From a virus (lineage: Duplodnaviria > Caudoviricetes), in the IMG/VR virus record IMGVR_UViG_3300042291_001013: a stretch of 64,000 nt of DNA; one strand, given 5' to 3'. This document shows positions 1-64,000 of this stretch, piece after piece. The position numbers and the translations under genes were made by a program. How positions within the stretch are numbered: position 1 is the stretch's first letter; every line of letters starts with the position of its first letter. Below the pieces are notes generated by a model. The model saw only the letters and a list, made by a program, of their open reading frames with translations, was not told where the DNA came from and searched no databases.

Positions 1-701
1 ATGGTTGGGGTATCAGGCAGACTTGGTACCCTACGATCACCTACCACTGCAATTGGTATTAACGTTCCGGCCTTGATGTGTTGTATAACCTGTGCTGGTG
101 GTGCAAAAATCATGTCAAGATTACCGGCCACTACGTCCAACACAGCAGGCGGAGCAGCCTTGTAAGGTACATGTACGCCCTTGACTCCCAACACATGTAC
201 AAACCACTCACCATAGATATGGAACGGGCCACCAGTACCAGCACTGCCGTAAGTGAGTCCTTTGTTCTGAGCATATGCCTTGAGCTCCGGCACAGTTTTA
301 ACATTGAGCTTGGCACTTACTGCCAGTACAAAAGGTGGCGCCGACCCAATGTATGCAACTGGTACCAAGTCAGTTTCCCAATCATAGGGTACCTGATCCA
401 GTAACACAGATGACGACGCTAAAATATTGGGCTGAGCCGACAATAGCGTGTAGCCATCTGCGTCACTTTTGGCTACAAAATTTGCACCAATGGTTGTTTG
501 CCCACCAGCTTTGTTTTCAACAATAACCGGTTGCTTCCAGTTAGCTGAAAGCCGTTGGGCTACAATCCTGGCAATAACATCGTTGCCACCTCCGGGTGAT
601 AGGGGCACAACAATTTTGACTGTTCGATCAGGAAACGCAGTCTGCGCCTGTGCCAATGACACCCCTAGCAGAGCTAGCACAAATAAAATTTTTCTAAACA
701 T
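1..701 (-). CDS. Bug/TctC-family tripartite tricarboxylate transporter substrate-binding protein (3' end runs off window)
   Basis: Hand translation from ATG 701: MFRKILFVLALLGVSLAQAQTAFPDRTVKIVVPLSPGGGNDVIARIVAQRL...VIVENKAGG...GANFVAKSDADGYTLL...YGSAGTGG...HVPYKAA; signal peptide and canonical Bug motifs. Absent from the ORF track because there is no stop in the window. Confidence 0.93.
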   Translation of the reverse strand, partial: MFRKILFVLALLGVSLAQAQTAFPDRTVKIVVPLSPGGGNDVIARIVAQRLSANWKQPVIVENKAGGQTTIGANFVAKSDADGYTLLSAQPNILASSSVLLDQVPYDWETDLVPVAYIGSAPPFVLAVSAKLNVKTVPELKAYAQNKGLTYGSAGTGGPFHIYGEWFVHVLGVKGVHVPYKAAPPAVLDVVAGNLDMIFAPPAQVIQHIKAGTLIPIAVVGDRRVPSLPDTPT

Positions 702-719
702 GATAAGTTCCTTGTAATA

Positions 720-1325
720 TTACATTGTAGGACCGTTGCCGTTCCTAAATCCAATCTCACCACCTTCTGCTGTGATACGCTTATAAACGTCTTCCAACAA
801 GATAGGTGCAAAATCTGTTTGCTCCACGCATACGCAATGGTAACGCACATCAATTTCGTTACTGTACAATACTGTACCAGTTTTGGCATCAACCCCACGT
901 GCTCTCTTAACACGGCTGGCATGCAAGTGTCCGTGAATGTTCACACCAAAGCGACCAATGCTGGCCTCATGCACAGGAATGTGACTCAAGATCATGCCGT
1001 TCAACACATGATACGCTCGCAACTCACGAAAGTACTCACGGTACTCGTCATCACGAAAAATGTCATGGTTGCCGCGGATCAATACTTTGTCGCCGTTCAA
1101 GCGAGCCAATGTTTTCAAGGCCTTGCGGTTGATAACAACATCACCCAAGTGGTAAATCTTGTCGCCGGGACGAACAGTATCGTTCCATCGACGGATCATT
1201 TCCTCATCCATCTCATCAGGATCATCCCATGGACGCAACTTCACGGTGTCGTCATCAGGATGTGTAAACTTACACACCCCAGCATGACCAAAGTGCGTGT
1301 CACTGACTAAAAATACTGCTGGCAT
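720..1325 (-). CDS. Calcineurin-like metallophosphoesterase
   Basis: SDTHFGH, HLGDV, RGNHD, LSH and NIHGHLH motifs. Confidence 0.9.
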   Translation of the reverse strand: MPAVFLVSDTHFGHAGVCKFTHPDDDTVKLRPWDDPDEMDEEMIRRWNDTVRPGDKIYHLGDVVINRKALKTLARLNGDKVLIRGNHDIFRDDEYREYFRELRAYHVLNGMILSHIPVHEASIGRFGVNIHGHLHASRVKRARGVDAKTGTVLYSNEIDVRYHCVCVEQTDFAPILLEDVYKRITAEGGEIGFRNGNGPTM

Positions 1326-1326
1326 A

Positions 1327-1800
1327 TTATTCTCCTACTATCCAAATTTCTTTAAAACCTTCATCTAACGATGGGGGTTCAAAACCTGTAATCATCTTTT
1401 CCATCACATCTGCTGGAATGTTCTTACCAGGGCGATTTGCCAATCTACGTACCAACTCTTGTGGCCCAGGCACTTTGAATACCACAGCAATGTGTTCGTA
1501 TTGTGAAGGCAACAGTGTGTTAAACTTCTTTTTACGACTTGCTACTGTAGTGCTTGTTTGGTCCCAGATAAAGTCCAAGTTGTTAGCTTGACAAGTCAAC
1601 GCATGGTTCACCATCAAACGAACTGCAATAGGCATGTATTCGTCAAACACTTCACTATATGTTTTACCCTGGCGGTGTGCCTCTATTTCAACATACATAT
1701 CAGTACCAACCACTGGCATACCTAAAGCCCAGATTTGATTTTTAATCCAAGTACTTTTACCCGAGCCCGGGACCCCGATTAATTGATAACACTTGTTCAT
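1327..1800 (-). CDS. P-loop (AAA_33 / polynucleotide-kinase-like) kinase
   Basis: GVPGSGKST Walker A, WDQT and lid-like RRLANR; start trimmed to MNKCYQL. Confidence 0.85.
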   Translation of the reverse strand: MNKCYQLIGVPGSGKSTWIKNQIWALGMPVVGTDMYVEIEAHRQGKTYSEVFDEYMPIAVRLMVNHALTCQANNLDFIWDQTSTTVASRKKKFNTLLPSQYEHIAVVFKVPGPQELVRRLANRPGKNIPADVMEKMITGFEPPSLDEGFKEIWIVGE

Positions 1801-2288
1801 ATATCTCCTTCGCGGGCTTTTGGGATCACAAAGCCCCAATCTGTTGTTTCACCATTGATGGTGTGTTTTTCGTCTTCGTCGTAAGTCCAACCCAACACCT
1901 TCATCATCCGGTGCTTGACCAACAAGTTGGGGCTACGGAACGATTCAGTATCCTTGAATCCTAACATCACACCAATCTCACAAACTGCACCTGAACGACA
2001 CACACCTGCATGACAATGCACGATGACATTCATGCGTTGCTCTTGTGCATGTTGCAATAGTCGAACCAGTTCTTGTGCCTGTTCATCTGTGCATTTGCAC
2101 TCGTCAGGGAAAAATTTATCGTCCTGTTCGGCATCCAAGAATTCAAACTGGTGAACTTCGCGGAACTGATACTTGGGTACAGGGAATTCGTATGCAGGAT
2201 CCACAATCTGAATCAGCATGGAATTAACGCCAGGGTCAATATGAAACCCCTGCCGAATGTCACTCATGCTAACGTTTTGAATCCACAT
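1797..2288 (-). CDS. Cys-dependent (PTP/DSP-like) phosphatase
   Basis: HCHAGVCRS = CX5R signature; GGAG SD before ATG 2288. Confidence 0.82.
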   Translation of the reverse strand: MWIQNVSMSDIRQGFHIDPGVNSMLIQIVDPAYEFPVPKYQFREVHQFEFLDAEQDDKFFPDECKCTDEQAQELVRLLQHAQEQRMNVIVHCHAGVCRSGAVCEIGVMLGFKDTESFRSPNLLVKHRMMKVLGWTYDEDEKHTINGETTDWGFVIPKAREGDI

Positions 2289-2310
2289 ACGAAATCTCCA
2301 TTAATGCGTT

Positions 2311-2339
2311 ATTATAGCACTAATGGAGAATTTGGTCAA
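2311..2339 (-). promoter_or_regulatory. sigma70-type promoter
   Basis: TTGACC-17 bp-TATAAT. Confidence 0.8.
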
Positions 2340-2343
2340 CCGC

Positions 2344-3630
2344 TTAGTATCTATAGGTGTCGGGTTTGTACGGGCCGTCAACTGTGACACCAATATACGC
2401 GGCCTGCTTGAGTGTCATTGCAGTGAGCTCCGCACCAATCTGCTCCAGATGTAGTCGTGCAACTTTTTCATCCAGGTGCTTGGGCAACAGGTACAGTCGA
2501 CCTGTTTCGTATCGACTGGTGTTGGTGTAAAGATCAATTTGTGCCATGACTTGGTTGGTAAAACTGTTACTCATCACAAAGCTGGGATGGCCAGTGCCAC
2601 AACCCAAGTTAACCAGTCTGCCTTCTGCTAGCAAAATAATACGTTTGCCACTGGGGAAAATAACATGGTCCACTTGTGGCTTGATGTTTTCCCACTCACA
2701 GTCCTTGATACCTGCAACATCAATTTCAGTATCAAAGTGACCAATGTTACACACAATAGCATTGTTCTTCATGGCGTCCATGTGTGCGCGAGTGATAACA
2801 TCTACGTTGCCAGTGGCAGTTACAAAGATGTCACACTTGTCTGCCGCGTATTCCATTGTGACCACACGATAACCTTCCATTGCCGCTTGCAGGGCACAGA
2901 TAGGATCTGCTTCTGTAACCCAAACTTGTGCAGAGAGTGCTCGCAGAGCTTGTGCAGAGCCCTTGCCCACGTCTCCATAGCCGGCTACCACTGCAACCTT
3001 ACCGGCAATCATGACGTCAGTGGCACGTTTGATAGCGTCTACAAGACTTTCTCTGCAACCATACAAGTTGTCAAACTTGGTCTTGGTTACAGAATCGTTT
3101 ACATTGATAGCAGGCATCCGCAGTGTGCCAGCCGCAATGCGCTCTAGTAACTTGTGAATACCTGTTGTGGTTTCTTCTGTGACACCTCGGATACCAGGAA
3201 CTAGATCAGGGTGTTTGTCATGGATGTACCCAGTTAAGTCATGTCCATCATCAAGGATCATGTTGGGAGTCCAACCATCTGCACCACGCACAGTCTGCTC
3301 AATGCACCACCAGTATTCCGCTTCTGTTTCGCCCTTCCAAGCAAAAACAGGAATACCTTTTGCAGCCAAAGCAGCCGCGGCTTGGTCTTGTGTGGAGAAG
3401 ATGTTGCAACTACTCCAACGCACACTAGCACCAAGTTCAATTAGTGTTTCGACCAGCACAGCCGTTTGAATGGTCATGTGCAAACTGCCCACAATACGTG
3501 CGCCTGCCAAGGGCTTTGAGCCAGCATACTCACGACGGATTGCCATCAAGCCAGGCATTTCGTGCTCGGCGATAGCAATCTCTTTGCGGCCCCAATCTGC
3601 AAGGCCAATATCTCTAATTTTGTAATCCAT
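2344..3630 (-). CDS. ahcY: S-adenosylhomocysteine hydrolase
   Basis: [88 protein letters not shown]; GAGG SD before ATG 3630. Confidence 0.98.
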
Positions 3631-3631
3631 G

Positions 3632-3895
3632 TTACCTCGATTCTTTGTATCTACGTCGCGGTTCGATATCAATTTCTTTGTACAGATAATCTCTAGTGAC
3701 GTGTCCAGCTTCAATTTCCAGCAGTGCTGTTACTGCATGATTGTGCTTGATAGCACTGGCAATTTTTGGCATATCGCCTCGACCCAATTCTCGCATGCGA
3801 CGAGCGCCTACTAGTACCAAATCGTATCTATTTCCAATTGCTTCCACAGCGAGTTCGCTTGTGAGCCCAGCAGTTTCAGGTGTGGTCATATTCAT
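3632..3895 (-). CDS. rpoZ: RNA polymerase omega-subunit homolog
   Basis: [22 protein letters not shown]...[11 protein letters not shown] aligns with omega [22 protein letters not shown]...TVIALREIEEG. Confidence 0.88.
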
Positions 3896-4197
3896 GTTAG
3901 ATCCTTAGGGTTGATTAATCCATTACTGTGCTTGTCTTTGATCTTGTCAAGATCTTGGAACAAACGTTTTTCTTGTTGCGTCAATTTATCCTTGTGCGTT
4001 TTGCGAGGATTTCCACACAAATAACATTTTGGATTACCACAATCCATAGCATGGTGTTTGGCCAAGCGATGTGTTTGTTTGATATTGAGCTCATTGAATG
4101 AACTATGACTCTTGGCAATTTTAACTTGCCTTGAAATCGCAACATCAGTTTTGTGGCGTCTACGTGAATTAATAAATTTTGCTAGATCGTTACTCAT
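3892..4197 (-). CDS. Conserved phage hypothetical protein (basic, CGNPKCYLCGNPRK motif)
   Basis: ORF downstream of the 4223-4251 promoter; putative Zn-binding motif. Confidence 0.7.
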   Translation of the reverse strand: MSNDLAKFINSRRRHKTDVAISRQVKIAKSHSSFNELNIKQTHRLAKHHAMDCGNPKCYLCGNPRKTHKDKLTQQEKRLFQDLDKIKDKHSNGLINPKDLT

Positions 4198-4210
4198 ACA
4201 GTTATTTAAT

Positions 4211-4251
4211 TGTGTAGAACTTATTATAGCAAGTTCTACACAAAAGGTCAA
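4211..4251 (-). promoter_or_regulatory. sigma70 promoter with its -10 inside a perfect 12-bp inverted repeat
   Basis: TTGACC(4251-4246)-17-TATAAT(4228-4223); TGTGTAGAACTT/AAGTTCTACACA at 4211-4222 and 4231-4242; TAAATA at 4203-4208. Confidence 0.8.
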
Positions 4252-4754
4252 TTGTTTAGAACACGAGCAACACTAGTAATTACCGCCGCAATTCGCCCAA
4301 TATCGCGAAGTTGTTCTACGGTGTAGCCTTCTGTCTTGAGTGTTTCGTAGTGTGCCTTGACACAGAAATGGCACTTGCCCACAATTGACGCTGCCAAACT
4401 AAATGCTTCAAAATTTGCTTTAGTTGTGCCACCATGACTTGCAATAGCATTCATACGCAACTGCGCTGGCAATCCTTTAAGGGCAGGATCATCTGCCATT
4501 TCAACGTAGGGATACCATACGTTGTTCTGTGCCATGATGCTGGCCGCTGTCATTGCTGACTCTGCGTGAACAGGAGCATCTGCCAACAACACCGCAAGTA
4601 CCTTGCCGTTGCCAGTTGCAGCCAGCGCGGCCACAGCACAACCCATGGCCACATCTGCATCTAGTGTACTACGAAGTAGCACAGCGTCAAGATTTAACTT
4701 GGTGTCTTTTGCGTAGTCTGGCAACGCACCTTTTACTGATTCAATAAAACTCAT
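4248..4754 (-). CDS. ahpD: Alkylhydroperoxidase AhpD (CMD family)
   Basis: LPDYAKDTKLNL, AASIMAQNNVWY, GKCHFCVKAH (CxxC); same operon as ahpC. Confidence 0.92.
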   Translation of the reverse strand: MSFIESVKGALPDYAKDTKLNLDAVLLRSTLDADVAMGCAVAALAATGNGKVLAVLLADAPVHAESAMTAASIMAQNNVWYPYVEMADDPALKGLPAQLRMNAIASHGGTTKANFEAFSLAASIVGKCHFCVKAHYETLKTEGYTVEQLRDIGRIAAVITSVARVLNN

Positions 4755-4755
4755 T

Positions 4756-5406
4756 TTAATATTTTCCTGATGCTAATACGATTTGACAAATGTGTTCCAA
4801 TCGTTCAATATGTTCAAATGCTCGCCACGGGCTGGTGTCAATAGCAACAACACCGTGTCCTTTGATGCCCACAATGTCATACTCAATATTACCAGCATCG
4901 TCCAACTGCAAGTTCCTGTGGCACTCATCGCCCAGTTCTTGACTAATTGGGGCCACATCACCAACATTAGGTGCCACCCGAGTATAACGACTGAGTTCTG
5001 GAAAGTCGTTAGCAAGACTACTTAACTCAATGCCACGATGCATGGCAGCAACACAGTAGGTAGGATGTAAGTGAACTACCACCCTAACATCTGTACTGTG
5101 CTGACCCATTGCTCGTTGTAGTCCAAAGTGTAAGGGAATCTCTCCACTAGGCTTTAGATTAGTACTGATGTCTGTGTAGAATTCTTCTTCCCAAGATTTA
5201 GATAGGAAAGGTGGAATGGCACTAATCTTGTCAATCAATTTAATTTTCTTGAACTGATCCGGTTGCATTGTTTGCTTGCGAACGCCACTGGGTGTGATAT
5301 AAAAGTGATCACGGTCGTGATGACGAATACTAACATTGCCATCACGACTGGTAATCCAGTTGCGTCTATATGCTTCGACTAATGTGTCGCATATAGTTTC
5401 TAACAT
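4756..5406 (-). CDS. Class II aldolase/adducin-family protein
   Basis: DGNVS, ITPSG, KPSGEIPLH, VVHLHPTY and KGHGV metal-binding motifs. Confidence 0.88.
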   Translation of the reverse strand: MLETICDTLVEAYRRNWITSRDGNVSIRHHDRDHFYITPSGVRKQTMQPDQFKKIKLIDKISAIPPFLSKSWEEEFYTDISTNLKPSGEIPLHFGLQRAMGQHSTDVRVVVHLHPTYCVAAMHRGIELSSLANDFPELSRYTRVAPNVGDVAPISQELGDECHRNLQLDDAGNIEYDIVGIKGHGVVAIDTSPWRAFEHIERLEHICQIVLASGKY

Positions 5407-5963
5407 TACAGAGTCTCGCCACCAACTGTGCGGTTACAAGCACATAGTTCGCCAGTTTGTAACGCATCTAATACACGAAGTGTTTCTTCTGGGCTACGAC
5501 CCACGTTCAAGTTGTTGACAGTAACGTGTTGGATAACGTTGTCTGGGTCAACGATGAATGTAGCACGTAATGCCGCCCCTGCTGGAGCATAGAACACGCC
5601 TAGCTGTGCAATCAAACTCAAGTTGTCGCCAGTTTCTGGATTGTAACGCTGTGTGTCAGCAAACTGGTTGTGTGTGATCTTGATCAAGTCACTGTGGCTC
5701 TTTTGCCATGCTACTTTACAAAACTCATTGTCTGTGCTTCCTGTGAGCAATACTGCATCACGGTCAGCAAAGTCACTTGCTAGTTTGTCATAGGCTACAA
5801 TCTCTGTAGGACAAACGAATGTAAAGTCCTTTGGGTAGTAAACAATTATTTTCCACTTGCCTTCAAATGACTTTTCTGTAATGTCAAAGAAAGCATCTTC
5901 TGGCTGTCCTGGCTTGACACCTGTAACCACAAACGGTTCTAACTTATCACCAACTGTTTTCAT
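5406..5963 (-). CDS. ahpC: Peroxiredoxin AhpC
   Basis: YPKDFTFVCPTE, RATFIVDP, VGRSPEETLR, GELC. Confidence 0.96.
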   Translation of the reverse strand: MKTVGDKLEPFVVTGVKPGQPEDAFFDITEKSFEGKWKIIVYYPKDFTFVCPTEIVAYDKLASDFADRDAVLLTGSTDNEFCKVAWQKSHSDLIKITHNQFADTQRYNPETGDNLSLIAQLGVFYAPAGAALRATFIVDPDNVIQHVTVNNLNVGRSPEETLRVLDALQTGELCACNRTVGGETL

Positions 5964-6010
5964 TTATATCTCCTATTAAAAAATGATCATAGTGTTTCTA
6001 CTATGTGTAT

Positions 6011-6074
6011 ATTGTAATAGTATATAGCAATGAAGTCAAGCAAAAATCAAGTTTTTCCTATTGATTGTTTCTAT
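6011..6074 (-). promoter_or_regulatory. ahpC promoter with candidate OxyR/LysR box
   Basis: TTGACT(6039-6034)-17-TACAAT(6016-6011); ATAG-N7-CAAT (T-N11-A) at 6074-6060. Confidence 0.55.
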
Positions 6075-6092
6075 GCTGGAGTTTAATAAAAT

Positions 6093-6245
6093 TTATGATG
6101 GTATTAGTTTTGGCAAATACGGAACTGCTCTAGGCCCGTAGCGTGTTTGTAGCAGTAAGCGAGCTTCTTGGGCGGTTTGAGCCCCAACTCGATCTTTAAA
6201 TTCCTTGCCGTCTGATGTGCGTATAGTTGCTTCAAAAAGTTTCAT
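6093..6245 (-). CDS. Small hypothetical protein (50 aa, MKLFEATIRT...)
   Basis: TAAATA at 6251-6256 precedes ATG 6245; the longer ORF-track version overlaps tRNAs. Confidence 0.65.
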   Translation of the reverse strand: MKLFEATIRTSDGKEFKDRVGAQTAQEARLLLQTRYGPRAVPYLPKLIPS

Positions 6246-6257
6246 GCAACTATTTAG

Positions 6258-6332
6258 TGGTAGGCCTTGAGAGGATCGAACTCCCACCGCTTGTTTCGAA
6301 GACAAGCATGATATCCATTTCACCAAAGGCCT
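6258..6332 (-). tRNA. tRNA-Arg(TCG)
   Basis: Cloverleaf, encoded CCA; loop CT-TCG-AA, stem CTTGT/ACAAG. Confidence 0.95.
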
Positions 6333-6335
6333 ATG

Positions 6336-6409
6336 TGGTGCTCTCAACAAGAATTGAACTTGTGTTTCATCCTTACCAAGGATGTGTAATGCCATTATAC
6401 TATGAGAGC
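6336..6409 (-). tRNA. tRNA-Thr(GGT)
   Basis: Loop TT-GGT-AA, stem CATCC/GGATG, CCA. Confidence 0.95.
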
Positions 6410-6413
6410 TAAG

Positions 6414-6487
6414 TGGAGCAGGATACCAGAATCGAACTGGTGACTGGACCTTGGCAAGGTTCTATTTTACCCCTAAACTAATCCTGC
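6414..6487 (-). tRNA. tRNA-Gly(GCC)
   Basis: Loop TT-GCC-AA, U73, CCA. Confidence 0.95.
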
Positions 6488-6500
6488 AATTTTTTACTTA

Positions 6501-6974
6501 TTAGGCTGCTCGTAGACTTTTGAATCTATCTGCCGCGTATGATGCCGCAAATGCTTCTGGCTTCACAAACGGGATCACATTGCATGTTCCTTTAATGTAG
6601 CCTACAGCTTGTGAAATCACACAGCTTGATCCGTGCATTTCGTTTGGGTTGATGTCCAAGTGAACTTCAACTTCACGGCCTTCTAGCACATCGGCCAGCT
6701 TCAAATACAATTCGCTAACCTTGTATACTTCTGTCATGAGTCGCATGGCCGGCTTGCTTGGTTTTTGATCGTAAACACGTTCTCGGTGTACTTCGCCAAA
6801 CAGTTTGCAACCGTTGTTGCCGTTGATGTGTACCACAATGGCCAGCACATAGTCAGCATACCAAGCACCGTCAATTTTGATTCGTTCCGAGTCGCAGCCA
6901 AGATAGATTCGAGTTTCGGGTGTTTGGGCCCGGATAAACTCTGCTACTTGATTGATGTCTAGTTTTTTCATCAT
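6501..6974 (-). CDS. RNase H-like protein (DUF458/YkuK-like)
   Basis: IYLGCDS, RLMTEV, EVHLDIN, VKPEAFAASYAAD; start trimmed to MMKKLD (upstream extension overlaps tRNAs). Confidence 0.8.
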   Translation of the reverse strand: MMKKLDINQVAEFIRAQTPETRIYLGCDSERIKIDGAWYADYVLAIVVHINGNNGCKLFGEVHRERVYDQKPSKPAMRLMTEVYKVSELYLKLADVLEGREVEVHLDINPNEMHGSSCVISQAVGYIKGTCNVIPFVKPEAFAASYAADRFKSLRAA

Positions 6975-7014
6975 TGTCTTTCTATTTAACTCGGGAACCG
7001 TTACAGTTTTATTA

Positions 7015-7094
7015 TGGTACCCCTGCTCAGATTCGAACTGAGAACATATACTCCCTTTTGAGGAGAGTGACTTTACCAATTTGTCCACAGGGGC
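7015..7094 (-). tRNA. tRNA-Leu(CAA), short (8-nt) variable region
   Basis: Loop CT-CAA-AA, CCA. Confidence 0.92.
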
Positions 7095-7109
7095 ACAGCG
7101 TTTGAAATT

Positions 7110-7186
7110 TGGTGCCCCAGGGGAGACTCGAACTCCCAAAATTTGGCTTCTAAGACCAACACGTATACCAATTCCGTCACCGGGGC
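7110..7186 (-). tRNA. tRNA-Leu(TAG), no long variable arm
   Basis: Loop CT-TAG-AA, 5-nt variable loop, CCA. Confidence 0.92.
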
Positions 7187-7197
7187 TTAAATACAAT

Positions 7198-7413
7198 ATG
7201 CACGAAAAGGAAAAAATCTATGTTAAAGATCTCTACAGATTGTTCTGTACAGAACTTTACACAACTACCGCAAGTTGGGTAACCGCAAAACACTTTGTGG
7301 CCGACCCTTTGCTGGATCTGAAAAAAGAATTTATTCCTGATGCTACATTGGTACCAGGAGACGGGATCGAACCGCCCACACCTTGTGCTTCAAACAAGTG
7401 CTCTACCAACTGA
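7198..7413 (+). CDS. Possible small protein antisense to the tRNA array (71 aa; 3' end overlaps tRNA-Phe)
   Basis: TAAATA at 7188-7193 then ATG 7198; fills an otherwise empty tRNA spacer. Confidence 0.4.
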   Translation: MHEKEKIYVKDLYRLFCTELYTTTASWVTAKHFVADPLLDLKKEFIPDATLVPGDGIEPPTPCASNKCSTN

Positions 7414-7424
7414 GCTATCCTGGC
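7349..7424 (-). tRNA. tRNA-Phe(GAA)
   Basis: Loop TT-GAA-GC, stem CTTGT/ACAAG, CCA. Confidence 0.93.
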
Positions 7425-7430
7425 AATATT

Positions 7431-7505
7431 TGGTACCTGGTCACGGTTTCGAACCGCGGACCCTCTCCGTGTAAAGGAGACGCTCTACCCCTGAGCTAAC
7501 CAGGC
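7431..7505 (-). tRNA. tRNA-Val(TAC)
   Basis: Loop TT-TAC-AC, CCA. Confidence 0.96.
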
Positions 7506-7514
7506 AAACTATTT

Positions 7515-7606
7515 TGGCGGAAGACGGAGGAGTCGAACCCCATCCCTGTTAAGAGAACCTGGTTTTCAAGGCCAGTCGCGGGACCAACCCCACTGCATCA
7601 TCTTCC
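7515..7606 (-). tRNA. tRNA-Ser(TGA), atypical D-arm
   Basis: Loop CT-TGA-AA, long variable arm, G73, CCA. Confidence 0.88.
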
Positions 7607-7611
7607 ATATA

Positions 7612-7688
7612 TGGTCGGAATGACACGGTTCGAACGTGCGACCACTGCGTCCCAAACGCAGAGCTCTACCAGGCTGAGCTACATTCCG
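7612..7688 (-). tRNA. tRNA-Pro(TGG)
   Basis: Loop TT-TGG-GA, C1-G72, CCA. Confidence 0.96.
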
Positions 7689-7696
7689 AATTAAAC

Positions 7697-7915
7697 TTAC
7701 TTTAACTTGGGATCAATTGACTTATCAACTTCGTGCGGTTCTGCAAACCTAGGAGTTGGCTGATCCCAATACGCTGGAAAGATCTTCCAGCCAAAACTTT
7801 TCCAGTAACGATGAATGATGTTGTTTATCACAACAACCCCAGCCACGATTACAATTACACCTGTCATTGTTAAAACACTGCCGGCTAAAAATACTGCCGC
7901 TTGATCCATATCCAT
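7697..7915 (-). CDS. Small membrane protein (one TM helix)
   Basis: Hydrophobic stretch AAVFLAGSVLTMTGVIVIVAGVVVI. Confidence 0.7.
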   Translation of the reverse strand: MDMDQAAVFLAGSVLTMTGVIVIVAGVVVINNIIHRYWKSFGWKIFPAYWDQPTPRFAEPHEVDKSIDPKLK

Positions 7916-7939
7916 ATTTGTAAATCCTTTGGAGTTGTG

Positions 7940-8557
7940 TTATTTCAGCATCAATTCCACAGGATCAATAATGGGCATGGTTGCCAGCATGATCCTGGGA
8001 TATTTTGCATCAGGCCCCGGCATAACCCTGTGAGGGATATAACTGTTGAAAACAATAGGATGCTCATGCATGTTATACCTCAGCAAACAAGGATACTGAT
8101 CTTGTACAGTGTGATGTAACACAGAAAAATTATACTGTTCTGTGCCTGTGTATGGGTTTGTCATAACCGGGAGCCGATTCATGGCTTCCTTGGGAATATC
8201 ATACCACTCTGTATAAACATCCTCAGTGTTGTAGATTGGAAAGTTTATTTTGAAGTTCATGGGCGGTGCATCGTTGTGCAACACAACCCCATCGGTCATA
8301 CCTTCTGTCAGCAATCCCACTGTGATTTCTTTGATAGGCAGGTTGACTCGAAACATAAATCGCAACAAATTTGGACACACCTTGGCCATTTGTTTGTAAT
8401 CTATCAGATGCCAGAACTTTTTTTCTTGTTTTTCGTTTAGAAAATCAGTGTTATCTACAACCCAGTTCATTATCTCTTCTTTGATTTGATCAAGGTTGTC
8501 ACACTCAAGTTCGTGTATACATTTGAAACGACTTTGGTCTGGGATATAATCAATCAT
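7940..8557 (-). CDS. Hypothetical protein (possible cupin/2OG-oxygenase-like fold)
   Basis: LHND...KINFPI and PHRV...RIML motifs; TAAATA at 8562-8567. Confidence 0.6.
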   Translation of the reverse strand: MIDYIPDQSRFKCIHELECDNLDQIKEEIMNWVVDNTDFLNEKQEKKFWHLIDYKQMAKVCPNLLRFMFRVNLPIKEITVGLLTEGMTDGVVLHNDAPPMNFKINFPIYNTEDVYTEWYDIPKEAMNRLPVMTNPYTGTEQYNFSVLHHTVQDQYPCLLRYNMHEHPIVFNSYIPHRVMPGPDAKYPRIMLATMPIIDPVELMLK

Positions 8558-8582
8558 GATATATTTACTACCTACAATTATT

Positions 8583-8656
8583 TGGAGCAGGGTAGGGGAA
8601 TCGAACCCCTCGCTTTAGCTTGGAAGGCTAAGGTATTACCACTATACGAACCCTGC
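8583..8656 (-). tRNA. tRNA-Gly(TCC)
   Basis: Loop CT-TCC-AA, U73, CCA. Confidence 0.96.
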
Positions 8657-8668
8657 GTTGAATTACTT

Positions 8669-8697
8669 ATTATACAGCATCTTAGCAATACTGTAAA
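8669..8697 (-). promoter_or_regulatory. Internal sigma70-type promoter in the tRNA array
   Basis: TTTACA-17-TATAAT just upstream of tRNA-Gly(TCC). Confidence 0.7.
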
Positions 8698-8704
8698 GCA
8701 ATTT

Positions 8705-8779
8705 TGGTAGCCATGGACAATTTCGAAATGTCGACCTAACGCTTATCAAGCGTTTGCTCTTCCTCTGAGCTACACGGCT
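8705..8779 (-). tRNA. tRNA-Ile(GAT)
   Basis: Loop TT-GAT-AA, CCA. Confidence 0.94.
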
Positions 8780-8788
8780 AAATATTGA

Positions 8789-8962
8789 ATGCACATTGAC
8801 GTCTATCTACAAAAACAGTTGTACTGCACCATTGAACTAAGTCAGCCCGGTTACAATGTGCCTGCTATCTTGGATCAAATCCAAAGTGATCGCGAAGCTG
8901 GCAACTTGACCTGGGTACAGTGGGATCAGCCGCTTGACTTTGAAGTCAAATACTTTGAATAA
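8789..8962 (+). CDS. Small protein antisense to the tRNA array (57 aa, MHIDVYLQKQLYCTIEL...FEVKYFE)
   Basis: TAAATA at 8779-8784 then ATG 8789; ORF exactly fills the Ile-Gln spacer. Confidence 0.6.
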   Translation: MHIDVYLQKQLYCTIELSQPGYNVPAILDQIQSDREAGNLTWVQWDQPLDFEVKYFE

Positions 8963-8964
8963 CT

Positions 8965-9038
8965 TGGCACGGGAACTAGGGCTCGAACCTAGAATGACAG
9001 AGTCAAAGTCTGTAGTGTTACCATTACACTATTCCCGA
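8965..9038 (-). tRNA. tRNA-Gln(TTG)
   Basis: Loop CT-TTG-AC, unpaired U1/U72, G73, CCA. Confidence 0.93.
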
Positions 9039-9046
9039 ACAAAACT

Positions 9047-9121
9047 TGGTGGATGTAAGTAGATTCGAACTACTGACCTGCCGCGTATGAAGCGAATGCA
9101 CTACCGCTGTGCTATACATCC
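9047..9121 (-). tRNA. tRNA-Met(CAT), probably elongator
   Basis: Loop TT-CAT-AC, G1-C72 paired, CCA. Confidence 0.85.
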
Positions 9122-9124
9122 GAT

Positions 9125-9199
9125 TGGGGTATCCAATGAGAATTGAACTCATGATAGCGGAATCACAATCCGCGGTTTTACCACTAAACTATGGACACC
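9125..9199 (-). tRNA. tRNA-His(GTG)
   Basis: Loop TT-GTG-AT, G-1:C73, CCA. Confidence 0.96.
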
Positions 9200-9314
9200 A
9201 TATAGGAGCACTCTCAACAGCAGGCCTAGGAGGCAATCTGGTTGCTGAAACTTTTGCATCTGCAGATACTAGGCTTCTTCTCCCGCGTTGACTTACGCCA
9301 AGAATGCTTTTATA
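9200..9314 (-). ncRNA. Candidate stem-closed ncRNA A (Lys-His spacer)
   Basis: TATAAAAGCATTCT...AGAGTGCTCCTATA terminal stem fills the spacer from Lys CCA to His G-1. Confidence 0.5.
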
Positions 9315-9388
9315 TGGTAGGGGTGTTCGGGAACGATCCGAATTTTACTGGTTAAAAGCCAGTTACTTCACCTTAAAGTTTCACCCCC
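9315..9388 (-). tRNA. tRNA-Lys(TTT), atypical T-loop
   Basis: Loop CT-TTT-AA; T-loop ATCGTTC; CCA. Confidence 0.88.
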
Positions 9389-9417
9389 ATAGGTTTATCA
9401 CTCTTGTCACTAGTCAT
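9373..9417 (-). other. Mini-ORF MTSDKSDKPMGVKL running into the 5' end of tRNA-Lys
   Basis: AAGGAG at 9430-9425, 7 nt before ATG 9417; TAA inside the tRNA. Confidence 0.35.
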
Positions 9418-9439
9418 GACAGATCTCCTTTTAAAAAAT

Positions 9440-9516
9440 TGGTACCACCTGAGAGATTCAAACTCCCGACCCCTAAGTTCGTAGCCTAGTGCTCTGTTCA
9501 GCTGAGCTAAGGTGGT
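9440..9516 (-). tRNA. tRNA-Arg(ACG)
   Basis: Loop CT-ACG-AA, CCA. Confidence 0.94.
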
Positions 9517-9520
9517 GTGT

Positions 9521-9596
9521 TGGTGCCCCTTGTCCGACTCGAACAGACCACCTACTGCTTACAAAACAGTTGCTCTACCGGATGAGCTAAAGGGGC
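9521..9596 (-). tRNA. tRNA-Thr(TGT)
   Basis: Loop TT-TGT-AA, CCA. Confidence 0.95.
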
Positions 9597-9603
9597 AAAT
9601 TGT

Positions 9604-9693
9604 TGGCGGTGCGAAAGAGACTCGAACTCTTAAAGCGGCTTTCACCACTCGACGGATTAGCAATCCGCTCCAATACCATTATGGGACCGCACC
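9604..9693 (-). tRNA. tRNA-Ser(GCT)
   Basis: Loop TT-GCT-AA, long variable arm, G73, CCA. Confidence 0.95.
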
Positions 9694-9700
9694 TCAAATT

Positions 9701-9776
9701 TGGCTCCCCAGCGTGGGATCGAACCACGGACACCTTGATTAACAGTCAAGTGCAACTACCGCTGTGCTACTAGGGA
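9701..9776 (-). tRNA. tRNA-Asn(GTT)
   Basis: Loop CT-GTT-AA, G73, CCA. Confidence 0.96.
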
Positions 9777-9817
9777 ATAATCTACTTAGTAGGCACTCAT
9801 GCCTACTATCAAAAACT

Positions 9818-9894
9818 TGGCGACCCGGGAAGGATTTGAACCTCCGACATTTGGTTTTGGAGACCAACGTTCTGCCAGACTGAACTACCGAGCC
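9818..9894 (-). tRNA. tRNA-Trp(CCA)
   Basis: Loop CT-CCA-AA, G73, CCA. Confidence 0.95.
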
Positions 9895-9899
9895 ATATT

Positions 9900-9974
9900 T
9901 GGTGGAGGATAAGAGAATTGAACTCTTTTGACCTACGTGCAAGGCAGGCATAATACCCAGTATATGAATCCCCC
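9900..9974 (-). tRNA. tRNA-Ala(TGC)
   Basis: Loop CT-TGC-AC, G3:U70, CCA. Confidence 0.95.
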
Positions 9975-10002
9975 AAATTTTCAAACACACTGTTTCCAAT
10001 GT

Positions 10003-10062
10003 GTGTATTAAAGCACTCTAAAATACTTAGGCTGCCTGTTCGTAAAGAATGCTTTAATACGC
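10003..10062 (-). ncRNA. Candidate stem-closed ncRNA B (17-bp hairpin)
   Basis: GCGTATTAAAGCATTCT...AGAGTGCTTTAATACAC; stem core identical to element A. Confidence 0.45.
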
Positions 10063-10156
10063 TGTAATTTTTTATCTCACAAAAGAGACTCTATCCTACA
10101 GGCCGCCCATTTGTAGTTTAGAGTGATACCGGCTCTCGTTGCCATTGCACTAAATG

Positions 10157-10188
10157 AAAAACCCTGGAGTGTTTAGTTCCAGGGTCTT
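10157..10188 (-). terminator. Intrinsic terminator of attenuator 1
   Basis: AAG-ACCCTGGA-actaaacac-TCCAGGGT-TTTT. Confidence 0.85.
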
Positions 10189-10208
10189 GTTGAATTTGTC
10201 AGTTACTT

Positions 10209-10343
10209 TTATGCGTAACCTGCACCTTCAATAGACCCCGACATCCCTAGAATACTATTCACGCGACCAGAGGCGTGTGACCAGGTAAATGTTGCCTGGA
10301 GCATCGCGGGTTTTGTCGACAGTGAACGGAATGTTGTTTTCAT
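10209..10343 (-). CDS. Putative leader peptide 1 (44 aa, MKTTFRSLSTKPAMLQATFTWSHASGRVNSILGMSGSIEGAGYA)
   Basis: Starts 10 nt after a -10 box; carries CGGGGTCTATTGAA complementary to the terminator 5' arm; stop 20 nt before the terminator. Confidence 0.65.
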   Translation of the reverse strand: MKTTFRSLSTKPAMLQATFTWSHASGRVNSILGMSGSIEGAGYA

Positions 10344-10353
10344 CTTAAGTCCT

Positions 10354-10382
10354 ATTGTAGTTTATTTATGATTGTTTGTCAA
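10354..10382 (-). promoter_or_regulatory. sigma70 promoter of leader 1 (TAAATA within spacer)
   Basis: TTGACA-17-TACAAT; TAAATA at 10363-10368. Confidence 0.8.
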
Positions 10383-10398
10383 TCACAAATGGTAAAAT

Positions 10399-10473
10399 TG
10401 GTTGCGGGTGAAGGATTCGAACCTCCGTCTTCTAGGTTATGAGCCTAGTAGTCTACCACTGACGTAACCCGCG
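10399..10473 (-). tRNA. tRNA-fMet(CAT), initiator
   Basis: C1:A72 mismatch, loop CT-CAT-AA; only two of the three G-C pairs in the anticodon stem. Confidence 0.9.
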
Positions 10474-10491
10474 TTAACTTTTATTTATATC

Positions 10492-10567
10492 TGGAGTAGG
10501 TGACAGGACTCGAACCTGCATTTTACGGATTTGCAATCCGGCGCCTAACCATTCGGCACACACCTAC
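10492..10567 (-). tRNA. tRNA-Cys(GCA)
   Basis: Loop TT-GCA-AA, U73, CCA. Confidence 0.95.
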
Positions 10568-10577
10568 ACTAATTGAA

Positions 10578-10790
10578 TTTGCAAGTAGTTGCTCCATCGT
10601 TATAGCAACCATTCACCCGTGTAATAAACTCGAGCGGGACTCGGTACGTCACTTGGGATACTAGTCCAGTTTGTCTCCGTTACAGACACCACCCTTGCGA
10701 GTGGTTGGGAGTTGAACCCATCACCTTCTACTGTTTTGGTCCTTCGAAGAAACCTAGACAGCATGACATTCTCTTGCTGACACTTACAAA
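10578..10790 (-). ncRNA. Candidate structured ncRNA C (about 213 nt, contains T-loop)
   Basis: Closing stem TTTGTAAGT/ACTTGCAAA; GGG-TTCAACT-CCC T-arm; ACCACTC-GCAA-GGGTGGT GNRA hairpin. Confidence 0.55.
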
Positions 10791-10793
10791 ACT

Positions 10794-10868
10794 TGGCGAT
10801 GCATGGGAGAATCGAACTCCCGTCTCCGGATAGACAATCCGGGATAATGACCATTATATGAATGCACC
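10794..10868 (-). tRNA. tRNA-Asp(GTC) copy 1 (U37)
   Basis: Loop TT-GTC-TA, G73, CCA. Confidence 0.92.
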
Positions 10869-10875
10869 TTAAACT

Positions 10876-10950
10876 TGGCGGTCCCAGGGGGTAACGATCC
10901 CCCTCTTCAGCAGTGACAGTGCTGTGTGCGTCCATGAACACCTTGAGACC
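10876..10950 (-). tRNA. tRNA-Asp(GTC) copy 2, atypical T-loop
   Basis: Loop CT-GTC-AC; T-loop ATCGTTA; G73, CCA. Confidence 0.85.
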
Positions 10951-10956
10951 AATTTT

Positions 10957-11101
10957 TATAGTTAAGCACCGAGAATGCCAATTTAGGAGTCCGGTGCTTC
11001 TGTTCCAAAGCCGATGCAGTTATATCAGGATCAGTCGCCGGCCGCTGTGACCCGAATAGTGTAAGCGTCCTTACACGATACCTTATCGGTGCTTAACTAT
11101 A
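10957..11101 (-). ncRNA. Candidate stem-closed ncRNA D (145 nt)
   Basis: Perfect 16-bp terminal inverted repeat TATAGTTAAGCACCGA/TCGGTGCTTAACTATA; internal hairpins GTGTAAG/CTTACAC and GGGTCA/TGATCC. Confidence 0.6.
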
Positions 11102-11103
11102 AA

Positions 11104-11310
11104 AACAAAAATGCTCTGCATCCCCCGGCGGTAATTGTAGTACATCAAGATACGACGCTATCGTACCCATCACACGTACCTTCCACCCGCTTCCCGACAG
11201 GGACCGTTATCGCATTGCTAGCGGCCTTTGGGTTCAAAGACTACCACCCGTAGCTGTCACGCTACTTCTCATCGTGTGGGTCACACTATCCGGAGACACC
11301 CGGAACGTTC
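11104..11310 (-). ncRNA. Candidate structured ncRNA E (about 205 nt, GC-rich)
   Basis: Starts directly after Tyr CCA; closing GTGTCTCC/GGGGATGC; hairpins GTAGC/GCTAC, CTTTG/CAAAG, TACGA/TCGTA; no credible ORF. Confidence 0.55.
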
Positions 11311-11311
11311 T

Positions 11312-11397
11312 TGGTGGAGATGGATGGATTTGAACCACCGCGCTTTTTACAGAACAGATTTACAGTCTGCCGCCTTCAACCACTCGGCCACATCTCC
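11312..11397 (-). tRNA. tRNA-Tyr(GTA)
   Basis: Loop CT-GTA-AA, long variable arm, CCA. Confidence 0.96.
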
Positions 11398-11405
11398 AAA
11401 AAAGG

Positions 11406-11468
11406 GAGAGCTACGGTTGCAGGACCTAGTGCCTCTTGCGAGGGAAGTATCCAGGCGATGTAGCTCTC
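11406..11468 (-). ncRNA. Candidate hairpin RNA F (Glu-Tyr spacer)
   Basis: GAGAGCTAC/GTAGCTCTC closing stem with internal CCTC-GCAA-GAGG GNRA hairpin. Confidence 0.45.
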
Positions 11469-11472
11469 AAAC

Positions 11473-11547
11473 TGGTAGAGCGTAGGAGAGTCGAACTCCT
11501 CTTATGCGGATGAAAACCGCATGTCCTAACCGATAGACGAACGCTCC
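11473..11547 (-). tRNA. tRNA-Glu(TTC)
   Basis: Loop TT-TTC-AT, CCA. Confidence 0.94.
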
Positions 11548-11557
11548 ATAGTTCACT

Positions 11558-11782
11558 ATATGAAAACACATTAGGATGTTTGATAGAAGTAACAGTTTTG
11601 AACCTGCCCTACTGTGTCGTCCACAGATTTGTCTATCAACCACATTACGGGCCAACTAGATCCGGCGCGCTTCGCTCTTTCGAGTCTGCTTTCGTGTAGT
11701 CCAAGTAGAGCCTAGCCGTCACTAGGATTTAGTTCTCTACTTGGGTACCTACCGGAGTTGGTAACCCAATGCGTTTACATAT
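11558..11782 (-). ncRNA. Candidate structured ncRNA G (225 nt, two domains, T-loop)
   Basis: About 17-bp closing stem ATGTAAACGCATTGGG/CCTAATGTGTTTTCAT; CCAAGTAGAG/CTCTACTTGG; CTC-GAAA-GAG; TTGATAGA/TCTATCAA; CAG-GTTCAAAA-CTG. Confidence 0.62.
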
Positions 11783-11881
11783 AGTGCCCAGAACTGAATC
11801 TGGGTACACTATACAAAATTAAATTTTTAACGAACTCCAAAGTAGCTTCGATCAACTGTCTTTGTTTTCTAACTTGTATCT

Positions 11882-11910
11882 AGTATAACATCTTGTGCTA
11901 TTCTGGTCAA
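11882..11910 (-). promoter_or_regulatory. sigma70 promoter heading the tRNA array
   Basis: TTGACC-17-TATACT. Confidence 0.8.
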
Positions 11911-11915
11911 CTTGT

Positions 11916-11953
11916 TTTGTAAAAGCCCCGCCTTGTTGCAGGGTCTTTACAAA
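11916..11953 (-). terminator. Third AAAGACCCTG-type hairpin/terminator
   Basis: TTTGTAAAGACCCTGC-aacaag-GCGGGGCTTTTACAAA. Confidence 0.65.
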
Positions 11954-11983
11954 CTTTGCTGTGTTACTTCCTAACTAGTCTCT

Positions 11984-12012
11984 AGTATAACATGATTCCA
12001 ATTCTTTGCCTA
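11984..12012 (-). promoter_or_regulatory. sigma70-like promoter (duplicate of the 11882 module)
   Basis: TAGGCA-17-TATACT followed by AGAnACnAGTTAG, as at 11882. Confidence 0.55.
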
Positions 12013-12022
12013 ACACATAAAG

Positions 12023-12049
12023 AAAAACCCTGCTCGGTGCAGGGTCTTT
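12023..12049 (-). terminator. Intrinsic terminator of attenuator 2
   Basis: AAAG-ACCCTGC-accga-GCAGGGT-TTTTCTTT. Confidence 0.85.
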
Positions 12050-12069
12050 GTAGATGTAGTACGAAATAC

Positions 12070-12156
12070 TTACACACAAAGACCCCGAGATGGATCATAC
12101 TCACGCTCGCATGTGAATGCCATTGAATTGAGGATGATTGCGAAAGTTTGTTTCAT
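12070..12156 (-). CDS. Putative leader peptide 2 (28 aa, MKQTFAIILNSMAFTCEREYDPSRGLCV), leaderless
   Basis: ATG 6 nt after TATAAT; CGGGGTCTTTGT can form 12 bp with the terminator 5' arm; stop 21 nt before the terminator. Confidence 0.68.
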   Translation of the reverse strand: MKQTFAIILNSMAFTCEREYDPSRGLCV

Positions 12157-12162
12157 AAGTGT

Positions 12163-12191
12163 ATTATATATGACAGCAGACAAAAAGTCTA
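12163..12191 (-). promoter_or_regulatory. sigma70 promoter of leader 2
   Basis: TAGACT-17-TATAAT-6 nt-ATG. Confidence 0.75.
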
Positions 12192-12204
12192 CTGTTTTGG
12201 TAAA

Positions 12205-12540
12205 ATTGGATAGGTTTATTCTGTTACGAGGAAAACCTATCAAAACCCTAGGCAGTGTTTAGGCTGCCAATGCGAACTGTTCGTCGTTTGCGTTTACGTT
12301 TTTTGCTTCTACGACCGGGAAACCCCAACCCTACGGCTTTCACATTGCCGAGCTGTCCACTCTGTTACTCTTTGCCCTGTCGAAACCATGGCAGGCCCAT
12401 TATAAAACATACTCAAACGGGTCTTTTCGCCTATCCCCGTGCCGTGGCTTGCAAGGATAGGGCTGAATATGCTTTATGGTGGACCTGGCGGGAGTCGAAC
12501 CCGCGTCCAGAACACTTTTCTCTTTGCTTCATACAGCAAT
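12205..12540 (-). ncRNA. ssrA: Circularly permuted (two-piece) tmRNA, tag ANDEQFALAA
   Basis: Acceptor piece ...GGACGCGGGTTCGACTCCCGCCAGGTCCACCA (CCA 12479-12477) precedes a 78-nt intervening segment and the coding piece GGGCCTG... (G1=12398, G3:U70); tag ORF 12291-12259. Confidence 0.93.
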
Positions 12541-12553
12541 AACCTATATTATA

Positions 12554-13498
12554 TTAGGCTTTCTGAATTTTGTCAACCAAACCGGCACTGAATGTGTTGG
12601 CAAATTGATCATATACTTTGGCAGTTACCTTGCGAAAAGTTTGCTCATCAGCATCGCTAAATTTAATAACACGAATGCCATCTTGCTCACAACGTGCCTT
12701 GGTAGGCTCAACTTCGGCCACAGCCACAGCACGCTCAAAACGTCCAGCTTCTAATGCCGCATCTTTCATGACCTGTTGCAGGTCTGCAGACAAGCCAGCC
12801 AAGAAGTTCTTGTTCACAATGATGTTAGTCAACAACAAGCGATGGTTGGGTTCCAAGATAGATTCAGCAACTTCGTTTTGTTGGCAAGCATAGATACGTG
12901 GCCATGAGCTTTCGCCGCCATCAATAGCACCATCTCGGATGCCTTCGGCCACACGTTCAACGTCCATCACAACTGGATCAGCGCCCAGGGCAGTCCATGT
13001 AGCGGCTGCAACTGGTGAATTTGACACACGCACTTTAACGCCGGCCATTTCACTTAGACTTGCAACGTCACGATTCATGGGCATGTTCATAAAGCCACCT
13101 GAGTAGGTAAATGCCATGCCTTTGATGTTGCTGTTCTTGGCGTAACCATCCAGCAAACTCTCGCCAATTTCACTTTCAAACACACGTGCCGCGTGATCGT
13201 GATCACGGAACAAGAAAGGCAAATCAAGTGCGTCAAGATCATTGTTGTACTTGCTGAGTACATAAGTGTACATCTGGCTCATTTCAATAGCGCCAGTGTC
13301 CATAACATCCAACAGGTTATGTTTGGTGATTGGTTCACCATGATTGTACTTGCTGGTATACTCGCTTAGAGTCAGCACTTCAATCTCAAACTGTCCTGGT
13401 GCACGGGCTTCTACTACTTCAGTAAATTTTTCAGCGGCACGAATAAAAATGTCAATAGGTTCATGGGCTAATACCCATTTGATGTGGATAGGTTTCAT
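12554..13498 (-). CDS. TRAP-transporter DctP-like solute-binding protein (no signal peptide)
   Basis: ALDLPFLFRD, EMAGVKVRV, LGADPVVM, GAIDGGE motifs. Confidence 0.88.
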   Translation of the reverse strand: MKPIHIKWVLAHEPIDIFIRAAEKFTEVVEARAPGQFEIEVLTLSEYTSKYNHGEPITKHNLLDVMDTGAIEMSQMYTYVLSKYNNDLDALDLPFLFRDHDHAARVFESEIGESLLDGYAKNSNIKGMAFTYSGGFMNMPMNRDVASLSEMAGVKVRVSNSPVAAATWTALGADPVVMDVERVAEGIRDGAIDGGESSWPRIYACQQNEVAESILEPNHRLLLTNIIVNKNFLAGLSADLQQVMKDAALEAGRFERAVAVAEVEPTKARCEQDGIRVIKFSDADEQTFRKVTAKVYDQFANTFSAGLVDKIQKA

Positions 13499-13534
13499 AA
13501 TATTTTTTCCTTGAGTAATAGCTTGCATGTGTAT

Positions 13535-13633
13535 GCTACGGTGGGCGTTCTAGGTATTGTGCTAGTAAAGGGCATTGCCCAAGCGTCCATTATTTCCGAC
13601 GTCAGCCCCTGCTGGCGTTGCTAGAATTATTTA
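13535..13633 (-). promoter_or_regulatory. TAAATA promoter plus candidate structured 5' leader of the DctP gene
   Basis: TAAATA at 13628-13633 then CTAG...CTAG-closed multi-hairpin segment (GCCAGC/GCTGAC, GTC/GAC, GGGCA/TGCCC). Confidence 0.4.
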
Positions 13634-13683
13634 GCTTTTGCAAGCGTCTTGTATAGCATTTTTAAGGCATTAGTGCGCAATTG

Positions 13684-14868
13684 TTAAAATTTAAAATGAT
13701 TGTTGATACCTGAGCTTTCAAAGTCAGCTTCGCCCAGGTAATAAAAGGGTGATAAAAACCCCACAAAGCCAACTGCTTGCCCCATTTCTCTGTTGAAGTA
13801 CTTGCTGTCAATAGTTTTTACTAGATGTGCAAGACCCGCTTGCCATTTGGCATACTGTGCAGTTTCTTTAAAGTTGGTATAAAACCAATGATCCATCTCG
13901 TTGTAAAAACTGTTGGTTGGTTTACTGGTCTGGAATGTTTCTTGATTGTACTGTGGGTAGATTAACGGCTTGATCAAGTGCTCGTATGTTGTTCGATGGG
14001 TGTAGCTGTAGTTTGGCCAACGGCACACATACTGCATGTGTTTGTTGTGCTCTAGCATAAACCAGTTCTTGACCATGTGGCATTGTTTGATAAACATCTC
14101 TGGCAAGTCAGGCGTCCAATAAAAATATTCGTTGGTCATGTTGGTATAATCACCAAAATCACCCATGCTATGATTGGCCATAACATCAATAAAGTAAGCG
14201 TACCACTTTTTGTCCTTGATGCATAGCTTGGGCTTGTCTACCCCGTACAAGATGCAAATGCGTTGACCAGTGTCTGCTAGCTTTTTGTGACCTACATAGC
14301 CTGTAGCTGAGTGCTTGAACGCATGTCCAGGTTGGAAATAATCTTTAGTTTTCATAACCCAAGATTCATCATACACTTGAGTTAACATGTTTTCACTGTA
14401 GTCGTGCATGGTAATTTTTGTGCGAGGTGAAGCAGTGGTCAACCAGTTCAGCACAGGATATGCCGCATAACGTGCTTCGCTTAGAGTGTTCTCAGGTTTG
14501 CAGTTAAACGGATCGTCGCTAACATCTTTCTCACCAGTCTTGGGATATCGAAAAACAACCTCATCAAGGTGTATTCCGTTGTTGATAAAGCTATACAATG
14601 CTGTAGTCGAATCTCCCCCACCAGAAAATTCTAAACGAATGTAATCGTACTTGTCCCGTAATTGTTGCGCACGAATTCGATACAGGTCTAGGATATTGAT
14701 ATTGGGTTCAACTAGCCAATTTTCGGCACCAAATATTTCGTTGCTGAAATTCCATTCGGGAAACTGATTGGTTTCTGTTGCCTTGGTCAGTGCCATGGGC
14801 TTGCTAAAAAACTTTTCAGTTCCTACAGTGTAGTACCCCAACTTGGGGTTTTGTTCAATCTTGATCAT
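13684..14868 (-). CDS. PP-loop (adenine nucleotide alpha-hydrolase-like) protein, paralog 1
   Basis: RAQQLRDKYDYIRLEFSGGGDSTT; EYFYWTPDLP. Confidence 0.7.
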   Translation of the reverse strand: MIKIEQNPKLGYYTVGTEKFFSKPMALTKATETNQFPEWNFSNEIFGAENWLVEPNINILDLYRIRAQQLRDKYDYIRLEFSGGGDSTTALYSFINNGIHLDEVVFRYPKTGEKDVSDDPFNCKPENTLSEARYAAYPVLNWLTTASPRTKITMHDYSENMLTQVYDESWVMKTKDYFQPGHAFKHSATGYVGHKKLADTGQRICILYGVDKPKLCIKDKKWYAYFIDVMANHSMGDFGDYTNMTNEYFYWTPDLPEMFIKQCHMVKNWFMLEHNKHMQYVCRWPNYSYTHRTTYEHLIKPLIYPQYNQETFQTSKPTNSFYNEMDHWFYTNFKETAQYAKWQAGLAHLVKTIDSKYFNREMGQAVGFVGFLSPFYYLGEADFESSGINNHFKF

Positions 14869-16478
14869 TGTGAGGTTCCAAAAAAGTTGTTGTACCAGTT
14901 GTTGGCTGACTGTGCATGCTTGGCTTGTATTTTATTTTTGCTGTTAAAGTAGTCAAAAAAGTTTATGGCCAGTTGTTCAGTTTCGTTGTCAATGTCTATT
15001 TGCCAGGGCAGATCTATGCCATAGTACATGGCCATGTTTGCTAAAGGACCTTGATACCAAAAGTGCTGAAGTTTATCATTATAGTGTCGTCTTGATTCAG
15101 ACACAACAGTGTCCTGCAGCCATTCCTTGATGCAAAGCTCTTGACCAACAGAATTCATCAATTGCCAGTATGGAGTATCGTTTTTTGGCGCTAGATACAT
15201 ACCAACTTGAATACGTTTCAGCACGTCATTATTGATGTTGTTAACAAACTGATTGTACGAATCTTTCCAGTCAAACGTTCGATCATGATCCTGCTTGATG
15301 TAATCAACCAATTGATTAATAAAAGCCAACTGAGTTGAAAATCCATTGGCGTCATATACGTCAGTAAACCCGCTGGAGATACCCAGCGTCACACAATTAG
15401 CCACAAATGTTTGTTCAAAGAATCCGGCCTGCCAAGATATTTTTCTTTTGATTGCACCCTTCATCCACGGGAACCGCTGATCAAACTCGTCAATCAACTG
15501 CTGTTCATCAGTAGTAAAGTTTTTGTTGTACACATAACCATTGCCACTGCGCCCTGGTTGTGGCAGACCAAACACCCATCCTTGACTCATGGCATAATGT
15601 CTGGACACACAATCTGATGGATTTTCTAGATCATGACGATTTGGTCCCTGCCCAACTATTGCGGCATTGTTAATAGTATCTTCAACCGGACGCCAACGAA
15701 ACGGTACAAACTGCGAAAACAATCTCTTGAACCCGGTACAGTCAACAAACAGATCTGCATGCACCTGTGAATCGTCTTCACCTACTAGGTGAGTAACTCT
15801 GGTCCCATCAAACACCACATTCTTAATTCGCAGAGCTTGAACTTTGACTCCGCAAGGAATGCCCACGCTTTCGTGAATTACGTCTTTGACATAATCAGCA
15901 TTGAAATGAAAACTTGAAACCAATCGCTTCTGTGGCAGATGCTGTTTGTTCATGATTGTTTTGTAATAGCTATACCAATAGCTTTCGCTTAGGTCGCCAG
16001 CCCTGTTTTCATTTTTACGCAGTCCTTTGTTGTATAGGTGTAACCATACGTCCCACAATGTGTATTTGTCATCTTCGGCACCCGATGCTGGACCCAGAGG
16101 TTTTGTTCTATGCCCATAGGTGTCTGTTATAGATTGTGTAATTATCTTGGCACTAGGATTCCACTGGAATCCAGAGACCATGGGTGTCTCGGTGCCATCA
16201 AATCCAAAAAATGCCACACCATACTTGTAGCTAGAATTTGATTTTTTCATCCAGTCATAAGAGCTCTCGTCATCAATGCCAAACAGTTTGCGCATAACAT
16301 CACGACAGTTAAACGCAATGCTTTCTCCGACACCGATGTAAGGAGTGTTGGGATCATGTACAATAGTCACATCAGTTCCTGGACAATTTCTTTTTATGGC
16401 GGCGGCTGCAAAATATCCAGCGGCTCCGGCGCCCACAATCACAACTTTGAGTGGCTTGGCTTCAGCATTTTTTATCAT
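14865..16478 (-). CDS. Tryptophan-halogenase-family flavoprotein
   Basis: GAGAAG, IGVGES, DLFVDCTGF, GWVFGLP...GNGYVY, LGISSGF. Confidence 0.85.
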   Translation of the reverse strand: MIKNAEAKPLKVVIVGAGAAGYFAAAAIKRNCPGTDVTIVHDPNTPYIGVGESIAFNCRDVMRKLFGIDDESSYDWMKKSNSSYKYGVAFFGFDGTETPMVSGFQWNPSAKIITQSITDTYGHRTKPLGPASGAEDDKYTLWDVWLHLYNKGLRKNENRAGDLSESYWYSYYKTIMNKQHLPQKRLVSSFHFNADYVKDVIHESVGIPCGVKVQALRIKNVVFDGTRVTHLVGEDDSQVHADLFVDCTGFKRLFSQFVPFRWRPVEDTINNAAIVGQGPNRHDLENPSDCVSRHYAMSQGWVFGLPQPGRSGNGYVYNKNFTTDEQQLIDEFDQRFPWMKGAIKRKISWQAGFFEQTFVANCVTLGISSGFTDVYDANGFSTQLAFINQLVDYIKQDHDRTFDWKDSYNQFVNNINNDVLKRIQVGMYLAPKNDTPYWQLMNSVGQELCIKEWLQDTVVSESRRHYNDKLQHFWYQGPLANMAMYYGIDLPWQIDIDNETEQLAINFFDYFNSKNKIQAKHAQSANNWYNNFFGTSQ

Positions 16479-17701
16479 GTTATCCTATAAGTGTTTTTTA
16501 AATTAACGTAACAGCCGTTGAGTGACTTGGTACCGGCAATTTCGTCCCAGTGCTTGGGTGCAATGGTTTTTACATGATTCCTAAGCCACGCAAACCCTCG
16601 TGCATAATAATTTTGTCCTAGATCAGGAGACAAACTATTCCATAACCATTCGTCACGTTGTGGCCAACTGGTGCATAATGGTTTTTTAGCCACAACAGCA
16701 TCGGGCATCCAATCTTGGTAAATTAACCTGTGCATTCCGCCCATGGTCAAGGTATAAGGTTTGTTGTTGTGGGTAAAATACACCGCTGCCAATCCTGCTG
16801 TGTCGTTAAACGAAAGGTGCAGAGATCTTGAAATTTTGCCTTCAACTACATGTTTACCATCACAGTGGCCTGGGTCAAATTTTTCACAGTAGTTTTTGAT
16901 CACATGCGCTTGTTTGCAAGGCAACATTGGAAAATCAGCACCCCAATAAAAGTACTCGTCGTATTCGCCAGGTCGATTCAGCATCTGAGCATAGCCACTA
17001 ACGCCGTGATCAAGTCCATCTCTAAAATTAACAAACCAATCTGTGCCTTGCTGTGTTATCATGGGCTTTTCAATTCCCCAAATAAAACACAGGCGTTTAC
17101 CTTGATTGATGATATTGGCGTAGTCGGGTATGTCCTGTCTAAATTGATGTCTTGACAAAGTAACTGGAGAGAAGTAATTGTTGACTCTGTAAAAGTGATC
17201 CCAGCGAGTGTTGTAATCCTTTAACAGTTTGATTTCCATGTCAGTAATATCAACCAGTCGATGTTTAGTGTTGCGATACACAGGATTGTTAGCCAGCAAC
17301 TGCTGGGTGATTGGTATACTAGTCTGTGCTAGCTCTTCATGAAAAAAAGTGGTCTTGTCATCGTGTGCGGCTTTCATGTTGGTGTACTGCGCAATCTCAT
17401 CTATAAAGATATTGTTGCGTACAAAGGTCTGCAGGATATTGTGACTGTCAGCACCGCCACTAAACCACAGCACAATGTAATCATACTGATCTCTAATTTG
17501 CCTAGCACGTTGCTCGTACCAAAAATCTAAACTGCCCGGAGGTTCCTGGGACCAGTCAACGGATTGATAGGTGTCTTGATTGTAGTGCCATTCTACTGGC
17601 AGTTTTGATTGTGCGCTGTGCTCAATTGCTTCTAGTTTGCTGTAGGTTTTACGTGGACCCACAGTGTAGAATCCATATCGATCGCGATTGTCTAGAGACA
17701 T
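16475..17701 (-). CDS. PP-loop protein, paralog 2
   Basis: RARQIRDQYDYIVLWFSGGADSHN; EYFYWGAD; start trimmed to MSLDNRD. Confidence 0.7.
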   Translation of the reverse strand: MSLDNRDRYGFYTVGPRKTYSKLEAIEHSAQSKLPVEWHYNQDTYQSVDWSQEPPGSLDFWYEQRARQIRDQYDYIVLWFSGGADSHNILQTFVRNNIFIDEIAQYTNMKAAHDDKTTFFHEELAQTSIPITQQLLANNPVYRNTKHRLVDITDMEIKLLKDYNTRWDHFYRVNNYFSPVTLSRHQFRQDIPDYANIINQGKRLCFIWGIEKPMITQQGTDWFVNFRDGLDHGVSGYAQMLNRPGEYDEYFYWGADFPMLPCKQAHVIKNYCEKFDPGHCDGKHVVEGKISRSLHLSFNDTAGLAAVYFTHNNKPYTLTMGGMHRLIYQDWMPDAVVAKKPLCTSWPQRDEWLWNSLSPDLGQNYYARGFAWLRNHVKTIAPKHWDEIAGTKSLNGCYVNLKNTYRIT

Positions 17702-17702
17702 A

Positions 17703-18605
17703 TCAACGTCGAACGCCTTGGGCGGCTTGTTGCCAGTGCCTATTTTCCTGGGCAAAACGTTTTTCCACTTCGGCAAGACTGAGAACAGGGGTTGACAAAT
17801 ATGCATTGGCCTGACGTTGTTGTATGCCTGAGTCTGTGGCCAGCACCTCTAGGTCTCGACGATATTGAGCAATATCTGCCTCTGGAGTAGCGGCAGGCAC
17901 CAGTAACCAAAGATTGAGCACAAAATTTTCTAGTCCACGCATGCCAAGGCTGGCAAATGTGGGAATGCCTCGATGACTGCGAGTGCCTGTAATAGCGATT
18001 GGAAACAGTTGTCCACCATCAATCCAGCCTTCGCTATCAGCCAAGAATTCACTGGTTAGATCAATGTGTCCGCCTATAGCATCACGTGTGGCTTCGATGC
18101 CTCCAGGATAAAACGCCAACACCAGTTCAGTGTTGGGAAGATGTTGTTGCATGGCAATGGCCATAAGATGCGATATACTGCCCGGAACAACCCCAATGGT
18201 CAATGTGCGTTGTTGGCGTAGTTCAGCCCAGCTACGATATTTTTTGCTCATTAATACCGGCGCTTGGTCGCCAGCAAACATCATGATAGGACGGAACTGT
18301 TCAACTCGATGCGCTTCAGTTTCTTTAAACAGCAAAGGCCTGATCATAAAACTGCTGGATGCGGCCAGCACTTCTGGACGCTGTGCATTGGCCACAGAGT
18401 TTGCGGCAATACTACCACCAGCACCTGGCCGGGTTGCAAACACATAGGTGCGTTGTGTCTGTGTTTTGTTGGCCAGTGCAGTGCCTTGTCGCAACACATT
18501 GGCTGTATTGCTACCGGGACTGAATCCCCATACCACTGAAACAGTTTCAGCACTGGCGGTCACTGCCATCACACTCAAAATCAAAGTTAATAAAAATTTA
18601 TTCAT
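17703..18605 (-). CDS. Bug/TctC-like solute-binding protein (divergent)
   Basis: Signal peptide MNKFLLTLILSVMAVTASA; WGFSPGS, RPGAGGSIAA, YPGGIEATRDAIGGHID, IPTFASLG. Confidence 0.85.
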   Translation of the reverse strand: MNKFLLTLILSVMAVTASAETVSVVWGFSPGSNTANVLRQGTALANKTQTQRTYVFATRPGAGGSIAANSVANAQRPEVLAASSSFMIRPLLFKETEAHRVEQFRPIMMFAGDQAPVLMSKKYRSWAELRQQRTLTIGVVPGSISHLMAIAMQQHLPNTELVLAFYPGGIEATRDAIGGHIDLTSEFLADSEGWIDGGQLFPIAITGTRSHRGIPTFASLGMRGLENFVLNLWLLVPAATPEADIAQYRRDLEVLATDSGIQQRQANAYLSTPVLSLAEVEKRFAQENRHWQQAAQGVRR

Positions 18606-19152
18606 TGTCATTATTCTCCACAGGGATCCACCCCAATTTAAAAAAATCCTCTTGGATCTCGTCAGTGACATGACCTTCGCCCACAAAGTGTTTGTCATAC
18701 CACTCAATTCTTGCTCGTTGCTCACTAGTCAACTCCGCATCATCTGTTGCGGCACCACCACGTATGCCCGAACAATACCAGTCCATGTAGTCGCCTTGTT
18801 CACGCATGTCGGCCACAATACCCCCGGCGTAGCGCCACGAGCACGACCAAGTTTGGCCCTTCAACAATGGCCACACTGCGTTGCGTTGCCAGTCTTGATT
18901 GCACAAGGCCGCGTAGATGTTTTGTGCATACTCTTCTCGTGCTTTGGCCTTGGCACAGATCCACTCGGTACTGCGTAGATCGTATTCAAGATTGTTTTTC
19001 TTCCACTCCTCGTCAGCGTCGCGGGCAAGATCATGTGCCTTGGCATCTTCGTACATGTTCAAGTAATCCTGATTGGGCTCCTCGCCAGTTTCTTCACAGC
19101 GTTTGATATAGTTTTCTGCTTGAAAGGTATGACGTTCTTTGCTACGATTCAT
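18598..19152 (-). CDS. Conserved phage hypothetical protein
   Basis: YAQNIYAALCN...WSCSWRYAGGIVAD...DYMDWYCSG. Confidence 0.75.
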   Translation of the reverse strand: MNRSKERHTFQAENYIKRCEETGEEPNQDYLNMYEDAKAHDLARDADEEWKKNNLEYDLRSTEWICAKAKAREEYAQNIYAALCNQDWQRNAVWPLLKGQTWSCSWRYAGGIVADMREQGDYMDWYCSGIRGGAATDDAELTSEQRARIEWYDKHFVGEGHVTDEIQEDFFKLGWIPVENNDNE

Positions 19153-19165
19153 GTGTGTTTTTGTT

Positions 19166-19251
19166 TGGTACCAGAGACGGGACTCGAACCCGTATGCCCT
19201 TGCGAGCGGCAGATTTTAAGTCTGCTGTGTATACCATTCCACCACTCTGGC
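19166..19251 (-). tRNA. tRNA-Leu(TAA)
   Basis: Loop CT-TAA-AA, long variable arm, CCA. Confidence 0.96.
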
Positions 19252-19260
19252 GAGTGTTTG

Positions 19261-19437
19261 TTAACCGCCTCGGCCGGCTGCTTTGCGAACTGGTTTACCT
19301 GCGGGTGCTAGCGGAGCAGAACGTTTGGCGGCCTTTTGCTGAGTCTTTGATAACTTTGCATCAGGATGCGCAGAGGCATTCTTTCGATCTAGTGCTTGTT
19401 TCACTGCTGTGATAAAAGGTACTGGCGTTTTTGACAT
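19261..19437 (-). CDS. Small basic protein (58 aa, MSKTPVPFITAVKQ...RKAAGRGG)
   Basis: TAAATA at 19452-19457, GGAG SD; Lys/Arg/Ala-rich; not in the ORF track. Confidence 0.7.
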   Translation of the reverse strand: MSKTPVPFITAVKQALDRKNASAHPDAKLSKTQQKAAKRSAPLAPAGKPVRKAAGRGG

Positions 19438-19450
19438 TGTTGCTCCAAGT

Positions 19451-19684
19451 TTATTTAGCGGTCAGTTGTGCCCAGGCCAACCATTGCTTAAATGCATTAT
19501 ACACTGTTTCTGCTTCTTTGTCATCCACTGGCACTCGAACTCCACGTACATAGAATCCTTCTGGAGTGACCTTTATCATTTCATCTCCATCATTTAATGT
19601 CCATGAAATTGTATTGTTATGATACAAGCCTTCGGTACTGCCGCCCATGTCTACCTGTAGTGTCTGCGGTTTGATAGGTGTCAT
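19451..19684 (-). CDS. Hypothetical protein
   Basis: EMIKVTPEGFYVRGVRVP; start trimmed to avoid tRNA overlap. Confidence 0.65.
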   Translation of the reverse strand: MTPIKPQTLQVDMGGSTEGLYHNNTISWTLNDGDEMIKVTPEGFYVRGVRVPVDDKEAETVYNAFKQWLAWAQLTAK

Positions 19685-19693
19685 GCTAGTCCT

Positions 19694-19768
19694 TGGTCCG
19701 GCGTGCAAGAATCGAACTCACATTCAAGAGGTAGAAGCTCTTTGTATTATCCATTATACTAACGCCAG
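19694..19768 (-). tRNA. tRNA-Arg(TCT)
   Basis: Loop CT-TCT-AC, CCA. Confidence 0.93.
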
Positions 19769-19770
19769 GT

Positions 19771-19845
19771 TGGTGGGACCACTTGGAATTGAACCAAGAC
19801 TCAATCGATTATGAGTCGACTGCTTTACCATTAAGCTATGATCCC
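19771..19845 (-). tRNA. tRNA-Ile2(CAT), lysidine type
   Basis: Anticodon arm GTCGA-CTCATAA-TCGAT resembles ileX-type tRNAs; CCA. Confidence 0.82.
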
Positions 19846-19854
19846 AATGATTGT

Positions 19855-19883
19855 ATTATAGCAGGAAAATTATTTAGTGTCAA
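19855..19883 (-). promoter_or_regulatory. sigma70 promoter for the Ile2-Arg tRNA pair
   Basis: TTGACA-17-TATAAT; TAAATA in spacer. Confidence 0.8.
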
Positions 19884-20250
19884 CAGTGCCGTCAGCCAGG
19901 TGGTCTTGCTTGATTTCAGTCACAGGGTGTCCCAGGATACGTGCAATTGAGTTTTTGTATGTGATTCGCTTGTTGTTGTGATCACGTATGGCAATTGCCC
20001 TGCGCCCAATTTCTGCCAAACTAAGCATTTGTTCAACGCCGGATTTGAGTTGCCATTCTAAATCCCAGATGGCATGGTGGATGTCGGTCATGGCCTGGAT
20101 GTCTGCATCCAGCTCAGGACTTTGTGGTAGCTGACGGTATTTGTCTTCATACCAATCAAGTTCTACTTGGTTTGCACCATTGGTGCGTATGTGCTTTACT
20201 CTGGCAATGCAGAGTCGGTCTATTAGTTCAAGTGCGGGTAAAAATTCCAT
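19870..20250 (-). CDS. Helical hypothetical protein (ELIDRL...WDLE...N.KR family)
   Basis: ORF with its own promoter at 20270-20298. Confidence 0.7.
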   Translation of the reverse strand: MEFLPALELIDRLCIARVKHIRTNGANQVELDWYEDKYRQLPQSPELDADIQAMTDIHHAIWDLEWQLKSGVEQMLSLAEIGRRAIAIRDHNNKRITYKNSIARILGHPVTEIKQDHLADGTVDTK

Positions 20251-20269
20251 AGTTCACCTTTAAAAATTT

Positions 20270-20298
20270 ATTATAACACGTATGTCAACCAGTGTCAA
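20270..20298 (-). promoter_or_regulatory. sigma70 promoter
   Basis: TTGACA-17-TATAAT. Confidence 0.75.
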
Positions 20299-20603
20299 GC
20301 CTGTATCCAATTTACGCTGTCACGTTTTTCAATGCTTTCGTTGCCATCGTATTCGTTTACTTGAAACTGTGTTCCTTCAGGGATCCACTCAATTTGTAAA
20401 TCATGCATACCACCATTGTAGATATCTGGGTACTTGAGCACAAGAAACGCTCGTAACTCGTCCCATTTTTCCTGTTCTACTAACTCAACTATGGCAGGAT
20501 CAAACAAGATTTCTGGCCGGCTGGTATTCCAAGAGAACCATCCTGCACCATAGCCGGGCGAGTATAACACTGCTACCTTGCCATCACGTATAACCTTGTC
20601 CAT
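20295..20603 (-). CDS. Conserved phage hypothetical protein
   Basis: VAVLYSPGYGAGW...EYDGNE. Confidence 0.75.
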   Translation of the reverse strand: MDKVIRDGKVAVLYSPGYGAGWFSWNTSRPEILFDPAIVELVEQEKWDELRAFLVLKYPDIYNGGMHDLQIEWIPEGTQFQVNEYDGNESIEKRDSVNWIQA

Positions 20604-20605
20604 TT

Positions 20606-20719
20606 TTATTTTGTCACAATTCTATATCTTGAATGAGGGTATTTTGCTTGCAACCACTCTAGCAATCCAGGCTCGTACGGTAACTCAATGGTGTTGTTGT
20701 AGTTGGCAATGTATGTCAT
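20606..20719 (-). CDS. Small hypothetical protein (37 aa, MTYIANYNNTIELPYEPG...)
   Basis: GGAG SD and ATGA overlap with the upstream stop. Confidence 0.55.
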   Translation of the reverse strand: MTYIANYNNTIELPYEPGLLEWLQAKYPHSRYRIVTK

Positions 20720-21093
20720 TCTTCAACTCCTTCAACTTCCTCTACGGGTTGATTGGGAATGTTTTCTGTATCACCATCTTGTGCAACAACAAAGCCCATG
20801 CCTAACATTATTTCAGTTTCAAAAGGCGTGCAGTGAGGGCGAAACACAAACAGTCTACAAGTGAGATTATCTTGGCTGTAGTAAATCCTGTATCTAACCG
20901 ATTCTATGCCCAAAGTGTCAGCCAGTTCCTGCGATGAGAATGTTTCAGGCCAAGACTCGTTCACACTGGCCCGGGTCTTTTCAAAGTAGAAGTCCTGCAT
21001 ACGTTGTACACCAGAACCCCTGCCCCAAAATGCATTTTGCTTGCACCATGCAATCTTGCGGTCTAGCATTTCTGTTGTGATTTCATTGATCAT
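20716..21093 (-). CDS. Hypothetical protein ending GVEE
   Basis: ORF track; ATGA-coupled junctions. Confidence 0.7.
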   Translation of the reverse strand: MINEITTEMLDRKIAWCKQNAFWGRGSGVQRMQDFYFEKTRASVNESWPETFSSQELADTLGIESVRYRIYYSQDNLTCRLFVFRPHCTPFETEIMLGMGFVVAQDGDTENIPNQPVEEVEGVEE

Positions 21094-21254
21094 TCTTCAA
21101 CTCCGAAATGTTCTTTGATCCTACGGTTAATCTCCGCTAATACCTCTTCGGTAACATCTTTGACCTCGCCTGTTGGAACACAAGGTTCACATTCCCAAGT
21201 GCAGATTGTTTTACTTTTTCCATCTTGCTCAACCACAACCGATAGTTTCATCAT
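21090..21254 (-). CDS. Small hypothetical protein (54 aa, ends IKEHFGVEE)
   Basis: Hand translation; translationally coupled on both sides. Confidence 0.65.
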   Translation of the reverse strand: MMKLSVVVEQDGKSKTICTWECEPCVPTGEVKDVTEEVLAEINRRIKEHFGVEE

Positions 21255-21451
21255 TCAACTCCGAAATATTTTTTGATAGCATTCATATGATAATCTTCGT
21301 TGTAGCCACCGACATTTTTTACGGCCTGGATACATTCCCGCACAATCAACTCGGCAAACTTTGGTACGTCAAAACTTTGATTGCGGTCATATATATCGGG
21401 ATCGCTTCTAAAGCCGCATTGTTCAGCAAGTAGTTTGATTTGTTCATTCAT
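21251..21451 (-). CDS. MNEQIKLLAEQCG...FAELIV...KKYFGVE family small protein
   Basis: Paralog of 21645-21881. Confidence 0.75.
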   Translation of the reverse strand: MNEQIKLLAEQCGFRSDPDIYDRNQSFDVPKFAELIVRECIQAVKNVGGYNEDYHMNAIKKYFGVE

Positions 21452-21648
21452 TTTGTAAACCTCGGCATGTTAGCAGTACCGCCAGCGTATTCAAAACTTG
21501 TCAACATGGGCAACAAACCCGCTAGATCCTCTGCAGGATGACGTTCAATCACAGTCATAGCATCACCGTCTTTGAGCATAAAGTACAATTTCTCAGTACC
21601 TTCTTCAATTTGATTTTGAAATATATGTTCTAAATCTTCAATGGTCAT
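21448..21648 (-). CDS. Small hypothetical protein
   Basis: ORF track; ATGA overlaps. Confidence 0.65.
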   Translation of the reverse strand: MTIEDLEHIFQNQIEEGTEKLYFMLKDGDAMTVIERHPAEDLAGLLPMLTSFEYAGGTANMPRFTK

Positions 21649-21881
21649 TCTTTAACTCCGAAATGTTCTTTAACAAACAATTTAATTTCCTGAATTGGTA
21701 ACTCGTCATCGTCACCATATCGTTTTATCATACTATGAATTAAATCTTGCACAATCAACTCGGCGAACTTTTTGTATGCTACTTCACATTCCTCGGCACT
21801 CATCCATTTAGGCCAAGGGTTACCATTAAGGTCCACATACATTCCTGCTTCTTGAGCAAGTTGTTGAATTCGTTCGTTCAT
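21645..21881 (-). CDS. MNERIQQLAQEAG...FAELIV...KEHFGVKE family small protein
   Basis: Paralog of 21251-21451. Confidence 0.75.
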   Translation of the reverse strand: MNERIQQLAQEAGMYVDLNGNPWPKWMSAEECEVAYKKFAELIVQDLIHSMIKRYGDDDELPIQEIKLFVKEHFGVKE

Positions 21882-22147
21882 TACAAATCACCTTTGAGGG
21901 TGTGCCATACCTTGGGGTCACAACCCAAGTAGATGTGATACTTGACGTGATTGCGCCAGCGACTGAATCTATTTACTCGACCTTCAACCCAGTTGAACAT
22001 ACTGTCCCTGAACCATAGTGGGTTTACAATAGCAACTATCAGCAACACAGCCAAAAAGGGCATGCACACAATTACTGTAACCCAGTGAAAGGTCATGGCC
22101 CGATAAAAGCGGCCGCCTTCGGGTGTGAGTGTAATTTCTTTGTTCAT
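21881..22147 (-). CDS. Small membrane protein
   Basis: TM segment VTVIVCMPFLAVLLIVAIV; start trimmed to MNKEIT. Confidence 0.65.
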   Translation of the reverse strand: MNKEITLTPEGGRFYRAMTFHWVTVIVCMPFLAVLLIVAIVNPLWFRDSMFNWVEGRVNRFSRWRNHVKYHIYLGCDPKVWHTLKGDL

Positions 22148-22148
22148 G

Positions 22149-22574
22149 TTATTCCTCTTCAAAACAGTCGTATTCTTCTTCCTCTTCCTCGTCACCAGTT
22201 TCAATTTGAACATGCCCAAACATCAGCAGGCCTTGATCTGATGACACTTCAAAAGGTTCTGTAAATTCAACAAACGCACCGAGTCCTTGCAAAAATTCTT
22301 TGGTGTATTCTGTGTCACGGATATCTTCAACACGGATGCAACCAATTGATCCAGAGTCCACATCGTGCATGGTGCCAACATTGGACCTGTAAGTACCGTC
22401 ACCGTATGCAGTACCAAAGCTGGCAAAACAACGACCGTCCCGGAGTGTGAACTCGCCGTCAACCCCACGTCCAGGAGCACCCGGAGGGAAAAACAATTCG
22501 CAACATTCTTGCCATTCGGGGTGCATAACATAGCACAAGTCACCAATGTAGTATCGTCCTGCGGGCATAGTCAT
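22149..22574 (-). CDS. Conserved phage hypothetical protein
   Basis: PAGRYYIGDLCYV...TAYGDG...VDSGSIG; acidic tail. Confidence 0.75.
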   Translation of the reverse strand: MTMPAGRYYIGDLCYVMHPEWQECCELFFPPGAPGRGVDGEFTLRDGRCFASFGTAYGDGTYRSNVGTMHDVDSGSIGCIRVEDIRDTEYTKEFLQGLGAFVEFTEPFEVSSDQGLLMFGHVQIETGDEEEEEEYDCFEEE

Positions 22575-22579
22575 GTTTA

Positions 22580-22813
22580 TCACCATTCTTTCTTGTTGCC
22601 ATTGGCTTCGTTGTCACGATAACCTGCGGTGTAGGCTACGATTTCATGTGCAGTCATCTGTGCCAACTCAATCTTTGGTGAGTTGTAACTGTCACCTACA
22701 AAGTAGTGAGGATTGTACTCACGACCGTAGTAGCTGTCTGCTTGTCCGCGATCATAGGGACCTCCATGGCGTTCAGTGTAGTAACCAGTTTGTGTGTGTT
22801 CTAACAACATCAT
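22580..22813 (-). CDS. Conserved phage hypothetical protein
   Basis: HGGPYDRGQADSYYGR...AYTAGY. Confidence 0.72.
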   Translation of the reverse strand: MMLLEHTQTGYYTERHGGPYDRGQADSYYGREYNPHYFVGDSYNSPKIELAQMTAHEIVAYTAGYRDNEANGNKKEW

Positions 22814-22821
22814 TGAACTCC

Positions 22822-23193
22822 TTAAGCCGCTTTGCGGAAGTAACCATAGGGCAAGCCCTGGGTGAAACAAAAATATTCATGGTCGCCATTGGCGCCTTCG
22901 GCGTCTATGAGCCATGCAATCACACGCTCACGGTTGGTACCGGTGTGCATGAGACTGGTAACACGATCTTCAAACTTCACAATGGCGTCAGCTTCAGCTA
23001 CCTGACGATTGGCGTGTTCACGCTCGATCACAGAGCCCAGACTTGCAAACTCCATCTCAAATTCTGCAAGAGTCCAGGTGCTGGTATCAACACCGCGGGG
23101 ACGAACGCCATAGGCATCCTTGTACATGTCCCAGTACTGGCAAGCATACTGCTCGAGAGTGCTCATTTCTTCCCAGCTTTTGAACTCTTCCAT
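22822..23193 (-). CDS. Conserved phage hypothetical protein
   Basis: YWDMYKDAYGVRPR; GGAG SD. Confidence 0.75.
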   Translation of the reverse strand: MEEFKSWEEMSTLEQYACQYWDMYKDAYGVRPRGVDTSTWTLAEFEMEFASLGSVIEREHANRQVAEADAIVKFEDRVTSLMHTGTNRERVIAWLIDAEGANGDHEYFCFTQGLPYGYFRKAA

Positions 23194-23220
23194 CTTTGGC
23201 TCCTTTGTGTCTATGTGTGT

Positions 23221-23249
23221 ATTATAGCAGATTGGGATTAATTGGTCAA
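23221..23249 (-). promoter_or_regulatory. sigma70 early promoter
   Basis: TTGACC-17-TATAAT. Confidence 0.8.
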
Positions 23250-23581
23250 ACACCGCGAACATCTGTGTTCAAGTTGGGTCGGTGTGTGCGGATCAAGTCA
23301 CGTTCAAATGTGTGTGCTTCAGTTTTACCGCGCATCACAGCCAAAACGTTCACAGTAAAACCGCCAGTGCCACGCTCACGCATGCACTCATACAGTGCCC
23401 AAGATTTGTCTTCGCTACGTGAGCGATACAAGTGCTTCATGCAACGAGTCATCACGCTCTTTTTCACAGTGCTTGCAGTCTTGGCAGTTACGCCAATGTA
23501 AAAATCGCTACCGCTTGTGAGCATGTAAACAATGTGAGTACGATCTGTACGTTTTTTACGGGCTACTGTTTTTGTGTTCAT
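23246..23581 (-). CDS. Small GIY-YIG-family nuclease-like protein (leaderless)
   Basis: HIVYML...FYIGVTAK...R...E...LN; ATG 6 nt after TATAAT. Confidence 0.72.
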   Translation of the reverse strand: MNTKTVARKKRTDRTHIVYMLTSGSDFYIGVTAKTASTVKKSVMTRCMKHLYRSRSEDKSWALYECMRERGTGGFTVNVLAVMRGKTEAHTFERDLIRTHRPNLNTDVRGV

Positions 23582-23587
23582 GTGTAT

Positions 23588-23717
23588 ATTATAACCGATC
23601 TTGCGTTTTTGGTCAACCAGTTTTCACATGAAAAGTAGTACTAAAAAGTACTACTTTTTGGGGCTAAAAAGTGTTGTTTTTATGCTACAGTATAAACGAT
23701 CGGGGTATTTTGGTCAA
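23588..23717 (-). promoter_or_regulatory. Two tandem sigma70 promoters flanking a 12-bp perfect inverted repeat
   Basis: TTGACC-17-TATAAT (23616-23588) and TTGACC-17-TATACT (23717-23689); AAAAGTAGTACT/AGTACTACTTTT at 23631-23658. Confidence 0.75.
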
Positions 23718-23729
23718 GTAAATACCCCT

Positions 23730-24683
23730 ATGGATTACTCGGTTTTTATTGATCAAACATTGACCAAATATAACATTCCCTTTCATGCAGAGTTCAGTGC
23801 ATATTACACAAACTTTCATCCTGACCGTGGTTGGCCCGTAAAAATGCCCGACATTGAGCCAGGCAAATTTTTGGTCTTGCACTTGCCCGACTACATTACT
23901 TGGAAAGGTCGTCGCATACTTGAGCTGGAACAAATTGAACAACGTTATGGTGCTGACGCCAACCGAGTGATTGTACACTATTGGAATCATGGCCTGAGCC
24001 GATACTACGCAGGGCCACTCAACATTATTGAGTTTAGCAATCACAATCATGGTACTGCAAACAGCCTGCGAGACATTTATCCCGAGTGGAAAGATATTCT
24101 AAATCCTCGACGCACAAGATGGCAATGTTTGAACGGTCGCTATTGTCAACATCGCAGACGTGCGGTGGATGTTCTACAGCACTGGCCTCATGGTGTTCTA
24201 AGTTATGGTACAGAAATACCACTACCGGACTGGGGGTATGATCACTACATGGGTTGTAACAATCAAGAAAACTTTTTAAAATTAAAGTGGGTTTATGAGT
24301 CAGCGGCAATCAACATTGTGACTGAAACCATGTATGATGATGCTCCGGGTATTGTGACTGAAAAAACACAAATGGCTTTTGCCGCAGAACAAATACCCAT
24401 TGTGATTGGCCACCAAGGTATTGTACAAGACTGTCGTGAACTGGGCTTTGATATGTTTGATGATTTGGTAGATACCAGTTACGATATGTTGCCCAATGAT
24501 ATACGAGTAGAAGAAGCCCTGCGCAGAAATCAAGACCTTATCTTGGGTCGCGTTGACCTTGAACCTTATCGTGCTAGACTACAGCGTAATAGAGTATTCT
24601 TGCTTGACGAGTTTCCTGAACGTTGCCGATACAATTATGACCGTCAAGTTGCGGCCCTGGCCATGCGTCTAGGTACGATTTAA
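23730..24683 (+). CDS. Putative GT-B (GT10-like) glycosyltransferase, paralog 1
   Basis: INIVTET...IVTEKT...PIVIG...LGFDMFDDLVDTSYD; TAAATA at 23719-23724. Confidence 0.55.
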   Translation: MDYSVFIDQTLTKYNIPFHAEFSAYYTNFHPDRGWPVKMPDIEPGKFLVLHLPDYITWKGRRILELEQIEQRYGADANRVIVHYWNHGLSRYYAGPLNIIEFSNHNHGTANSLRDIYPEWKDILNPRRTRWQCLNGRYCQHRRRAVDVLQHWPHGVLSYGTEIPLPDWGYDHYMGCNNQENFLKLKWVYESAAINIVTETMYDDAPGIVTEKTQMAFAAEQIPIVIGHQGIVQDCRELGFDMFDDLVDTSYDMLPNDIRVEEALRRNQDLILGRVDLEPYRARLQRNRVFLLDEFPERCRYNYDRQVAALAMRLGTI

Positions 24684-25034
24684 ATATCTCAAAAACTTTT
24701 CAAGATCGCCGTACAAGGAATACGTTGTGGCTTCCTTGCTACCAAACAATAATAGTTTGGGCTTCTTGCCAAGAAAGATGTAGTAAGGACAGGTGAGCTT
24801 GCGATCAAATGTTAGCAGTTGGCCTGGCAATGCAGGCATACTAGCAGGAATATCAAACTCGTAGTGTGCAATTTCTAACTGACTAAAAACAAAAAAGCCC
24901 TCGGCAGTTAAGCGTAAGCCTGCATGTTCGTCGGGATTTTTCCACCACTCTTGTAGTGCTTGATCTAATGTGGGATTGATCTCCCACTTGAGCTGATCTA
25001 ATATCTGTTGAGTTAGAGAGATCTTATTGAACAT
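24669..25034 (-). CDS. Conserved phage hypothetical protein
   Basis: WWKN...GLRLT..GF...PYYI. Confidence 0.7.
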   Translation of the reverse strand: MFNKISLTQQILDQLKWEINPTLDQALQEWWKNPDEHAGLRLTAEGFFVFSQLEIAHYEFDIPASMPALPGQLLTFDRKLTCPYYIFLGKKPKLLLFGSKEATTYSLYGDLEKFLRYLNRT

Positions 25035-25320
25035 TGGGGTACACTTGCGCCCCTTGCGTCAAGAGCACAACTGTGAATTTGTCGGTCTTGAACTGTGTGT
25101 TGAGTTTCTTGGCCAGGTTCTTGGCATGCCCTGGATTTGAAAAGCTGACCTTTTTGTACTTGGGGCCAGGATATTGAGTCAGTAGATTTGACGTCTTGAG
25201 GTTGATGGGTTTGGAATCGTAGAACACCGCCCACACACCTTCTGAAGCCAGTACTTGCTCAGTCTTGTATGTTTGTTTGTCAGTGTGCTCAACCAGCACT
25301 AATGGCTTGGGTCTACTCAT
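25024..25320 (-). CDS. Conserved phage hypothetical protein
   Basis: MSRPKP...YKKVSFSNPGHA.NLAKKLN; TAAATA at 25337-25342. Confidence 0.75.
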   Translation of the reverse strand: MSRPKPLVLVEHTDKQTYKTEQVLASEGVWAVFYDSKPINLKTSNLLTQYPGPKYKKVSFSNPGHAKNLAKKLNTQFKTDKFTVVLLTQGAQVYPNVQ

Positions 25321-25351
25321 CGTTATCTCCGTAGTTTATTTATCTCAAAAA

Positions 25352-25564
25352 CTACGTGCTTTTGAAACTCCCACCCACAAGTTCAATCTCAACAACTTCT
25401 TCTTTGGCGGCTGGAATTCCACGCAAGATTTCCAAGGTCAGCAACAATTTGGTAATGTCACTGTGTAAATCCTTGGCATCTCGCAAGGTCATTGTTAAAT
25501 CGCGTTGATTGCGACTCTCTGCGGCTTTGATAGCGTCAACAAATCGATTTATATGCAAGCTCAT
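25352..25564 (-). CDS. Small hypothetical protein
   Basis: ORF track; ATGA-coupled. Confidence 0.65.
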   Translation of the reverse strand: MSLHINRFVDAIKAAESRNQRDLTMTLRDAKDLHSDITKLLLTLEILRGIPAAKEEVVEIELVGGSFKST

Positions 25565-25953
25565 TTTGTTTGCAAGTATGGATCATTTTTGTGAAGATGT
25601 GGTTTCAAGTCCGGTGCTGTCCAGCCCACAGGCTTGAGTACCTTGCCATCTTCGCGCTTGCGAACTTTGCCAGTTTCTCGATCAATCTTGGCAAAGTTAG
25701 TGCGCATGACTTCTTTCCAGCCACCTTCAGCGTCCATGCCTGCTGAGTGGATGGCACCAATTGTCACAACAAGAATATCCAGCAAGGCATCTAAGATTTC
25801 TTCATCGTTGTTGTCAACTAGAGCTTGTTTGAGTTCTTTGTGTTCTTCTTCAATCAAGGAACAGTACATGTCAAACTGTGTGCCATTGAACTTTTCAACC
25901 GACTGGTCGCAGGCCCGCATGAATTTTTCTTGATCACGAAACGGATTGGTCAT
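25561..25953 (-). CDS. MazG-like (all-alpha) NTP pyrophosphohydrolase
   Basis: LIEEEHKEL...ILDALLDILVVTIG...VMRTNFAK...REDGKVLKP. Confidence 0.85.
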   Translation of the reverse strand: MTNPFRDQEKFMRACDQSVEKFNGTQFDMYCSLIEEEHKELKQALVDNNDEEILDALLDILVVTIGAIHSAGMDAEGGWKEVMRTNFAKIDRETGKVRKREDGKVLKPVGWTAPDLKPHLHKNDPYLQTK

Positions 25954-26386
25954 TTGCTTCTTCTTTGGTATGGAAAGGACCTGCATACTTGTAGCGTTGC
26001 AAGGTAATGAGCTTGGGGTGCTGTATAGTCTTCCAAGTTCGATGTTGTTTAACACTATACCAACCTGCCGCATACCAGCTCTTGCTTTTGTTGTCACGAG
26101 TGAACAATGGTAACTTTAACTGTACATTCCACAAGGGATTGTACACTTGTCCAGTAACTTCAAAGCCATGAACAATGTTGGCCGGTACTGGGTGAGATTC
26201 TACTAAAGGTTCAAACTCAATATTGGCCGCTTGACGGGCCATTTTGATAGTTTTGTATTGTGCTACGCTATCGTTAATTCGTATGGTGCAGTTACCATTC
26301 TCGGCTACTTCAAGTTGACCAACCTTGCGGTTATCCTGCTTGAGTATCCAAAACTGGTTCTCTACTACGGGTTTGGCTAATATCAT
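25934..26386 (-). CDS. Conserved phage hypothetical protein
   Basis: AKPVVENQFWIL...YAAGWY...GPF. Confidence 0.7.
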   Translation of the reverse strand: MILAKPVVENQFWILKQDNRKVGQLEVAENGNCTIRINDSVAQYKTIKMARQAANIEFEPLVESHPVPANIVHGFEVTGQVYNPLWNVQLKLPLFTRDNKSKSWYAAGWYSVKQHRTWKTIQHPKLITLQRYKYAGPFHTKEEANDQSVS

Positions 26387-27380
26387 CTAGTACTCCTTTA
26401 TATGTTTCGTTGAGCCAACGACTAACTTGATCTGCATTGTCACTAAGTTTGGTCAGCTCGTATTTGCCACAGAACTTTAGAAAGTGTGCGCCTACCATGC
26501 CTACATCCTTGTGTGAAATTTGTTCATGGATGCAAGAATCCACTGTGGCTTTGATATCTGCAGGTTGTGCTGTAAGATCAACCAAGGTACAATTACGCTC
26601 GTAGTCATCCAACACACGATGTTCTTCACCATTGTGGTCAGTCCAACGTTGCAACATTAGATTGTTCCACGAGTAGCCTTTTTTGTCTCGATCCCCATAG
26701 GCTTCCTCGAGACCAACTTTATTCTTTGTGCCTTTAGTACGTACTCCCGGATATGCAGAAAAGACATTGTCGGATGTGTCTCCACGCATACACTTCTCAA
26801 ATAACAGCCAGGATGGATCCGGAATCGTTTTTGGCTGTTTAGTTTTCTTATCATTGACACGGTTACCTTTAGCATCAAATATGCCCTCCAGAGTAAGTAG
26901 TTCATCTGAGATACCATTGTACTGCGTGACATTGGCGGCCAATAACTGTACAAAGTCAGTGTCTGAGCTTACGATTGTGTGTTCATCTTGGGGGTGTAAT
27001 GCAATCCAACGTGCTATGATATCATCTGCTTCAGCAGTGGCACAACGGATAACGCTACAATTTGTTTTTGCAGACAAGTATTTAGTCAGCTCATCATACG
27101 TTTCCCAGAACAGCTTGTCCTCTTCTGCTTCTGTTTCAGTCATTGCACCACGTGCTACTGCTCGGTTTGCTTTGTAAGGCTTGTAAAAATCCTTGCGCCA
27201 GCTACGACCTTCCAGTGCGAATACAACATGGTCTGCTTGAAAACGCTTGGCCACTTTGTTGGCAGCCATGATTGTGACATGCAGGGCAAAGCCCAGTTTG
27301 GTCCATGTGTCGCTGGCACGATGTGCGCTGTGGCGAGCACGAAAAAACATGTTGGCAGTGTCAATCAGTAGGTATTTCAT
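26331..27380 (-). CDS. T4 RNase H-like 5'-3' exonuclease/flap endonuclease
   Basis: LLIDTAN, WRKDFY..YKANR, EADDII, SSDTDFVQL, RGDTSDNV..AYPGV. Confidence 0.9.
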   Translation of the reverse strand: MKYLLIDTANMFFRARHSAHRASDTWTKLGFALHVTIMAANKVAKRFQADHVVFALEGRSWRKDFYKPYKANRAVARGAMTETEAEEDKLFWETYDELTKYLSAKTNCSVIRCATAEADDIIARWIALHPQDEHTIVSSDTDFVQLLAANVTQYNGISDELLTLEGIFDAKGNRVNDKKTKQPKTIPDPSWLLFEKCMRGDTSDNVFSAYPGVRTKGTKNKVGLEEAYGDRDKKGYSWNNLMLQRWTDHNGEEHRVLDDYERNCTLVDLTAQPADIKATVDSCIHEQISHKDVGMVGAHFLKFCGKYELTKLSDNADQVSRWLNETYKGVLDDISQTRSREPVLDTQAG

Positions 27381-28089
27381 TTGTGGAAATCAAGTTGTTA
27401 TCGTTGATGTATTGTAACACATAATCAGCCCAAAGTCTATGACTTTTGGCATCAAAGTGATAACTTGCGGCATTTGCGTATGTGCCACCGTTGTTTATTA
27501 GCCAATTATGGTAGGATTCTTCCCGAATATATGGGTGCATATAATTCTTACCCCAATTATAGTGATTTTGGATATCACTGAATGTACTATGCCCGTTAAA
27601 GAACAAGTGGCGTATACCTTGTTCTTTAAGATATTGGTGCATGGTCCAAATCTTGTTGTGTGCCTCGGGAGTCTTGATATTCCAATCTACACTAATCACA
27701 AAGTGTTTATAACGTTCTTGTAACTCATCTGGTACAGTATCTATGCCCGATGCATTGACCTGATACCACTTTCCATTGTGAAGCCATTCTTCACGTTCCC
27801 ATGTAGTCCACTGCAACACCATAAAGGTGTCTTGAAGTTTATCAGGGTTGTTTTCTATCCAGTTTAGTGTAGTTCGGATTGTGCGGTCATTACTACCACC
27901 CGAGCTGGCTTCACAAACTAATTCAGCACTTAACTTGTCAGCAACACGCTTACCATAACTGACTGCTAGATTAGCAGGATGTGGTTCGGTGCCCATCTTC
28001 CATAGTTGTCCATCATCGCAAGCCCATGCATGAGGAACAGCGGCTTCGGCCCCCGCAGAGTGACTGCAACCATTCACATACAGTATCAT
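27361..28089 (-). CDS. SGNH-hydrolase-like protein, paralog 1
   Basis: NGCSHS, SGGSND, C-terminal HFDAKSH. Confidence 0.6.
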   Translation of the reverse strand: MILYVNGCSHSAGAEAAVPHAWACDDGQLWKMGTEPHPANLAVSYGKRVADKLSAELVCEASSGGSNDRTIRTTLNWIENNPDKLQDTFMVLQWTTWEREEWLHNGKWYQVNASGIDTVPDELQERYKHFVISVDWNIKTPEAHNKIWTMHQYLKEQGIRHLFFNGHSTFSDIQNHYNWGKNYMHPYIREESYHNWLINNGGTYANAASYHFDAKSHRLWADYVLQYINDNNLISTNEIPTD

Positions 28090-28562
28090 TTTTGTGGTGA
28101 TACTTTTTCAGACTCTGCGGCAACCACACGTTTGCGCAGGCTTGAGCTTGAAAAACTATGATCACGCTTGTTGTAAACGTGTTCAATTTGACGTCCGTGT
28201 CCTTCGCTACGACCAGTAAAGTTGGTATCTTCGTATTCTTCTCCAAGGATCCGCACATCAAGTGGCAGTGTAAGGATCAAGTCGATCAAATCTTGTTCTG
28301 TGGTGTACACAACAATTTCATCTACAAAACGGCAAGCACTCAATTGAATCTGACGCTCGATGATACTTTGCACCGGGGGATTTTTAACACCCGGGCGATC
28401 AATTGATGCATCAGTTTGCAGGCCTGCAATCAAGTAATCACAATGATTCTTGGCTTCTGCTAACATAGCAATATGCCCTGCATGTAGCATGTCAAATTGA
28501 CTGAATGTGATGCCGATTTTTTTACCCTCGGCTTTGAGTTCTTTGATGTGATTGAATATCAT
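28086..28562 (-). CDS. Cytidylyltransferase (TagD-like)
   Basis: FDMLHAGH (HxGH), KNPPVQSIIER, SFSSSSLR. Confidence 0.88.
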   Translation of the reverse strand: MIFNHIKELKAEGKKIGITFSQFDMLHAGHIAMLAEAKNHCDYLIAGLQTDASIDRPGVKNPPVQSIIERQIQLSACRFVDEIVVYTTEQDLIDLILTLPLDVRILGEEYEDTNFTGRSEGHGRQIEHVYNKRDHSFSSSSLRKRVVAAESEKVSPQK

Positions 28563-28951
28563 GATACTTCACTCCGTCCGTTACCAATATCTGTAGTCTT
28601 AACATATATGCCCGATTGTCGCATGGCTTGCTCTTGTTCCCAAGTTTCCATTACAACGTGTCTACACACATTTTGGAACCAACGATCTACAATCTCTCCG
28701 TCGGTGTCTGTAGGCTTCATCATGTAGCCGGCTTTGACCAAGCGAGCCACAAAGATTTCATTCCAGTCTAGTTCAAATGCACCTTGATGCAAGTTGTTTG
28801 GATCCACATCCATACTCAGCACAGCTACATAAGGTTCACCTTTTTCGGTAGCAATCTGCTTGGCAGACTTTTCAGTTGCCTTAGTTACTCGTGGTGTTTT
28901 TTCTGTACGCACTGGCGGCGGTGCAACTTTTTTCTTTAACCAATCAAACAT
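28559..28951 (-). CDS. Conserved phage hypothetical protein
   Basis: ATEKGEPYVAVL...FELDWN...IVDRWF. Confidence 0.7.
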   Translation of the reverse strand: MFDWLKKKVAPPPVRTEKTPRVTKATEKSAKQIATEKGEPYVAVLSMDVDPNNLHQGAFELDWNEIFVARLVKAGYMMKPTDTDGEIVDRWFQNVCRHVVMETWEQEQAMRQSGIYVKTTDIGNGRSEVS

Positions 28952-28983
28952 TTCAAATGCTCCATCCAAATACATTATTCAAT

Positions 28984-29700
28984 TTACCCATTTAATGGGT
29001 GTATCCAATCTTTCAACATTACAGCAAAATTTTTATGCCCTTGCTCACTTAAATGTCCAGTAACTGGATGACTGGCTGCATCGTTTTGTTGAGCCCATTG
29101 TAACATACAAAAATCATGTAACTGATGAATATTTTTGTTTTCAGAACACCACTTGACTTGGTGCAATGATTCAATATAAGGAAAACTCTGTATAGGTATT
29201 TCGATATTTTTAGCTGCCGAAAAACAAAAAAACTCACAACCCAATGACTTGATAGTGTGTGCCAGCATGTACAAATCTGTATAAAAATCTGTCAGTTGCT
29301 TGTGAACAAACAGATCTTCAGATATCAAACACTTTTGTTCTATAGTAGCTTCTCCTAACGAAGTAAGAACATCTAACGTTACTAACTTTGGCTGAAGATG
29401 ATCCGGAGCAGAAGTACGATCTGGAATTCGTCCTATAACTCGTGGATTATTACCGTAATACCATACTTCGATCCGTCTAATAAAACTCCATCCTATAATA
29501 ACTAGTGGATTTGAAAAAGTTTTTTTTAATTCTAATAAATTTTCAAGAGTGCTTCTTACAATCCGTTTGTTATTACTACCGGCTTTTGCAATATTAATAA
29601 TTGGTATAGCTAAACTCTCAGCTAAAAATTCACTGTACACTCTGTGTTCAGGAGTTAATTGACTGTAACTATCACCGTTTACTAACACGCAATCAAACAT
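28984..29700 (-). CDS. SGNH-hydrolase-like protein, paralog 2
   Basis: NGDSYS, AGSNN, GHLSEQGH. Confidence 0.6.
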   Translation of the reverse strand: MFDCVLVNGDSYSQLTPEHRVYSEFLAESLAIPIINIAKAGSNNKRIVRSTLENLLELKKTFSNPLVIIGWSFIRRIEVWYYGNNPRVIGRIPDRTSAPDHLQPKLVTLDVLTSLGEATIEQKCLISEDLFVHKQLTDFYTDLYMLAHTIKSLGCEFFCFSAAKNIEIPIQSFPYIESLHQVKWCSENKNIHQLHDFCMLQWAQQNDAASHPVTGHLSEQGHKNFAVMLKDWIHPLNG

Positions 29701-30545
29701 CACTTGCCCCAGCCGTTGCCCCAAAGATCAACGTGCAGTCGGGGACTGTACCAGTAACCACGTTTGAGTGCTTCGTCAGCAACGTTGATACGATTACCAT
29801 CATACACTGACACCACACCGCCCACAGGCATCACAAACACAGGACCAGCAAAGTCACGCAAGCGATATTCATCCACGGCACGATCCAACTCGTCAAAGTC
29901 TTCCATCTTTTCAACCACAAATTTAAGATATGTGACACCTGAGGTTTCGTAGTCCCACACAATCTCGGGCTTGATAGCATCTTCCCAGGTCTCACCACTG
30001 ACACTGAGCTTGGGGCTAACTGAAAATGTAATTTCACCATGCCAGCCACGCAGATACTCTTTGAAGTCTCTATGAAGTTCTTGGGTGCCGTTGGTTTCAA
30101 AAGTGATGTGTCGCAGTCCATTACGATGCAACACATCCAACAACTCTGGATAGGCTTTTTGCCAGCCCAACAGCGGCTCACCGCCAGTGATCACAAGATG
30201 CACAGGATTGCCATTGGGTTGCAACCAATGCTGGTGCGGCAACAATGCTGTGATTTTTTCAACTAGTTCTTCAACTTTGTAGGTGGGGCTTAGATGTTTG
30301 AATGCTGGATGCCATGAAGCATAGCTGTCACAGCCAGTGTTTACCAGCGGAAGTTCTTCAAACGTCTTGTACAGACTCACAGTCTTTGCAACTTCGTCCG
30401 CTTCGGGACTCTTCTTACCGGGCTTGCAGCCAAACCCCGAGCAGGTAAAGTTGCATCCAAACATACGCAAGAACACGCTGGGAACACCAACATAGCGTCC
30501 TTCGCCTTGTGCTGAATAAAATAATTCGCTTACTTTAAATTTCAT
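29700..30545 (-). CDS. queE: 7-carboxy-7-deazaguanine synthase (radical SAM)
   Basis: SELFYSAQGEGRYVGVPSVFLRMFGCNFTC...CDS, ITGGEP, ETNGT, SVSPK, PRLHVDLW. Confidence 0.93.
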   Translation of the reverse strand: MKFKVSELFYSAQGEGRYVGVPSVFLRMFGCNFTCSGFGCKPGKKSPEADEVAKTVSLYKTFEELPLVNTGCDSYASWHPAFKHLSPTYKVEELVEKITALLPHQHWLQPNGNPVHLVITGGEPLLGWQKAYPELLDVLHRNGLRHITFETNGTQELHRDFKEYLRGWHGEITFSVSPKLSVSGETWEDAIKPEIVWDYETSGVTYLKFVVEKMEDFDELDRAVDEYRLRDFAGPVFVMPVGGVVSVYDGNRINVADEALKRGYWYSPRLHVDLWGNGWGK

Positions 30546-31201
30546 AGTCTTGTTACCTTTGTCATTCCCGACTTGCGGGGATCTTTATTTAGATTGATAC
30601 TCTCTTCATGCATTATAACACGAGTAGATTGTTTTGTCACCCAGCCAGGCAATACTGCATCCAAATAGGCCAAATGCTCCGCAGGGCTGGGATGTGGATC
30701 ACCGTTTCTGTTGGGCCAACTGTTTTGAAACATCACGTTTTGATAGCTAGGCAAAATGCAATCTACAACATCTTGATAGATATTTAGAGAATTGAAATGA
30801 TCCATGGATAAAAATTTCCATTGCACTTGCCGGGTTTCTAACAATGTTTTTACTGCTTTGATATAAGCTAGGGTTTTTATTAACAGGCCTCTCTCATCAA
30901 CGTGTGACGCAAGGTAGTCTTTGTTGTATATCGGGCAACTAAACATATTGCCTAATGTGTGCCAGCGGTCGTTAACATATCTATCTTCTCGTGTGGCAGT
31001 AGTCCAACATACTATCACAGTATCTTGCGGGCCAAATTGCTGACGCTGATCGGCTTCCATCACGCTGTTGAATATAAATTCGTTGCCTGCCCCGCTCTGT
31101 CCCCAGTTTTCAAAATAATCAAATTCTGGGGCAAGGCAGTCGGCCCAGGTGCTCCAACGATAGTTAGTAAAACTGCAACCAAATGCAAACAGTCTTTGCA
31201 T
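30542..31201 (-). CDS. SGNH-hydrolase-like protein, paralog 3
   Basis: FGCSFT, SGAGN, DPHPSPAEH. Confidence 0.6.
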   Translation of the reverse strand: MQRLFAFGCSFTNYRWSTWADCLAPEFDYFENWGQSGAGNEFIFNSVMEADQRQQFGPQDTVIVCWTTATREDRYVNDRWHTLGNMFSCPIYNKDYLASHVDERGLLIKTLAYIKAVKTLLETRQVQWKFLSMDHFNSLNIYQDVVDCILPSYQNVMFQNSWPNRNGDPHPSPAEHLAYLDAVLPGWVTKQSTRVIMHEESINLNKDPRKSGMTKVTRL

Positions 31202-31204
31202 GTA

Positions 31205-31732
31205 TCAATTGTTCCACCAGTTTTCCCAGGGAAACACTATCCACTCATCACGTTCACGTTTGTTGATCTGTTTGGCATGGTAGTTGACTCTGGTCATAGA
31301 GTTGCTGGCAGCGTTGTTGTATAAACAAGCAACTCGAACATTGTGACCCCAGATACTGTTCCAGTCTGGGTCATTTGGCATGCAACCACTGGGCCAATCC
31401 TCGCGGATCCAGTTTAGGGTTGCCCCACTGTCATTGATGTCATCTACAATTAAAATATTTTTTCTAAGCTCGGGCACACTCTTGCCATCTTGGTAGCCAA
31501 ATGCATCCTCGGCCATCCAAAGATTACTTTCACACTCGCCGCCATCACGCAGGCTAATTTTGAGTGTTTCCATTCTGCAATGTAGATAGTGCGCTATCAT
31601 AGTAGCGGGCACTAGGCCGCCTTTGGTTATCCCAACAATATAATCAGGATACCACTGATCCGAGTGCAGTTCCCTGCACAAGGTTTGTACCTGTTGTTCC
31701 ACGTCTTGCCATGTTAGATGCGTTTGTATCAT
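31205..31732 (-). CDS. Type I phosphoribosyltransferase (Gpt/xanthine-guanine PRT-like)
   Basis: IVGITKGGLVPA, ILIVDDINDSGAT PRPP loop, WIVFPWE. Confidence 0.88.
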   Translation of the reverse strand: MIQTHLTWQDVEQQVQTLCRELHSDQWYPDYIVGITKGGLVPATMIAHYLHCRMETLKISLRDGGECESNLWMAEDAFGYQDGKSVPELRKNILIVDDINDSGATLNWIREDWPSGCMPNDPDWNSIWGHNVRVACLYNNAASNSMTRVNYHAKQINKRERDEWIVFPWENWWNN

Positions 31733-33653
31733 TGCCCATTCTTTCTACAGTTGATTTACCAAAATTTCTTCGTCTAGCAAAGTAAAACAGTTCCAGGAAC
31801 TTGGGAAAGCTCATGGCCTTGTCCTCGGGAAAGTCCAGTTCGTATGTCACTTGATTTTTTTCCAAGGGACGATCAAATGTCAAGTACTCCCAGATGTTGT
31901 AGTCTAGCTCTAACTTCTGTGGATACTCAGCAACAGCATCATACGCAATCAAATACTTGCGCTGAAACTTCATGGCGCTTTCCAACAAGTCTTCAGGCAG
32001 GTCGTATCTCAACATAAACTGCCTTAGCCGGTCGAACATGTTATTATACTGCTTTTCTACATGCAAGTTCAAGATAGTTCGGTGAATTAAGTTCCATCCG
32101 TGTATCTCAATTCCGCCAATGTTGGGGTGGCGAATCTGTCCTTGCGTCATCCAATTGGAAAAATACTGGCGCACTTCAGTTTGTTCTTTGACAAACCAAG
32201 GATCCTTTTGCAAGTATTCAAACAGGTCTTCATAGAACTCACTGTAGTCAACTTCACAGTACTTGTTGACCAATCTGCTGAGCAAGGTGCTAACACCATT
32301 GATGTGGAATGTGTTGATGTACCAAGAGAAAATCTCAGCATCCAACATAGTTTCAAAAGGCAAGTCCTTGGTTGACGTAATAATGTCAATGCCTTCTTCA
32401 ATGTGTTCGTTTGAGTATGATCCTGAGAAATAGTCAGTCACACGTTGTGATCCAATTTTGAACAATTTTTTCTGGAGCAGATTCATCTCTGCATTTTCCA
32501 ACAACTGTGCTTGGAACACTGTAAGGCCTGTGTGGTTGCCCATGCGGAACAGTTTCCAAAAATTGTCTTTCCAACTTTGCAAACTTTCGCCAGGTAATCC
32601 TAGAATCAGTTCTGTATAAGTTGGAATGTTACGTTGTTCGCACAGCTCAAACACTTCTTCCAACTTGTTCATTTCCATGTTTTTTCTACGGATATTTTCC
32701 AAGACGTCAACATCAAGACTCTGTACTGATAACGTAAGACCTTGGTTGAATCCTGGAGCATCAAGAAGTTTCTTGACAATGTCCACAACTTCTTTCTTTT
32801 GGTTCTTTGCCCACGCCACACTGAAAGTTTTTGGGTAGCCGTACTTGCTTTGTATTTCAATAATCTTGTCTGCAATAAGGTTATCACGCTGGGGGAACAT
32901 ACCAAAGTTTGCATCAGTGATACTGATAAACCCACACCGGTGTGTTGCCATCCATTCCAGTTCATCATAAACTCTTTGTGCATCAAAGTGTTTGACTTTG
33001 TTGTAGGTCAAACTGCCCCAGTCACAGAATGTACATGCAAACGGACAACCACGATTGGTTTCCAATGTACCGTTCCATTCAACGTCGGGATTTTCAGCAA
33101 CAATCTTGTCAAACACGCCTGACAAGTAAGGGCTGGGAATGTCTTCCAGGGCTTCGATACGTTTGGCATCACCAGTGTTGACTGCTTCACCATCTCGATT
33201 GACCAGCAGGCCAGGAATTTCTTCCCAGTTCTTGTCTTCAAACGCTCGGATAACTTTGCGGAATGTGATTTCGCCTTCAAAGCAAATCACAAGATCCATG
33301 TAGGATTCTTTACGGAACAGATCTTTGTCGGTGACGGCAGGTTCGGGCCCACCAAATACAATCAAACAGTTGGGGTTGCGTTCCTTGACCAGTCGAGCCA
33401 AGGTATAGTTGTACTGATGGTTCCACACATAGGTACTAAATGCCACAACATCGTTTTGCGCAAGTTTTTCAGCCAAGGGCTCCACAGCGTCTCTGCGCCA
33501 TACTATATCAGTACACTCAAAGTTTTCTTTGACCCAGGGATCGGTTAGCGCATAACTCCAAATTACTCCTGCCGAATAGGGCAGATAATGAGCGTTGAGC
33601 TCTTTGGGGCCTTGTTGAAAGTTGGGTTGTACCCATGCAATTTTGTATGTCAT
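31644..33653 (-). CDS. B12-binding radical SAM protein
   Basis: FSTYVWN, VFGGPE, FEGE (B12 domain); ETNRGCPFACTFCDW; TAAATA at 33658-33663. Confidence 0.9.
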   Translation of the reverse strand: MTYKIAWVQPNFQQGPKELNAHYLPYSAGVIWSYALTDPWVKENFECTDIVWRRDAVEPLAEKLAQNDVVAFSTYVWNHQYNYTLARLVKERNPNCLIVFGGPEPAVTDKDLFRKESYMDLVICFEGEITFRKVIRAFEDKNWEEIPGLLVNRDGEAVNTGDAKRIEALEDIPSPYLSGVFDKIVAENPDVEWNGTLETNRGCPFACTFCDWGSLTYNKVKHFDAQRVYDELEWMATHRCGFISITDANFGMFPQRDNLIADKIIEIQSKYGYPKTFSVAWAKNQKKEVVDIVKKLLDAPGFNQGLTLSVQSLDVDVLENIRRKNMEMNKLEEVFELCEQRNIPTYTELILGLPGESLQSWKDNFWKLFRMGNHTGLTVFQAQLLENAEMNLLQKKLFKIGSQRVTDYFSGSYSNEHIEEGIDIITSTKDLPFETMLDAEIFSWYINTFHINGVSTLLSRLVNKYCEVDYSEFYEDLFEYLQKDPWFVKEQTEVRQYFSNWMTQGQIRHPNIGGIEIHGWNLIHRTILNLHVEKQYNNMFDRLRQFMLRYDLPEDLLESAMKFQRKYLIAYDAVAEYPQKLELDYNIWEYLTFDRPLEKNQVTYELDFPEDKAMSFPKFLELFYFARRRNFGKSTVERMGNDTNASNMARRGTTGTNLVQGTALGSVVS

Positions 33654-33660
33654 CAGCTAT

Positions 33661-34494
33661 TTACGCTTTTGTTTTGTGTGGGTTGGCAAACTGCACCATT
33701 TGGCTATTAACGTCGTTTTCGGCTAATCTTTGCCAGGGATCTTGTGTGCCTTTAAAAATGTTTTCAAAGAATTCTATGCTTATACCAACTGAACGCATGT
33801 ATGTGGCCAGTTTGGCACAGTCTCGGTGCCGCAAATCAATTTGTTGCACACTGTGGAAATCTCTAGGATCATCAGGCTTGCCTTCCAGCATGGGACGATT
33901 TTGAAAGATTTCGTCCCCGTTGTTGCCAGTAAGATCAAAGCGATCATGCAACACTTCAACGTTGATACGTTGATAGATGTCCAGCATGTAAGCGGTTTGA
34001 CTAACCCAACCATCCTGTGTGGGATGTGGGCTGATGTAACCAAGAATATCGTACCACTTGCGCGGTACAATAGGAAAGATGCTGTAAGGGTGCATGCGAT
34101 GAGTTTTGAAGCTCAACAGTTTGAACTGCCCTTCATAATTCATGATGGTAGTATCCCATCCTTTGCTTTCCATTACAGCATCATCATTCCAGATAACCAA
34201 CCAACGACTGCTACTACCCTTGGCCATGGCATTGTTGTACTTGTGCAGATTCACATAGCCCATGCGCTTGAAACGCATGGCTGTGTAGTTGACATCACGT
34301 GCGTCCATCCAAGGCTGAAGTTCATCCTTGAAATACTTGAATCCAACTTCGTCATCATCGTCAAACGCAAACATCAACTGAACACGACTGGGGTTGTCTG
34401 CCAGTTCAATCAAACTGCGAATACTGCGCCCAAGAATTTCTGTGCGACCACGTGTGGCCAACAGCATAGCAATATCGTATTTTGGTTCACTCAT
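33661..34494 (-). CDS. GT-A (family 2-like) glycosyltransferase
   Basis: LLATRGR, FDDDD, WNDD (DxD), QDGWV. Confidence 0.75.
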   Translation of the reverse strand: MSEPKYDIAMLLATRGRTEILGRSIRSLIELADNPSRVQLMFAFDDDDEVGFKYFKDELQPWMDARDVNYTAMRFKRMGYVNLHKYNNAMAKGSSSRWLVIWNDDAVMESKGWDTTIMNYEGQFKLLSFKTHRMHPYSIFPIVPRKWYDILGYISPHPTQDGWVSQTAYMLDIYQRINVEVLHDRFDLTGNNGDEIFQNRPMLEGKPDDPRDFHSVQQIDLRHRDCAKLATYMRSVGISIEFFENIFKGTQDPWQRLAENDVNSQMVQFANPHKTKA

Positions 34495-34505
34495 CTAAAA
34501 CTCCA

Positions 34506-35003
34506 TTATGCAAATAAATCTTCATTCCACTCACGGTGGCCTTCACGGAAAGCCATGTTAGCCTGCGTCTCACGTACTTCCACACGATAGCACCACAAAC
34601 GTTCTGCTTCGCCTGGCCCCCACAGTTCAGGAATGTAAACACCATTCACATACTTGTACAGCATGTCAGCAAGACCTTCGCAACCCAATCGAGGTAATAC
34701 TACCACTTTGGCCATGTTCCGCTCTTGAAGCAGTTTGTATGTAGCCATTTCTGGATCATCTTGTGCCACAATAAGTGTATGGTCAAACTGATCTTCCAAG
34801 GTCTTCTTGAGTTCTTTTAAACCACCATAGTCGGCAGCCCAGTTGCGCACATCTAGGTCATTGGTACCAAAGTAAAACTTCATACTGAATGAATATCCAT
34901 GGATCAAATTACAATGACTGTCTGCCCTCCACTGTCTATACGCACATGGAAATGCGTCGTGATACTCTTTGGTTGAGGTATATTTGTAAACTACTGGTTG
35001 CAT
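34506..35003 (-). CDS. queD: 6-carboxy-5,6,7,8-tetrahydropterin synthase
   Basis: HCNLIHGYS, DYGGLK, FDHT, GCEGLA, VEVRETQAN. Confidence 0.92.
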   Translation of the reverse strand: MQPVVYKYTSTKEYHDAFPCAYRQWRADSHCNLIHGYSFSMKFYFGTNDLDVRNWAADYGGLKELKKTLEDQFDHTLIVAQDDPEMATYKLLQERNMAKVVVLPRLGCEGLADMLYKYVNGVYIPELWGPGEAERLWCYRVEVRETQANMAFREGHREWNEDLFA

Positions 35004-35009
35004 GCTGTT

Positions 35010-35089
35010 TCTCCTATGTTAATTATAGCATAGGCTGGCAGAGTTTGTAAAGCGGGATGAAGCCAAAGACCGCTGTAAAGAACTATTTA
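35010..35089 (-). promoter_or_regulatory. queD leader: TAAATA, candidate pseudoknot, SD-sequestering hairpin
   Basis: AGCGG/CCGCT stem whose loop TTGGC can pair with GCCAG; CCTATG/CATAGG hairpin covers the AGGAG SD and encloses TATAAT. Confidence 0.4.
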
Positions 35090-35950
35090 CCCAAGTAATT
35101 GTGCAAGCAGTTGTTCTCTAGAGCCCAACAACGCACAATCTCTAGTTCCCCAATATTGCTTGCATTGGTCTCGAATTTTTTTAATATTTGGTTCAAACAC
35201 ATCTCGATGGTACATGTATTTTGGTCTATGCACTGTGCCGTAAATTTTGGCTTTGTTTTCTTGCATGGTTAGGGCAGTATCCCATTCTGATACAAAACTG
35301 GCCATGATCTCAGCGTTCCAATAATAAAATGCCCAGGGATGTTGGTTTGGCACCAAGGTCTCTACATAGAGGTCAGCTTCTTCCATAACAAAGCCATTGT
35401 AGTTGCCCAACACTGGTCTAAGATATTCCATCTGTTCGTGGTCAGGATAGTATTCAAGTTGAAAGCCAGACACTATGTGTCCACCTAGCTTCTGCACAGT
35501 ATCCAAGATTAAACCATGCGTCACTGTGCCATAACCAAGTCGCGGTTTAATAATCGAAGTATATTGTTTTTCTGTTTTACTGTTGGCATAGTTACCCACG
35601 TCAACCACAAGAGGTTTTATGTTGTTTTTCTTGCACCATTGTTGCGCCCACCACATTTCTAATTTTTGATCATTGTGGCGAGTTGCATCGTATGTTATCA
35701 AGATTGGGGTAAACGGAATACCCATGCGCAAAAACGTGTTGGCAACGTTTTCACTGTCACTGCCACCACTCATGGTAATGTATAAATTTTTATGTGTGCT
35801 ATATATTTCTTCGGCCACGCGGTCGCAAGCAGTGTTAAAGGGCAAGAGCTCTTTGGCCCGGCTGTTGATTTTGACTGCAATGTTTTCAGGACCTTGTCTA
35901 GTAGGTAGTCCGTCCCAGGATAAATCAATCCAGGAATCTTTACAGAGCAT
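35087..35950 (-). CDS. PP-loop protein, paralog 3
   Basis: YITMSGGSDSENV; no QueC Zn-binding Cys cluster. Confidence 0.65.
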   Translation of the reverse strand: MLCKDSWIDLSWDGLPTRQGPENIAVKINSRAKELLPFNTACDRVAEEIYSTHKNLYITMSGGSDSENVANTFLRMGIPFTPILITYDATRHNDQKLEMWWAQQWCKKNNIKPLVVDVGNYANSKTEKQYTSIIKPRLGYGTVTHGLILDTVQKLGGHIVSGFQLEYYPDHEQMEYLRPVLGNYNGFVMEEADLYVETLVPNQHPWAFYYWNAEIMASFVSEWDTALTMQENKAKIYGTVHRPKYMYHRDVFEPNIKKIRDQCKQYWGTRDCALLGSREQLLAQLLG

Positions 35951-36761
35951 TACGCATCCAATCTCTGTGATGTTGTTTTAATTCGTCAATGTTATCGGTA
36001 GCTGGTGCTAGAATATTTTTGGCCAACGCACGATCTTGTTCCCACGCTGTTTCCCAAACAATACTGTTGTTGCTCCAGTCCAGCATACTGTATCTGGTGT
36101 CACGATATTTGTACACCTGCACTCGGCTACCTTGTGGATCGGGCAGTGCTACTGTTACAAACAATGCACCTGGTTGCCACTCAATCATGGTACCTGGATA
36201 AACTGCCATCCAACAAGCCGACATATTGTATTTTAAGTCATCTTCGTGAAGGTATTGATTGTCTTGCACTGGTACAATTTGCAAACTGCCATTGCTGAAC
36301 AGGCTCCAGTGCAACTCTTCAACAGTGGTAATACCAATCTTGTCATACACACCCGGATGTGCTACTGGAATGTGCTCGATGTCCAAGAACACATCCATTA
36401 CAACGTTGGGTGCGGCTTGCACAATGTCTTCACGCTGTTGCATCAACTGCATGTGCTGGGTGTCAATGGGAAACACACAGTCAACATGCTGGTCAAACAA
36501 CATGGTTTGATTTGCATAACACGGCAAAGTTTCTAACTCAAGCTCATGATCAATACCTTTACCGGCTAATGAGTATTCAAGACCATGATAAGGACATTTT
36601 AAATGCTGTGTTGGCTCACAGGCAATGCGACTGTTTTGATGTGGGCAAACATTGCTGATCATGTAAAATTGATCAACATGAGCAAGACAGAGATTTTTAT
36701 TGTGTTGCTCTAACGGCTTTACAGTATGATTGGCAACATCTTGTTTGAGCGCAAGAAACAT
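35940..36761 (-). CDS. Rieske 2Fe-2S oxygenase-like protein
   Basis: CPHQ...CPYHG; DIEHIPVAHP mononuclear-iron motif; EQD. Confidence 0.88.
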   Translation of the reverse strand: MFLALKQDVANHTVKPLEQHNKNLCLAHVDQFYMISNVCPHQNSRIACEPTQHLKCPYHGLEYSLAGKGIDHELELETLPCYANQTMLFDQHVDCVFPIDTQHMQLMQQREDIVQAAPNVVMDVFLDIEHIPVAHPGVYDKIGITTVEELHWSLFSNGSLQIVPVQDNQYLHEDDLKYNMSACWMAVYPGTMIEWQPGALFVTVALPDPQGSRVQVYKYRDTRYSMLDWSNNSIVWETAWEQDRALAKNILAPATDNIDELKQHHRDWMRNAL

Positions 36762-36762
36762 A

Positions 36763-37164
36763 TTAGGGTTGTTGGTATCCAGGTTTGTGATAGTTGGCCT
36801 GACCAGCAACGACCCCACGAACGCCGCCTACGGGATCTGCACAATCGCCCGCACGTCTTGGAATAAGATGCACATGCGGGTACATCACTGTTTGTCCAGC
36901 CACTTCACCTATATTTACACCAACGTTGAAGCCTTGGCATTGTCCAGTTTCTACCAGTTTGCGTCCAATAAGCCAAGCATTGCCCATGGCTACTAAAATA
37001 TGTTCGTCGCTGTTTTCTCGTGGCACAAACAACAAGTGGCCCTGTGTGACTGGATAACGATCCTGATACACCATGATGTGTTCGTTACACAGTTCGTCAA
37101 CTGCAAAGTCCCAAGGCGCTACGCCATTGGCCTGTGCCATTTTTAAGTTAGCATATCTTATCAT
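36763..37164 (-). CDS. HIT-family nucleotide hydrolase
   Basis: YPVTQGHLLFVP, AGQTVMYPHVHLIPR. Confidence 0.92.
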   Translation of the reverse strand: MIRYANLKMAQANGVAPWDFAVDELCNEHIMVYQDRYPVTQGHLLFVPRENSDEHILVAMGNAWLIGRKLVETGQCQGFNVGVNIGEVAGQTVMYPHVHLIPRRAGDCADPVGGVRGVVAGQANYHKPGYQQP

Positions 37165-37838
37165 GAATTTCTCCGGTATATGGGTAAACAGTATTTAGAG
37201 TCATTAAAAACTGTGTGTTTAATTCTAAGTTCCATCCTGGTTTTGCCTTTGTAGATTTTGATATCCACAAGAGCAGGATCAGCTATGCTGGTCACCTGCA
37301 TGCTTTCACGATTGAATTTACAAGACTCTGCTAGATAACCAACAGGTGTGTCTTGCACTTGAAATCCAGCAATAGAACATTCCAGAGTGTCTTTGTTTCT
37401 AAATATCACCAACAAATAATAGTTTTTAATTGTCCGTGCCTTAGCGAGCCAGCCATCCACAAACATCTGCCACAGCGCCAGCTTGTCTTGTGTTCGAAAA
37501 TATTCAGCCACACGCTCAACCTGCAAGTATTGATACATGCTGGCTTCTGTGGTTGACCGTACACCCATCTGCACACTCTTGACATCAAATCCAATGTCTT
37601 CGCCGACCTGCACATCAATAATACTTTTGCCAGCACCACACCAAGTGGCACCGTCAATACTGTCAGCCACAGCATATTCCCAAAGCTCTTTGCCTAGGCT
37701 CAGTGGGCGACCTTGATCTAGATATTTTTTCAATGGCTGCAACACTGCATCCATTTCTTGTTGAAACCTAGCTACAAAGTCCTTGCCCAAGATCTGTTGT
37801 GTTTGTTCAACAGTCATTGGCACAAGACAGTAGGTCAT
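37161..37838 (-). CDS. Hypothetical protein, possible PD-(D/E)xK restriction-endonuclease fold
   Basis: ELWEY...IIDV-X9-FDVKS spacing. Confidence 0.45.
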   Translation of the reverse strand: MTYCLVPMTVEQTQQILGKDFVARFQQEMDAVLQPLKKYLDQGRPLSLGKELWEYAVADSIDGATWCGAGKSIIDVQVGEDIGFDVKSVQMGVRSTTEASMYQYLQVERVAEYFRTQDKLALWQMFVDGWLAKARTIKNYYLLVIFRNKDTLECSIAGFQVQDTPVGYLAESCKFNRESMQVTSIADPALVDIKIYKGKTRMELRIKHTVFNDSKYCLPIYRRNS

Positions 37839-38578
37839 CGTGGTGCAAAGTCCTGTTGTAGTTTGATATTGTCAAAGAATTCCTTCTTTACACTTTGGTC
37901 AGTTTTAAATAACCCACGGAGTACTGTTGTTTGGGTAAGACTACTGTGAGCCATAATACCACGATTCTCGCAACATCCATGGGTAGCCTGAATATAAACT
38001 GCCACATCCTTTGATCCGGTTGCAAATTCAATCTCACGAGCAATGTCCATACAGAGTTCTTCTTGTAGTGTTCCTCGTCTTGCGCACCACTGCGCGATCC
38101 GAGTGTACTTGGATAAACCAATGAGTTTGGGGCCAGCAATGATTCCAATATAAGCCACACCCGCAACAGGTTGGTGATGATGGCTACACATGCTCTTAAG
38201 CTCTGAACGCACCACAAGCATACCGTCGTATGCTCCGTCCGTATCGTTCGGGAAAGCCGTAGCATTAGGGCTCGTCTCATAACGGCCAGACATGATTTCG
38301 TTGAAGTACATTTTAGCAAGACGCCGGGCCGTGCCTTGTGAGTTTGGGTCATTTTCTCTGTCAATTAGTAGTGCGTCAAGTACACCTTCAAACGCTGTTG
38401 TGGCTTCATTGATTAGTTGCTCTTTCATTGACTCGTCAATGTACTCGCTAACGTTATCGCCAGCCCAGAATCTTTTTCCATCACGTTTGAACTTAAAGCG
38501 AAGGTGATCGCAAACTTTGCCTAGGCCGTAGCCACCGTCTCCAGCCATTGCGTCTAGTGCTGTTTCTTTATTTGTCAT
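37835..38578 (-). CDS. folE: GTP cyclohydrolase I
   Basis: TARRLAKMY, SMCSHHHQP, GLSKYTR, LQEE, HGCCENRG. Confidence 0.96.
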   Translation of the reverse strand: MTNKETALDAMAGDGGYGLGKVCDHLRFKFKRDGKRFWAGDNVSEYIDESMKEQLINEATTAFEGVLDALLIDRENDPNSQGTARRLAKMYFNEIMSGRYETSPNATAFPNDTDGAYDGMLVVRSELKSMCSHHHQPVAGVAYIGIIAGPKLIGLSKYTRIAQWCARRGTLQEELCMDIAREIEFATGSKDVAVYIQATHGCCENRGIMAHSSLTQTTVLRGLFKTDQSVKKEFFDNIKLQQDFAPR

Positions 38579-38579
38579 G

Positions 38580-39167
38580 TTAGTCCTTGATAGTGATTGT
38601 TCTTAAATCTGGATAGTTAACTTGTCGAGGTGACGGGCAGTGTTCTTTAAGTCCTTCCAGCATTGCAATACCTTGTATAGCTTCTTCTGGTGTGGGCTTG
38701 TAGTGATAGCCAACTCTAAATTCTTTTTGACTAATCCAGGGTTTGATATTTAGATCACGCCCATCATACCGCATACGAATAATTGCATCGTATGCTGCCT
38801 TGTCATCTAACAGTATAGCACCTCCACGGCCTATATGTAAAGGCTTGTCATGCCCAAAACTCAGGCATTGTATCTGTCCCAGTCGATACATATTCTTTTC
38901 TAGCCTACGAGCACTATCCCAGATACGTGTGCCATGAAGACGGTACTCGCCTGTCCATTCTTCCTCTTTGTAGTAATACTTGATTCCCAATTTGTGCATG
39001 GTCATAGCAATGCTCAAATATGTGTAAGGAGTCATCACAACTTCTTTCACCCGGTCATGCCGCAAACACAGCTCAATAGCATGTGTACAGCAATCGGTCA
39101 TGACGGCATAAGGGGCACCAGTAAACTCTGCCAGTGCGTCTTCAAACTGTTTGATTTTTTCGAACAT
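38580..39167 (-). CDS. Short DegT/DnrJ/EryC1/StrS-like PLP aminotransferase
   Basis: FEDALAEFTG, CTHAIEL, DSA, SFGHDKPL..GRGGA; only 195 aa. Confidence 0.78.
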   Translation of the reverse strand: MFEKIKQFEDALAEFTGAPYAVMTDCCTHAIELCLRHDRVKEVVMTPYTYLSIAMTMHKLGIKYYYKEEEWTGEYRLHGTRIWDSARRLEKNMYRLGQIQCLSFGHDKPLHIGRGGAILLDDKAAYDAIIRMRYDGRDLNIKPWISQKEFRVGYHYKPTPEEAIQGIAMLEGLKEHCPSPRQVNYPDLRTITIKD

Positions 39168-40101
39168 ACCAATTCCATGCGTGTTGTATCATGTCATCAA
39201 GCTCAAAGTTACGCCAATGAACCAGTTTGTTAAATTTGTCTGCACAGGCAGTGAGAACAGGGGGATCGCCTTCGCGACGAGCTTCTACACCAATGTAAGG
39301 CGTTTTGCCGATGATAGTTTTTGCCTGCTTCATTACTTGTATAACACTGAACCCCTGATTTGATCCAAGGTTATAGATGCCTGCAGGAACAGTTGGAGAC
39401 AATGCCAAAACGTGTGCTTGAGCAATATCTGCAACATGTACATAATCCCTGATGCAAGTACCATCAGCAGTAGGATAGTTATCACCATATACTCTAAATT
39501 GTCCATCGTCTCTTGTGGCTTCTAAAAACCGAGCAATCAAGTGTGTGGCACCCGGTTCTTGTCCGTGCCTACCTTTGGGGTCAGCACCACAGGCATTGAA
39601 GTAGCGAAAGCTAACATAGTTTAGATTATATGCTTGGCGATAAGACTCCAACATCATATCAATCATCAACTTGCTCTCACCATAGGGACTGATAGGCAAG
39701 CAAGGATCAACTTCGTTGCAGGCATCTAGCACAGGATTGCCATAAGTTGCGGCACTGGAACTAAAAATAACTTTGCAACGTGGCAAACTACGACGTACAA
39801 CGTCCAGCAGTCGCAACGTCTTGACCACATTGTTGTTGTAGTATTCTGCAGGATCCTGCATTGACGGCCCAACAAGGCTGGTGCCAGCACAGTGGATAAT
39901 AGCATTGGGTTGTTTGCTGATAATCCAACTTAATGCCGCATCGCTAGCAAAATCTTCACGCAAGAATCCATCACAAACATCTGCCAAGTGTCGTGGCGGT
40001 GACCTACGATCAATGCCGTACACCGAGTGCCCCGAATCTTTCAATAACAGAGCAGTTTGTCCACCAATGTATCCAGCCGAGCCGGTGACAATTACATTCA
40101 T
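39142..40101 (-). CDS. galE: UDP-glucose 4-epimerase-like extended SDR
   Basis: TGSAGYIG, SSSAATYG, YGESK, RYFNACGAD, DGTCIRDYVHV. Confidence 0.88.
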   Translation of the reverse strand: MNVIVTGSAGYIGGQTALLLKDSGHSVYGIDRRSPPRHLADVCDGFLREDFASDAALSWIISKQPNAIIHCAGTSLVGPSMQDPAEYYNNNVVKTLRLLDVVRRSLPRCKVIFSSSAATYGNPVLDACNEVDPCLPISPYGESKLMIDMMLESYRQAYNLNYVSFRYFNACGADPKGRHGQEPGATHLIARFLEATRDDGQFRVYGDNYPTADGTCIRDYVHVADIAQAHVLALSPTVPAGIYNLGSNQGFSVIQVMKQAKTIIGKTPYIGVEARREGDPPVLTACADKFNKLVHWRNFELDDMIQHAWNWYVRKNQTV

Positions 40102-40295
40102 CCTTGTTTCCTTTGTGGATAATAGTAGTGGCATTCATGACGATAAGGATACCAATCTCCTGCCATGCCACCCAAGTGTTGTAACGCACACCGAGCTCGA
40201 TCTTCTGTCTCATTCATTTTGGCAATCCAAGGCGTTGCTTTTTGAGCCACAATATACTGCTTGAGATAGCTAAAACTTTGTTCACGAGGCAACAT
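40098..40295 (-). CDS. Small hypothetical protein
   Basis: ORF coupled to the galE start. Confidence 0.4.
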   Translation of the reverse strand: MLPREQSFSYLKQYIVAQKATPWIAKMNETEDRARCALQHLGGMAGDWYPYRHECHYYYPQRKQG

Positions 40296-40419
40296 ATCTG
40301 CCTTGACTCCTACGCCACACAACATCAAATGTATTGGGATTTAACATGACTTCCCAACCTTGAGGAATGTGCTCAGGGAACAGACTTGTTTTGCCGTTGC
40401 TGTGTTTGTATAGTTTCAT
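40282..40419 (-). CDS. Small hypothetical protein (45 aa, MKLYKHSNGK...)
   Basis: ATGA overlap with the upstream stop; hand translation. Confidence 0.45.
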   Translation of the reverse strand: MKLYKHSNGKTSLFPEHIPQGWEVMLNPNTFDVVWRRSQGRYVAS

Positions 40420-41630
40420 TCTTCGATCTTTACAACATGATATTTAGGTTCGGCAACATGGTCACGGTAACGGTTGCCTGCGCGGTTATATTGCTCACCA
40501 TTTCCAGAAATGATATCAACAACCCGGTCAATACATCTGTTATTCCAATCACTAATGAGACCCATGTTGTGATGAGGTGCTCTAAGAAGGTTTTGTAGTT
40601 TGTGATAGGCATCGTCTATGCTCCATGGTACGTAAAGCCGATTAGGGTCATTTGCAAAAGTTTCAGGGAAACTGCGATAAGCAGGATATAGAACGTTGGC
40701 TCCGAGGGTATCTGCTTCACTGACAGTGTTTGAGACCCAATCTTGTAGAGCACAATTAAACAACACACGAGTATTGTTAAGGTGAGCATAGTATTCGTTC
40801 TTTGTGATGTTATCGTAGATTTTTAGTTTGCCTTCCGCCTCCATACGGCGGGCACGTTCAATATACTCTGGGTTATTGGATCGTAGAGGTCCGCCACTGT
40901 ATATTGCAAACTCACACGGCTCGCTGGTGAGCTCACTATACATTTCAATAAGATCCATGAAGAAGCCAGGTTGCTTTTCCTGATCAAAACGAGCCGCGAA
41001 GCCGACTCTACGGGCACGTTGAACAAAGGGCGTGATGTTTTCCACGCCACCGATCCGCTCCAGTACTTCTGATTTGCCAAATGCAAGACCGGAAATGTTG
41101 TAAATCGGAGCAGTCCATCCAGCAATGCGCATGTGCGCGACCATTTCCTCATTGGTTGCCAGTACTGCACCCCCCGAGAAAGCCACCATCTCATTGACCA
41201 TTTGTTCATACAGTCCCATCCACTTCTGTAGACCCCACACATGCACAAAGTCATCAGGGTCAATGGCCTGTGCCAAACAACGTACATAGATACGTGGACA
41301 TTGTTCACGGGGAATCTGGTTCATGATGTAACCAAGACTTTCAAAGCCCGGCTGAAACATGTCTTCAAAGTAGATCACATCTTGACTAGTTACGTCGCCG
41401 TTCTTCATCATCTGAACCAAGTTCATCATCTGGCTCATGGCAAAGTAACTGCGGCCATGTGCGTCTAGTACTTGGCCTACCGAGATAGCTTGTGTGTTGT
41501 CAATTGTGGTGCCAGGAACATACACAACATCTAGGCCTCGACGTTCAAACACCCGTCGATTCCACTCAGTTAGCTGTAGTGTGTAACGGGCTTCGTAACT
41601 TTCCAAGCCCATGTAGTATAGTTTTCTCAT
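40416..41630 (-). CDS. GT-B glycosyltransferase
   Basis: VGFAARFDQEKQP, ITKNEYY, QDWVSNTVSEA, YPAYRSFPE. Confidence 0.78.
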   Translation of the reverse strand: MRKLYYMGLESYEARYTLQLTEWNRRVFERRGLDVVYVPGTTIDNTQAISVGQVLDAHGRSYFAMSQMMNLVQMMKNGDVTSQDVIYFEDMFQPGFESLGYIMNQIPREQCPRIYVRCLAQAIDPDDFVHVWGLQKWMGLYEQMVNEMVAFSGGAVLATNEEMVAHMRIAGWTAPIYNISGLAFGKSEVLERIGGVENITPFVQRARRVGFAARFDQEKQPGFFMDLIEMYSELTSEPCEFAIYSGGPLRSNNPEYIERARRMEAEGKLKIYDNITKNEYYAHLNNTRVLFNCALQDWVSNTVSEADTLGANVLYPAYRSFPETFANDPNRLYVPWSIDDAYHKLQNLLRAPHHNMGLISDWNNRCIDRVVDIISGNGEQYNRAGNRYRDHVAEPKYHVVKIEE

Positions 41631-41851
41631 TAAAATCTACCCGCCAATCTGCGAGTATCTTCGTCCCACATGTTCTTGGCATTCTTGTTTTGTGAATATT
41701 TGTTATACTGTTGCCAAGCATAACTCTTGAAGTTGTACAAGTCAGCCTCGTTGTAACGATAACCGTAGTCTTGACAGAACTCTCGGTACTGCTCGAGATG
41801 CTCAAAGATCTCAGCCACACGGGGATTAGAGCGGAGTGTGGGTTTTCCCAT
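41630..41851 (-). CDS. Small conserved phage protein
   Basis: IFEHLEQYREFC..YGY.YNEADLY. Confidence 0.7.
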   Translation of the reverse strand: MGKPTLRSNPRVAEIFEHLEQYREFCQDYGYRYNEADLYNFKSYAWQQYNKYSQNKNAKNMWDEDTRRLAGRF

Positions 41852-41862
41852 TTTATTTTCCT

Positions 41863-42315
41863 TTAGATTTTAACTGACATACTAGGGTGAGAAATTTCAT
41901 ATTTGATCAAGGCACCGTTCTCACCATCTTCGGCAACCTCAATCCAGACTGCGCGGTCAGGATACCTTTCGGCAATCTGCAAGTACAGATCGTCTGAGAT
42001 CATTTCACAACTTTTAAAATCTAGTTGCAGGATGTCTCTGTTATATAGACCTTCCAACCAGCGTTTAAACTGAATAAATTCAATGTCTCGATCGTTGTGA
42101 AATACATCAATCCAAACACGGAAGTGAAAGATATGTCTATGTGCATTGGCTAGGAAGCTAACATCATACTCGCCTGCTGTGCATAGATTAGGATCTGTAG
42201 CGGCAGCAGGGTACTTGTGTATTCCTTCCTTGCGGAAAGTGACCCAGATTTTACGTTCTGCTCGGCTCATGATTCTCTCACGCTGTTCTGCTAGTGCTTG
42301 ATCTCGTTGATTCAT
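41863..42315 (-). CDS. QueD-like T-fold protein (candidate DpdL, CDG decarboxylase)
   Basis: LANAHRHIF (LxxxHRHxF), DRDIEF, SCEM, VAEDGENGA. Confidence 0.7.
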   Translation of the reverse strand: MNQRDQALAEQRERIMSRAERKIWVTFRKEGIHKYPAAATDPNLCTAGEYDVSFLANAHRHIFHFRVWIDVFHNDRDIEFIQFKRWLEGLYNRDILQLDFKSCEMISDDLYLQIAERYPDRAVWIEVAEDGENGALIKYEISHPSMSVKI

Positions 42316-42815
42316 AATTTTTGATCCTGTTTATAATCATCCCACGAAGTAAATGTTCTACGGCTCATTAAGCTATGTAGACTATGACACCAGACCCCAG
42401 GATTGGTTGCCGCAAAGTCTTTGTCATCTATTTTTAACATTGTATTATAATTCCACAGCTTTGTATACGGTACACTTACTCGAATTTGTGGAATAAAATT
42501 TTGATAGTCGCAAAGAGGACCATCGTTAAACTCTTCCACGTGCGTGATTGGGATATCCAAACTGCACAAGTGGCCGTCACGCAAGAATGGCTCGATCATG
42601 CTTTCCCAATGTTGCCATTCTGATCTGTCAACAGGATGAAAACTGTGGTTAGCACCAAAGAAAATGTGTTCACACTGTTCATTGGCTAGATGCTGTTTGA
42701 TTTCAGTATAAGATTGAACTCCAACTACAAACAGTGTCTTTTTACCAAATGCTGGTGTGCGTTCAACTTCAGTGCCTACAAAAAAGTTGACGTTGTCGTG
42801 ACCTTCGCGGTTCAT
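42312..42815 (-). CDS. Conserved hypothetical protein linked to the dpdA-like gene
   Basis: GTEVERTPAFGKKTLFV...HIFFGAN...KIDDKDF..TNPGVW. Confidence 0.7.
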   Translation of the reverse strand: MNREGHDNVNFFVGTEVERTPAFGKKTLFVVGVQSYTEIKQHLANEQCEHIFFGANHSFHPVDRSEWQHWESMIEPFLRDGHLCSLDIPITHVEEFNDGPLCDYQNFIPQIRVSVPYTKLWNYNTMLKIDDKDFAATNPGVWCHSLHSLMSRRTFTSWDDYKQDQKL

Positions 42816-44425
42816 TGTGTTGCTTCTAATTGATCAAGTTTATCGGTATCCAGATCCTCGGGTTCGGTCTCTGGCTCTTCAAAGCTAAACAATGCATTAA
42901 ATTGTGTACGTGCGTTCATGGTCTTCTTGCCTTTAAACCCACGTGTGCCCACAATCTGCATCCAGTAGCCACTGTACAATTGTATGATATCTTCGGCAGT
43001 TTGTCTATCCGGTGCGGCAAAAATAGCTTCCACAATGTCTTCAAAACGAGCATAGTCTCCCCCATCTCTGCGCATCATGGCCGGATGTTCTCCACGATCA
43101 AAACGCTGATTGGCTTCTTGTACCGCAGTTAGGTGCATCCAAACATTGTGTCCCATGAGCAGAGCATAGCTAAAACTATCCCAGGATGTTTTGCCCCACT
43201 TGCCGTTTTTGTTAACATCAGGCAACACATCATACAATGCAGGGTCTTGAAAGTTTGCTGGGGTAAGAGTAACGCCGGGTTTTGGAACGCCCGACTTGTA
43301 GATACAAATATCCTTCATGGTCAACATGTCACTTATAGGACTGTCAGTCCAGTTAGGATAGATACCGTCTGCAACAACGCCAGTGCTCCACTTGCGAGTG
43401 TCTGTGCTGTACTTTTTGTCATCGGCTGAAGGAGCCATACGATAACTCCACTTTGAATCATGTTCAAATACATTTTCGTAGTATACTTGTCCATTGGCTG
43501 TGGCAAGGAATGGGCTGGCACAATCAAAGGAAATAGTAAAAGCCGGGTTAACGTATTTTCTAACTGCCCTTTGAATCACGGTGAGTAGCACAGCCCATTC
43601 CAACTTTGATGTTCCCAAAAAGTGCATCCAGTCATGTTTGCCCTCTTGTAACAAATTATCGTAGCGCAAGGCAACTAGTCGGCGTAACACCAGGTGAACG
43701 TCGCACATGTTCTGACCACCCATGCTCCACCCATTGAAGTGAGTGTCTGGATACTTTACTGGGTCACAATATTCCTTCATGATCTCATACCATTCGTCTG
43801 CACTGGTATGATTGTCACCTTGCAGTACATTTAGAATCTTGGTGCCACCATTGGCAACACCTTTACGATGCTTCATGAAGTATTCGTTGTTGAACTTGGT
43901 GGCATCCACTGCTTCTTGCAGTGTGGAGATTTGACAGGCCTTGCTTGCTGTCTTGTCATGAATAACCCAAGTCGGAATATCCAGTGTCATGCAGTAATCA
44001 GAAACGTTGTCTAGCCAGTTAAGAACTAACTCACGTTTCTTTTGAGCCTTGGCACACCCCGAGTTGGCTCGCCAATCACCTTCCCACAAGCCCTTGGCAA
44101 TCTGGAAACCGCCTGAATCTCCCAAGAGAAACGTGCCTGGCTCACGGTTCCGTACCATGTCTTCTGACCAATCTTGTTTGTTAAGATCAAGATTAGCATG
44201 GCCCCCAGATGCAAGTGACCAACGATAAGGAAACAACGCCTTGTTGGAATTAAGCCAGTTAAGCTGTTCTATATCAGCAAGTCCCTGAGGGAATCGTGCT
44301 GGATCCACATAGTGTTCGTTCCTTTGCCGTCCCACAAATGTGGCATAGAATCCCGAGATGGCTGGAAGGAACACAGCGTAGTCTGATTGTTTGGCGGTGA
44401 GATTGTCTTGAGTTGGTTCTGTCAT
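42812..44425 (-). CDS. dpdA: TGT-fold 7-deazaguanine transglycosylase (DpdA-like)
   Basis: GDSGGFQ, MTLDIP, NVLQG, MGG, HFLG, SFDCASP catalytic motifs; clustered with folE/queD/queE. Confidence 0.85.
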   Translation of the reverse strand: MTEPTQDNLTAKQSDYAVFLPAISGFYATFVGRQRNEHYVDPARFPQGLADIEQLNWLNSNKALFPYRWSLASGGHANLDLNKQDWSEDMVRNREPGTFLLGDSGGFQIAKGLWEGDWRANSGCAKAQKKRELVLNWLDNVSDYCMTLDIPTWVIHDKTASKACQISTLQEAVDATKFNNEYFMKHRKGVANGGTKILNVLQGDNHTSADEWYEIMKEYCDPVKYPDTHFNGWSMGGQNMCDVHLVLRRLVALRYDNLLQEGKHDWMHFLGTSKLEWAVLLTVIQRAVRKYVNPAFTISFDCASPFLATANGQVYYENVFEHDSKWSYRMAPSADDKKYSTDTRKWSTGVVADGIYPNWTDSPISDMLTMKDICIYKSGVPKPGVTLTPANFQDPALYDVLPDVNKNGKWGKTSWDSFSYALLMGHNVWMHLTAVQEANQRFDRGEHPAMMRRDGGDYARFEDIVEAIFAAPDRQTAEDIIQLYSGYWMQIVGTRGFKGKKTMNARTQFNALFSFEEPETEPEDLDTDKLDQLEATQ

Positions 44426-44775
44426 GTTACTAAGTGCTGTGCTAATACCATACAGCTAATCCAAACCCATATAGTGTTAAATCCTACCAAGGTTGGTAAT
44501 AGTTTTTTCTCACTAGCCCAGATAAGTGTTAGGCTTGTTGCTAGAGTAAAGAAATATAACCACCAAAGGCTAATACCAAATATCAAACCAGGAATAATGA
44601 TAACAGCCTTGGCTGTCCAACTAGCAAACTCTACAGTATTGTAGTCAGTCCAGTATTCCTTTGTAAACCACATGCCATAGCATTCTTTAATCTTATCAAA
44701 CCCAATGTGGCGATATACAGCACCACACAGAACCAAGAACGCTAAACAAGCGGATAATATTTGTACGTTATTCAT
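44422..44775 (-). CDS. Small multi-pass membrane protein
   Basis: Several hydrophobic segments. Confidence 0.7.
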   Translation of the reverse strand: MNNVQILSACLAFLVLCGAVYRHIGFDKIKECYGMWFTKEYWTDYNTVEFASWTAKAVIIIPGLIFGISLWWLYFFTLATSLTLIWASEKKLLPTLVGFNTIWVWISCMVLAQHLVT

Positions 44776-45497
44776 TATTTAGATTGCGCCGGAAGGATGT
44801 AATTGTAAACAGCCAAGCCAGAATCCACAGTGATCTGTGCGGCACCGTCATCGCTGATGCGCACAACTTTGTCACCAGTCAAGTCCATGATGCTGACAAA
44901 CTGTTTGGCAGGCCATGACCATGTGCGCTTCAATGCACCATTCACTCCGGGATGGAACACAAAGTTACCTGAGTGCGTTGAATGGTCACCAAAGAAAAAT
45001 TTCAAGTCGCTGTTTTCAGTCTTGGCTTGAAAGTTGGGCTCTTCAGCGTTGGCGCTCATCTGCCACTTCAGTCGCTGAATAGCGGCATTGGTGGGTTCAA
45101 ATTCAATGTGCCAAGGCACAGCTCGCATCTTGGCAGTTTTCAACTTGTCATTCACAATGCCAGCTGACATAAAACGATAGTTGTTTTTGAAGTCGCCCAC
45201 TTTGTTTTCAAAGCTGATGCCGTCAGGATCACCACTTGATCCGCGTGTGATAGCAAGTGTGGCATTTTCTTTGTATTCTTGCAAGTTCAACAAAGTTTTA
45301 AGTTTGCTCAAGTTAGGCATACCAAATGTGCCAATAAAGTCTGCTACAGGGTTTTTAAATTCAGCCTGCACAACCACGCTGAGGTCTTCAGCTAAGCCGC
45401 TGACAGTGGTGGTATTTGTATCTCCAACAATTTTGATCAGGTCAATGCAACCAAGATCAAAAGTGTGTTCAACCAAGTCTAATAGATAATCTTTCAT
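44775..45497 (-). CDS. Sliding-clamp-like protein (gp45-like)
   Basis: 240 aa, FGMPNLSKL...YRF...YILPA; adjacent to DNA polymerase. Confidence 0.65.
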   Translation of the reverse strand: MKDYLLDLVEHTFDLGCIDLIKIVGDTNTTTVSGLAEDLSVVVQAEFKNPVADFIGTFGMPNLSKLKTLLNLQEYKENATLAITRGSSGDPDGISFENKVGDFKNNYRFMSAGIVNDKLKTAKMRAVPWHIEFEPTNAAIQRLKWQMSANAEEPNFQAKTENSDLKFFFGDHSTHSGNFVFHPGVNGALKRTWSWPAKQFVSIMDLTGDKVVRISDDGAAQITVDSGLAVYNYILPAQSK

Positions 45498-45528
45498 ACA
45501 GTTCTCCTAAGTGTGTAGTATAAGGGTT

Positions 45529-46473
45529 TTATTTGGTTTTTGCAACCAGTTTGGCTAATGCTTGCCCGCCTTTGAGGCTGGTAAGTTCGCCAGGCTTTCG
45601 AAATTCAATCCAACTGACATCGCCAGCGCCGTCATGTGAATAAACATATTCCCAACCAATTCGGTCAGCATGCTGTCTAATATAACGCTGTGGTGTGTAG
45701 CACATAAAAAATCTTTCACTTAGTCCAGCGCCTTGCTCTCGGTCAGCATTGTTGTAAGTAAAGATCACATGGCCGCCGGGTCTGCATTTTACAAACAGCT
45801 CATTGAGATAACGTTCAATAACAGACATAGGTTTGTAGTTGAAGAAGTTGTAGGCAAATACCAAGCCAAACGAGTTGTTGGGCAAGTCATCTAAAATGTT
45901 GGCTTCTCGACGATCATCAATGATATATTGTCTTAGGCGGCGTTGATACTCTGGCGTGAACTGTTGCACAGCAGGATCCAATAGCTCTTGATGATGATCC
46001 ACCACGTACAGTGGATCCAGTGGCACTAGTTCTTCAATGTAGTTTTCTCGGCCTGGCCTAAAAATCAATCCTGGATGGTGCCAGTCTGCTAGATTGCGCA
46101 AGTGACTGCGCAGAATCATGTTGCTGTCGGGATCAATACTTAGTCTACGATCCAGGATGTACTGATTGGTTTCAAACGGCATCTCATGATCAAAAATGCG
46201 CTGACTTTCTCTAAAGTATTCGCCTTCCATGTCTGCACGTTGATTGTACAGACGCTCGTGCAAGGTGTTTAGAGTGCGACCATAGACATCAATAGAGGCC
46301 AACACGTCTTGATAGTTACGCTCTAGTTCTTTGGCAGTAACTCCTATTTGTATAGGATGAGTGGTTACTCTTTCAAGCACAGCTTCAAGATTGCGCATGG
46401 CAGGGCGACACGCAACATCAGCTTTGATGCTGTCTAACAAATTTAAATATGCAACAATTTCACTTAACTTCAT
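45529..46473 (-). CDS. Class I SAM-dependent methyltransferase-like protein
   Basis: LIFRPG, LYVVD, LPNNSFGLVFAYNFFNY, RPGGHVIFTY. Confidence 0.7.
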   Translation of the reverse strand: MKLSEIVAYLNLLDSIKADVACRPAMRNLEAVLERVTTHPIQIGVTAKELERNYQDVLASIDVYGRTLNTLHERLYNQRADMEGEYFRESQRIFDHEMPFETNQYILDRRLSIDPDSNMILRSHLRNLADWHHPGLIFRPGRENYIEELVPLDPLYVVDHHQELLDPAVQQFTPEYQRRLRQYIIDDRREANILDDLPNNSFGLVFAYNFFNYKPMSVIERYLNELFVKCRPGGHVIFTYNNADREQGAGLSERFFMCYTPQRYIRQHADRIGWEYVYSHDGAGDVSWIEFRKPGELTSLKGGQALAKLVAKTK

Positions 46474-49130
46474 TCGAAACTAAACAGACTAGTAAATGTA
46501 TTTTCTGTGTTGGTTGCAGACGCAAGTTCCCAATCCAACACACCCAGCAAGTTGTCAATCTTTTGATCCACAACAGTTGCTTCCATCAAGCCATCATCAA
46601 ACGGCAATTCTGTAAACCACGCAGGCAGTCGTTGCTCATCAGTGGGGTATCCAATTGAAGTCCACCCAAGAGCGTTGCTTTTAAGTTTGCATACAATGGT
46701 TTTCATACCATCAACAATTTGCATACTGTAGTTGTCGCTGTTCATCTTGCGCATGTTATTCCAGTTGATTGCGGCTCGCACATGACCCGGCATGTTTGCT
46801 TTGCCCAGTCGTGTTTCTTCTGCCGCATACTTGGTCAAGTTGTTCACACGCTTGGGTGAACCTTTCTCCCAACCTGGCCGCTCCATAAACTCATACTTGA
46901 ATTCACGTATGCGTTCCACAATCTCATCTTTACCTGCACCAGCAAGTAGTTTATTTAGAATTTCCAACAAGAAGTCTTGAATTACTTTGGGAGTGTCACT
47001 GCGTTTTAGATCCAATCCTGTGGCCTTGGTCTTGCCAATTTTGCCTTCTACGTCCAGCCGCTTGCCTTCAATGTCAATGGCATTCACAGCATAACGCTTC
47101 TTGGTGATAAACAAACCACGATCTGCCACAGTCTCACGACCACACTTGATCAATGCGCCCATGTCTCGGGGGCAGTGAAAAGCCTGTTCCATGAAGCCAG
47201 GGAAACTTTCGTTGACTTGGTCAGCAAGGTTGTCATACAGTTGAATACAAGTTTCTTTCGACCAGGCCATCCTGCCTTCCTCAACTTCCTTCTTGAGTAC
47301 CGGCCAAGCGGAGAAATAACAAGAGTCTGTGTCCCCGTAAATGATTGCTTTACCCACATGGTCGTATTCGCCTGTAATAAGTTCATTGAGGTGGGCATCC
47401 ATGTGCCTGGCAATACTTCTACCAGTGAGCGTAGTGGACTGCCCAATACGCTTGTCAAAGAACCTACAGCCCGGGTTAAGAATAGCCCCGTAGAGACTGT
47501 TGAGGTTAATCTTTTTAACCAGTTGTCGCTTGTCCCAGAATGCAATTTCTTTAGCATCTTTTGCGTCCTTCTTCTTGGCTTGCAGTTCTTTACGTTCTTC
47601 ATACCAACGCTCTAGCAAGCCGGGAATGATACCCTTTTTCTCAAATGTAAGGATAGTACCATTGGCAGTGAGGATCCAAGGTTGGTTAGAGTCAAAGATA
47701 ATCGTCCAAATCTCGGCAGCTGAGTGTACTGACTCTTCGCCGTTCTCCCAGTCAATGGTAATCTCTGTGCCACGTTGTTGTTCCATCACAGCAGTGTATT
47801 CCAGGCTGGCAAAGATACCTTCCCATGCGCCTGCAAAACTCTGTCCCTTGGCCATGTTGGCTTTGATCAAATGATCTGTCATGGTCTGGCGCAGTTGTCC
47901 TACCACCGTCTCTGGTCCCATGTTCATGGCACGAATTGCTGATGGATACAGTGAGTTAATGTCAACTGATCCAATCCACTCATGCACACCCTTCTTGGGA
48001 TACGCAACATACGCACCAGCGGCCTGTGTGTCTTCGTCTGTAAGCCGTTGCTTGCGGTTGGGCACAACCATGCCACGTTCATGAGCTTCATTGATAATAG
48101 CTTGCTCAGTCACTGCCACAGCACCCATTGTGGTTTGTAGCAACACAGTATTGGCATGGGCAAGTTCGTTAGCAAGATCAAGAAACCGCAATTTTTTATC
48201 TAATCTTGCAATCAGCATTGTATCTTGACGGTTGTATTCAATAAACTTTTTAAAGTGTTGGTTATACAAAGCATCCAAGGTGCCTTCAAACTGTGTTTTG
48301 CGCTCGCCCAGTTCGTGTTCACCAATGGCATCCAGGCTATACGAGTGACGCTCCTCGTATGTGTACTTGCGATACAGTTGCATATAGTCCATATGCACAC
48401 GACCAATCAAGTCATAAGTTTCGTTTTCAGCACCAAAGCGTTCAAACACACGCTTCTTGGGCAACTGACCCCACAAGCAGAATTTACGTGTATCATCTTT
48501 GCTGAGTACCCGCACACATCTGTTGACAGTGTAGGGAATGTCATAGCCTTCAGAGTTCCAGCCTGTTAGAATGTCAGCGTCGTCAATTAGATCCAGGAAG
48601 GTCTTGATCATCTCTGATTCTTCAGTAAACAGGATTGTATTTTCAAAGTCCTTGACCAAGTCTTGCGCTGTTTCCCAACTCATGTGTGCTGGCGGCACTG
48701 CTAGTGTGACTATCTGATCCAACCAGTCTAGGTAGACTGAAATAGCAGTGATAGGATTGAACGGATCCGACACAGGACTAAATCCACGCTCCTTGTCAAA
48801 CGCCACCTCAATGTCAAAAAACGCTGTGTGTAGTTCAGGCGCATTTTGATCTTTGTAGTTTTCTTCAAGGCATCTAAATATGGGATTGATGTCGCTCTCA
48901 TAAAGTTGCTTGCCGCTTTGGATACGTACTTCTTTGCGGAACTCTTTGTTGTTGCGTGTACTAAATCTTGATACAGGTGTGCCGTAGATACTTTGGAATT
49001 TGCCACGAGCATCGTCGTAGTAAAAAATGTAATTTGCTGGATACTCTCGGTAGACTCTTACACCGTCTCGGCGTTCTACAGTATGAATGCGATCGTGTTC
49101 ACGATCAAAAAGTGCGTCAATATAACTCAT
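46470..49130 (-). CDS. Family B DNA polymerase (T4 gp43-like)
   Basis: FFDIE, GWNSEGYD, YNRQD exonuclease motifs; DINSLYPS, KINLNSLYG, YGDTDS, KKRY. Confidence 0.97.
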   Translation of the reverse strand: MSYIDALFDREHDRIHTVERRDGVRVYREYPANYIFYYDDARGKFQSIYGTPVSRFSTRNNKEFRKEVRIQSGKQLYESDINPIFRCLEENYKDQNAPELHTAFFDIEVAFDKERGFSPVSDPFNPITAISVYLDWLDQIVTLAVPPAHMSWETAQDLVKDFENTILFTEESEMIKTFLDLIDDADILTGWNSEGYDIPYTVNRCVRVLSKDDTRKFCLWGQLPKKRVFERFGAENETYDLIGRVHMDYMQLYRKYTYEERHSYSLDAIGEHELGERKTQFEGTLDALYNQHFKKFIEYNRQDTMLIARLDKKLRFLDLANELAHANTVLLQTTMGAVAVTEQAIINEAHERGMVVPNRKQRLTDEDTQAAGAYVAYPKKGVHEWIGSVDINSLYPSAIRAMNMGPETVVGQLRQTMTDHLIKANMAKGQSFAGAWEGIFASLEYTAVMEQQRGTEITIDWENGEESVHSAAEIWTIIFDSNQPWILTANGTILTFEKKGIIPGLLERWYEERKELQAKKKDAKDAKEIAFWDKRQLVKKINLNSLYGAILNPGCRFFDKRIGQSTTLTGRSIARHMDAHLNELITGEYDHVGKAIIYGDTDSCYFSAWPVLKKEVEEGRMAWSKETCIQLYDNLADQVNESFPGFMEQAFHCPRDMGALIKCGRETVADRGLFITKKRYAVNAIDIEGKRLDVEGKIGKTKATGLDLKRSDTPKVIQDFLLEILNKLLAGAGKDEIVERIREFKYEFMERPGWEKGSPKRVNNLTKYAAEETRLGKANMPGHVRAAINWNNMRKMNSDNYSMQIVDGMKTIVCKLKSNALGWTSIGYPTDEQRLPAWFTELPFDDGLMEATVVDQKIDNLLGVLDWELASATNTENTFTSLFSFE

Positions 49131-49190
49131 TGTTCTCCGTTTGTGGCCGGGTGGGCCTTGCTACATGCTCGTAATGTGAGCGACTCTTTG

Positions 49191-50288
49191 TTACTTATCA
49201 GTGTCAACAAAGTAATTGTTAATTTTGCCTTGGCGATTCAAATCATTGGTTATGCAGTGTATGCCAGCGTCCCAGAAGTATCGATGACGGAAATTAGAAA
49301 CATGTACTTCAATACCATGTCTGGCACAAGCCTGTTCGACTTGATCGTTGTGTGAACTTACCACAATGTTCTTTTGATCTATCACAAGTATGTTAACATC
49401 AAAAACAGTTTCGCTTGCGTTGCCGACCCAGGACTCAAAGTAGTGTTCTACTATATGCACAAGATCAGGATCTGATTCAAAGCCCGGAATGTTCCAACGT
49501 CCACGATTGTGCTTCATGCTGGATCTAAATTCAGCAGTGTCGGCATAGGTAGACGCTGGAAGATACACCACCTCCCAGTCAGGAAATGTATCCGAATAAG
49601 TAGGAACGTCACGTAAACTTATGATCAGACCCGGCGTCACTGGACAATAGGTGCTATCGCCGTGACCGCCGGCGTTGACAATTTTGTTGCGGGTATTGGG
49701 AAACTGTTGATTGATACGTGTCAACATCATGCTTTGATCTTCATCATAACTTTGTGTGGCAAAGTATAAGTCTTGTCCAATTCTGCTGACAAAACATCCA
49801 GACACCACATCAAGATCAGTGTATCGCACTTGATTGCCCTGATCATGAACGTCTTGAAAAATATTTTGATAACATGCCAATTTAGACCGATGCTGATCTA
49901 GGTCACGTGCCTGGAATGTAGCTAAGTCTAGCTCAGACTGATTGGAAAAAACCCGGTGTGCATGACTACTATTGGGACTTCTTGGAATCCACAACTGATC
50001 ATGAATCATAACAAAGTAATCCCTGGGTGTCACAGGTGGGGCATTCCAGCGTCCATGACATTTTAAACTATTGGAATCAGCAGGTATTTCGGGACGCAGG
50101 ACTTGAATGCCAAATTGCCCTTGTAATAATTGTATCAACGACTGAAAGTCTTGTTCAGTTTCATCTGCCAACTGTTCAAAATGCCGTCGTGTGTTGGCAT
50201 TTTGTATCCACGAATAGAATTCTGGAGGATAACTTTTGCCTACCACACATACTTGCAGTGGATCCCAATGCTGAAACACCGAATACAT
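49191..50288 (-). CDS. Amidinotransferase (glycine/inosamine-phosphate amidinotransferase family)
   Basis: WDPLQVCVVG, TPRD, GHGD, FDVN, GIHCIT. Confidence 0.85.
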   Translation of the reverse strand: MYSVFQHWDPLQVCVVGKSYPPEFYSWIQNANTRRHFEQLADETEQDFQSLIQLLQGQFGIQVLRPEIPADSNSLKCHGRWNAPPVTPRDYFVMIHDQLWIPRSPNSSHAHRVFSNQSELDLATFQARDLDQHRSKLACYQNIFQDVHDQGNQVRYTDLDVVSGCFVSRIGQDLYFATQSYDEDQSMMLTRINQQFPNTRNKIVNAGGHGDSTYCPVTPGLIISLRDVPTYSDTFPDWEVVYLPASTYADTAEFRSSMKHNRGRWNIPGFESDPDLVHIVEHYFESWVGNASETVFDVNILVIDQKNIVVSSHNDQVEQACARHGIEVHVSNFRHRYFWDAGIHCITNDLNRQGKINNYFVDTDK

Positions 50289-50545
50289 TAGAGAGTTTTG
50301 CCCACAGTCTCAAGAATTGTTTCTAATAGTTCGTGATCTTGTTTGGCTTTACCAAACTCAGCTTTGTGTGCCAGCTTGATAGCCTTCTTCAACACGCCCG
50401 GTTTAATTTCAAGCTCTTCAGCAATGGCCTTGACTGTATCATTCAGGCCGCCAGTTAGAGTCTCAATTTCCTGAGTCACTTGCATTCCTTCGTTGATAAG
50501 TTGGGTGAGTTTGATCTTTTGATCACCATTAAATGTTTTAATCAT
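50288..50545 (-). CDS. T4 DsbA-like dsDNA-binding protein
   Basis: LINEG...LNDTVKAIAEELEIKPGVLKKAIKLAHK. Confidence 0.65.
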   Translation of the reverse strand: MIKTFNGDQKIKLTQLINEGMQVTQEIETLTGGLNDTVKAIAEELEIKPGVLKKAIKLAHKAEFGKAKQDHELLETILETVGKTL

Positions 50546-50675
50546 AGTTTATTCCTTTGTTAAGTTTTTGATCACATCTGCTTTGAGTGTGCAACATGCA
50601 GTATAACAGACTTTGCCCAGCGTTGTCAAGTCCCTTTAGAATATTTTTTCCTTAAGTACTCGCACTACATACAAC

Positions 50676-51323
50676 ATGGACATTGTGGTAAACGACTATC
50701 TAACGTGGGAACGAGCAGAACAAGCAGATTTGGCTCCTGCACCTGTGTCGTGTGCTGTGCATTTTCCCGAATGGTGGAAAAATCTACGTGGTGATCTGCG
50801 TGAATATTTACCGGCCAGTGGAGACCACAGAAATCACACTGCAAGATTATGTTTGGGGCTACGCGGGGCAAGTCAATTGGGATGGACTATTCCATTGGAT
50901 GCTGTGTTGCATAATGGTATCACAGCCGGTGCCTGGCGGTATGGACATTTGCTACAAGAAATGTTGCATGGAACCGTCTGGGCTCAAAAGGTTGCCGGCG
51001 AATATGTGTGGGATAGGCCAATGATTTTGGCTTGGCCCTGGCGAGCCAAAATGGCACCCGGCTGGAGATTGTTAATGAATGACTATCCGCTGGACTGGCA
51101 TCAAGATTTTCATTGTTTTACTGGATACGTGGATGCCAACCATGGATCAGGATTTTGGGGATGGGCTCAGGAAATGCACAAAGAATTCAACTACTACAAT
51201 GTAGAAACTGTGGTAATAATGAAAAAACAAGCTCGCATCAACACAGGGTCAGCAGTGTTTTCAATGGTACCAGTATACGAACCAACCCATGTGCCTAAAC
51301 CATTCACTGGGTATCCATTTTAA
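50676..51323 (+). CDS. Hypothetical protein
   Basis: PEWWK...GWTIP...PGWRLL; divergently oriented. Confidence 0.7.
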   Translation: MDIVVNDYLTWERAEQADLAPAPVSCAVHFPEWWKNLRGDLREYLPASGDHRNHTARLCLGLRGASQLGWTIPLDAVLHNGITAGAWRYGHLLQEMLHGTVWAQKVAGEYVWDRPMILAWPWRAKMAPGWRLLMNDYPLDWHQDFHCFTGYVDANHGSGFWGWAQEMHKEFNYYNVETVVIMKKQARINTGSAVFSMVPVYEPTHVPKPFTGYPF

Positions 51324-51763
51324 GGCGTTGTCGGACTTGGTTGGATTGTGAGTGTGCCTTTAAATCTTACCGTTTGTCCGTTGAGTATTTGTAAACTGCC
51401 GGGACCGGTGTATGATGGATCATCACCGGTATGGCCAGAAATATCATAGGGCTGCCAGCCCAGAGTATCCCACACTGGCTGAGTAGAAATATTAAAATTC
51501 CCCAGGGTACAAGTATATCCGCAAATCAATATATCAGTATTCTCGGCCTTGATTTCAAAATCAAAATCCTTGATCTCAAAGATATTACTTGACACCGGCA
51601 AATTGATCAAAATTTCACGAGAATCTTGCGTGGACGAACTAGGCACCCAGTTTATTGTTGGCACCAGACTGAACTGTTGAGAAGTGCTGTCAAGCACAAT
51701 TGTGACCAGCGCACTGGTATCTGGTTTGACATGGCAATTTAATGTCAGAATGGACGTATACAT
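51320..51763 (-). CDS. Hypothetical beta-rich protein
   Basis: ORF track. Confidence 0.6.
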   Translation of the reverse strand: MYTSILTLNCHVKPDTSALVTIVLDSTSQQFSLVPTINWVPSSSTQDSREILINLPVSSNIFEIKDFDFEIKAENTDILICGYTCTLGNFNISTQPVWDTLGWQPYDISGHTGDDPSYTGPGSLQILNGQTVRFKGTLTIQPSPTTP

Positions 51764-51795
51764 ATTTTATCTTTCTTTCCACACAAGTTAACTGG

Positions 51796-52878
51796 CTATT
51801 TCATCGCCAATGCAATCAGACGTTGTTTATTGTGGCTACAGATTTGTCTGCTCTTTTGGTACAATTCAAGTTGTTGATTTACAGGCATACCAGCAACTTG
51901 TTGCACTATATTTATAATTTTTTGATATCTATCAGGACCTTCTAGTTGATCATAACTTTCGTCCCATAAATTATCAAAAGTTTTAAACCCCAACAATTGC
52001 ATCTGTTGCAAAAAATTCTTGGGAGCATACACCACCATGGGCTTTTGGGCCACCATGGTTCTTATGGTCTTCTCACTGGGAGTAAATGTAGTTCCCCTGG
52101 TCATAGTTTCAAATGTGATTTCAAAAAGATATTTCCCACTAATATCAATTAAATTTTTAGTAGGGACAGCATTTCGATTTTCGCCACAGTTGGCATTGGT
52201 GTATTGGTCAATAGCATTGTATCCATCTATGGAGTGAACCGGCATGTCAAAACAAAAATTACGAAAGTGTTGGTGCGCGGATATTTTCTCAACAGGATCA
52301 ACAACTGGCATCCAATCACTCAATTGATCATGTATCATGTGGCTGTGATCAAACGGTTGTGATGTAGGAGGCTCTGTTTCGTTCATCTTGCTGAGCAAGC
52401 AGGCTTGCTTCAGTGCCGGGTCATGCCAAATATCATACAAGGCCAGCAATCTGGGAGTAGTTCGTCTTCCTACAAACAATGCCCATGGTTTCCAGTTTGA
52501 CTCTAGGTGTGTATCTGCATCATCCCAGTATGCACGACATCTGCTAAATTCGTCACTGACTGTGAACTGTTTCCAAAAGAGATTTGTCCAAGGTGCATCA
52601 GTTGACAATGCATTTGGGCTAAAGATAAAAACAGAATCTGCTGATCTTTCAGTTTCTTTCATGACCTTGTCAACTGCTGACACTACCCCGGCTGTTGATA
52701 GACTCAACCCTTCAAAGCGCACATGAATTACCACATGGTCTGACAACGGTGCATTTCTAAAAGCATTGCAAAATTCTTGTTGGTTGATCCAGTAGTCCCC
52801 ATCAACCTGTAAATATACCACAGTGACATTGTGCCGCCCGGCCAATCTTTTCATCTGCTCAAGGTCAAAATCTGTCAT
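51796..52878 (-). CDS. Putative GT-B (GT10-like) glycosyltransferase, paralog 2
   Basis: EITFET...SEKTIR...PMVVY...LGFKTFDNLWDESYD. Confidence 0.55.
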   Translation of the reverse strand: MTDFDLEQMKRLAGRHNVTVVYLQVDGDYWINQQEFCNAFRNAPLSDHVVIHVRFEGLSLSTAGVVSAVDKVMKETERSADSVFIFSPNALSTDAPWTNLFWKQFTVSDEFSRCRAYWDDADTHLESNWKPWALFVGRRTTPRLLALYDIWHDPALKQACLLSKMNETEPPTSQPFDHSHMIHDQLSDWMPVVDPVEKISAHQHFRNFCFDMPVHSIDGYNAIDQYTNANCGENRNAVPTKNLIDISGKYLFEITFETMTRGTTFTPSEKTIRTMVAQKPMVVYAPKNFLQQMQLLGFKTFDNLWDESYDQLEGPDRYQKIINIVQQVAGMPVNQQLELYQKSRQICSHNKQRLIALAMK

Positions 52879-53717
52879 CTTTGTATCACATTAACACGAT
52901 GTTCAATTACAGAATTGGTATCCGCGGCAGTGGGACACTGTTTGCATATGGCATGCACATGCCCAAAATTTTTGGCAAAATGGTTGATTACCACAGGGTC
53001 AGATTGCAAGTCAATACTGCCATTGGTTGCATGATCAAAGTATTCTTTCCAGGCTGCCTCATTGGCACCGCCGTGGGCTGACCATGCTTCTTGAACAAGA
53101 GCCGACGTTGAGCATTTGTAGATTTTGCCTTTCCATAGCATGGGGCATGTGGCTTGATGACAATTAGCATAGGCCCTGTCAGGATCAGACTGCCAGGGTT
53201 GCATGTTGGTGTAAGTGCCCTGAAATGTTTGTGTAAATTTTGTAGGTGTGTTTATCTGTAATCGTAGGCCAGTGTCGGTTATCCATCGATCTAGTCCATA
53301 CTCATGTATAGGTGTCCATGTATAACTGCTACGCAATCGAGTCAGCACTGAATCAATATTGCCAGTATGGTCAGTAATTTTAAGAACAGCATTGCCATCT
53401 TGATACAACCATTCTACAACTTTCCAGTGTTTTTCGAGCAACAATCCATTGGTAGGAAAACGTATACGACTATCAGGAAGCAATTCGCGAACACCGTTTA
53501 ACCAGGTCAACACATGAGGATTGATCAAGGGCTCTCCTCCCATGAATCCAATATCTTCAATTGAAATTTTTTCTAACCACTGTTGTAACCAGTGTTGAGT
53601 TGTGGACCAGTCTGCGTAGCCTTGGTGGCGATAATCACTGTAGGTACTACAGCCGTGACAACTTAGATTGCAGACCTGTGTCAACATTATTTCTAAAAAA
53701 GGCAATACAGGTTTCAT
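52875..53717 (-). CDS. Radical SAM protein
   Basis: CNLSCHGC, MGGEP, TNG; C-terminal Cys cluster. Confidence 0.88.
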   Translation of the reverse strand: MKPVLPFLEIMLTQVCNLSCHGCSTYSDYRHQGYADWSTTQHWLQQWLEKISIEDIGFMGGEPLINPHVLTWLNGVRELLPDSRIRFPTNGLLLEKHWKVVEWLYQDGNAVLKITDHTGNIDSVLTRLRSSYTWTPIHEYGLDRWITDTGLRLQINTPTKFTQTFQGTYTNMQPWQSDPDRAYANCHQATCPMLWKGKIYKCSTSALVQEAWSAHGGANEAAWKEYFDHATNGSIDLQSDPVVINHFAKNFGHVHAICKQCPTAADTNSVIEHRVNVIQR

Positions 53718-53729
53718 TACTAGATGTAG

Positions 53730-53822
53730 GTGCTCACTTTAGGGTACGCAGTAGCGAATTGTTTCCCCAAGGCAGCAGCCGCCTCACACTTACGGTAACA
53801 AGTACCGGTCCTAAGGTGTGTT
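53730..53822 (-). ncRNA. Candidate structured intergenic RNA
   Basis: Bulged 13-bp hairpin CACAC-TTA-CGGTA/TACCG-TAA-GTGTG; TTAGG/CCTAA alternative pairing. Confidence 0.35.
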
Positions 53823-53825
53823 GGT

Positions 53826-56459
53826 TTAGCCCCGGCGAGCAAACTCTCTGCGGCGTTGTGCGCCAACTTGTGTCACGTGTTCAATCAGTCGATTGCGTAC
53901 AGCAAAAGCTGATTCAGTTACAGCACCGTACTTGACAAACGTTTGGTCAATAAACTGTTTGATCTTGGCAACGTCTTCTTTGGTTTCAACCATGTTGAGC
54001 ATTTCTGCTACGGGTTTCTTCAATGCATTAAACACACGACTCTCAGGCATGGCAGGAGCACCAATGCGTCTAATGTACTCATCCTTACTTAACTGTCCTG
54101 GTTGTGCGGCAGCTTTTACGCCAGCGCCACCACCTGCAGGTAGATTGAGGTTGTATTTGACACCAGGTGCCTTGGGCGCCGAAGGAGCCGCTGGTGCTGT
54201 GGGAGCCTTCATTCCTGGAATACCAGTCATGGGCTTGACACTCATAGTAGTCTTGCCATAGCCTGTGGGGCCACTTGCAAAACTAGCAGGCTTGGCTGGA
54301 GCAGGTGCCTTGGCATACTTTTCCATACCAGGCAAGTTCATTACGTTAGTAGCATTGAAACCAGGTTGTGCAGTTGTAGCAGTCTTGGCGGCTGTGGTAG
54401 ATGTAGTAGCGGCTGGTGCTGGTGCTGGTGCTGGTGTTGTGCCAGCTTGTGACTTGGCCTGCAACTCATCATAAGTCCAGGGTTTCTTGGTGGCTGGATT
54501 GGTACCATAGAACGGCATAGATTTTTGTGCGCCACCAGCAGTGGTTGCTTGTGGTTCAGCGGCTTGTGCCTTGGCTGGGTCAGCCTGCGGGGTATAAGGA
54601 ATACCCATCTTGCCATACACGCTGGTAACAACTTCTTGTGGTACGCCCTGTTTGGCCAACCAAGCAGCCAATTGATCTGAATCACTGGGCTTGCCAGCCT
54701 GGTGCCAGTTCATCTTGAGTTTTTCTTTTGTGACGTTGGTAGTAAACTGATGTCCAAAATTGCTCAGTGCACCGCCTACTTTTTTAACGCCTCGATCTAG
54801 TGCATTAAGACCACGACCAATTAGGCCAGGCTTTTTGTCTGGTTTCGTTGGAGCATCCATCATGTCTGGACGATAGTATTCTGGGCGTGTACTTCCAGGA
54901 ACACCCTTGAGTTCCATGATGGCTTTGCGATAACGGTCAACGTTCTCAAACACTGTGTATGTGCCAACCGTGGTTAAATTAAAACTAGTGCTCCGGCGAC
55001 CAACACTTTCGTTCAAGGCCCAACTCATCACAGTGCTCTTTTGATCAATCAGTTTGTCAGCTGGCAGCTTGAGCAACCGTACAGCAGGCAACCAACTTTC
55101 CTGTACTGGGTTTGAAAATTCTTGTGGGTTAAAATTCTTGATGTAGGCTTTGTCGCCTCTGATATAAGCAGTTACGTCTTGGCCAGCATAGTTTACTTGA
55201 ACTGCTTCGCTGCCAGGGCCAATTCTTGGCTGTATACCACCTTCAGGGAAAGCATAGGCCTGCACTTCTCTTCCGTCTGGAAGAGTCAATGTACCACTGG
55301 TGCCACCGTCAGGGAAAGACAATGAAGGTCCTGAGGGTGTTGTGGCACCAGCAAAATTGGCAGCATCTGGACTACCCAGTTGTTCTGGCCCTTGTGAAGC
55401 AGGAGCAACTCCTGGTGCGCTTGTATCTGTACCTTGCCACACACTTCCTGTGTTTGGTCCACTTGGTGGCAGTTGTAGTTCTGTGCCCACAGGCAATTTG
55501 GTCCAGTCGGTAATATCTGGATTCATTGCTTGAAGATCTTTAAACGGAACTCCTTGCGCTTGGGCAATAAATCCGCCTTGATCACCTTGCATCACAGTGT
55601 ATGTGCCACCACCCACAGGATCTGTAGCGGCAGCAAAGTTATCAGCAGGAACTGTTGGATCACCTGAGCCGCCAAATATTTTTCCTGCGGCCCAGGCTGT
55701 GGCTGCCGCTCCGCCAGCTTTGAGTGCAATGTCTGACAGTTTATCGCCTTTGATAGATGAATCTAAGCCGTATACCAGAGCTGCCACAGCAGGCAGTCCA
55801 GCACCACCTGTGGCTAAACCAGCAATACCAACCAAGGCCGCTTTGGCCAGGCCAGAGGTCTTGGGATACTGTTTGGCCAGCATGCGATACTTCTTGATGG
55901 CCTGCATCACTGCACCTTTTTGCCCGCCAGACAGTTTGGCCAGCGCATCAGTGGCTTGGTCATAGGCCGCGTCCAATGCGTCCACAGGCACTGAATTTTG
56001 TATTCCGGCCCACACGCCTTTAAGGGCATCAGCTACGCCGCCAGCAAAGTCCATGGTGGTATCTTTGCCACGACCCAGCATGGTACGATTGGCTCCGGTG
56101 CCTTTATCGGTCATGCCTGCTTCGGCATCAGCAAACACTTGTAAGATTTCTTTTTCGCTCATGCGGCGTTCAGCAATGTACTGACCCACACGCTTGAAGT
56201 TGCGATAAACAGGGTCTTCCATTAGACGAGCTTCGTTGAGCCGGCTTTCGCCTAGTCCTCTAGATCTCAAACTCTTTTCGTAGTAGGACTCTTCGTCGTT
56301 GGGCGGATCATAATCGTCGTCTTCAGGTGGATCCACATCGTCGTCTTCGGGGTCTTCAGCGTCACGATCGTTATAGTAATCTACATCGCTGTCATAGTTG
56401 CGAGGATCAATCTCGTTGAGTTTTTTCTTGTCGTCTTCAAATAGTTGGTCTAGTATCAT
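53826..56459 (-). CDS. Large LysM-containing virion/internal protein
   Basis: LysM YTVMQGD...IAQAQGV...LQAMNPDI...PVGTELQLP; acidic N-terminus; Ala/Pro-rich linker; start trimmed to MILDQLFE. Confidence 0.75.
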   Translation of the reverse strand: MILDQLFEDDKKKLNEIDPRNYDSDVDYYNDRDAEDPEDDDVDPPEDDDYDPPNDEESYYEKSLRSRGLGESRLNEARLMEDPVYRNFKRVGQYIAERRMSEKEILQVFADAEAGMTDKGTGANRTMLGRGKDTTMDFAGGVADALKGVWAGIQNSVPVDALDAAYDQATDALAKLSGGQKGAVMQAIKKYRMLAKQYPKTSGLAKAALVGIAGLATGGAGLPAVAALVYGLDSSIKGDKLSDIALKAGGAAATAWAAGKIFGGSGDPTVPADNFAAATDPVGGGTYTVMQGDQGGFIAQAQGVPFKDLQAMNPDITDWTKLPVGTELQLPPSGPNTGSVWQGTDTSAPGVAPASQGPEQLGSPDAANFAGATTPSGPSLSFPDGGTSGTLTLPDGREVQAYAFPEGGIQPRIGPGSEAVQVNYAGQDVTAYIRGDKAYIKNFNPQEFSNPVQESWLPAVRLLKLPADKLIDQKSTVMSWALNESVGRRSTSFNLTTVGTYTVFENVDRYRKAIMELKGVPGSTRPEYYRPDMMDAPTKPDKKPGLIGRGLNALDRGVKKVGGALSNFGHQFTTNVTKEKLKMNWHQAGKPSDSDQLAAWLAKQGVPQEVVTSVYGKMGIPYTPQADPAKAQAAEPQATTAGGAQKSMPFYGTNPATKKPWTYDELQAKSQAGTTPAPAPAPAATTSTTAAKTATTAQPGFNATNVMNLPGMEKYAKAPAPAKPASFASGPTGYGKTTMSVKPMTGIPGMKAPTAPAAPSAPKAPGVKYNLNLPAGGGAGVKAAAQPGQLSKDEYIRRIGAPAMPESRVFNALKKPVAEMLNMVETKEDVAKIKQFIDQTFVKYGAVTESAFAVRNRLIEHVTQVGAQRRREFARRG

Positions 56460-56460
56460 A

Positions 56461-57225
56461 TCAACGTTCTTCCAGATAATCTTGATTGGCGTCCTGTTGC
56501 GCGGCCTCCCTGCGCTTTTGGAACAAACGCATGGCCATGTCTGCATGACCCAAGCGCGGGAAACGTGTAGCCAACTTGCGATCGCCACGACGTAGTTCAT
56601 ATCCTTGAGTGTCATCGCCCCAGCATTCTACGCTGGTGCCGTCAGTCATTTCATACACACGAGCAGGACTGCCGACGGCCTTGCTCAAAATTTCTACACC
56701 ACGATCAGTGTCAGTTAAGTTTTCGCCTACAGGTGCAGTGGGCTGACTCATGGCCTGTGCCACATGGTCTTCAATGCCGTGTGCAGTTTCTGTGTCTGCG
56801 GCATCCTCAGGACCAGAAACAGGTGCTACATCTGCGTCCCAGGTGGCAGCTTCTTCAGTCTGTGGATCATCGTCAATGTTGAGCTCAGCCTTGGCCTTGC
56901 GTATTAGACGCTGATCAATTTTGTTTTTCTTTTCCAGCGTTTCAAGATAGTCAGCAAAGCGACCCTTGACCTTGCTGATCATGTCTTCTTCAACTTCTTG
57001 CATGGCTTCGGCCAGAGCATTTTCGCCTACCATGTAGCCATCCATGGGATGAGCCTGATAGGGCTTTTTCTTTAGTGTGGGGCTGATGTCACGGGGCTTG
57101 AACAAGGCCGGCAACTGCGGCACACGTTCTTGCTGACCAGTCATGCTGCCGCGAGGGCTGACCGGTACAGTCCTGCCTTCAACCAGAGCCAGGCGCTCTA
57201 GTATGCTTCTAATGTCATTGCTCAT
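56461..57225 (-). CDS. Hypothetical (probable internal head) protein
   Basis: MSNDIRSILERLALVE N-terminus; repeated VGE-N. Confidence 0.65.
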   Translation of the reverse strand: MSNDIRSILERLALVEGRTVPVSPRGSMTGQQERVPQLPALFKPRDISPTLKKKPYQAHPMDGYMVGENALAEAMQEVEEDMISKVKGRFADYLETLEKKNKIDQRLIRKAKAELNIDDDPQTEEAATWDADVAPVSGPEDAADTETAHGIEDHVAQAMSQPTAPVGENLTDTDRGVEILSKAVGSPARVYEMTDGTSVECWGDDTQGYELRRGDRKLATRFPRLGHADMAMRLFQKRREAAQQDANQDYLEER

Positions 57226-57665
57226 GCTCTATCTTCTTTCAAGAAACTTCTCAGCATCCAGCCGTGCTTTTGATGAGCATCAATGCGTTCTGCTATAAAA
57301 TTTACAATGCCTTGCTGATTCTCTTGTTCAGCGGTGGCAAATGTTTCGTTGAGTAGATCAAGCATTTGACCATTGTTGGCCAAGAGCTCTTCAATCATGA
57401 GTCGGGCACGTGGAATCTTTGTTTGCCCTTTGATAGTGGTGAGTTCACTAAAGCGTTCATAACTGCCGGGTGCATAGTCGCCCAGAGCACGAACGTATTC
57501 TGCTGTTCGGTCTATACTGTTGTTGTAGACTTCTTCGTACAAGTTACCAAAAAACTCATGCAACTGAGCAAAGTCAGGTCCTTCCACGTTCCAGTGAAAC
57601 TGCTGAGCCTTGAGACTGAAAGCATATTCAGTTGCTAGGAGAATTTTTAAACTGTCCGCGAGCAT
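57222..57665 (-). CDS. dps: Dps/ferritin-like protein
   Basis: HWNVEGPDFAQLHEFF..LY...DRTAE ferroxidase motif; H.KHGWMLR. Confidence 0.93.
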   Translation of the reverse strand: MLADSLKILLATEYAFSLKAQQFHWNVEGPDFAQLHEFFGNLYEEVYNNSIDRTAEYVRALGDYAPGSYERFSELTTIKGQTKIPRARLMIEELLANNGQMLDLLNETFATAEQENQQGIVNFIAERIDAHQKHGWMLRSFLKEDRA

Positions 57666-57837
57666 GTTTGTTCCTTTTGTATTCTTTTGGGGTGTTCGGT
57701 GTAGGATCAGAGCCCGTTACATATTTACCTGTCAACATTGATCCGCCATTTCTAGAAATGGCACCACCCAGGGGCATGGCCACTGTGGCTACCGAGCCAG
57801 ATGTGGTGGTTTCTAAAATGAATTCATTGGCTCTCAT
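57628..57837 (-). CDS. Small protein with T4 CTS-like N-terminus (MRANEFILE)
   Basis: ETTTSGSVATVAMP...; GGAG SD. Confidence 0.6.
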   Translation of the reverse strand: MRANEFILETTTSGSVATVAMPLGGAISRNGGSMLTGKYVTGSDPTPNTPKEYKRNKHARGQFKNSPSN

Positions 57838-58135
57838 TGCGTGTCTCCGGTGTATATATTTGGATTTCTCCGGCCTTGGTTATTATGGCTGGACCAGTTT
57901 CAATACGCAAGTCGCCAATGCGCAATCGAGCATGCTCAGGATCAAGGCATTCATAACGCACTTCGTATTTGCCCGGCGGAGCTTCAATCTGTATTGATTC
58001 ATCAATGTAAAAATCATGCCAGATCCAAGTGCGCTCGGCAAACAATTCCCCGCCAACCCAGAGTCTATAACGTGGATGCGGGCCAGTCCAACGCATGTCA
58101 ACATTGGCTCGTGCTATAACAAATTCGTTTTGCAT
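57824..58135 (-). CDS. Conserved phage hypothetical protein
   Basis: YRLWVGGELFAERTWIW; TAAATA at 58142-58147. Confidence 0.7.
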   Translation of the reverse strand: MQNEFVIARANVDMRWTGPHPRYRLWVGGELFAERTWIWHDFYIDESIQIEAPPGKYEVRYECLDPEHARLRIGDLRIETGPAIITKAGEIQIYTPETRNESQ

Positions 58136-58141
58136 AAATGA

Positions 58142-58169
58142 TATTTAGCGTAATAGACGTCTATAAATA
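58142..58169. promoter_or_regulatory. Back-to-back late promoters
   Basis: TAAATA on minus (58147-58142) and T4 consensus TATAAATA on plus (58162-58169). Confidence 0.7.
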
Positions 58170-58174
58170 TTGCT

Positions 58175-59167
58175 ATGTTAAAATCAACGGATATTCGCCG
58201 TGTACATATAGAATTGACCACTCGTTGCAATGCACGTTGTCCCATGTGTATGCGCAACTATCGAGGCAGTGACTACAATTCTGGTTATCCTGACACAGAA
58301 TTAAGTCTGGACCATATTCAAAAGATATTTCAGCCTGCCTTTTTGGCCCAATTAGAACGAGTTAATTTTAATGGCAATCTAGGTGATTTTGCCCTGGCCC
58401 GTGACGCCAGAGAAATAGTGCAATTCTTTTTGGCTGCAGGGGTGCAAGTAGACATCAATACCAATGGTAGTTTGCGATCTGAATCATGGTGGGCTAGTCT
58501 AGCACAGCCTGGAGTGTCAGTGGGCTGGGCCATTGACGGCTTGGCAGATACACATGCCCTGTACAGACAAGACACAGACTGGCTCAAGGTCACTGCCAAT
58601 GCTCGAGCCTTTATTGAGGCCGGGGGTCGTGCCACCTGGCGCTTTATTCCGTTTGAACACAATCAACATCAGCAAGCAGAATGTGAACAACTCAGTCGTG
58701 ACTGGGGCTTTTGGCGCTTTGAAAACATCTGGGACGGACGTGATCGCGGACCTGTGTACACACGTGGGGGAGACTTTAGTCACGATATTGGCAAGCCCTA
58801 TGAGTCAACTCCCACTAGAGTAGAGCCGCTACGTGAAAGTCACATCACCTGGTACAATGCACAAACTGTGCAACACGAACGTGACAGTGACAAATTAAAT
58901 CTTTTCTGTGTACACAAAAAGAATCAAGAAATATATCTAGCCGCAGATGGCACAGTGTATCCCTGTTGCTATTTGGGGTTCTATCCTGATTCCATGCATC
59001 ATCCCGGCAATGTCGAACTGCGTGAGCTAGTGACAGAAAATAACGCATTGGACTACCCACTGGAGCATTGCTTGAACTGGTTTGACTCAGTAGAATCAAG
59101 CTGGGATCAACCCTCCATTGCTCAAGGACGCACCTATCAGTGTGTGGCCAGTTGTAACAGACCATGA
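58175..59167 (+). CDS. Radical SAM protein with SPASM/Twitch-like domain
   Basis: CNARCPMC, GNLGD, TNG, VYPCC, C-terminal CVASC. Confidence 0.9.
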   Translation: MLKSTDIRRVHIELTTRCNARCPMCMRNYRGSDYNSGYPDTELSLDHIQKIFQPAFLAQLERVNFNGNLGDFALARDAREIVQFFLAAGVQVDINTNGSLRSESWWASLAQPGVSVGWAIDGLADTHALYRQDTDWLKVTANARAFIEAGGRATWRFIPFEHNQHQQAECEQLSRDWGFWRFENIWDGRDRGPVYTRGGDFSHDIGKPYESTPTRVEPLRESHITWYNAQTVQHERDSDKLNLFCVHKKNQEIYLAADGTVYPCCYLGFYPDSMHHPGNVELRELVTENNALDYPLEHCLNWFDSVESSWDQPSIAQGRTYQCVASCNRP

Positions 59168-60039
59168 CCACACGAATTCTTTTTTTAGCACGTTATAGAA
59201 TACCGCATGCTTGCTTTAGCCTGCAATGGGATCACAACCTAGTGGATGTTGATCGCACCATTATTGCCAGCCCTGTGCCACAGGCAGAAATATGGCAGGC
59301 ATTTCACGCACACGGCATTGACTGTAGTCAATTTGAGTACATAAATGACGCAGTAATATTTTCTCAGTATCCTGAAGTTGAAAACTGGGTATTTGCCGAT
59401 GACTATCGTGGCTGGTGGTTGCGCCAACAAGCAATCAAATTGGCCTACCTGGATCTAATCAATGCAGACGTCATGCTCATGCACGATCCTGACACGTTTC
59501 AGATACAGCCTTACAGTGCTGTGCAAGCAGACTGTTTGAATCTGCTGGCCATAAAAGACACTGAACAAGGCAGTTACCGCGGAGTATTTGAAGCCATTAC
59601 AGGTATACCACACCCCAGCCCACACTGCTATGTAACAGAATTGTGTGCTGTGCGCGGTGCGGACTTTCAAGCCCTAAAGAGTCATTTACTGAATCGTTGG
59701 CCAGAAAAGAAATGGCTGGATGCCATTATTCAAGCAGTGCCCGGCATGCCCACAGTACCGCCCTGGGGTACAGGCAACATTATCAAATGGTTCTCAGAAT
59801 ATGAACTGCTGGGTAACTGGGCTGTGACACAAGGTTCTGTTGAACATCAGTGGCAGATTCGACACGAGTATGATAGCTTAAATAAGCTAGCAGACTTTAC
59901 TAATGAACACACAGCCGTATGCGATGCTGTGCCAGACTTGAGCTCAAGCATGCGATTAACTGAACAGGGCACAGTAGAGCACTACGCCCAGTACACTGAA
60001 CTAGTCAAGGAAAGACAAAATGAGTTACGAATTATATAA
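59164..60039 (+). CDS. DUF6492-like (putative GT-A) protein
   Basis: GWWLRQQAIKL, MHDPD, FSEYELLG. Confidence 0.6.
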   Translation: MTTRILFLARYRIPHACFSLQWDHNLVDVDRTIIASPVPQAEIWQAFHAHGIDCSQFEYINDAVIFSQYPEVENWVFADDYRGWWLRQQAIKLAYLDLINADVMLMHDPDTFQIQPYSAVQADCLNLLAIKDTEQGSYRGVFEAITGIPHPSPHCYVTELCAVRGADFQALKSHLLNRWPEKKWLDAIIQAVPGMPTVPPWGTGNIIKWFSEYELLGNWAVTQGSVEHQWQIRHEYDSLNKLADFTNEHTAVCDAVPDLSSSMRLTEQGTVEHYAQYTELVKERQNELRII

Positions 60040-61078
60040 TCCCTGCCATGGCATCGATGTTGCTGAAGACTGGCGTCTTTACAAAAAACGCACATGGCCC
60101 ATACGCATTGCCTGTGTGCAGAGTCTTTGCACTCGTCCTGGACAGCACAGTTATCATGCCGACTACGAGCATCTAGACTGGAGTCAATTTGATCTAGTGT
60201 TAATTAGTGACATTGAAATGAACACTATCGATACCATAGAAACCTGGATCTCTGAAGTGGGCATTGGGCGTTGTTTGATTGCTGTGGGCGGCGTACATGA
60301 TCATGAAACCCTGGATCCTGCACGTCACATCTACAGACCCTGGTGGGCCTATAACTTGATGCGTTGTAACACAGACCCTGTGCCTGACCTGCCACAAAGT
60401 CATGTTTGGGCATTTGATGTGTTGCTGGGCGCACGTAGACCGCATCGTGACTTTGTGATGCAGTACATGACTCAGCACGGGATGCTGGATCGCAATATTG
60501 TGACTTATAGAGACTTTTTTGGCGGTGCTGTAGTAGACGACGTTAGTGAACGTGTGGCCGCGCACTTTGGCCAGCAGTTGACTCATCCTTATGTGAGCCC
60601 GCATCTTGAACAGGCTTGGGAAGTGCCGGGACCGTTCAACAATTCGATATCCAGTCGCATTCCGCACACCATTTACAGTTTAACAAAATGGAGCATTGTG
60701 TCAGAGACTCTGGGCACCGGGGGCTGTTTCTTTATGAGTGAAAAGATGGCCAAGGTGATTGCTACCAACAGAATATTTGTGCATGTGGGCGCACGAAATT
60801 ATCTTGCACAGTTGCGAGACTTGGGATTTCAAACGTTCGGGCACATCATTGATGAAAGTTATGATTCAATCCCAGACGATATTGAACGCTGGTCTGCCGC
60901 AATGGAGCAGGCGCAGTGGTTGCAGGACAAAGACCATGGCAAATATCAGTTGTTGTGTCGCTCACAGCTGGAAAACAACTACAGGACCTTGGCTACCCTA
61001 CCCCTGCGCACTCAGCGACTCATGCTAGACCGGGTATTTGATGCAATTGCATCTGTTGAAACAGCCAATCAGCAATGA
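60020..61078 (+). CDS. Putative GT-B (GT10-like) glycosyltransferase, paralog 3
   Basis: SIVSET...FMSEKMAK...LRDLGFQTFGHIIDESYD. Confidence 0.55.
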   Translation: MSYELYNPCHGIDVAEDWRLYKKRTWPIRIACVQSLCTRPGQHSYHADYEHLDWSQFDLVLISDIEMNTIDTIETWISEVGIGRCLIAVGGVHDHETLDPARHIYRPWWAYNLMRCNTDPVPDLPQSHVWAFDVLLGARRPHRDFVMQYMTQHGMLDRNIVTYRDFFGGAVVDDVSERVAAHFGQQLTHPYVSPHLEQAWEVPGPFNNSISSRIPHTIYSLTKWSIVSETLGTGGCFFMSEKMAKVIATNRIFVHVGARNYLAQLRDLGFQTFGHIIDESYDSIPDDIERWSAAMEQAQWLQDKDHGKYQLLCRSQLENNYRTLATLPLRTQRLMLDRVFDAIASVETANQQ

Positions 61079-61841
61079 CTATTTGACTCTGTTCACTGCC
61101 ATGATATCCAGGATCCTCACCTGAAAACGGATGCTGTCCTGTGGCCACTTGCGGTGTGCGCTGTGGATCTAGCTGTATGTAATAATCAGGAATAATAGCA
61201 GGGAAAGCCGTGCGCCATTGTTGAGTGTTGTTGGGATCAAATGGCCACAACAGATTGGGCATTACAATAAATTTAATACCGTCAAGATACATCATTATGA
61301 TGCCTTCTCTAATGATCCATTCATCCTGTTGCTTTTTCCAAGCATTGTCGTAGATACTGTCAATCCAGTGACGCACACCTGTTTGTGCTTGTTTAGTAAT
61401 TCGAGCCATTCTGTAAGGATGGTCAAAGTTTTCTGCCAGGGTAAAGATAGTTTCGCAAATCATGTTTGATGGTTCTCGACCGTAGTTGACATTGCGTATG
61501 CCATCTTCTCTGCGGTACCCGTTGCCTAACGTTCTATTTTGTAAGTGTTGTTCCAGCGGAGGGTTTTCTCCTGCGCTGGGCTTTTGGTTCCAGTCGTAGG
61601 GCGCAGAGTCAGCAGGTATTTCCATTCTGTCCCAGAACGTGGGACTGATCACTGCCAAGTCCGGACGCTGGCGTCGTATTTCATCAATTTGTATGCGTAT
61701 GCCGCCGTTGCTACAACCCTGACGTGCTAGATTAATCAGTTCCCAGTTGCCCAGCTTACGTGCTAGATGTTCACTCCATGACGTGCCGGGGTGCTTTTGT
61801 GCCACTGCTGAGAATGAGCATCCTGCTACCATTAATTTCAT
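61020..61841 (-). CDS. SGNH-hydrolase-like protein, paralog 4
   Basis: AGCSFS, QGCSN, DPGYH. Confidence 0.6.
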   Translation of the reverse strand: MKLMVAGCSFSAVAQKHPGTSWSEHLARKLGNWELINLARQGCSNGGIRIQIDEIRRQRPDLAVISPTFWDRMEIPADSAPYDWNQKPSAGENPPLEQHLQNRTLGNGYRREDGIRNVNYGREPSNMICETIFTLAENFDHPYRMARITKQAQTGVRHWIDSIYDNAWKKQQDEWIIREGIIMMYLDGIKFIVMPNLLWPFDPNNTQQWRTAFPAIIPDYYIQLDPQRTPQVATGQHPFSGEDPGYHGSEQSQIVIADWLFQQMQLHQIPGLA

Positions 61842-62359
61842 TGTGTTTCCTTGTAACTGTTGCGATGTTCCTGAGCATGAAAGCTCTGTACAATTTCACC
61901 ATGCTGGGGTAATTCGTCTATAGTATATGTACCTGGCGGAATTGTGAATGTCACAGTTCCTTGATCTCTTTTGGCAAATGTCACAAGCCTGGCATGATGC
62001 TGTACGCAACTATGCACAAACACATGATGTATGTGCCCGTAGTCCCCGTGCTCGTCGTGTGACAACACTAGATCGTAACGTTCAGCAATATTGCCAATTT
62101 CCCTACGTGCTTGTTCCGTGTTGAAACTGATTGATTTGTTTTCAATATCTCTGTAGTCATCTGTGTAACCCAAAAAGATGCAGGGAATTGATCTGCGCTG
62201 CCAAAATTCTTTTAATTCTTGTGCTCGCGGTTCCCATTCCGAATAGGTTAGATAACAAATGGCCCAGTCCATTTCAGGATGATTGTGAATATAGCTGTAG
62301 GCAAATATCACACAGTCATCAGGGTGTGCCACCATGCACAGAGCTTTTACAGTTGCCAT
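61838..62359 (-). CDS. PIG-L/LmbE-family deacetylase
   Basis: AHPDD, HGDYGHIHH. Confidence 0.85.
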   Translation of the reverse strand: MATVKALCMVAHPDDCVIFAYSYIHNHPEMDWAICYLTYSEWEPRAQELKEFWQRRSIPCIFLGYTDDYRDIENKSISFNTEQARREIGNIAERYDLVLSHDEHGDYGHIHHVFVHSCVQHHARLVTFAKRDQGTVTFTIPPGTYTIDELPQHGEIVQSFHAQEHRNSYKETQ

Positions 62360-63177
62360 GCTGAAGTCAAGCCTTGATCAATCAAATAATGCTGGTATCT
62401 CATGCGCTGATCAGGGGTCATGTGACTCCAAGCGCCGCGATGTATGCTCACAGTGTGCGGCTTGATGCGTTGCATTTCGTCCAGTCTGGCATCTATTCTG
62501 TTAACTTCACTGTGATCAACGTTGCAGGGAATGATAGCAGGGTCAGCGTACAATGTGTCATAAAGGTTGTGCTGTTGCAGCCAAGCTGAATACAGCACAA
62601 ATTCTGTTAGCATGCCCTGTGCTTGAAACCATTCAGGAAAACTTGCGCCTGTACGCTGTTCACAGTCAGCAATCATGGCTCGCACTGTGGCTGTGTGAAA
62701 GAAGTAAGGTACGCCGCCAGGCCCCAGTTGTTGAGTCACTGTGATATTCCACAGCGCACCAGCAATGTCTGCACTGGGCTGAAACACTGGAAATATTGCC
62801 ATTGTGCCCACCCTGGGACGCCCGTTGTCTGTTACAGCATCAAGTTCAAAGTCACGTACAAGAATGGTCTTGGCGTCCAGTACCATCACATACTGATTGT
62901 AGCTCATGGCCGAGCATAACAATTTAAGTGCTTGTTGGCTAACCCAACCGTTGTTGCTCCAGTCTGTGCTGAATGAGCTACAGGGCACAACCATCACACG
63001 ATCAGCTAGACTGCCCCACCATGTGGCATCTATTTTGCTGACCACATCGTCTGAGTCATTTACCACAACATAGATGTTGCGTGTGCCCAGGTGACTAGCA
63101 TAGCGAGCAATGCTTTCAGCTTGTACTTTTAATGCGGGGAGTTCTTGTTCGAATACCACTGTGCAGATATCAATCAT
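62347..63177 (-). CDS. DUF6492-like (putative GT-A) protein
   Basis: GWVSQQALKL, VLDAK, TEFVLY. Confidence 0.6.
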   Translation of the reverse strand: MIDICTVVFEQELPALKVQAESIARYASHLGTRNIYVVVNDSDDVVSKIDATWWGSLADRVMVVPCSSFSTDWSNNGWVSQQALKLLCSAMSYNQYVMVLDAKTILVRDFELDAVTDNGRPRVGTMAIFPVFQPSADIAGALWNITVTQQLGPGGVPYFFHTATVRAMIADCEQRTGASFPEWFQAQGMLTEFVLYSAWLQQHNLYDTLYADPAIIPCNVDHSEVNRIDARLDEMQRIKPHTVSIHRGAWSHMTPDQRMRYQHYLIDQGLTSAWQL

Positions 63178-63188
63178 GCACTTATGTA

Positions 63189-63413
63189 TCAGGCTATTTG
63201 TACCACGTTGGTAATTACTGAATTCTTTCCGTACTGCGCCATTAGTAATTGGCGGGCCATTGAGGGATTTTTGGCAAAAATGGCCACGTCCATTGAATTG
63301 GCGTAGAGTTCATTTTTGACCTTTACTCTGGCTTGATACACATGAAAGCCGGGCACTGCTGATTCTTGTAGGGCATACTGACTGCCCTGTTGACTGTTGG
63401 GATACTGTTTCAT
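63189..63413 (-). CDS. Small hypothetical protein
   Basis: ARQLLMAQYG resembles ARLLLQTRYG of 6093-6245. Confidence 0.65.
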   Translation of the reverse strand: MKQYPNSQQGSQYALQESAVPGFHVYQARVKVKNELYANSMDVAIFAKNPSMARQLLMAQYGKNSVITNVVQIA

Positions 63414-63841
63414 TAATCGGCCTTTTTGCCTTTGTCTTTTTCAGTAATGGGCCCACCAGTGACCCAGGCCTTGCATGACCTTGAGCCTGCACATTTGAAA
63501 TGCAAAAAATTGCAATAGCCAAGATCCGCCAAGTTGATACTGGCGTTGGCATCTACCCCCGACTCATCGCCCTGGATGCCATCAGCCATGCATTTTCGCA
63601 TGCTGTCACTAACATCAAACGCCGCACAGTTACCGCACTGCATGGTACGAGCAGTTGCCACACTGACCTTGAATATCTTTGCGCTCGTGCTCCAGTAGTC
63701 TTCAGCACGTTCAGGATTGGCAGGGCCGTAATGATATTCGTCAATGGCTTTTTGACGATTTTTTAGGTTGAGATCTATGTCATGCGTTGCTGTGGGGCAA
63801 CCATTGGAAATAGCTTCTAGTAGGTTTAGGTAGTTTCTCAT
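63413..63841 (-). CDS. Cys-rich hypothetical protein
   Basis: CGNCAAF...GYC..LHFKC...RSC. Confidence 0.7.
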   Translation of the reverse strand: MRNYLNLLEAISNGCPTATHDIDLNLKNRQKAIDEYHYGPANPERAEDYWSTSAKIFKVSVATARTMQCGNCAAFDVSDSMRKCMADGIQGDESGVDANASINLADLGYCNFLHFKCAGSRSCKAWVTGGPITEKDKGKKAD

Positions 63842-64000
63842 TTAGTGGAACATCAAGTAACTGTCAATCACGTCTAGTCGATTGGCCGCACGATCGCCTG
63901 CACCGGGCTGTACAATAACGTTCCATTTAGGCTTGGGGCCTTCAGGAGTGGCCAGCATTTGATCGTATGTGATAATGGTGTCCCTGGGCACTTGATACTG
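63842..64000 (-). CDS. Partial CDS (5' end outside window)
   Basis: Open frame ...IVQPGAGDRAANRLDVIDSYLMFH*. Confidence 0.6.
   Translation of the reverse strand, partial: QYQVPRDTIITYDQMLATPEGPKPKWNVIVQPGAGDRAANRLDVIDSYLMFH

What the first reader, a model, noticed from the sequence alone, without database searches (positions are those of the whole stretch)
11558..11812. ncRNA G: 225-nt two-domain RNA with a T-loop, first product of the tRNA operon
An approximately 17-bp closing stem holds domain 1 (CCAAC and TCCGG pairings, 10-bp CCAAGTAGAG stem, GAAA tetraloop) and domain 2 (TTGATAGA stem, CTGTG hairpin, GTTCAAAA T-loop-like motif). A separate near-perfect hairpin precedes it (11781-11812). 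It is the most elaborate candidate and sits closest to the promoter, so it would be made first.
Basis: partly seen in the sequence, partly recalled or inferred. Interest (0 to 1): 0.66.

Follow-up and report, generated by a model that had tools for sequence, protein, structure and literature searches.

The report
Kissing-loop RNA of uncultured giant phages
This stretch is a real gene for a folded, roughly 190-base non-coding RNA that hundreds of uncultured bacterial viruses carry, usually beside a tRNA gene; it matches no catalogued RNA family, its two arms appear to be tied together by a loop-to-loop contact, and its job is still unproven.

Summary
Real and conserved. The minus-strand element (core 11766-11574) belongs to an RNA family absent from Rfam: 323 loci, 229 distinct cores, single copy in 11/11 near-complete genomes of two distant phage lineages (about 360-kb jumbo and 150-200-kb T4-like). 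I found none in cultured phages or bacteria. It does not support the T-loop (61/229 cores), the GAAA loop or a fixed first position. What is conserved is two three-way junctions plus two loops, GNCG and GACG, on fixed-length arms of free sequence. These loops change together in one subtype and are replaced together by another complementary loop pair in a second, which points to a kissing strut like the GACG hairpins of murine leukaemia virus. The long closing stem is missing in stand-alone copies that have their own promoter, so it is probably a processing handle and the RNA acts in trans. Best guess (0.45): a compact decoy or scaffold that binds a host protein or complex. Ribozyme, ligand sponge and RNA oligomer remain open. 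The scan met this family before on other DNA (e1-5391158, probably e1-5375642).

The parts
11882..11910 (-). Sigma-70-like promoter with extended -10 (a second one at 12012-11984)
   Evidence: Consensus scan, 10/12 matches plus TG; 13 sites in the region against 4.0 expected. Activity not shown.
11827..11835 (-). boxA-like antitermination motif in the leader
   Evidence: Recurs 64-70 nt before the RNA in about 40 cores and 106-128 nt before it when tRNA-Glu intervenes. Name from resemblance to E. coli rrn boxA (own knowledge).
11779..11814 (-). Leader hairpin (8-bp outer, 6-bp inner stem); outer 3' strand switches to pair with the RNA's 3' end. Occupies the slot held by a tRNA in most homologues
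   Evidence: present when the RNA follows boxA directly (57 cores), absent when it follows a tRNA.
11554..11786 (-). Long closing helix P1 (11786-11765 with 11575-11554); probable processing handle
   Evidence: Covaries; median 21-23 pairs in arrays but 5 in stand-alone copies; similar stems close other inserts of the array and the tmRNA spacer.
11574..11766 (-). Conserved core of the ncRNA, 193 nt (family range 163-227 nt)
   Evidence: model R1 scores it 184 bits (it is in the training set), next hit in window 1-25000 6.6 bits.
11641..11648 (-). Central three-way junction: P2a (11764-11761/11648-11645), unpaired U at 11644, P5a (11643-11641/11578-11576)
   Evidence: Near-invariant; P5a shows at least five pair combinations with two-sided changes.
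11653..11760 (-). Domain 1 stalk: P2b (11760-11757/11656-11653), P2c (11755-11752/11665-11662) and an invariant U-G pair (11751/11666)
11691..11751 (-). Second conserved junction (UAG at 11751-11749, ANGA at 11695-11692, G at 11666) and arm P3 (11748-11721/11716-11696)
   Evidence: Junction letters invariant in 229/229 parsed cores (partly by the parser, but also kept in members found through proteins). P3 3' strand 20-22 nt in 198/202 with free sequence.
11717..11720 (-). Loop L3, GNCG tetraloop (GACG here); proposed kissing partner
   Evidence: closing pair covaries, so it is a true tetraloop.
11667..11690 (-).
   Evidence: 13-65 nt long across the family.
11612..11626 (-). Hairpin P6 with loop L6 (GACG plus one base, 11621-11617); proposed kissing partner
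   Evidence: 5-bp stem, 97.8% paired, 4/5 pairs compensatory; distance from the central junction 20-24 nt in 200/202.
11580..11639 (-). Domain 2 stem P5b (11639-11632/11587-11580)
11591..11608 (-).
   Evidence: the hairpin is absent altogether in L160 and L181.
11473..11547 (-). tRNA-Glu(UUC), the usual neighbour
   Evidence: directly upstream of 112 and directly downstream of 37 cores.

Best explanation
A phage gene for a stable, trans-acting structured RNA. SHOWN by comparison: the secondary structure; a conserved core of two three-way junctions; single copy; exchange between distant phage lineages; independence from any one neighbour. STRONGLY INFERRED: the GNCG loop on the 20-22-bp arm P3 pairs through its CG with the CG of the GACG loop in domain 2, a strut that fixes the two domains around the core (within one molecule or between two). 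INFERRED: host sigma-70 polymerase transcribes it early, and in tRNA arrays it is cut out at the long closing helix (RNase III-type cleavage plus tRNA end maturation). COMMITTED GUESS: the braced core presents a fixed shape that binds a host protein or complex of transcription, translation or anti-phage defence, and titrates or redirects it, as a decoy or scaffold.
For: Structure. Strut: invariant loops on freely covarying stems; two fixed lengths; 12 subtype-E cores lack both loops and instead carry two other invariant terminal loops with 5-bp Watson-Crick complementarity, CACCA/UGGUG (79, 82; about 1.5% by a simple count of 15 registers at 1/4^5); 5 subtype-F sequences change L3 to GGCG and L6 to UCGC together, adding a third G-C pair, and neither change is seen alone in 202 others. 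Precedent: GACG tetraloops SL-C/SL-D of murine leukaemia virus form loop-loop contacts (PMC5874298). Trans action: about 30 stand-alone copies with a short P1, 14 with a promoter 20-30 nt upstream and 13 with a new promoter directly downstream; downstream neighbours vary. No long conserved single strand for base pairing, no kept reading frame. Invariant paired bases around the central junction suit groove recognition or tight packing. Shared by phages whose polymerases are about 30% identical while domain 2 is up to 85% identical.
Against: No binding partner is identified and no phage protein is obligately linked (PF04308 missing in 4/13 near-complete genomes). The core could equally be an active site or a ligand pocket. 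The subtype-F change may be a single event (one side of a branch, support 73) and subtype E is one lineage with no covariation in its own loop pair. In the main subtypes the third position does not covary (A-G and C-A common). CG is self-complementary, so L3-L3 or L6-L6 contacts are not excluded. One variant (L756) fits neither strut clearly. Expression evidence is from contigs of relatives only.
Confidence: 0.45

Rival explanations
1. Catalytic RNA of a new class: the invariant junctions form an active site braced by interchangeable peripheral struts, acting on tRNA precursors or another RNA.
For: A conserved core with swappable peripheral contacts (subtypes A-D, E, F) is how RNase P and group I intron subclasses vary (own knowledge). 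The VS ribozyme likewise has three-way junctions and a length-sensitive kissing arm (own knowledge). Usually abuts a tRNA (104).
Against: No Rfam ribozyme hit. The hammerhead core is not met (only ANGA matches). Stand-alone copies lack tRNA neighbours. No conserved scissile-site context or guide sequence was visible; flanks vary.
Confidence: 0.14
2. Small-molecule-binding RNA acting as a sponge, for example for nucleotide alarm signals of host defence or stress.
For: Three-way junctions closed by a two-G-C-pair kiss are the purine-riboswitch plan (own knowledge); the invariant unpaired bases cluster at junctions. Early stand-alone expression would suit a counter-defence role.
Against: No expression platform, no conserved downstream gene; few invariant unpaired bases; no riboswitch model scores. 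Short likenesses to TPP and c-di-GMP-I aptamers recalled from memory lack their defining motifs and order.
Confidence: 0.12
3. RNA-only oligomer: the kiss is intermolecular and the RNA assembles into dimers or rings, as ROOL and GOLLD do.
For: ROOL and GOLLD are phage RNAs near tRNA islands that build cages through kissing loops (10.1101/2024.12.08.627333); retroviral GACG loops kiss between molecules. Covariation cannot tell intra- from intermolecular pairs.
Against: Only one strut per molecule and one third to one quarter of their size; arm lengths of about 16, 20 and 16 bp can close a triangle within one molecule (inference). Oligomerisation is a structure, not a function, and is compatible with the best explanation.
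Confidence: 0.13
4. Cis-acting leader element (put-like antiterminator or processing enhancer) for the tRNA operon, the reading closest to the first reader's stress on position.
For: Within 130 nt of a boxA-like motif in about 96 cores (47); first or second in many operons.
Against: At least 52 cores have four or more tRNAs on both sides; 13 stand-alone copies are followed at once by a new promoter; close relatives fill the same slot with other inserts; its ends are closed like other excised inserts.
Confidence: 0.08
5. A tRNA-Glu partner, T-box-like: the invariant GAA in the second junction reads the UUC anticodon.
For: 149 of 226 cores touch tRNA-Glu(UUC), on either side (104); GAA is kept in 226/229 (82).
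Against: The order Cys, Glu, RNA, Tyr, Asp is shared by descent in many arrays (47); GAU variants still sit next to tRNA-Glu; GAA lies in a short junction strand; no T-box hit in Rfam; close relatives keep tRNA-Glu without the RNA (113).
Confidence: 0.05
6. Non-functional spacer or a small protein gene.
For: A 62-codon TTG-start ORF overlaps the 3' part.
Against: Compensatory changes in nearly every helix (42, 126); core lengths fall evenly in all three frames (32/30/29); retention by distant lineages and under its own promoter.
Confidence: 0.01

Closest known systems
Phage T4 rnaC and rnaD (species 1 and 2 RNAs; NC_000866 70908-71171; PMC12685909)
   Same: Small structured RNAs of unknown function encoded in a phage tRNA cluster, next to a tRNA.
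   Different: 139 and 119 nt; model R1 finds nothing on them (best 4.6 bits elsewhere in the locus). Same niche, not the same family.
GOLLD (Rfam) and ROOL RNAs (10.1101/2024.12.08.627333)
   Same: Phage RNAs near tRNA islands, function unknown, conserved part plus variable part, kissing loops.
   Different: Several times larger, many pseudoknots, also in bacterial prophages; no Rfam hit here; oligomerisation untested for this RNA.
GACG hairpin pair (SL-C/SL-D) of murine leukaemia virus (PMC5874298)
   Same: Two hairpins capped by GACG-type loops able to kiss through CG; the likely physical model for L3-L6.
   Different: A packaging and dimer signal of an animal retrovirus with adjacent hairpins; here the loops lie 100 nt apart on separate domains, L3 is GNCG and L6 a five-base loop. 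Analogy only, no homology claimed.
Bacterial Y RNAs (YrlA) and other T-loop tRNA mimics
   Different: The loop has 8 nt, is missing in most members, and there is no D-arm, CCA end or linked Ro60 gene that I saw; no Rfam hit.
Candidate viral structured RNAs of Fremin et al. 2023 (PMC10690425)
   Same: Same source data (IMG/VR); 8,495 unnamed candidates.
   Different: Their tables are not held here, so I could not check whether a fragment of this family is among them; it is not discussed in the text passages read.

Membership tests
Any Rfam 15 family | Score at or above gathering threshold | tested here: not met
   Window, 15 diverse homologue loci; E-value searches give only chance hits.
tRNA-like / Y RNA (YrlA) mimics | Conserved 7-nt T-loop on a 5-bp stem | tested here: not met
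   8-nt loop in the 5-bp register; 61/229 exact, 141/229 without the hairpin.
tRNA-like / Y RNA (YrlA) mimics | D-arm partner and acceptor-like end | tested here: not met
   Not called by ARAGORN or Rfam; no such element in alignments A1-A3.
tRNA-like / Y RNA (YrlA) mimics | Linked Ro60/TROVE gene | not tested
   No family search for TROVE was run; none appeared among genes shared across lineages.
T4 rnaC/rnaD | Sequence or structure homology | tested here: not met
   R1 on the T4 tRNA region, filters off.
T4 rnaC/rnaD | Location in a phage tRNA cluster | tested here: met
   (about 195 of 226 cores).
T4 rnaC/rnaD | Accumulates as a discrete stable RNA in infection | tested here: inconclusive
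   Contigs of relatives in four RNA libraries cover it, but contigs show no ends, strand or level.
GOLLD / ROOL | Match to their covariance models and size | tested here: not met
   core 163-227 nt.
GOLLD / ROOL | Protein-free multimeric assembly | not testable with these tools
   Needs mass photometry or cryo-EM.
GACG kissing hairpins (gammaretroviral type) | Two stems capped by loops ending in or holding CG | tested here: met
GACG kissing hairpins (gammaretroviral type) | Coupled change or loss of the two loops | tested here: met
   Subtypes E and F; possibly one event each.
GACG kissing hairpins (gammaretroviral type) | Physical two-pair kissing complex | not testable with these tools
   Needs probing or a structure.
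Hammerhead ribozyme | Core CUGANGA, GAAA and UH around a three-way junction | tested here: not met
   Only ANGA and one G match; no Rfam hit.
Riboswitch (TPP, c-di-GMP-I, T-box considered) | Aptamer consensus and an expression platform before a conserved gene class | tested here: not met
   No Rfam score; neighbours vary and many have their own promoter.

The most novel reading that the evidence does not exclude
A new class of catalytic or ligand-binding RNA used by phages: a conserved two-junction active core held in shape by interchangeable kissing struts, one of which is the two-base-pair GACG kiss so far known from retroviruses, acting in trans against a host defence or stress pathway.
Probability: 0.22. 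Interest if true: 0.9.

Novelty: new variant of a known kind. Interest (0 to 1): 0.64.

Why it matters
Phage tRNA clusters have been known for decades to carry stable RNAs without a function (T4 species 1 and 2, GOLLD, ROOL). This family is small enough to transcribe, probe and solve; it comes with more than 200 natural variants, a defined invariant core, and natural swap experiments (strut lost and replaced, strut mutated in both partners) that say which mutations to make. It is kept in one copy by, and traded between, phage lineages whose core genes are only 25-35% identical, so it is under selection tied to a shared host. A conserved core with exchangeable braces is the pattern of large ribozymes and RNP scaffolds; whichever it proves to be, it makes the open question of what phage array RNAs do directly testable.

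Tried and rejected
Rfam by gathering score and by E-value: nothing. blastn of three subtypes against 50,697 cultured phage records: no match to the RNA (11, 31, 32). R1 on five cultured jumbo relatives: none. Domain-2 pattern in all GTDB genomes: 0 (22; covers subtypes A-C only). R1 on 156 bacterial genomes, mostly the family of a Rhodoferax genome: none; that tool's first look missed a 31-bit member in G004 (compare 110 with 67, 115), so weak cellular homologues are not excluded. First covariance model on A1 failed to build. T-loop, GAAA loop and first position as defining features: rejected. Third kissing pair in the main subtypes: no covariation. Anticodon mimicry (ACG/CCG are Arg anticodons): rejected, L3 is a true tetraloop and also takes G and U. 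CsrA-type ANGGA sites: only in some members. TPP, c-di-GMP-I, FMN, RNase P, Alu and hammerhead likenesses recalled from memory: short words only, defining motifs absent. Obligate protein partner: the RNase H-like gene PF04308 in the array was the best cross-lineage candidate (61-72% identity) but is missing in 4/13 near-complete carriers. RNA runs: only contigs of relatives; summed contig depth in run X9 is about 3,300 over the RNA against 17 or less over the leader and the DctP gene, but the tool warns that contig depth cannot rank genes and the flanks are less conserved; two contigs ending near 11765-11767 are not evidence of a processed end. Host by AdoHcyase relatives: only 'Proteobacteria'. 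The tRNA-Glu complementarity line was a script error and is not used. The weak R1 hit in G005 (L455) is chance-level; that record's real copy is cut by the contig end (L493). Six literature searches aimed at the family found no description.

Full report
SETTING. The window is part of a 100-kb virus fragment, 29% complete. Its DNA polymerase is 45-51% identical to those of the jumbo phages Atu_ph07 and Phosso, and close relatives are complete at about 360 kb. The minus strand from 11547 down to 6258 is a tRNA array, preceded by a two-piece tmRNA that scores 112 bits against the betaproteobacterial model; a betaproteobacterial host is my inference from that.

OBSERVATION. The element is on the minus strand, folds better than all shuffles and has no Rfam match. 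Numbering below is position p = 11781 minus window coordinate.

FAMILY. A 17-base word from domain 2 hit 57 viral contigs, 56 of them true homologues. Patterns from domain 1, from domain 2 and from a divergent core raised this to 323 loci, 229 distinct cores and 91 clusters at 85% identity; the median pairwise identity of the first 98 representatives was 64%. Patterns bias what looks invariant, so I checked both ways: members selected on domain 2 alone all had the domain-1 motifs, and members reached only through proteins (G001, L695, L700, L708, L737, L756) kept both junctions. The model R1 finds one copy in 11 of 11 near-complete records (ten of these were chosen because they carry it, G001 was not). 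These fall in two lineages: jumbo phages (polymerase 62-90% identical to the window's) and 150-200-kb T4-like phages (28-34%; nearest cultured relatives are cyanomyoviruses at about 52%). Domain 2 of the window is 85% identical to that of a T4-like member, so the gene has moved between lineages. It was not found in cultured phages or bacteria, and some close relatives hold a different insert in the same slot.

STRUCTURE. On a MAFFT alignment of 81 members 86.5% of cells pair, against 71.5% in shuffles and 34-44% in slid controls; 53 of 65 pairs show two-sided change. A model-fitted alignment of all subtypes gives 89% (leans towards the model). Anchored mutual information recovers P1, P2c, P3, P4, P5 and P6 as top pairs. 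P1 closes a tight junction of P2a (17-20/133-136), one unpaired U137 and P5a (138-140/203-205); P5a changes as a unit between subtypes. P2b and P2c lead to a second junction with invariant U30-G115, A31, G32, A86, G88, A89. From it run P3, capped by a GNCG tetraloop, and the variable P4. Domain 2 carries P6 with a GACG-plus-one loop and the optional P7.

The T-loop-like loop has 8 nt, is exact in 61/229 cores although my first search selected for it, and is absent from all 41 members newly found by the domain-1 pattern. The GAAA hairpin is in the variable arm. The upstream hairpin shares a strand with the closing helix, which wins in the full transcript; it appears only where no tRNA precedes the RNA, and there the tRNA's own CCA end joins the helix instead. 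Position: 126 cores start 14-15 nt after a tRNA (112 tRNA-Glu), 57 follow boxA and the hairpin, 12 lie elsewhere in arrays, 31 have no tRNA within 1.5 kb.

THE STRUT. Four observations point to an L3-L6 contact. (a) Both loops keep CG while their stems change freely. (b) The 3' strand of P3 is 20-22 nt in 198/202 and L6 lies 20-24 nt from G138 in 200/202, though the sequences and even the design of domain 2 differ. (c) Subtype E (12 cores, same flanks as the window) has lost the long arm and L6 together and has two other invariant terminal loops, on P4 and on domain 2, with five Watson-Crick pairs of complementarity. (d) Subtype F (five sequences; L494 is only 59% identical to its nearest neighbour over aligned columns) has GGCG at L3 and UCGC at L6, a third G-C pair; neither state occurs alone in the other 202. 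Limits: E and F may each be one event, the third position does not covary elsewhere, and the contact could be between molecules. The physical precedent is the GACG loop pair of murine leukaemia virus (PMC5874298).

CIS OR TRANS. In arrays P1 has a median of 21-23 pairs; in stand-alone copies 5. Related long stems close three other inserts and the tmRNA spacer in this window. Of 31 stand-alone copies, 14 have a sigma-70 consensus 20-30 nt upstream and 13 another directly downstream. So the long stem is most likely a release signal and the 163-227-nt core is the product. No conserved downstream gene, no long conserved single strand, no kept frame and no obligate phage protein were found. Contigs of relatives in four RNA libraries from four studies (three freshwater, one marine) cover the RNA; this is compatible with expression but does not show it.

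MECHANISM. Shown: fold, core, distribution, context. Strongly inferred: the strut (about 0.8) and action in trans (about 0.85). Guessed: target. I put 0.45 on a shape-based decoy or scaffold for a host protein or complex, because many invariant bases are paired ones flanking a tight junction and nothing suggests a guide, a substrate or an expression platform. Ribozyme 0.14, oligomer as the main point 0.13, ligand sponge 0.12, cis antiterminator 0.08, tRNA-Glu reader 0.05.

COMPARISON AND NOVELTY. It shares its niche with T4 rnaC/rnaD, GOLLD and ROOL but is a member of none. I found no paper describing it, but could not check the 8,495 unnamed IMG/VR candidates of PMC10690425; I put about 0.3 on a fragment being listed there. 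Other agents of this scan reported the same family on other genomes; the family, subtypes and strut tests above were derived here, subtype E before and subtype F after I saw those notes.

VERDICT. Real, conserved, uncatalogued structured RNA; new variant of the known kind 'phage tRNA-array RNA of unknown function'; interest 0.64.

Noticed in passing
window 12070-12156 and 12023-12049 (-): A 28-codon leader ORF after a promoter at 12191-12163, followed by a strong terminator: looks like a leader-peptide attenuator ahead of the array. The two promoters at 12012 and 11910 lie downstream of it, so this RNA may escape its control.
   Followed up: no
window 10575-10790 (-): Unannotated structured insert between tRNA-Asp and tRNA-Cys with several ANGGA-type loops (CsrA/Rsm-sponge-like by resemblance). 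Relatives' contigs reach the highest summed depth in the RNA runs (up to 56,000). No Rfam hit.
   Followed up: no
window 11100-11310 (-): Another unannotated, roughly 200-nt structured insert after tRNA-Tyr, also heavily covered by relatives' RNA contigs; only a weak permuted-tmRNA score (19.7 bits).
   Followed up: no
window 10950-11105 (-): Insert closed by a long stem, with its own long hairpin capped by a GACG loop; conserved after tRNA-Glu in L695 and L700.
   Followed up: no
window 9195-9318, 9995-10065, 10945-11105, 12395-12480 (-): Closing stems of unrelated inserts and of the tmRNA spacer share an AAAGCAY/RUGYUUU-like core with this RNA's P1; probably one processing signal.
   Followed up: partly
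window 12171-12590 (-): Two-piece (permuted) betaproteobacterial-type tmRNA, tag ANDEQFALAA. ARAGORN's second tmRNA call (12477-12785) overlaps the DctP gene and looks like an artefact.
   Followed up: partly
window 6501-7196 (-): RNase H-like gene (PF04308) inside the tRNA array; 61-72% identical across phage lineages whose core genes share 25-35%; absent from five cultured jumbo relatives. Candidate tRNA-array processing enzyme, not obligately linked to this RNA.
   Followed up: partly
L003, L051, L252, L260, L275, L303, L318, directly upstream of the RNA: A second conserved, roughly 110-nt non-coding element precedes many stand-alone copies; no Rfam hit in L003, L051, L303.
   Followed up: no
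L756:1506-1700 (+): Divergent member with neither standard loop; its P3 loop is complementary to a segment at the start of domain 2, possibly a third kind of strut. One sequence only.
   Followed up: partly
window 2344-5963 and 12554-18725 (-): Host-type metabolic genes flank the array: AdoHcyase, class II aldolase, peroxiredoxin, DctP and TctC-like solute-binding proteins, tryptophan halogenase family.
   Followed up: no
G001 pieces L642:9141-9527, L651:14307-14576, L639:9028-9213: IscU-like, RNA polymerase omega-like and HU-like small genes (names from sequence resemblance only) shared at 53-85% identity between jumbo and T4-like carriers, in line with a common host group.
   Followed up: no

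Follow-up and report, generated by a model that had tools for sequence, protein, structure and literature searches.

On the minus strand of a 64,000-nt stretch of DNA from a virus of the Caudoviricetes (IMG/VR record IMGVR_UViG_3300042291_001013; the whole stretch is called the window), positions 12,191–12,019 carry a compact unit with a sigma-70-type promoter, a short ORF, two competing RNA structures and an intrinsic terminator, located upstream of a block of phage tRNA genes. Comparative sequence analysis suggests, with a probability that we put at roughly 0.6, that this unit attenuates transcription by way of a leader peptide and the ribosome translating it, and that what it senses is decoding by tRNAs of the phage itself. 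In the best reading, it would control a part of the transcription that enters the first tRNA block, beside a conserved promoter further downstream. The design originally predicted for it, a (predicted) leaderless short ORF with an antiterminator over its last codons and a terminator ahead of tRNA genes, has gained both comparative and folding support.

Anatomy of the unit and its surroundings

The promoter consists of the −35 hexamer TAGACT (12186–12191) and the −10 hexamer TATAAT (12163–12168), 17 nt apart, and agrees with the consensus at 10 of 12 positions. Its −35 hexamer sits inside the last hairpin of a permuted two-piece tmRNA gene (12171–12590, minus strand; tag ANDEQFALAA), recognised by ARAGORN and by the Rfam models RF01850 (112 bits) and RF04321 (123 bits). 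This tmRNA is of the beta-type two-piece kind, of freshwater jumbo phages; its acceptor end does not identify the host, as the 26-mer is common to many phyla. The spacer ACACTT (12162–12157) separates the −10 box from an ATG (12156–12154), and transcription is predicted to start at the A of this ATG or adjacent to it, 6 nt after the −10 box.

The ORF, leaderless by prediction, extends over 12070–12156 and comprises 28 codons plus TAA (MKQTFAIILNSMAFTCEREYDPSRGLCV; stop codon at 12072–12070). The run TGC GAG CGT GAG TAT GAT (C-E-R-E-Y-D; 12094–12111), the candidate sensing codons that match downstream genes for tRNA-Cys, Glu, Tyr and Asp, lies 7–24 nt upstream of segment 1, CGGGGTCTTTGT (12076–12087), which falls within the last five codons and makes up the antiterminator's 5′ arm. 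Segment 1 is complementary over 12 bp (one G·U) to segment 2, ACAAAGACCCTG (12040–12051). Segment 2 has two alternative partners: segment 1, giving the antiterminator, and segment 3, giving the terminator. The apical hairpin of the antiterminator (12052–12075) has the stop codon in its 5′ strand, and variants in relatives keep its pairing, as judged by eye. The intrinsic terminator (12019–12049; hairpin 12049–12023) is made up of an 11-bp stem, AAAGACCCTGC/GCAGGGTTTTT, a loop ACCGA and a following CTTT. The order TAGACT–17 nt–TATAAT–6 nt–ATG, the 28-codon ORF, the 12-bp pairing and the terminator were all found on the minus strand where the original prediction had placed them.

The unit folds with a minimum free energy (MFE) of −40.1 kcal/mol (z = −3.24); in the window, this fold is the antiterminator and not the terminator, and it includes an upstream hairpin, AUCAUCCUCA/UGAGUAUGAU. 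Sequestration of the terminator 5′ arm amounts to −15.6 kcal/mol, against −2.7 ± 2.1 kcal/mol in dinucleotide shuffles (0 of 60 as low). Together with its retention in more than 50 distinct relatives, these values put the layout beyond chance. Shuffles served as controls since a strict terminator scan of the window returned four strong terminators, two of which belong to the two attenuator units (see below), too few for a control set. Sites with AGACCCTG/CGGGGTCT elsewhere in the window (43240, 56210, 60335, 60373 and 56348) lie within coding sequence and were rejected as terminators. Curated Rfam covariance models gave no match at E ≤ 1 within 12023–12170.

Directly behind the terminator, on the same strand as all features that follow, there is a further promoter, TAGGCA–17 nt–TATACT with a TG extension (11984–12012). 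It is followed by a second hairpin, GTAAAGACCCTGC/GCGGGGCTTTTAC (11920–11950), which ends a short ORF-less unit also present in 11 of 59 relatives, and by a third promoter, TTGACC–17 nt–TATACT (11882–11910). The first product downstream is a highly structured RNA of some 330 nt (11548–11876; MFE −104 kcal/mol, z = −5.06) with no match in Rfam. Then comes the first tRNA block (10399–11547), with genes for tRNA-Glu(ttc), Tyr(gta), Asp(gtc), Asp(gtc), Cys(gca) and Met(cat), all on the strand of the leader ORF and downstream of it. A second unit, attenuator 1 (10157–10382; TTGACA–17 nt–TACAAT, a 44-codon ORF and a terminator, with no promoter behind it), stands at the head of the second tRNA block (Ala, Trp, Asn, Ser, Thr, Arg, Lys, His and others). 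The unit under study had been taken for an independent copy of its design; attenuator 1 belongs to a second, independent family of that design, F1.

Conservation and competing structures in relatives

The unit under study is a member of family F2, which comprises 53 distinct peptides on freshwater jumbo-phage contigs and is abundant in lake metagenomes. Its members were collected with two pattern scans of complementary ascertainment, one for a −10 box with an ATG and one for the segments with the terminator, which yielded 60 distinct promoter-plus-ORF sequences. Searched with BLAST against deposited phage genomes, the region gave tRNA and tmRNA fragments only, and no close relative. When we scanned for a promoter with an in-frame Tyr-Glu, with a view to members carrying other segments, there were only known members or random hits among the matches listed.

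All F2 promoters read TTGACT or TAGACT (the former in 41 of 60), 17 nt, TATA(A/C)T, 5–7 nt and ATG; the distance from the −10 box to the ATG stays within 5–7 nt in 60 of 60 distinct promoters, and is 6–7 nt in the 15 F1 promoters (10 nt in two). None of the F2 members has a Shine-Dalgarno sequence. The spacers are ACACTT, AACACT or TGATACT, without a purine-rich motif. The ORFs, of 25–32 codons, are intact in every member, and alignment gaps are multiples of three. The MK-x-TF start that the two leaders were said to share is there in the window, but it is not a family trait: relatives start with MKQT, MMQN, MITQ or MNK. In most relatives, the unit is not beside a tmRNA gene (which is 1.9 kb away, or there is none nearby), follows a protein gene and has TTGACT as its −35 hexamer; the idea that the unit is a mere 3′ trailer of the tmRNA was abandoned on account of this separation.

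The terminator stem is 95% paired across the relatives and includes compensatory variants (UGC/GCA, UCC/GGA and CGC/GCG); its covariation score was reached in none of 500 shuffles. In every F1 and F2 unit, the MFE structure of the nascent RNA pairs the terminator 5′ arm with a stretch near the end of the ORF (the last 3–22 nt of the ORF in most F2 units, 0–38 nt before the stop codon in F1), and the MFE structure at full length lacks a terminator altogether in roughly half of them. The mean sequestration energy is −12.8 kcal/mol, against −2.6 kcal/mol in shuffles, and is comparable to that of the terminator stems themselves (−13 to −18 kcal/mol). In F1, whose segment 1 did not figure in any search pattern, the pairs GGGTCC/AGGACCC and GGGTCT/AAGACCC covary (nine C–G, three to four U–A, one U·G and one C·A).

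Some of the structural evidence goes against an attenuator. The 9-bp core of the F2 antiterminator is invariant on both sides; the antiterminator is 83.9% paired, shuffles do equally well and there is no covariation support for it. Conservation of this core could partly reflect the peptide end G-L-C together with the terminator itself. In type A, the most abundant variant, a G·A mismatch interrupts the middle of the antiterminator and the RNA folds mostly as the terminator. RNAalifold of whole units from 42 relatives returned the terminator alone, and no conserved helix upstream of it. As no pause or anti-antiterminator hairpin was found to be conserved, read-through would be the expected default for a transcript that is not translated.

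The motif GGGGTCT of segment 1 is read in three frames in F2 (57, 4 and 1 sequences), and the F1 motif likewise occurs in three frames. It encodes G-L-C in the 57 sequences, whereas two lineages (ending RVFVGK* and RSLLS*) have moved to other frames and kept the RNA motif. Putative selection on segment 1 at the RNA level, which the original prediction had suggested for GGGGTCT, is thus supported by the frame shifts in both families, and by the covariation of the F1 motif with its terminator arm.

RNA data are available for relatives. In a close one (L059), the terminator is spanned by metatranscriptome contigs that come from two lake studies (8260–8476 and 8277–8452), at a low depth (2–5×) at which DNA carry-over is possible. 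One metatranscriptome run has no coverage upstream of the ORF, and the RNA contig nearest to the 5′ end breaks off 27 nt into the ORF. In a relative, an RNA contig (X26 record 16) spans from upstream of the promoter into the ORF.

Leader codons and the downstream tRNA genes

The conserved motif of the F2 leaders, (Y)E(R)(E/D)D, spells the amino acids of the tRNA genes that lie directly downstream. All F2 leaders have Glu and Asp codons; all first blocks include tRNA-Glu(ttc), and all but a few tRNA-Asp(gtc). After three block-assignment artefacts had been fixed, Tyr in the leader and tRNA-Tyr in the block were both present in 23 cases and both absent in 13, with Tyr only in the leader in two (L092 and L098, which keep Tyr though no tRNA-Tyr was found downstream) and tRNA-Tyr only in the block in none. 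The window itself has EREYD and a tRNA-Tyr gene; in L004 and L060, the relatives closest to it, the leader reads EREDD and the block lacks tRNA-Tyr. Furthermore, leaders with 3–5 Leu codons before segment 1 precede blocks with tRNA-Leu(taa) and/or tRNA-Leu(tag), and a conserved AUA codon accompanies tRNA-Ile(tat) in relatives. With Glu and Asp excluded, the F2 leaders hold 72 codons cognate to their own block, against 45.4 ± 4.9 when the blocks of 23 clusters were permuted, and none of 5000 permutations gave so high a count.

The F1 leaders, unrelated in sequence, change in a reciprocal manner. Their motif WS(H/R/N)x(Y/F/S)G has Y in six of six genomes with tRNA-Tyr in the second block, and F or S in six of six without it; Tyr is thus lost from the F1 leaders of those genomes whose first block, behind F2, has tRNA-Tyr. 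Upstream of segment 1, they hold only 3 Glu and 5 Asp in 507 residues, where 28 and 33 are expected (p about 1e-9 each), and no such depletion is seen after segment 1. Permutation of the blocks among the F1 leaders was not significant (p = 0.17), because the F1 blocks are much alike.

Only a part of the leader mirrors the nearest tRNA block. Against the attenuator, the N-terminal half (K, Q, T, A, I, N, S) is without matching tRNAs in the first block, as are the His and Trp codons of type A leaders, and the Tyr association corresponds to 2–3 independent contrasts on the tree, which are all concordant but too few for a sign test.

An alternative that we hold to be unlikely is that the unit is a stand-alone small gene, for a peptide of 25–32 amino acids and/or a small RNA of some 130 nt with a role of its own in trans. 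The terminator at its end would then be an ordinary one, the upstream pairing would do no more than stabilise the RNA or tune its 3′ end, and the tRNA genes would use the next promoter. The unit does have its own strong promoter and terminator, and another promoter immediately behind the latter in 57 of 59 F2 units (the remaining two have TTGACG...TACAAT at that place). This arrangement bears out the caveat of the original prediction that the output of the unit may be additive only; since it holds in essentially all F2 units, the device at best adds to constitutive transcription. The peptide is conserved as well, with a hydrophobic N-terminal half, an acidic YERD and a GLC end, and mostly third-position changes; and attenuator RNAs and leader peptides can act in trans, at least as outlined for rnTrpL and peTrpL (PMC6614838, PMC7968998). 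However, the conserved residues are the amino acids of the tRNAs that follow and change with the tRNA content, a second, unrelated leader family changes reciprocally, the GLC end was frameshifted away in two lineages that retained the RNA motif, and sequestration of the terminator 5′ arm matches the folding of the terminator in strength, a feature that a plain terminator does not need. A functional YERD...GLC micro-protein as the sole explanation was rejected, as the pattern tracks tRNA genes and the GLC end is dispensable. A stand-alone gene would be compatible with attenuation.

Very unlikely, in our view, is a general sensor of translation capacity, in which any slow codon or slow leaderless initiation would lead to read-through and no codon would be special. 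Given three segments, the antiterminator should be favoured whenever the ribosome stalls anywhere ahead of segment 1 or fails to initiate, and the window leader does contain 18 different amino acids in its 28 codons, as had been noted (P = 0.03). That richness does not extend to the relatives, which mostly have 15–16, like random peptides. Conservation is centred instead on the Glu, Asp and, in part of the leaders, Tyr codons beside segment 1 (with Leu and Ile-AUA in relatives), which track the local tRNA genes. Exclusion of Glu and Asp from the part of the F1 leaders before segment 1 is something that a generic sensor would not need. The earlier notions of a sensor for nearly all amino acids, and of two leaders designed to cover all 20 between them, are not supported; the conserved part is a short codon block.

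Least probable is a constitutive terminator or insulator that ends the tmRNA or another upstream transcript and shields the tRNA array, with an untranslated ORF and an incidental promoter-like sequence: the window has no terminator between the tmRNA gene and the hairpin of the unit, its −35 hexamer lies in the tmRNA and one relative's RNA contig crosses from upstream of the promoter into the ORF, but the position after protein genes with a consensus TTGACT in most relatives, the ATG 5–7 nt past the −10 box and an intact ORF, whose indels are multiples of three, in each of the more than 50 different sequences argue against it, and it leaves the codon-to-tRNA co-variation unexplained.

Proposed mechanism and known attenuators

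As a leader-peptide attenuator, the unit could function as follows. The sigma-70-type promoter would start the RNA at the AUG or 1–2 nt before it, which would give a leaderless mRNA. Segment 2, which is also the terminator 5′ arm, could fold into a long hairpin with the stop codon and the five codons before it (segment 1). Upon prompt translation, the ribosome at the stop codon would cover segment 1, and segment 2 would pair with segment 3 to bring about termination at the U-tract. With a lagging ribosome, the antiterminator would form first, and RNA polymerase would continue past the terminator to transcribe the structured RNA and the tRNA genes Glu-Tyr-Asp-Asp-Cys-Met, adding to the output of the conserved promoter directly behind the terminator. 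The key site of delay would be the conserved Glu/Tyr/Asp (and Cys) codons, read by tRNAs encoded just downstream, and the net effect would be a negative feedback on the transcription of tRNA genes by the decoding speed of the codons of those very tRNAs. The spacing suits such a scheme. On the textbook figure of about 12–15 nt protected on either side of the A site, a ribosome at the stop codon would cover −15 to +12, that is, all of segment 1 and not the terminator arm (from +23). According to this model, a ribosome stalled at the Glu/Tyr codons would leave segment 1 free.

A wider interpretation, to which we give even odds, is a homeostat of tRNA supply, in which nested leaderless attenuators would head successive tRNA blocks, each spelled in the codons of its own tRNAs; the transcription of each block would be raised when decoding by exactly its tRNAs is slow, and leaders would be rewritten when a tRNA gene changes block, as may be the case for tRNA-Tyr in the window as compared to L060.

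Discussion of phage-encoded tRNA arrays usually turns on codon usage or on evasion of host tRNA cleavage alone. We found no description in the literature of attenuators ahead of phage tRNA genes, nor, for any tRNA gene, of direct feedback control by translation speed. If the proposal is correct, phages would gauge how fast codons are decoded and set the supply of their own tRNAs to suit, and leader codons would be a marker, readable from the sequence, of tRNAs that share one transcription unit. The principle may be widespread, the family being abundant in lakes. As the element is short and self-contained and has a sigma-70-type promoter, it may be testable with reporters.

The coupling attenuators pyrBI and pyrE of E. 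coli have a leader ORF that extends across the terminator, and termination is prevented when a ribosome follows closely. In these systems, as is proposed for the phage unit, termination is tied to how closely the ribosome trails RNA polymerase; in the phage, however, 21 nt separate the stop codon from the terminator arm, and arrival of a ribosome should promote termination.

The classical leader-peptide attenuators of enterobacteria (trpL, hisL, pheL, leuL, thrL and ilvL) regulate operons for amino-acid biosynthesis. With these attenuators of biosynthetic operons, as far as PMC1183508 outlines them, the phage unit has in common a short leader ORF whose regulatory codons are tied to the product of the controlled genes, and mutually exclusive antiterminator and terminator structures that would be set by the position of the ribosome, where a ribosome at the stop codon is proposed to favour termination. 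It differs in that the controlled genes are phage tRNA genes and not enzymes, that the signal would be the speed of decoding by particular tRNAs, with several amino acids sensed together, and that the unit is leaderless by prediction and has a promoter following its terminator. Unlike trp, it has only three evident segments and no conserved 1:2 pause hairpin, so that absence of translation should result in read-through.

Leaderless transcripts of leader peptides have a precedent in the ilvB leader of Corynebacterium diphtheriae (PMC5784534). There, as is predicted here, the transcript starts at the start codon of the leader peptide, and a short ORF precedes the attenuated operon; that system, however, belongs to an actinobacterial chromosome and an amino-acid biosynthesis operon, and has no sequence relation to the phage unit. 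The rnTrpL/peTrpL pair of Sinorhizobium meliloti, as outlined in PMC6614838 and PMC7968998, resembles the phage unit as a conserved and abundant terminated attenuator RNA with a leader peptide. It is a precedent for dual function alone; no target in trans is indicated for the phage unit. If the phage unit does function as proposed, classical attenuation would extend from the supply of amino acids to that of tRNAs, and to leaderless mRNAs, probably in a proteobacterial setting.

Architecture and genomic setting of attenuator 2

The record from which the window was taken measures 100 kb and is estimated to be 29% complete (IMG/VR), which identifies its source as a jumbo phage. From 6.2 to 12.6 kb, the minus strand of the window carries 26 tRNA genes, and attenuator 2 (12023-12191, minus strand) lies between a permuted, beta-type tmRNA gene (12171-12590, minus strand; RF01850, 112 bits; tag ANDEQFALAA) and the first tRNA gene, a tRNA-Glu at 11547. 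The order of promoter, ATG, ORF, antiterminator and terminator proposed in the original prediction could be retraced in full on the minus strand. The -35 hexamer TAGACT (12191-12186), which falls within the last hairpin of the tmRNA gene, is separated by 17 nt from the -10 box TATAAT (12168-12163), followed by ACACTT and the ATG (12156-12154) of a leader ORF of 28 codons, MKQTFAIILNSMAFTCEREYDPSRGLCV, with its TAA stop codon at 12072-12070. Segment 1, the 5′ arm of the antiterminator in the last ORF codons (CGGGGTCTTTGT, 12087-12076), is complementary to segment 2, the 5′ arm of the terminator (ACAAAGACCCTG, 12051-12040), and the terminator, AAAGACCCTGC-ACCGA-GCAGGGTTTTT (12049-12023), is followed by CTTT. 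Folding of the RNA that extends from the predicted start through the terminator gives -40.1 kcal/mol (z -3.24), and its minimum free energy (MFE) structure includes the antiterminator and not the terminator. We ruled out that the unit is a trailer of the tmRNA, since in most relatives it is not adjacent to the tmRNA, being preceded by a protein gene or separated from the tmRNA by 1.9 kb.

Several other elements were seen in this region. The tmRNA gene has a perfect consensus promoter, TTGACA-17-TATAAT (12548-12576, minus strand), inside the final codons of a 324-aa ORF that lies upstream (12554-13528). In the relative L004 (8740-8880), a 38-codon ORF (MKPKLLYYLNGG...) is found in the intervening segment of the permuted gene, a segment that is shorter and different in the window. 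At 11920-12012 (minus strand), a short unit consists of a promoter (TAGGCA-17-TATACT), a stretch of some 60 nt that lacks an ORF, and a hairpin, GTAAAGACCCTGC/GCGGGGCTTTTAC, in which the AAAGACCC motif recurs; the same unit occurs in 11 of 59 relatives and may represent either a small RNA or a degenerate attenuator copy. Between a third promoter and tRNA-Glu, an RNA of about 330 nt (11548-11876, minus strand) has a predicted energy of -104 kcal/mol (z -5.06; none of 100 shuffles as low), a counterpart at the same position in two relatives (L004, L059) and no match in Rfam; this may be a structured RNA not described before that is transcribed together with the tRNAs. A tRNA-Sec-like Rfam match between tRNA-Pro and tRNA-Val (7519-7606, minus strand) reaches 36.9 bits, where the gathering score is 47, and is not called by ARAGORN.

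Two families of units and their alternative pairings

Relatives were first collected via a flanking protein and a tmRNA word. Two pattern scans extended this set: the first, of viral and metagenome contigs (-10 box plus ATGAAACA; unbiased for the 3′ half), yielded about 38 distinct units, every one from lake metagenomes, and the second (CTTTG..CAAAGACCC..GGGTTTT; unbiased for promoter and ORF start) about 20 further, more distant members. Pooled, these searches define family F2, with 53 distinct peptides. All members have TTGACT or TAGACT, 17 nt and TATA(A/C)T, with the ATG 5-7 nt past the -10 box (spacers such as ACACTT, ACACT or AACACT, none with a purine-rich motif), an ORF open for 25-32 codons that ends inside or just before a hairpin, and a terminator 17-33 nt past the stop codon; alignment gaps inside the ORF measure 3, 6, 9 or 12 nt. 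Attenuator 1 (10382-10157, minus strand), at the head of the second tRNA block, belongs to a separate family, F1, in keeping with the idea that the two are independent copies of the same design. F1 comprises 15 distinct leaders, each 35-46 codons long; they have the motif WS(H/R)x(Y/F)GR..SIPG, promoters TTGACA-17-TA(T/C)AAT, the ATG 6-7 nt past the -10 box in 13 of 15 (10 nt in the window's copy and one other), and a terminator A(A/G)GACCC..GGGTTTTT at the unit end.

The F2 terminator is strongly supported by comparison: in 56 sequences its stem is 95% paired, with compensatory changes at three positions, and its covariation score was reached by none of 500 shuffles. The lower stem of the F2 antiterminator is 84% paired, with a G.A mismatch in the middle in the abundant type A lineage; covariation cannot be scored there because the 9-bp core is invariant on both sides. 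Three independent lines support the antiterminator. Firstly, when the nascent RNA is folded as far as the terminator loop, its MFE structure pairs the terminator 5′ arm with a stretch close to the ORF end in every unit of both families (in most F2 units, this partner lies in the final 3-22 nt of the ORF; in F1, it lies 0-38 nt ahead of the stop codon), and the full-length MFE structure lacks the terminator in about half of the units. Secondly, sequestering that arm yields on average -12.8 kcal/mol, compared with -2.6 when the upstream sequence is dinucleotide-shuffled (60 shuffles per unit); for 61 of 77 units, no shuffle was as low, and the energy is comparable with that of the terminator stems (-13 to -18 kcal/mol). 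Thirdly, the pairing covaries in F1, segment 1 of which was in no search pattern: GGGTCC occurs with AGGACCC and GGGTCT with AAGACCC (9 C-G, 3-4 U-A, one U.G and one C.A), both states being present in both subfamilies.

The segment 1 motif is read as G-L-C in 57 F2 sequences, but in other frames as RVFVGK* (one lineage, carrying a 1-nt deletion) and RSLLS* (L098), and in F1 as G-S, R-V or S-G-S. Its retention across reading frames in both families supports the predicted selection at the RNA level.

Leader codons mirror the downstream tRNA genes

F2 leaders share the motif (A/T)-Y-E-(R/H/S)-(D/E), 3 or 4 residues, G-L-C, and differ mostly at third codon positions, which first suggested a functional micro-protein; this reading was set aside as the sole explanation once leader codons were compared with the downstream tRNA genes (ARAGORN on all loci), which they track. 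The first block behind F2 units always includes tRNA-Glu(ttc) and nearly always tRNA-Asp(gtc). With three blocks re-bounded at an F1 unit that the initial pattern had missed, tRNA-Tyr(gta) is found in the first block for 23 of 25 sequences with Tyr in the motif and for none of 13 without. The window has EREYD and a block of Glu, Tyr, Asp, Asp, Cys and Met, whereas its nearest relatives (L004, L060) have EREDD and a block with Glu and Asp and no Tyr. Likewise, 3-5 Leu codons before segment 1 go with tRNA-Leu(taa) and/or tRNA-Leu(tag), and a conserved AUA codon with tRNA-Ile(tat); where the AUA codon would stand, the window has AUG, and its block includes a tRNA with a CAT anticodon.

Glu and Asp excluded, leaders contain 72 codons cognate to their own block, against 45.4 ± 4.9 when blocks were shuffled among 23 leader clusters (none of 5000 rounds as high). 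The tree of units offers 2-3 independent Tyr contrasts; all are concordant, but their number is insufficient for a sign test. Tyr persists in two leaders (L092, L098) with no tRNA-Tyr found nearby, and the first block is matched neither by the N-terminal half of F2 leaders nor by the type A codons for His and Trp. At L104, where the motif lacks Tyr, ARAGORN calls an odd tRNA-Tyr with anticodon ATA about 900 nt past the F2 unit, which may be a pseudogene or a miscall.

F1 leaders show the reciprocal pattern: Tyr stands in the motif in all six genomes whose second block includes tRNA-Tyr, and Phe or Ser stands there in all six whose second block lacks it. In the close pair of L060 and the window, both leaders differ (F2, EREDD versus EREYD; F1, AYGR versus ASGR) in agreement with where tRNA-Tyr lies in the respective genome. 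Among the 507 residues of F1 leaders that precede segment 1, 3 are Glu and 5 are Asp, where 28 and 33 are expected (p about 1e-9 each, optimistic because the sequences are related); no such depletion is found after segment 1. This specific mirroring replaces the original proposal that the leaders jointly cover all amino acids; the count of 18 kinds in the 28-aa peptide is correct, albeit only mildly unusual (P = 0.03 against random 28-mers of phage composition).

Proposed mechanism and comparison with known attenuators

The geometry was worked out on the assumption, a textbook figure, that a ribosome protects about 12-15 nt on either side of its A site. With the stop codon in the A site, it would cover about -15 to +12, including all of segment 1 (-15 to -4) and not the terminator arm (from +23), so that the terminator could form. 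Stalling of the ribosome on the Glu or Tyr codons (-36 to -25) would leave segment 1 exposed, free to capture segment 2 before segment 3, the terminator 3′ arm, is synthesised. This modelled geometry is compatible with attenuation, and the attenuator reading, supported in design and by the comparative evidence, has in our estimate a probability of about 0.6.

The caveat that downstream promoters make the output of attenuator 2 additive holds: a promoter lies behind the terminator in 57 of 59 F2 units (the other two have TTGACG..TACAAT) and in none of 15 F1 units. From sequence, attenuator 2 would thus add a regulated to a constitutive component, and attenuator 1 would be a true gate. F1 is also the cleaner case of the two families: in attenuator 1 and its relatives, the antiterminator covaries, Glu and Asp are virtually absent before its arm, and no promoter follows the terminator. 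Metatranscriptome contigs (rather than reads, and at low depth) from two lake studies span the terminator in a relative of the type A lineage, for which coverage in one run, again from contigs at low depth, begins inside the ORF and is zero upstream.

A literature search returned no description of leader-peptide attenuation for phage or any other tRNA genes. The logic of attenuator 2 is common to classical leader-peptide attenuators. We found no conserved pause or anti-antiterminator hairpin in F2 relatives, so an untranslated transcript should read through, which would make the design simpler than that of trp. In Corynebacterium diphtheriae, the leader-peptide transcript of ilvB is documented to be leaderless (PMC5784534). 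Action in trans is also reported for attenuator RNAs and their peptides (PMC6614838, PMC7968998), and by analogy attenuator 2 may have a second function beside attenuation. What is special to F2 and F1 is that two leaders are rewritten reciprocally when one tRNA gene changes block.
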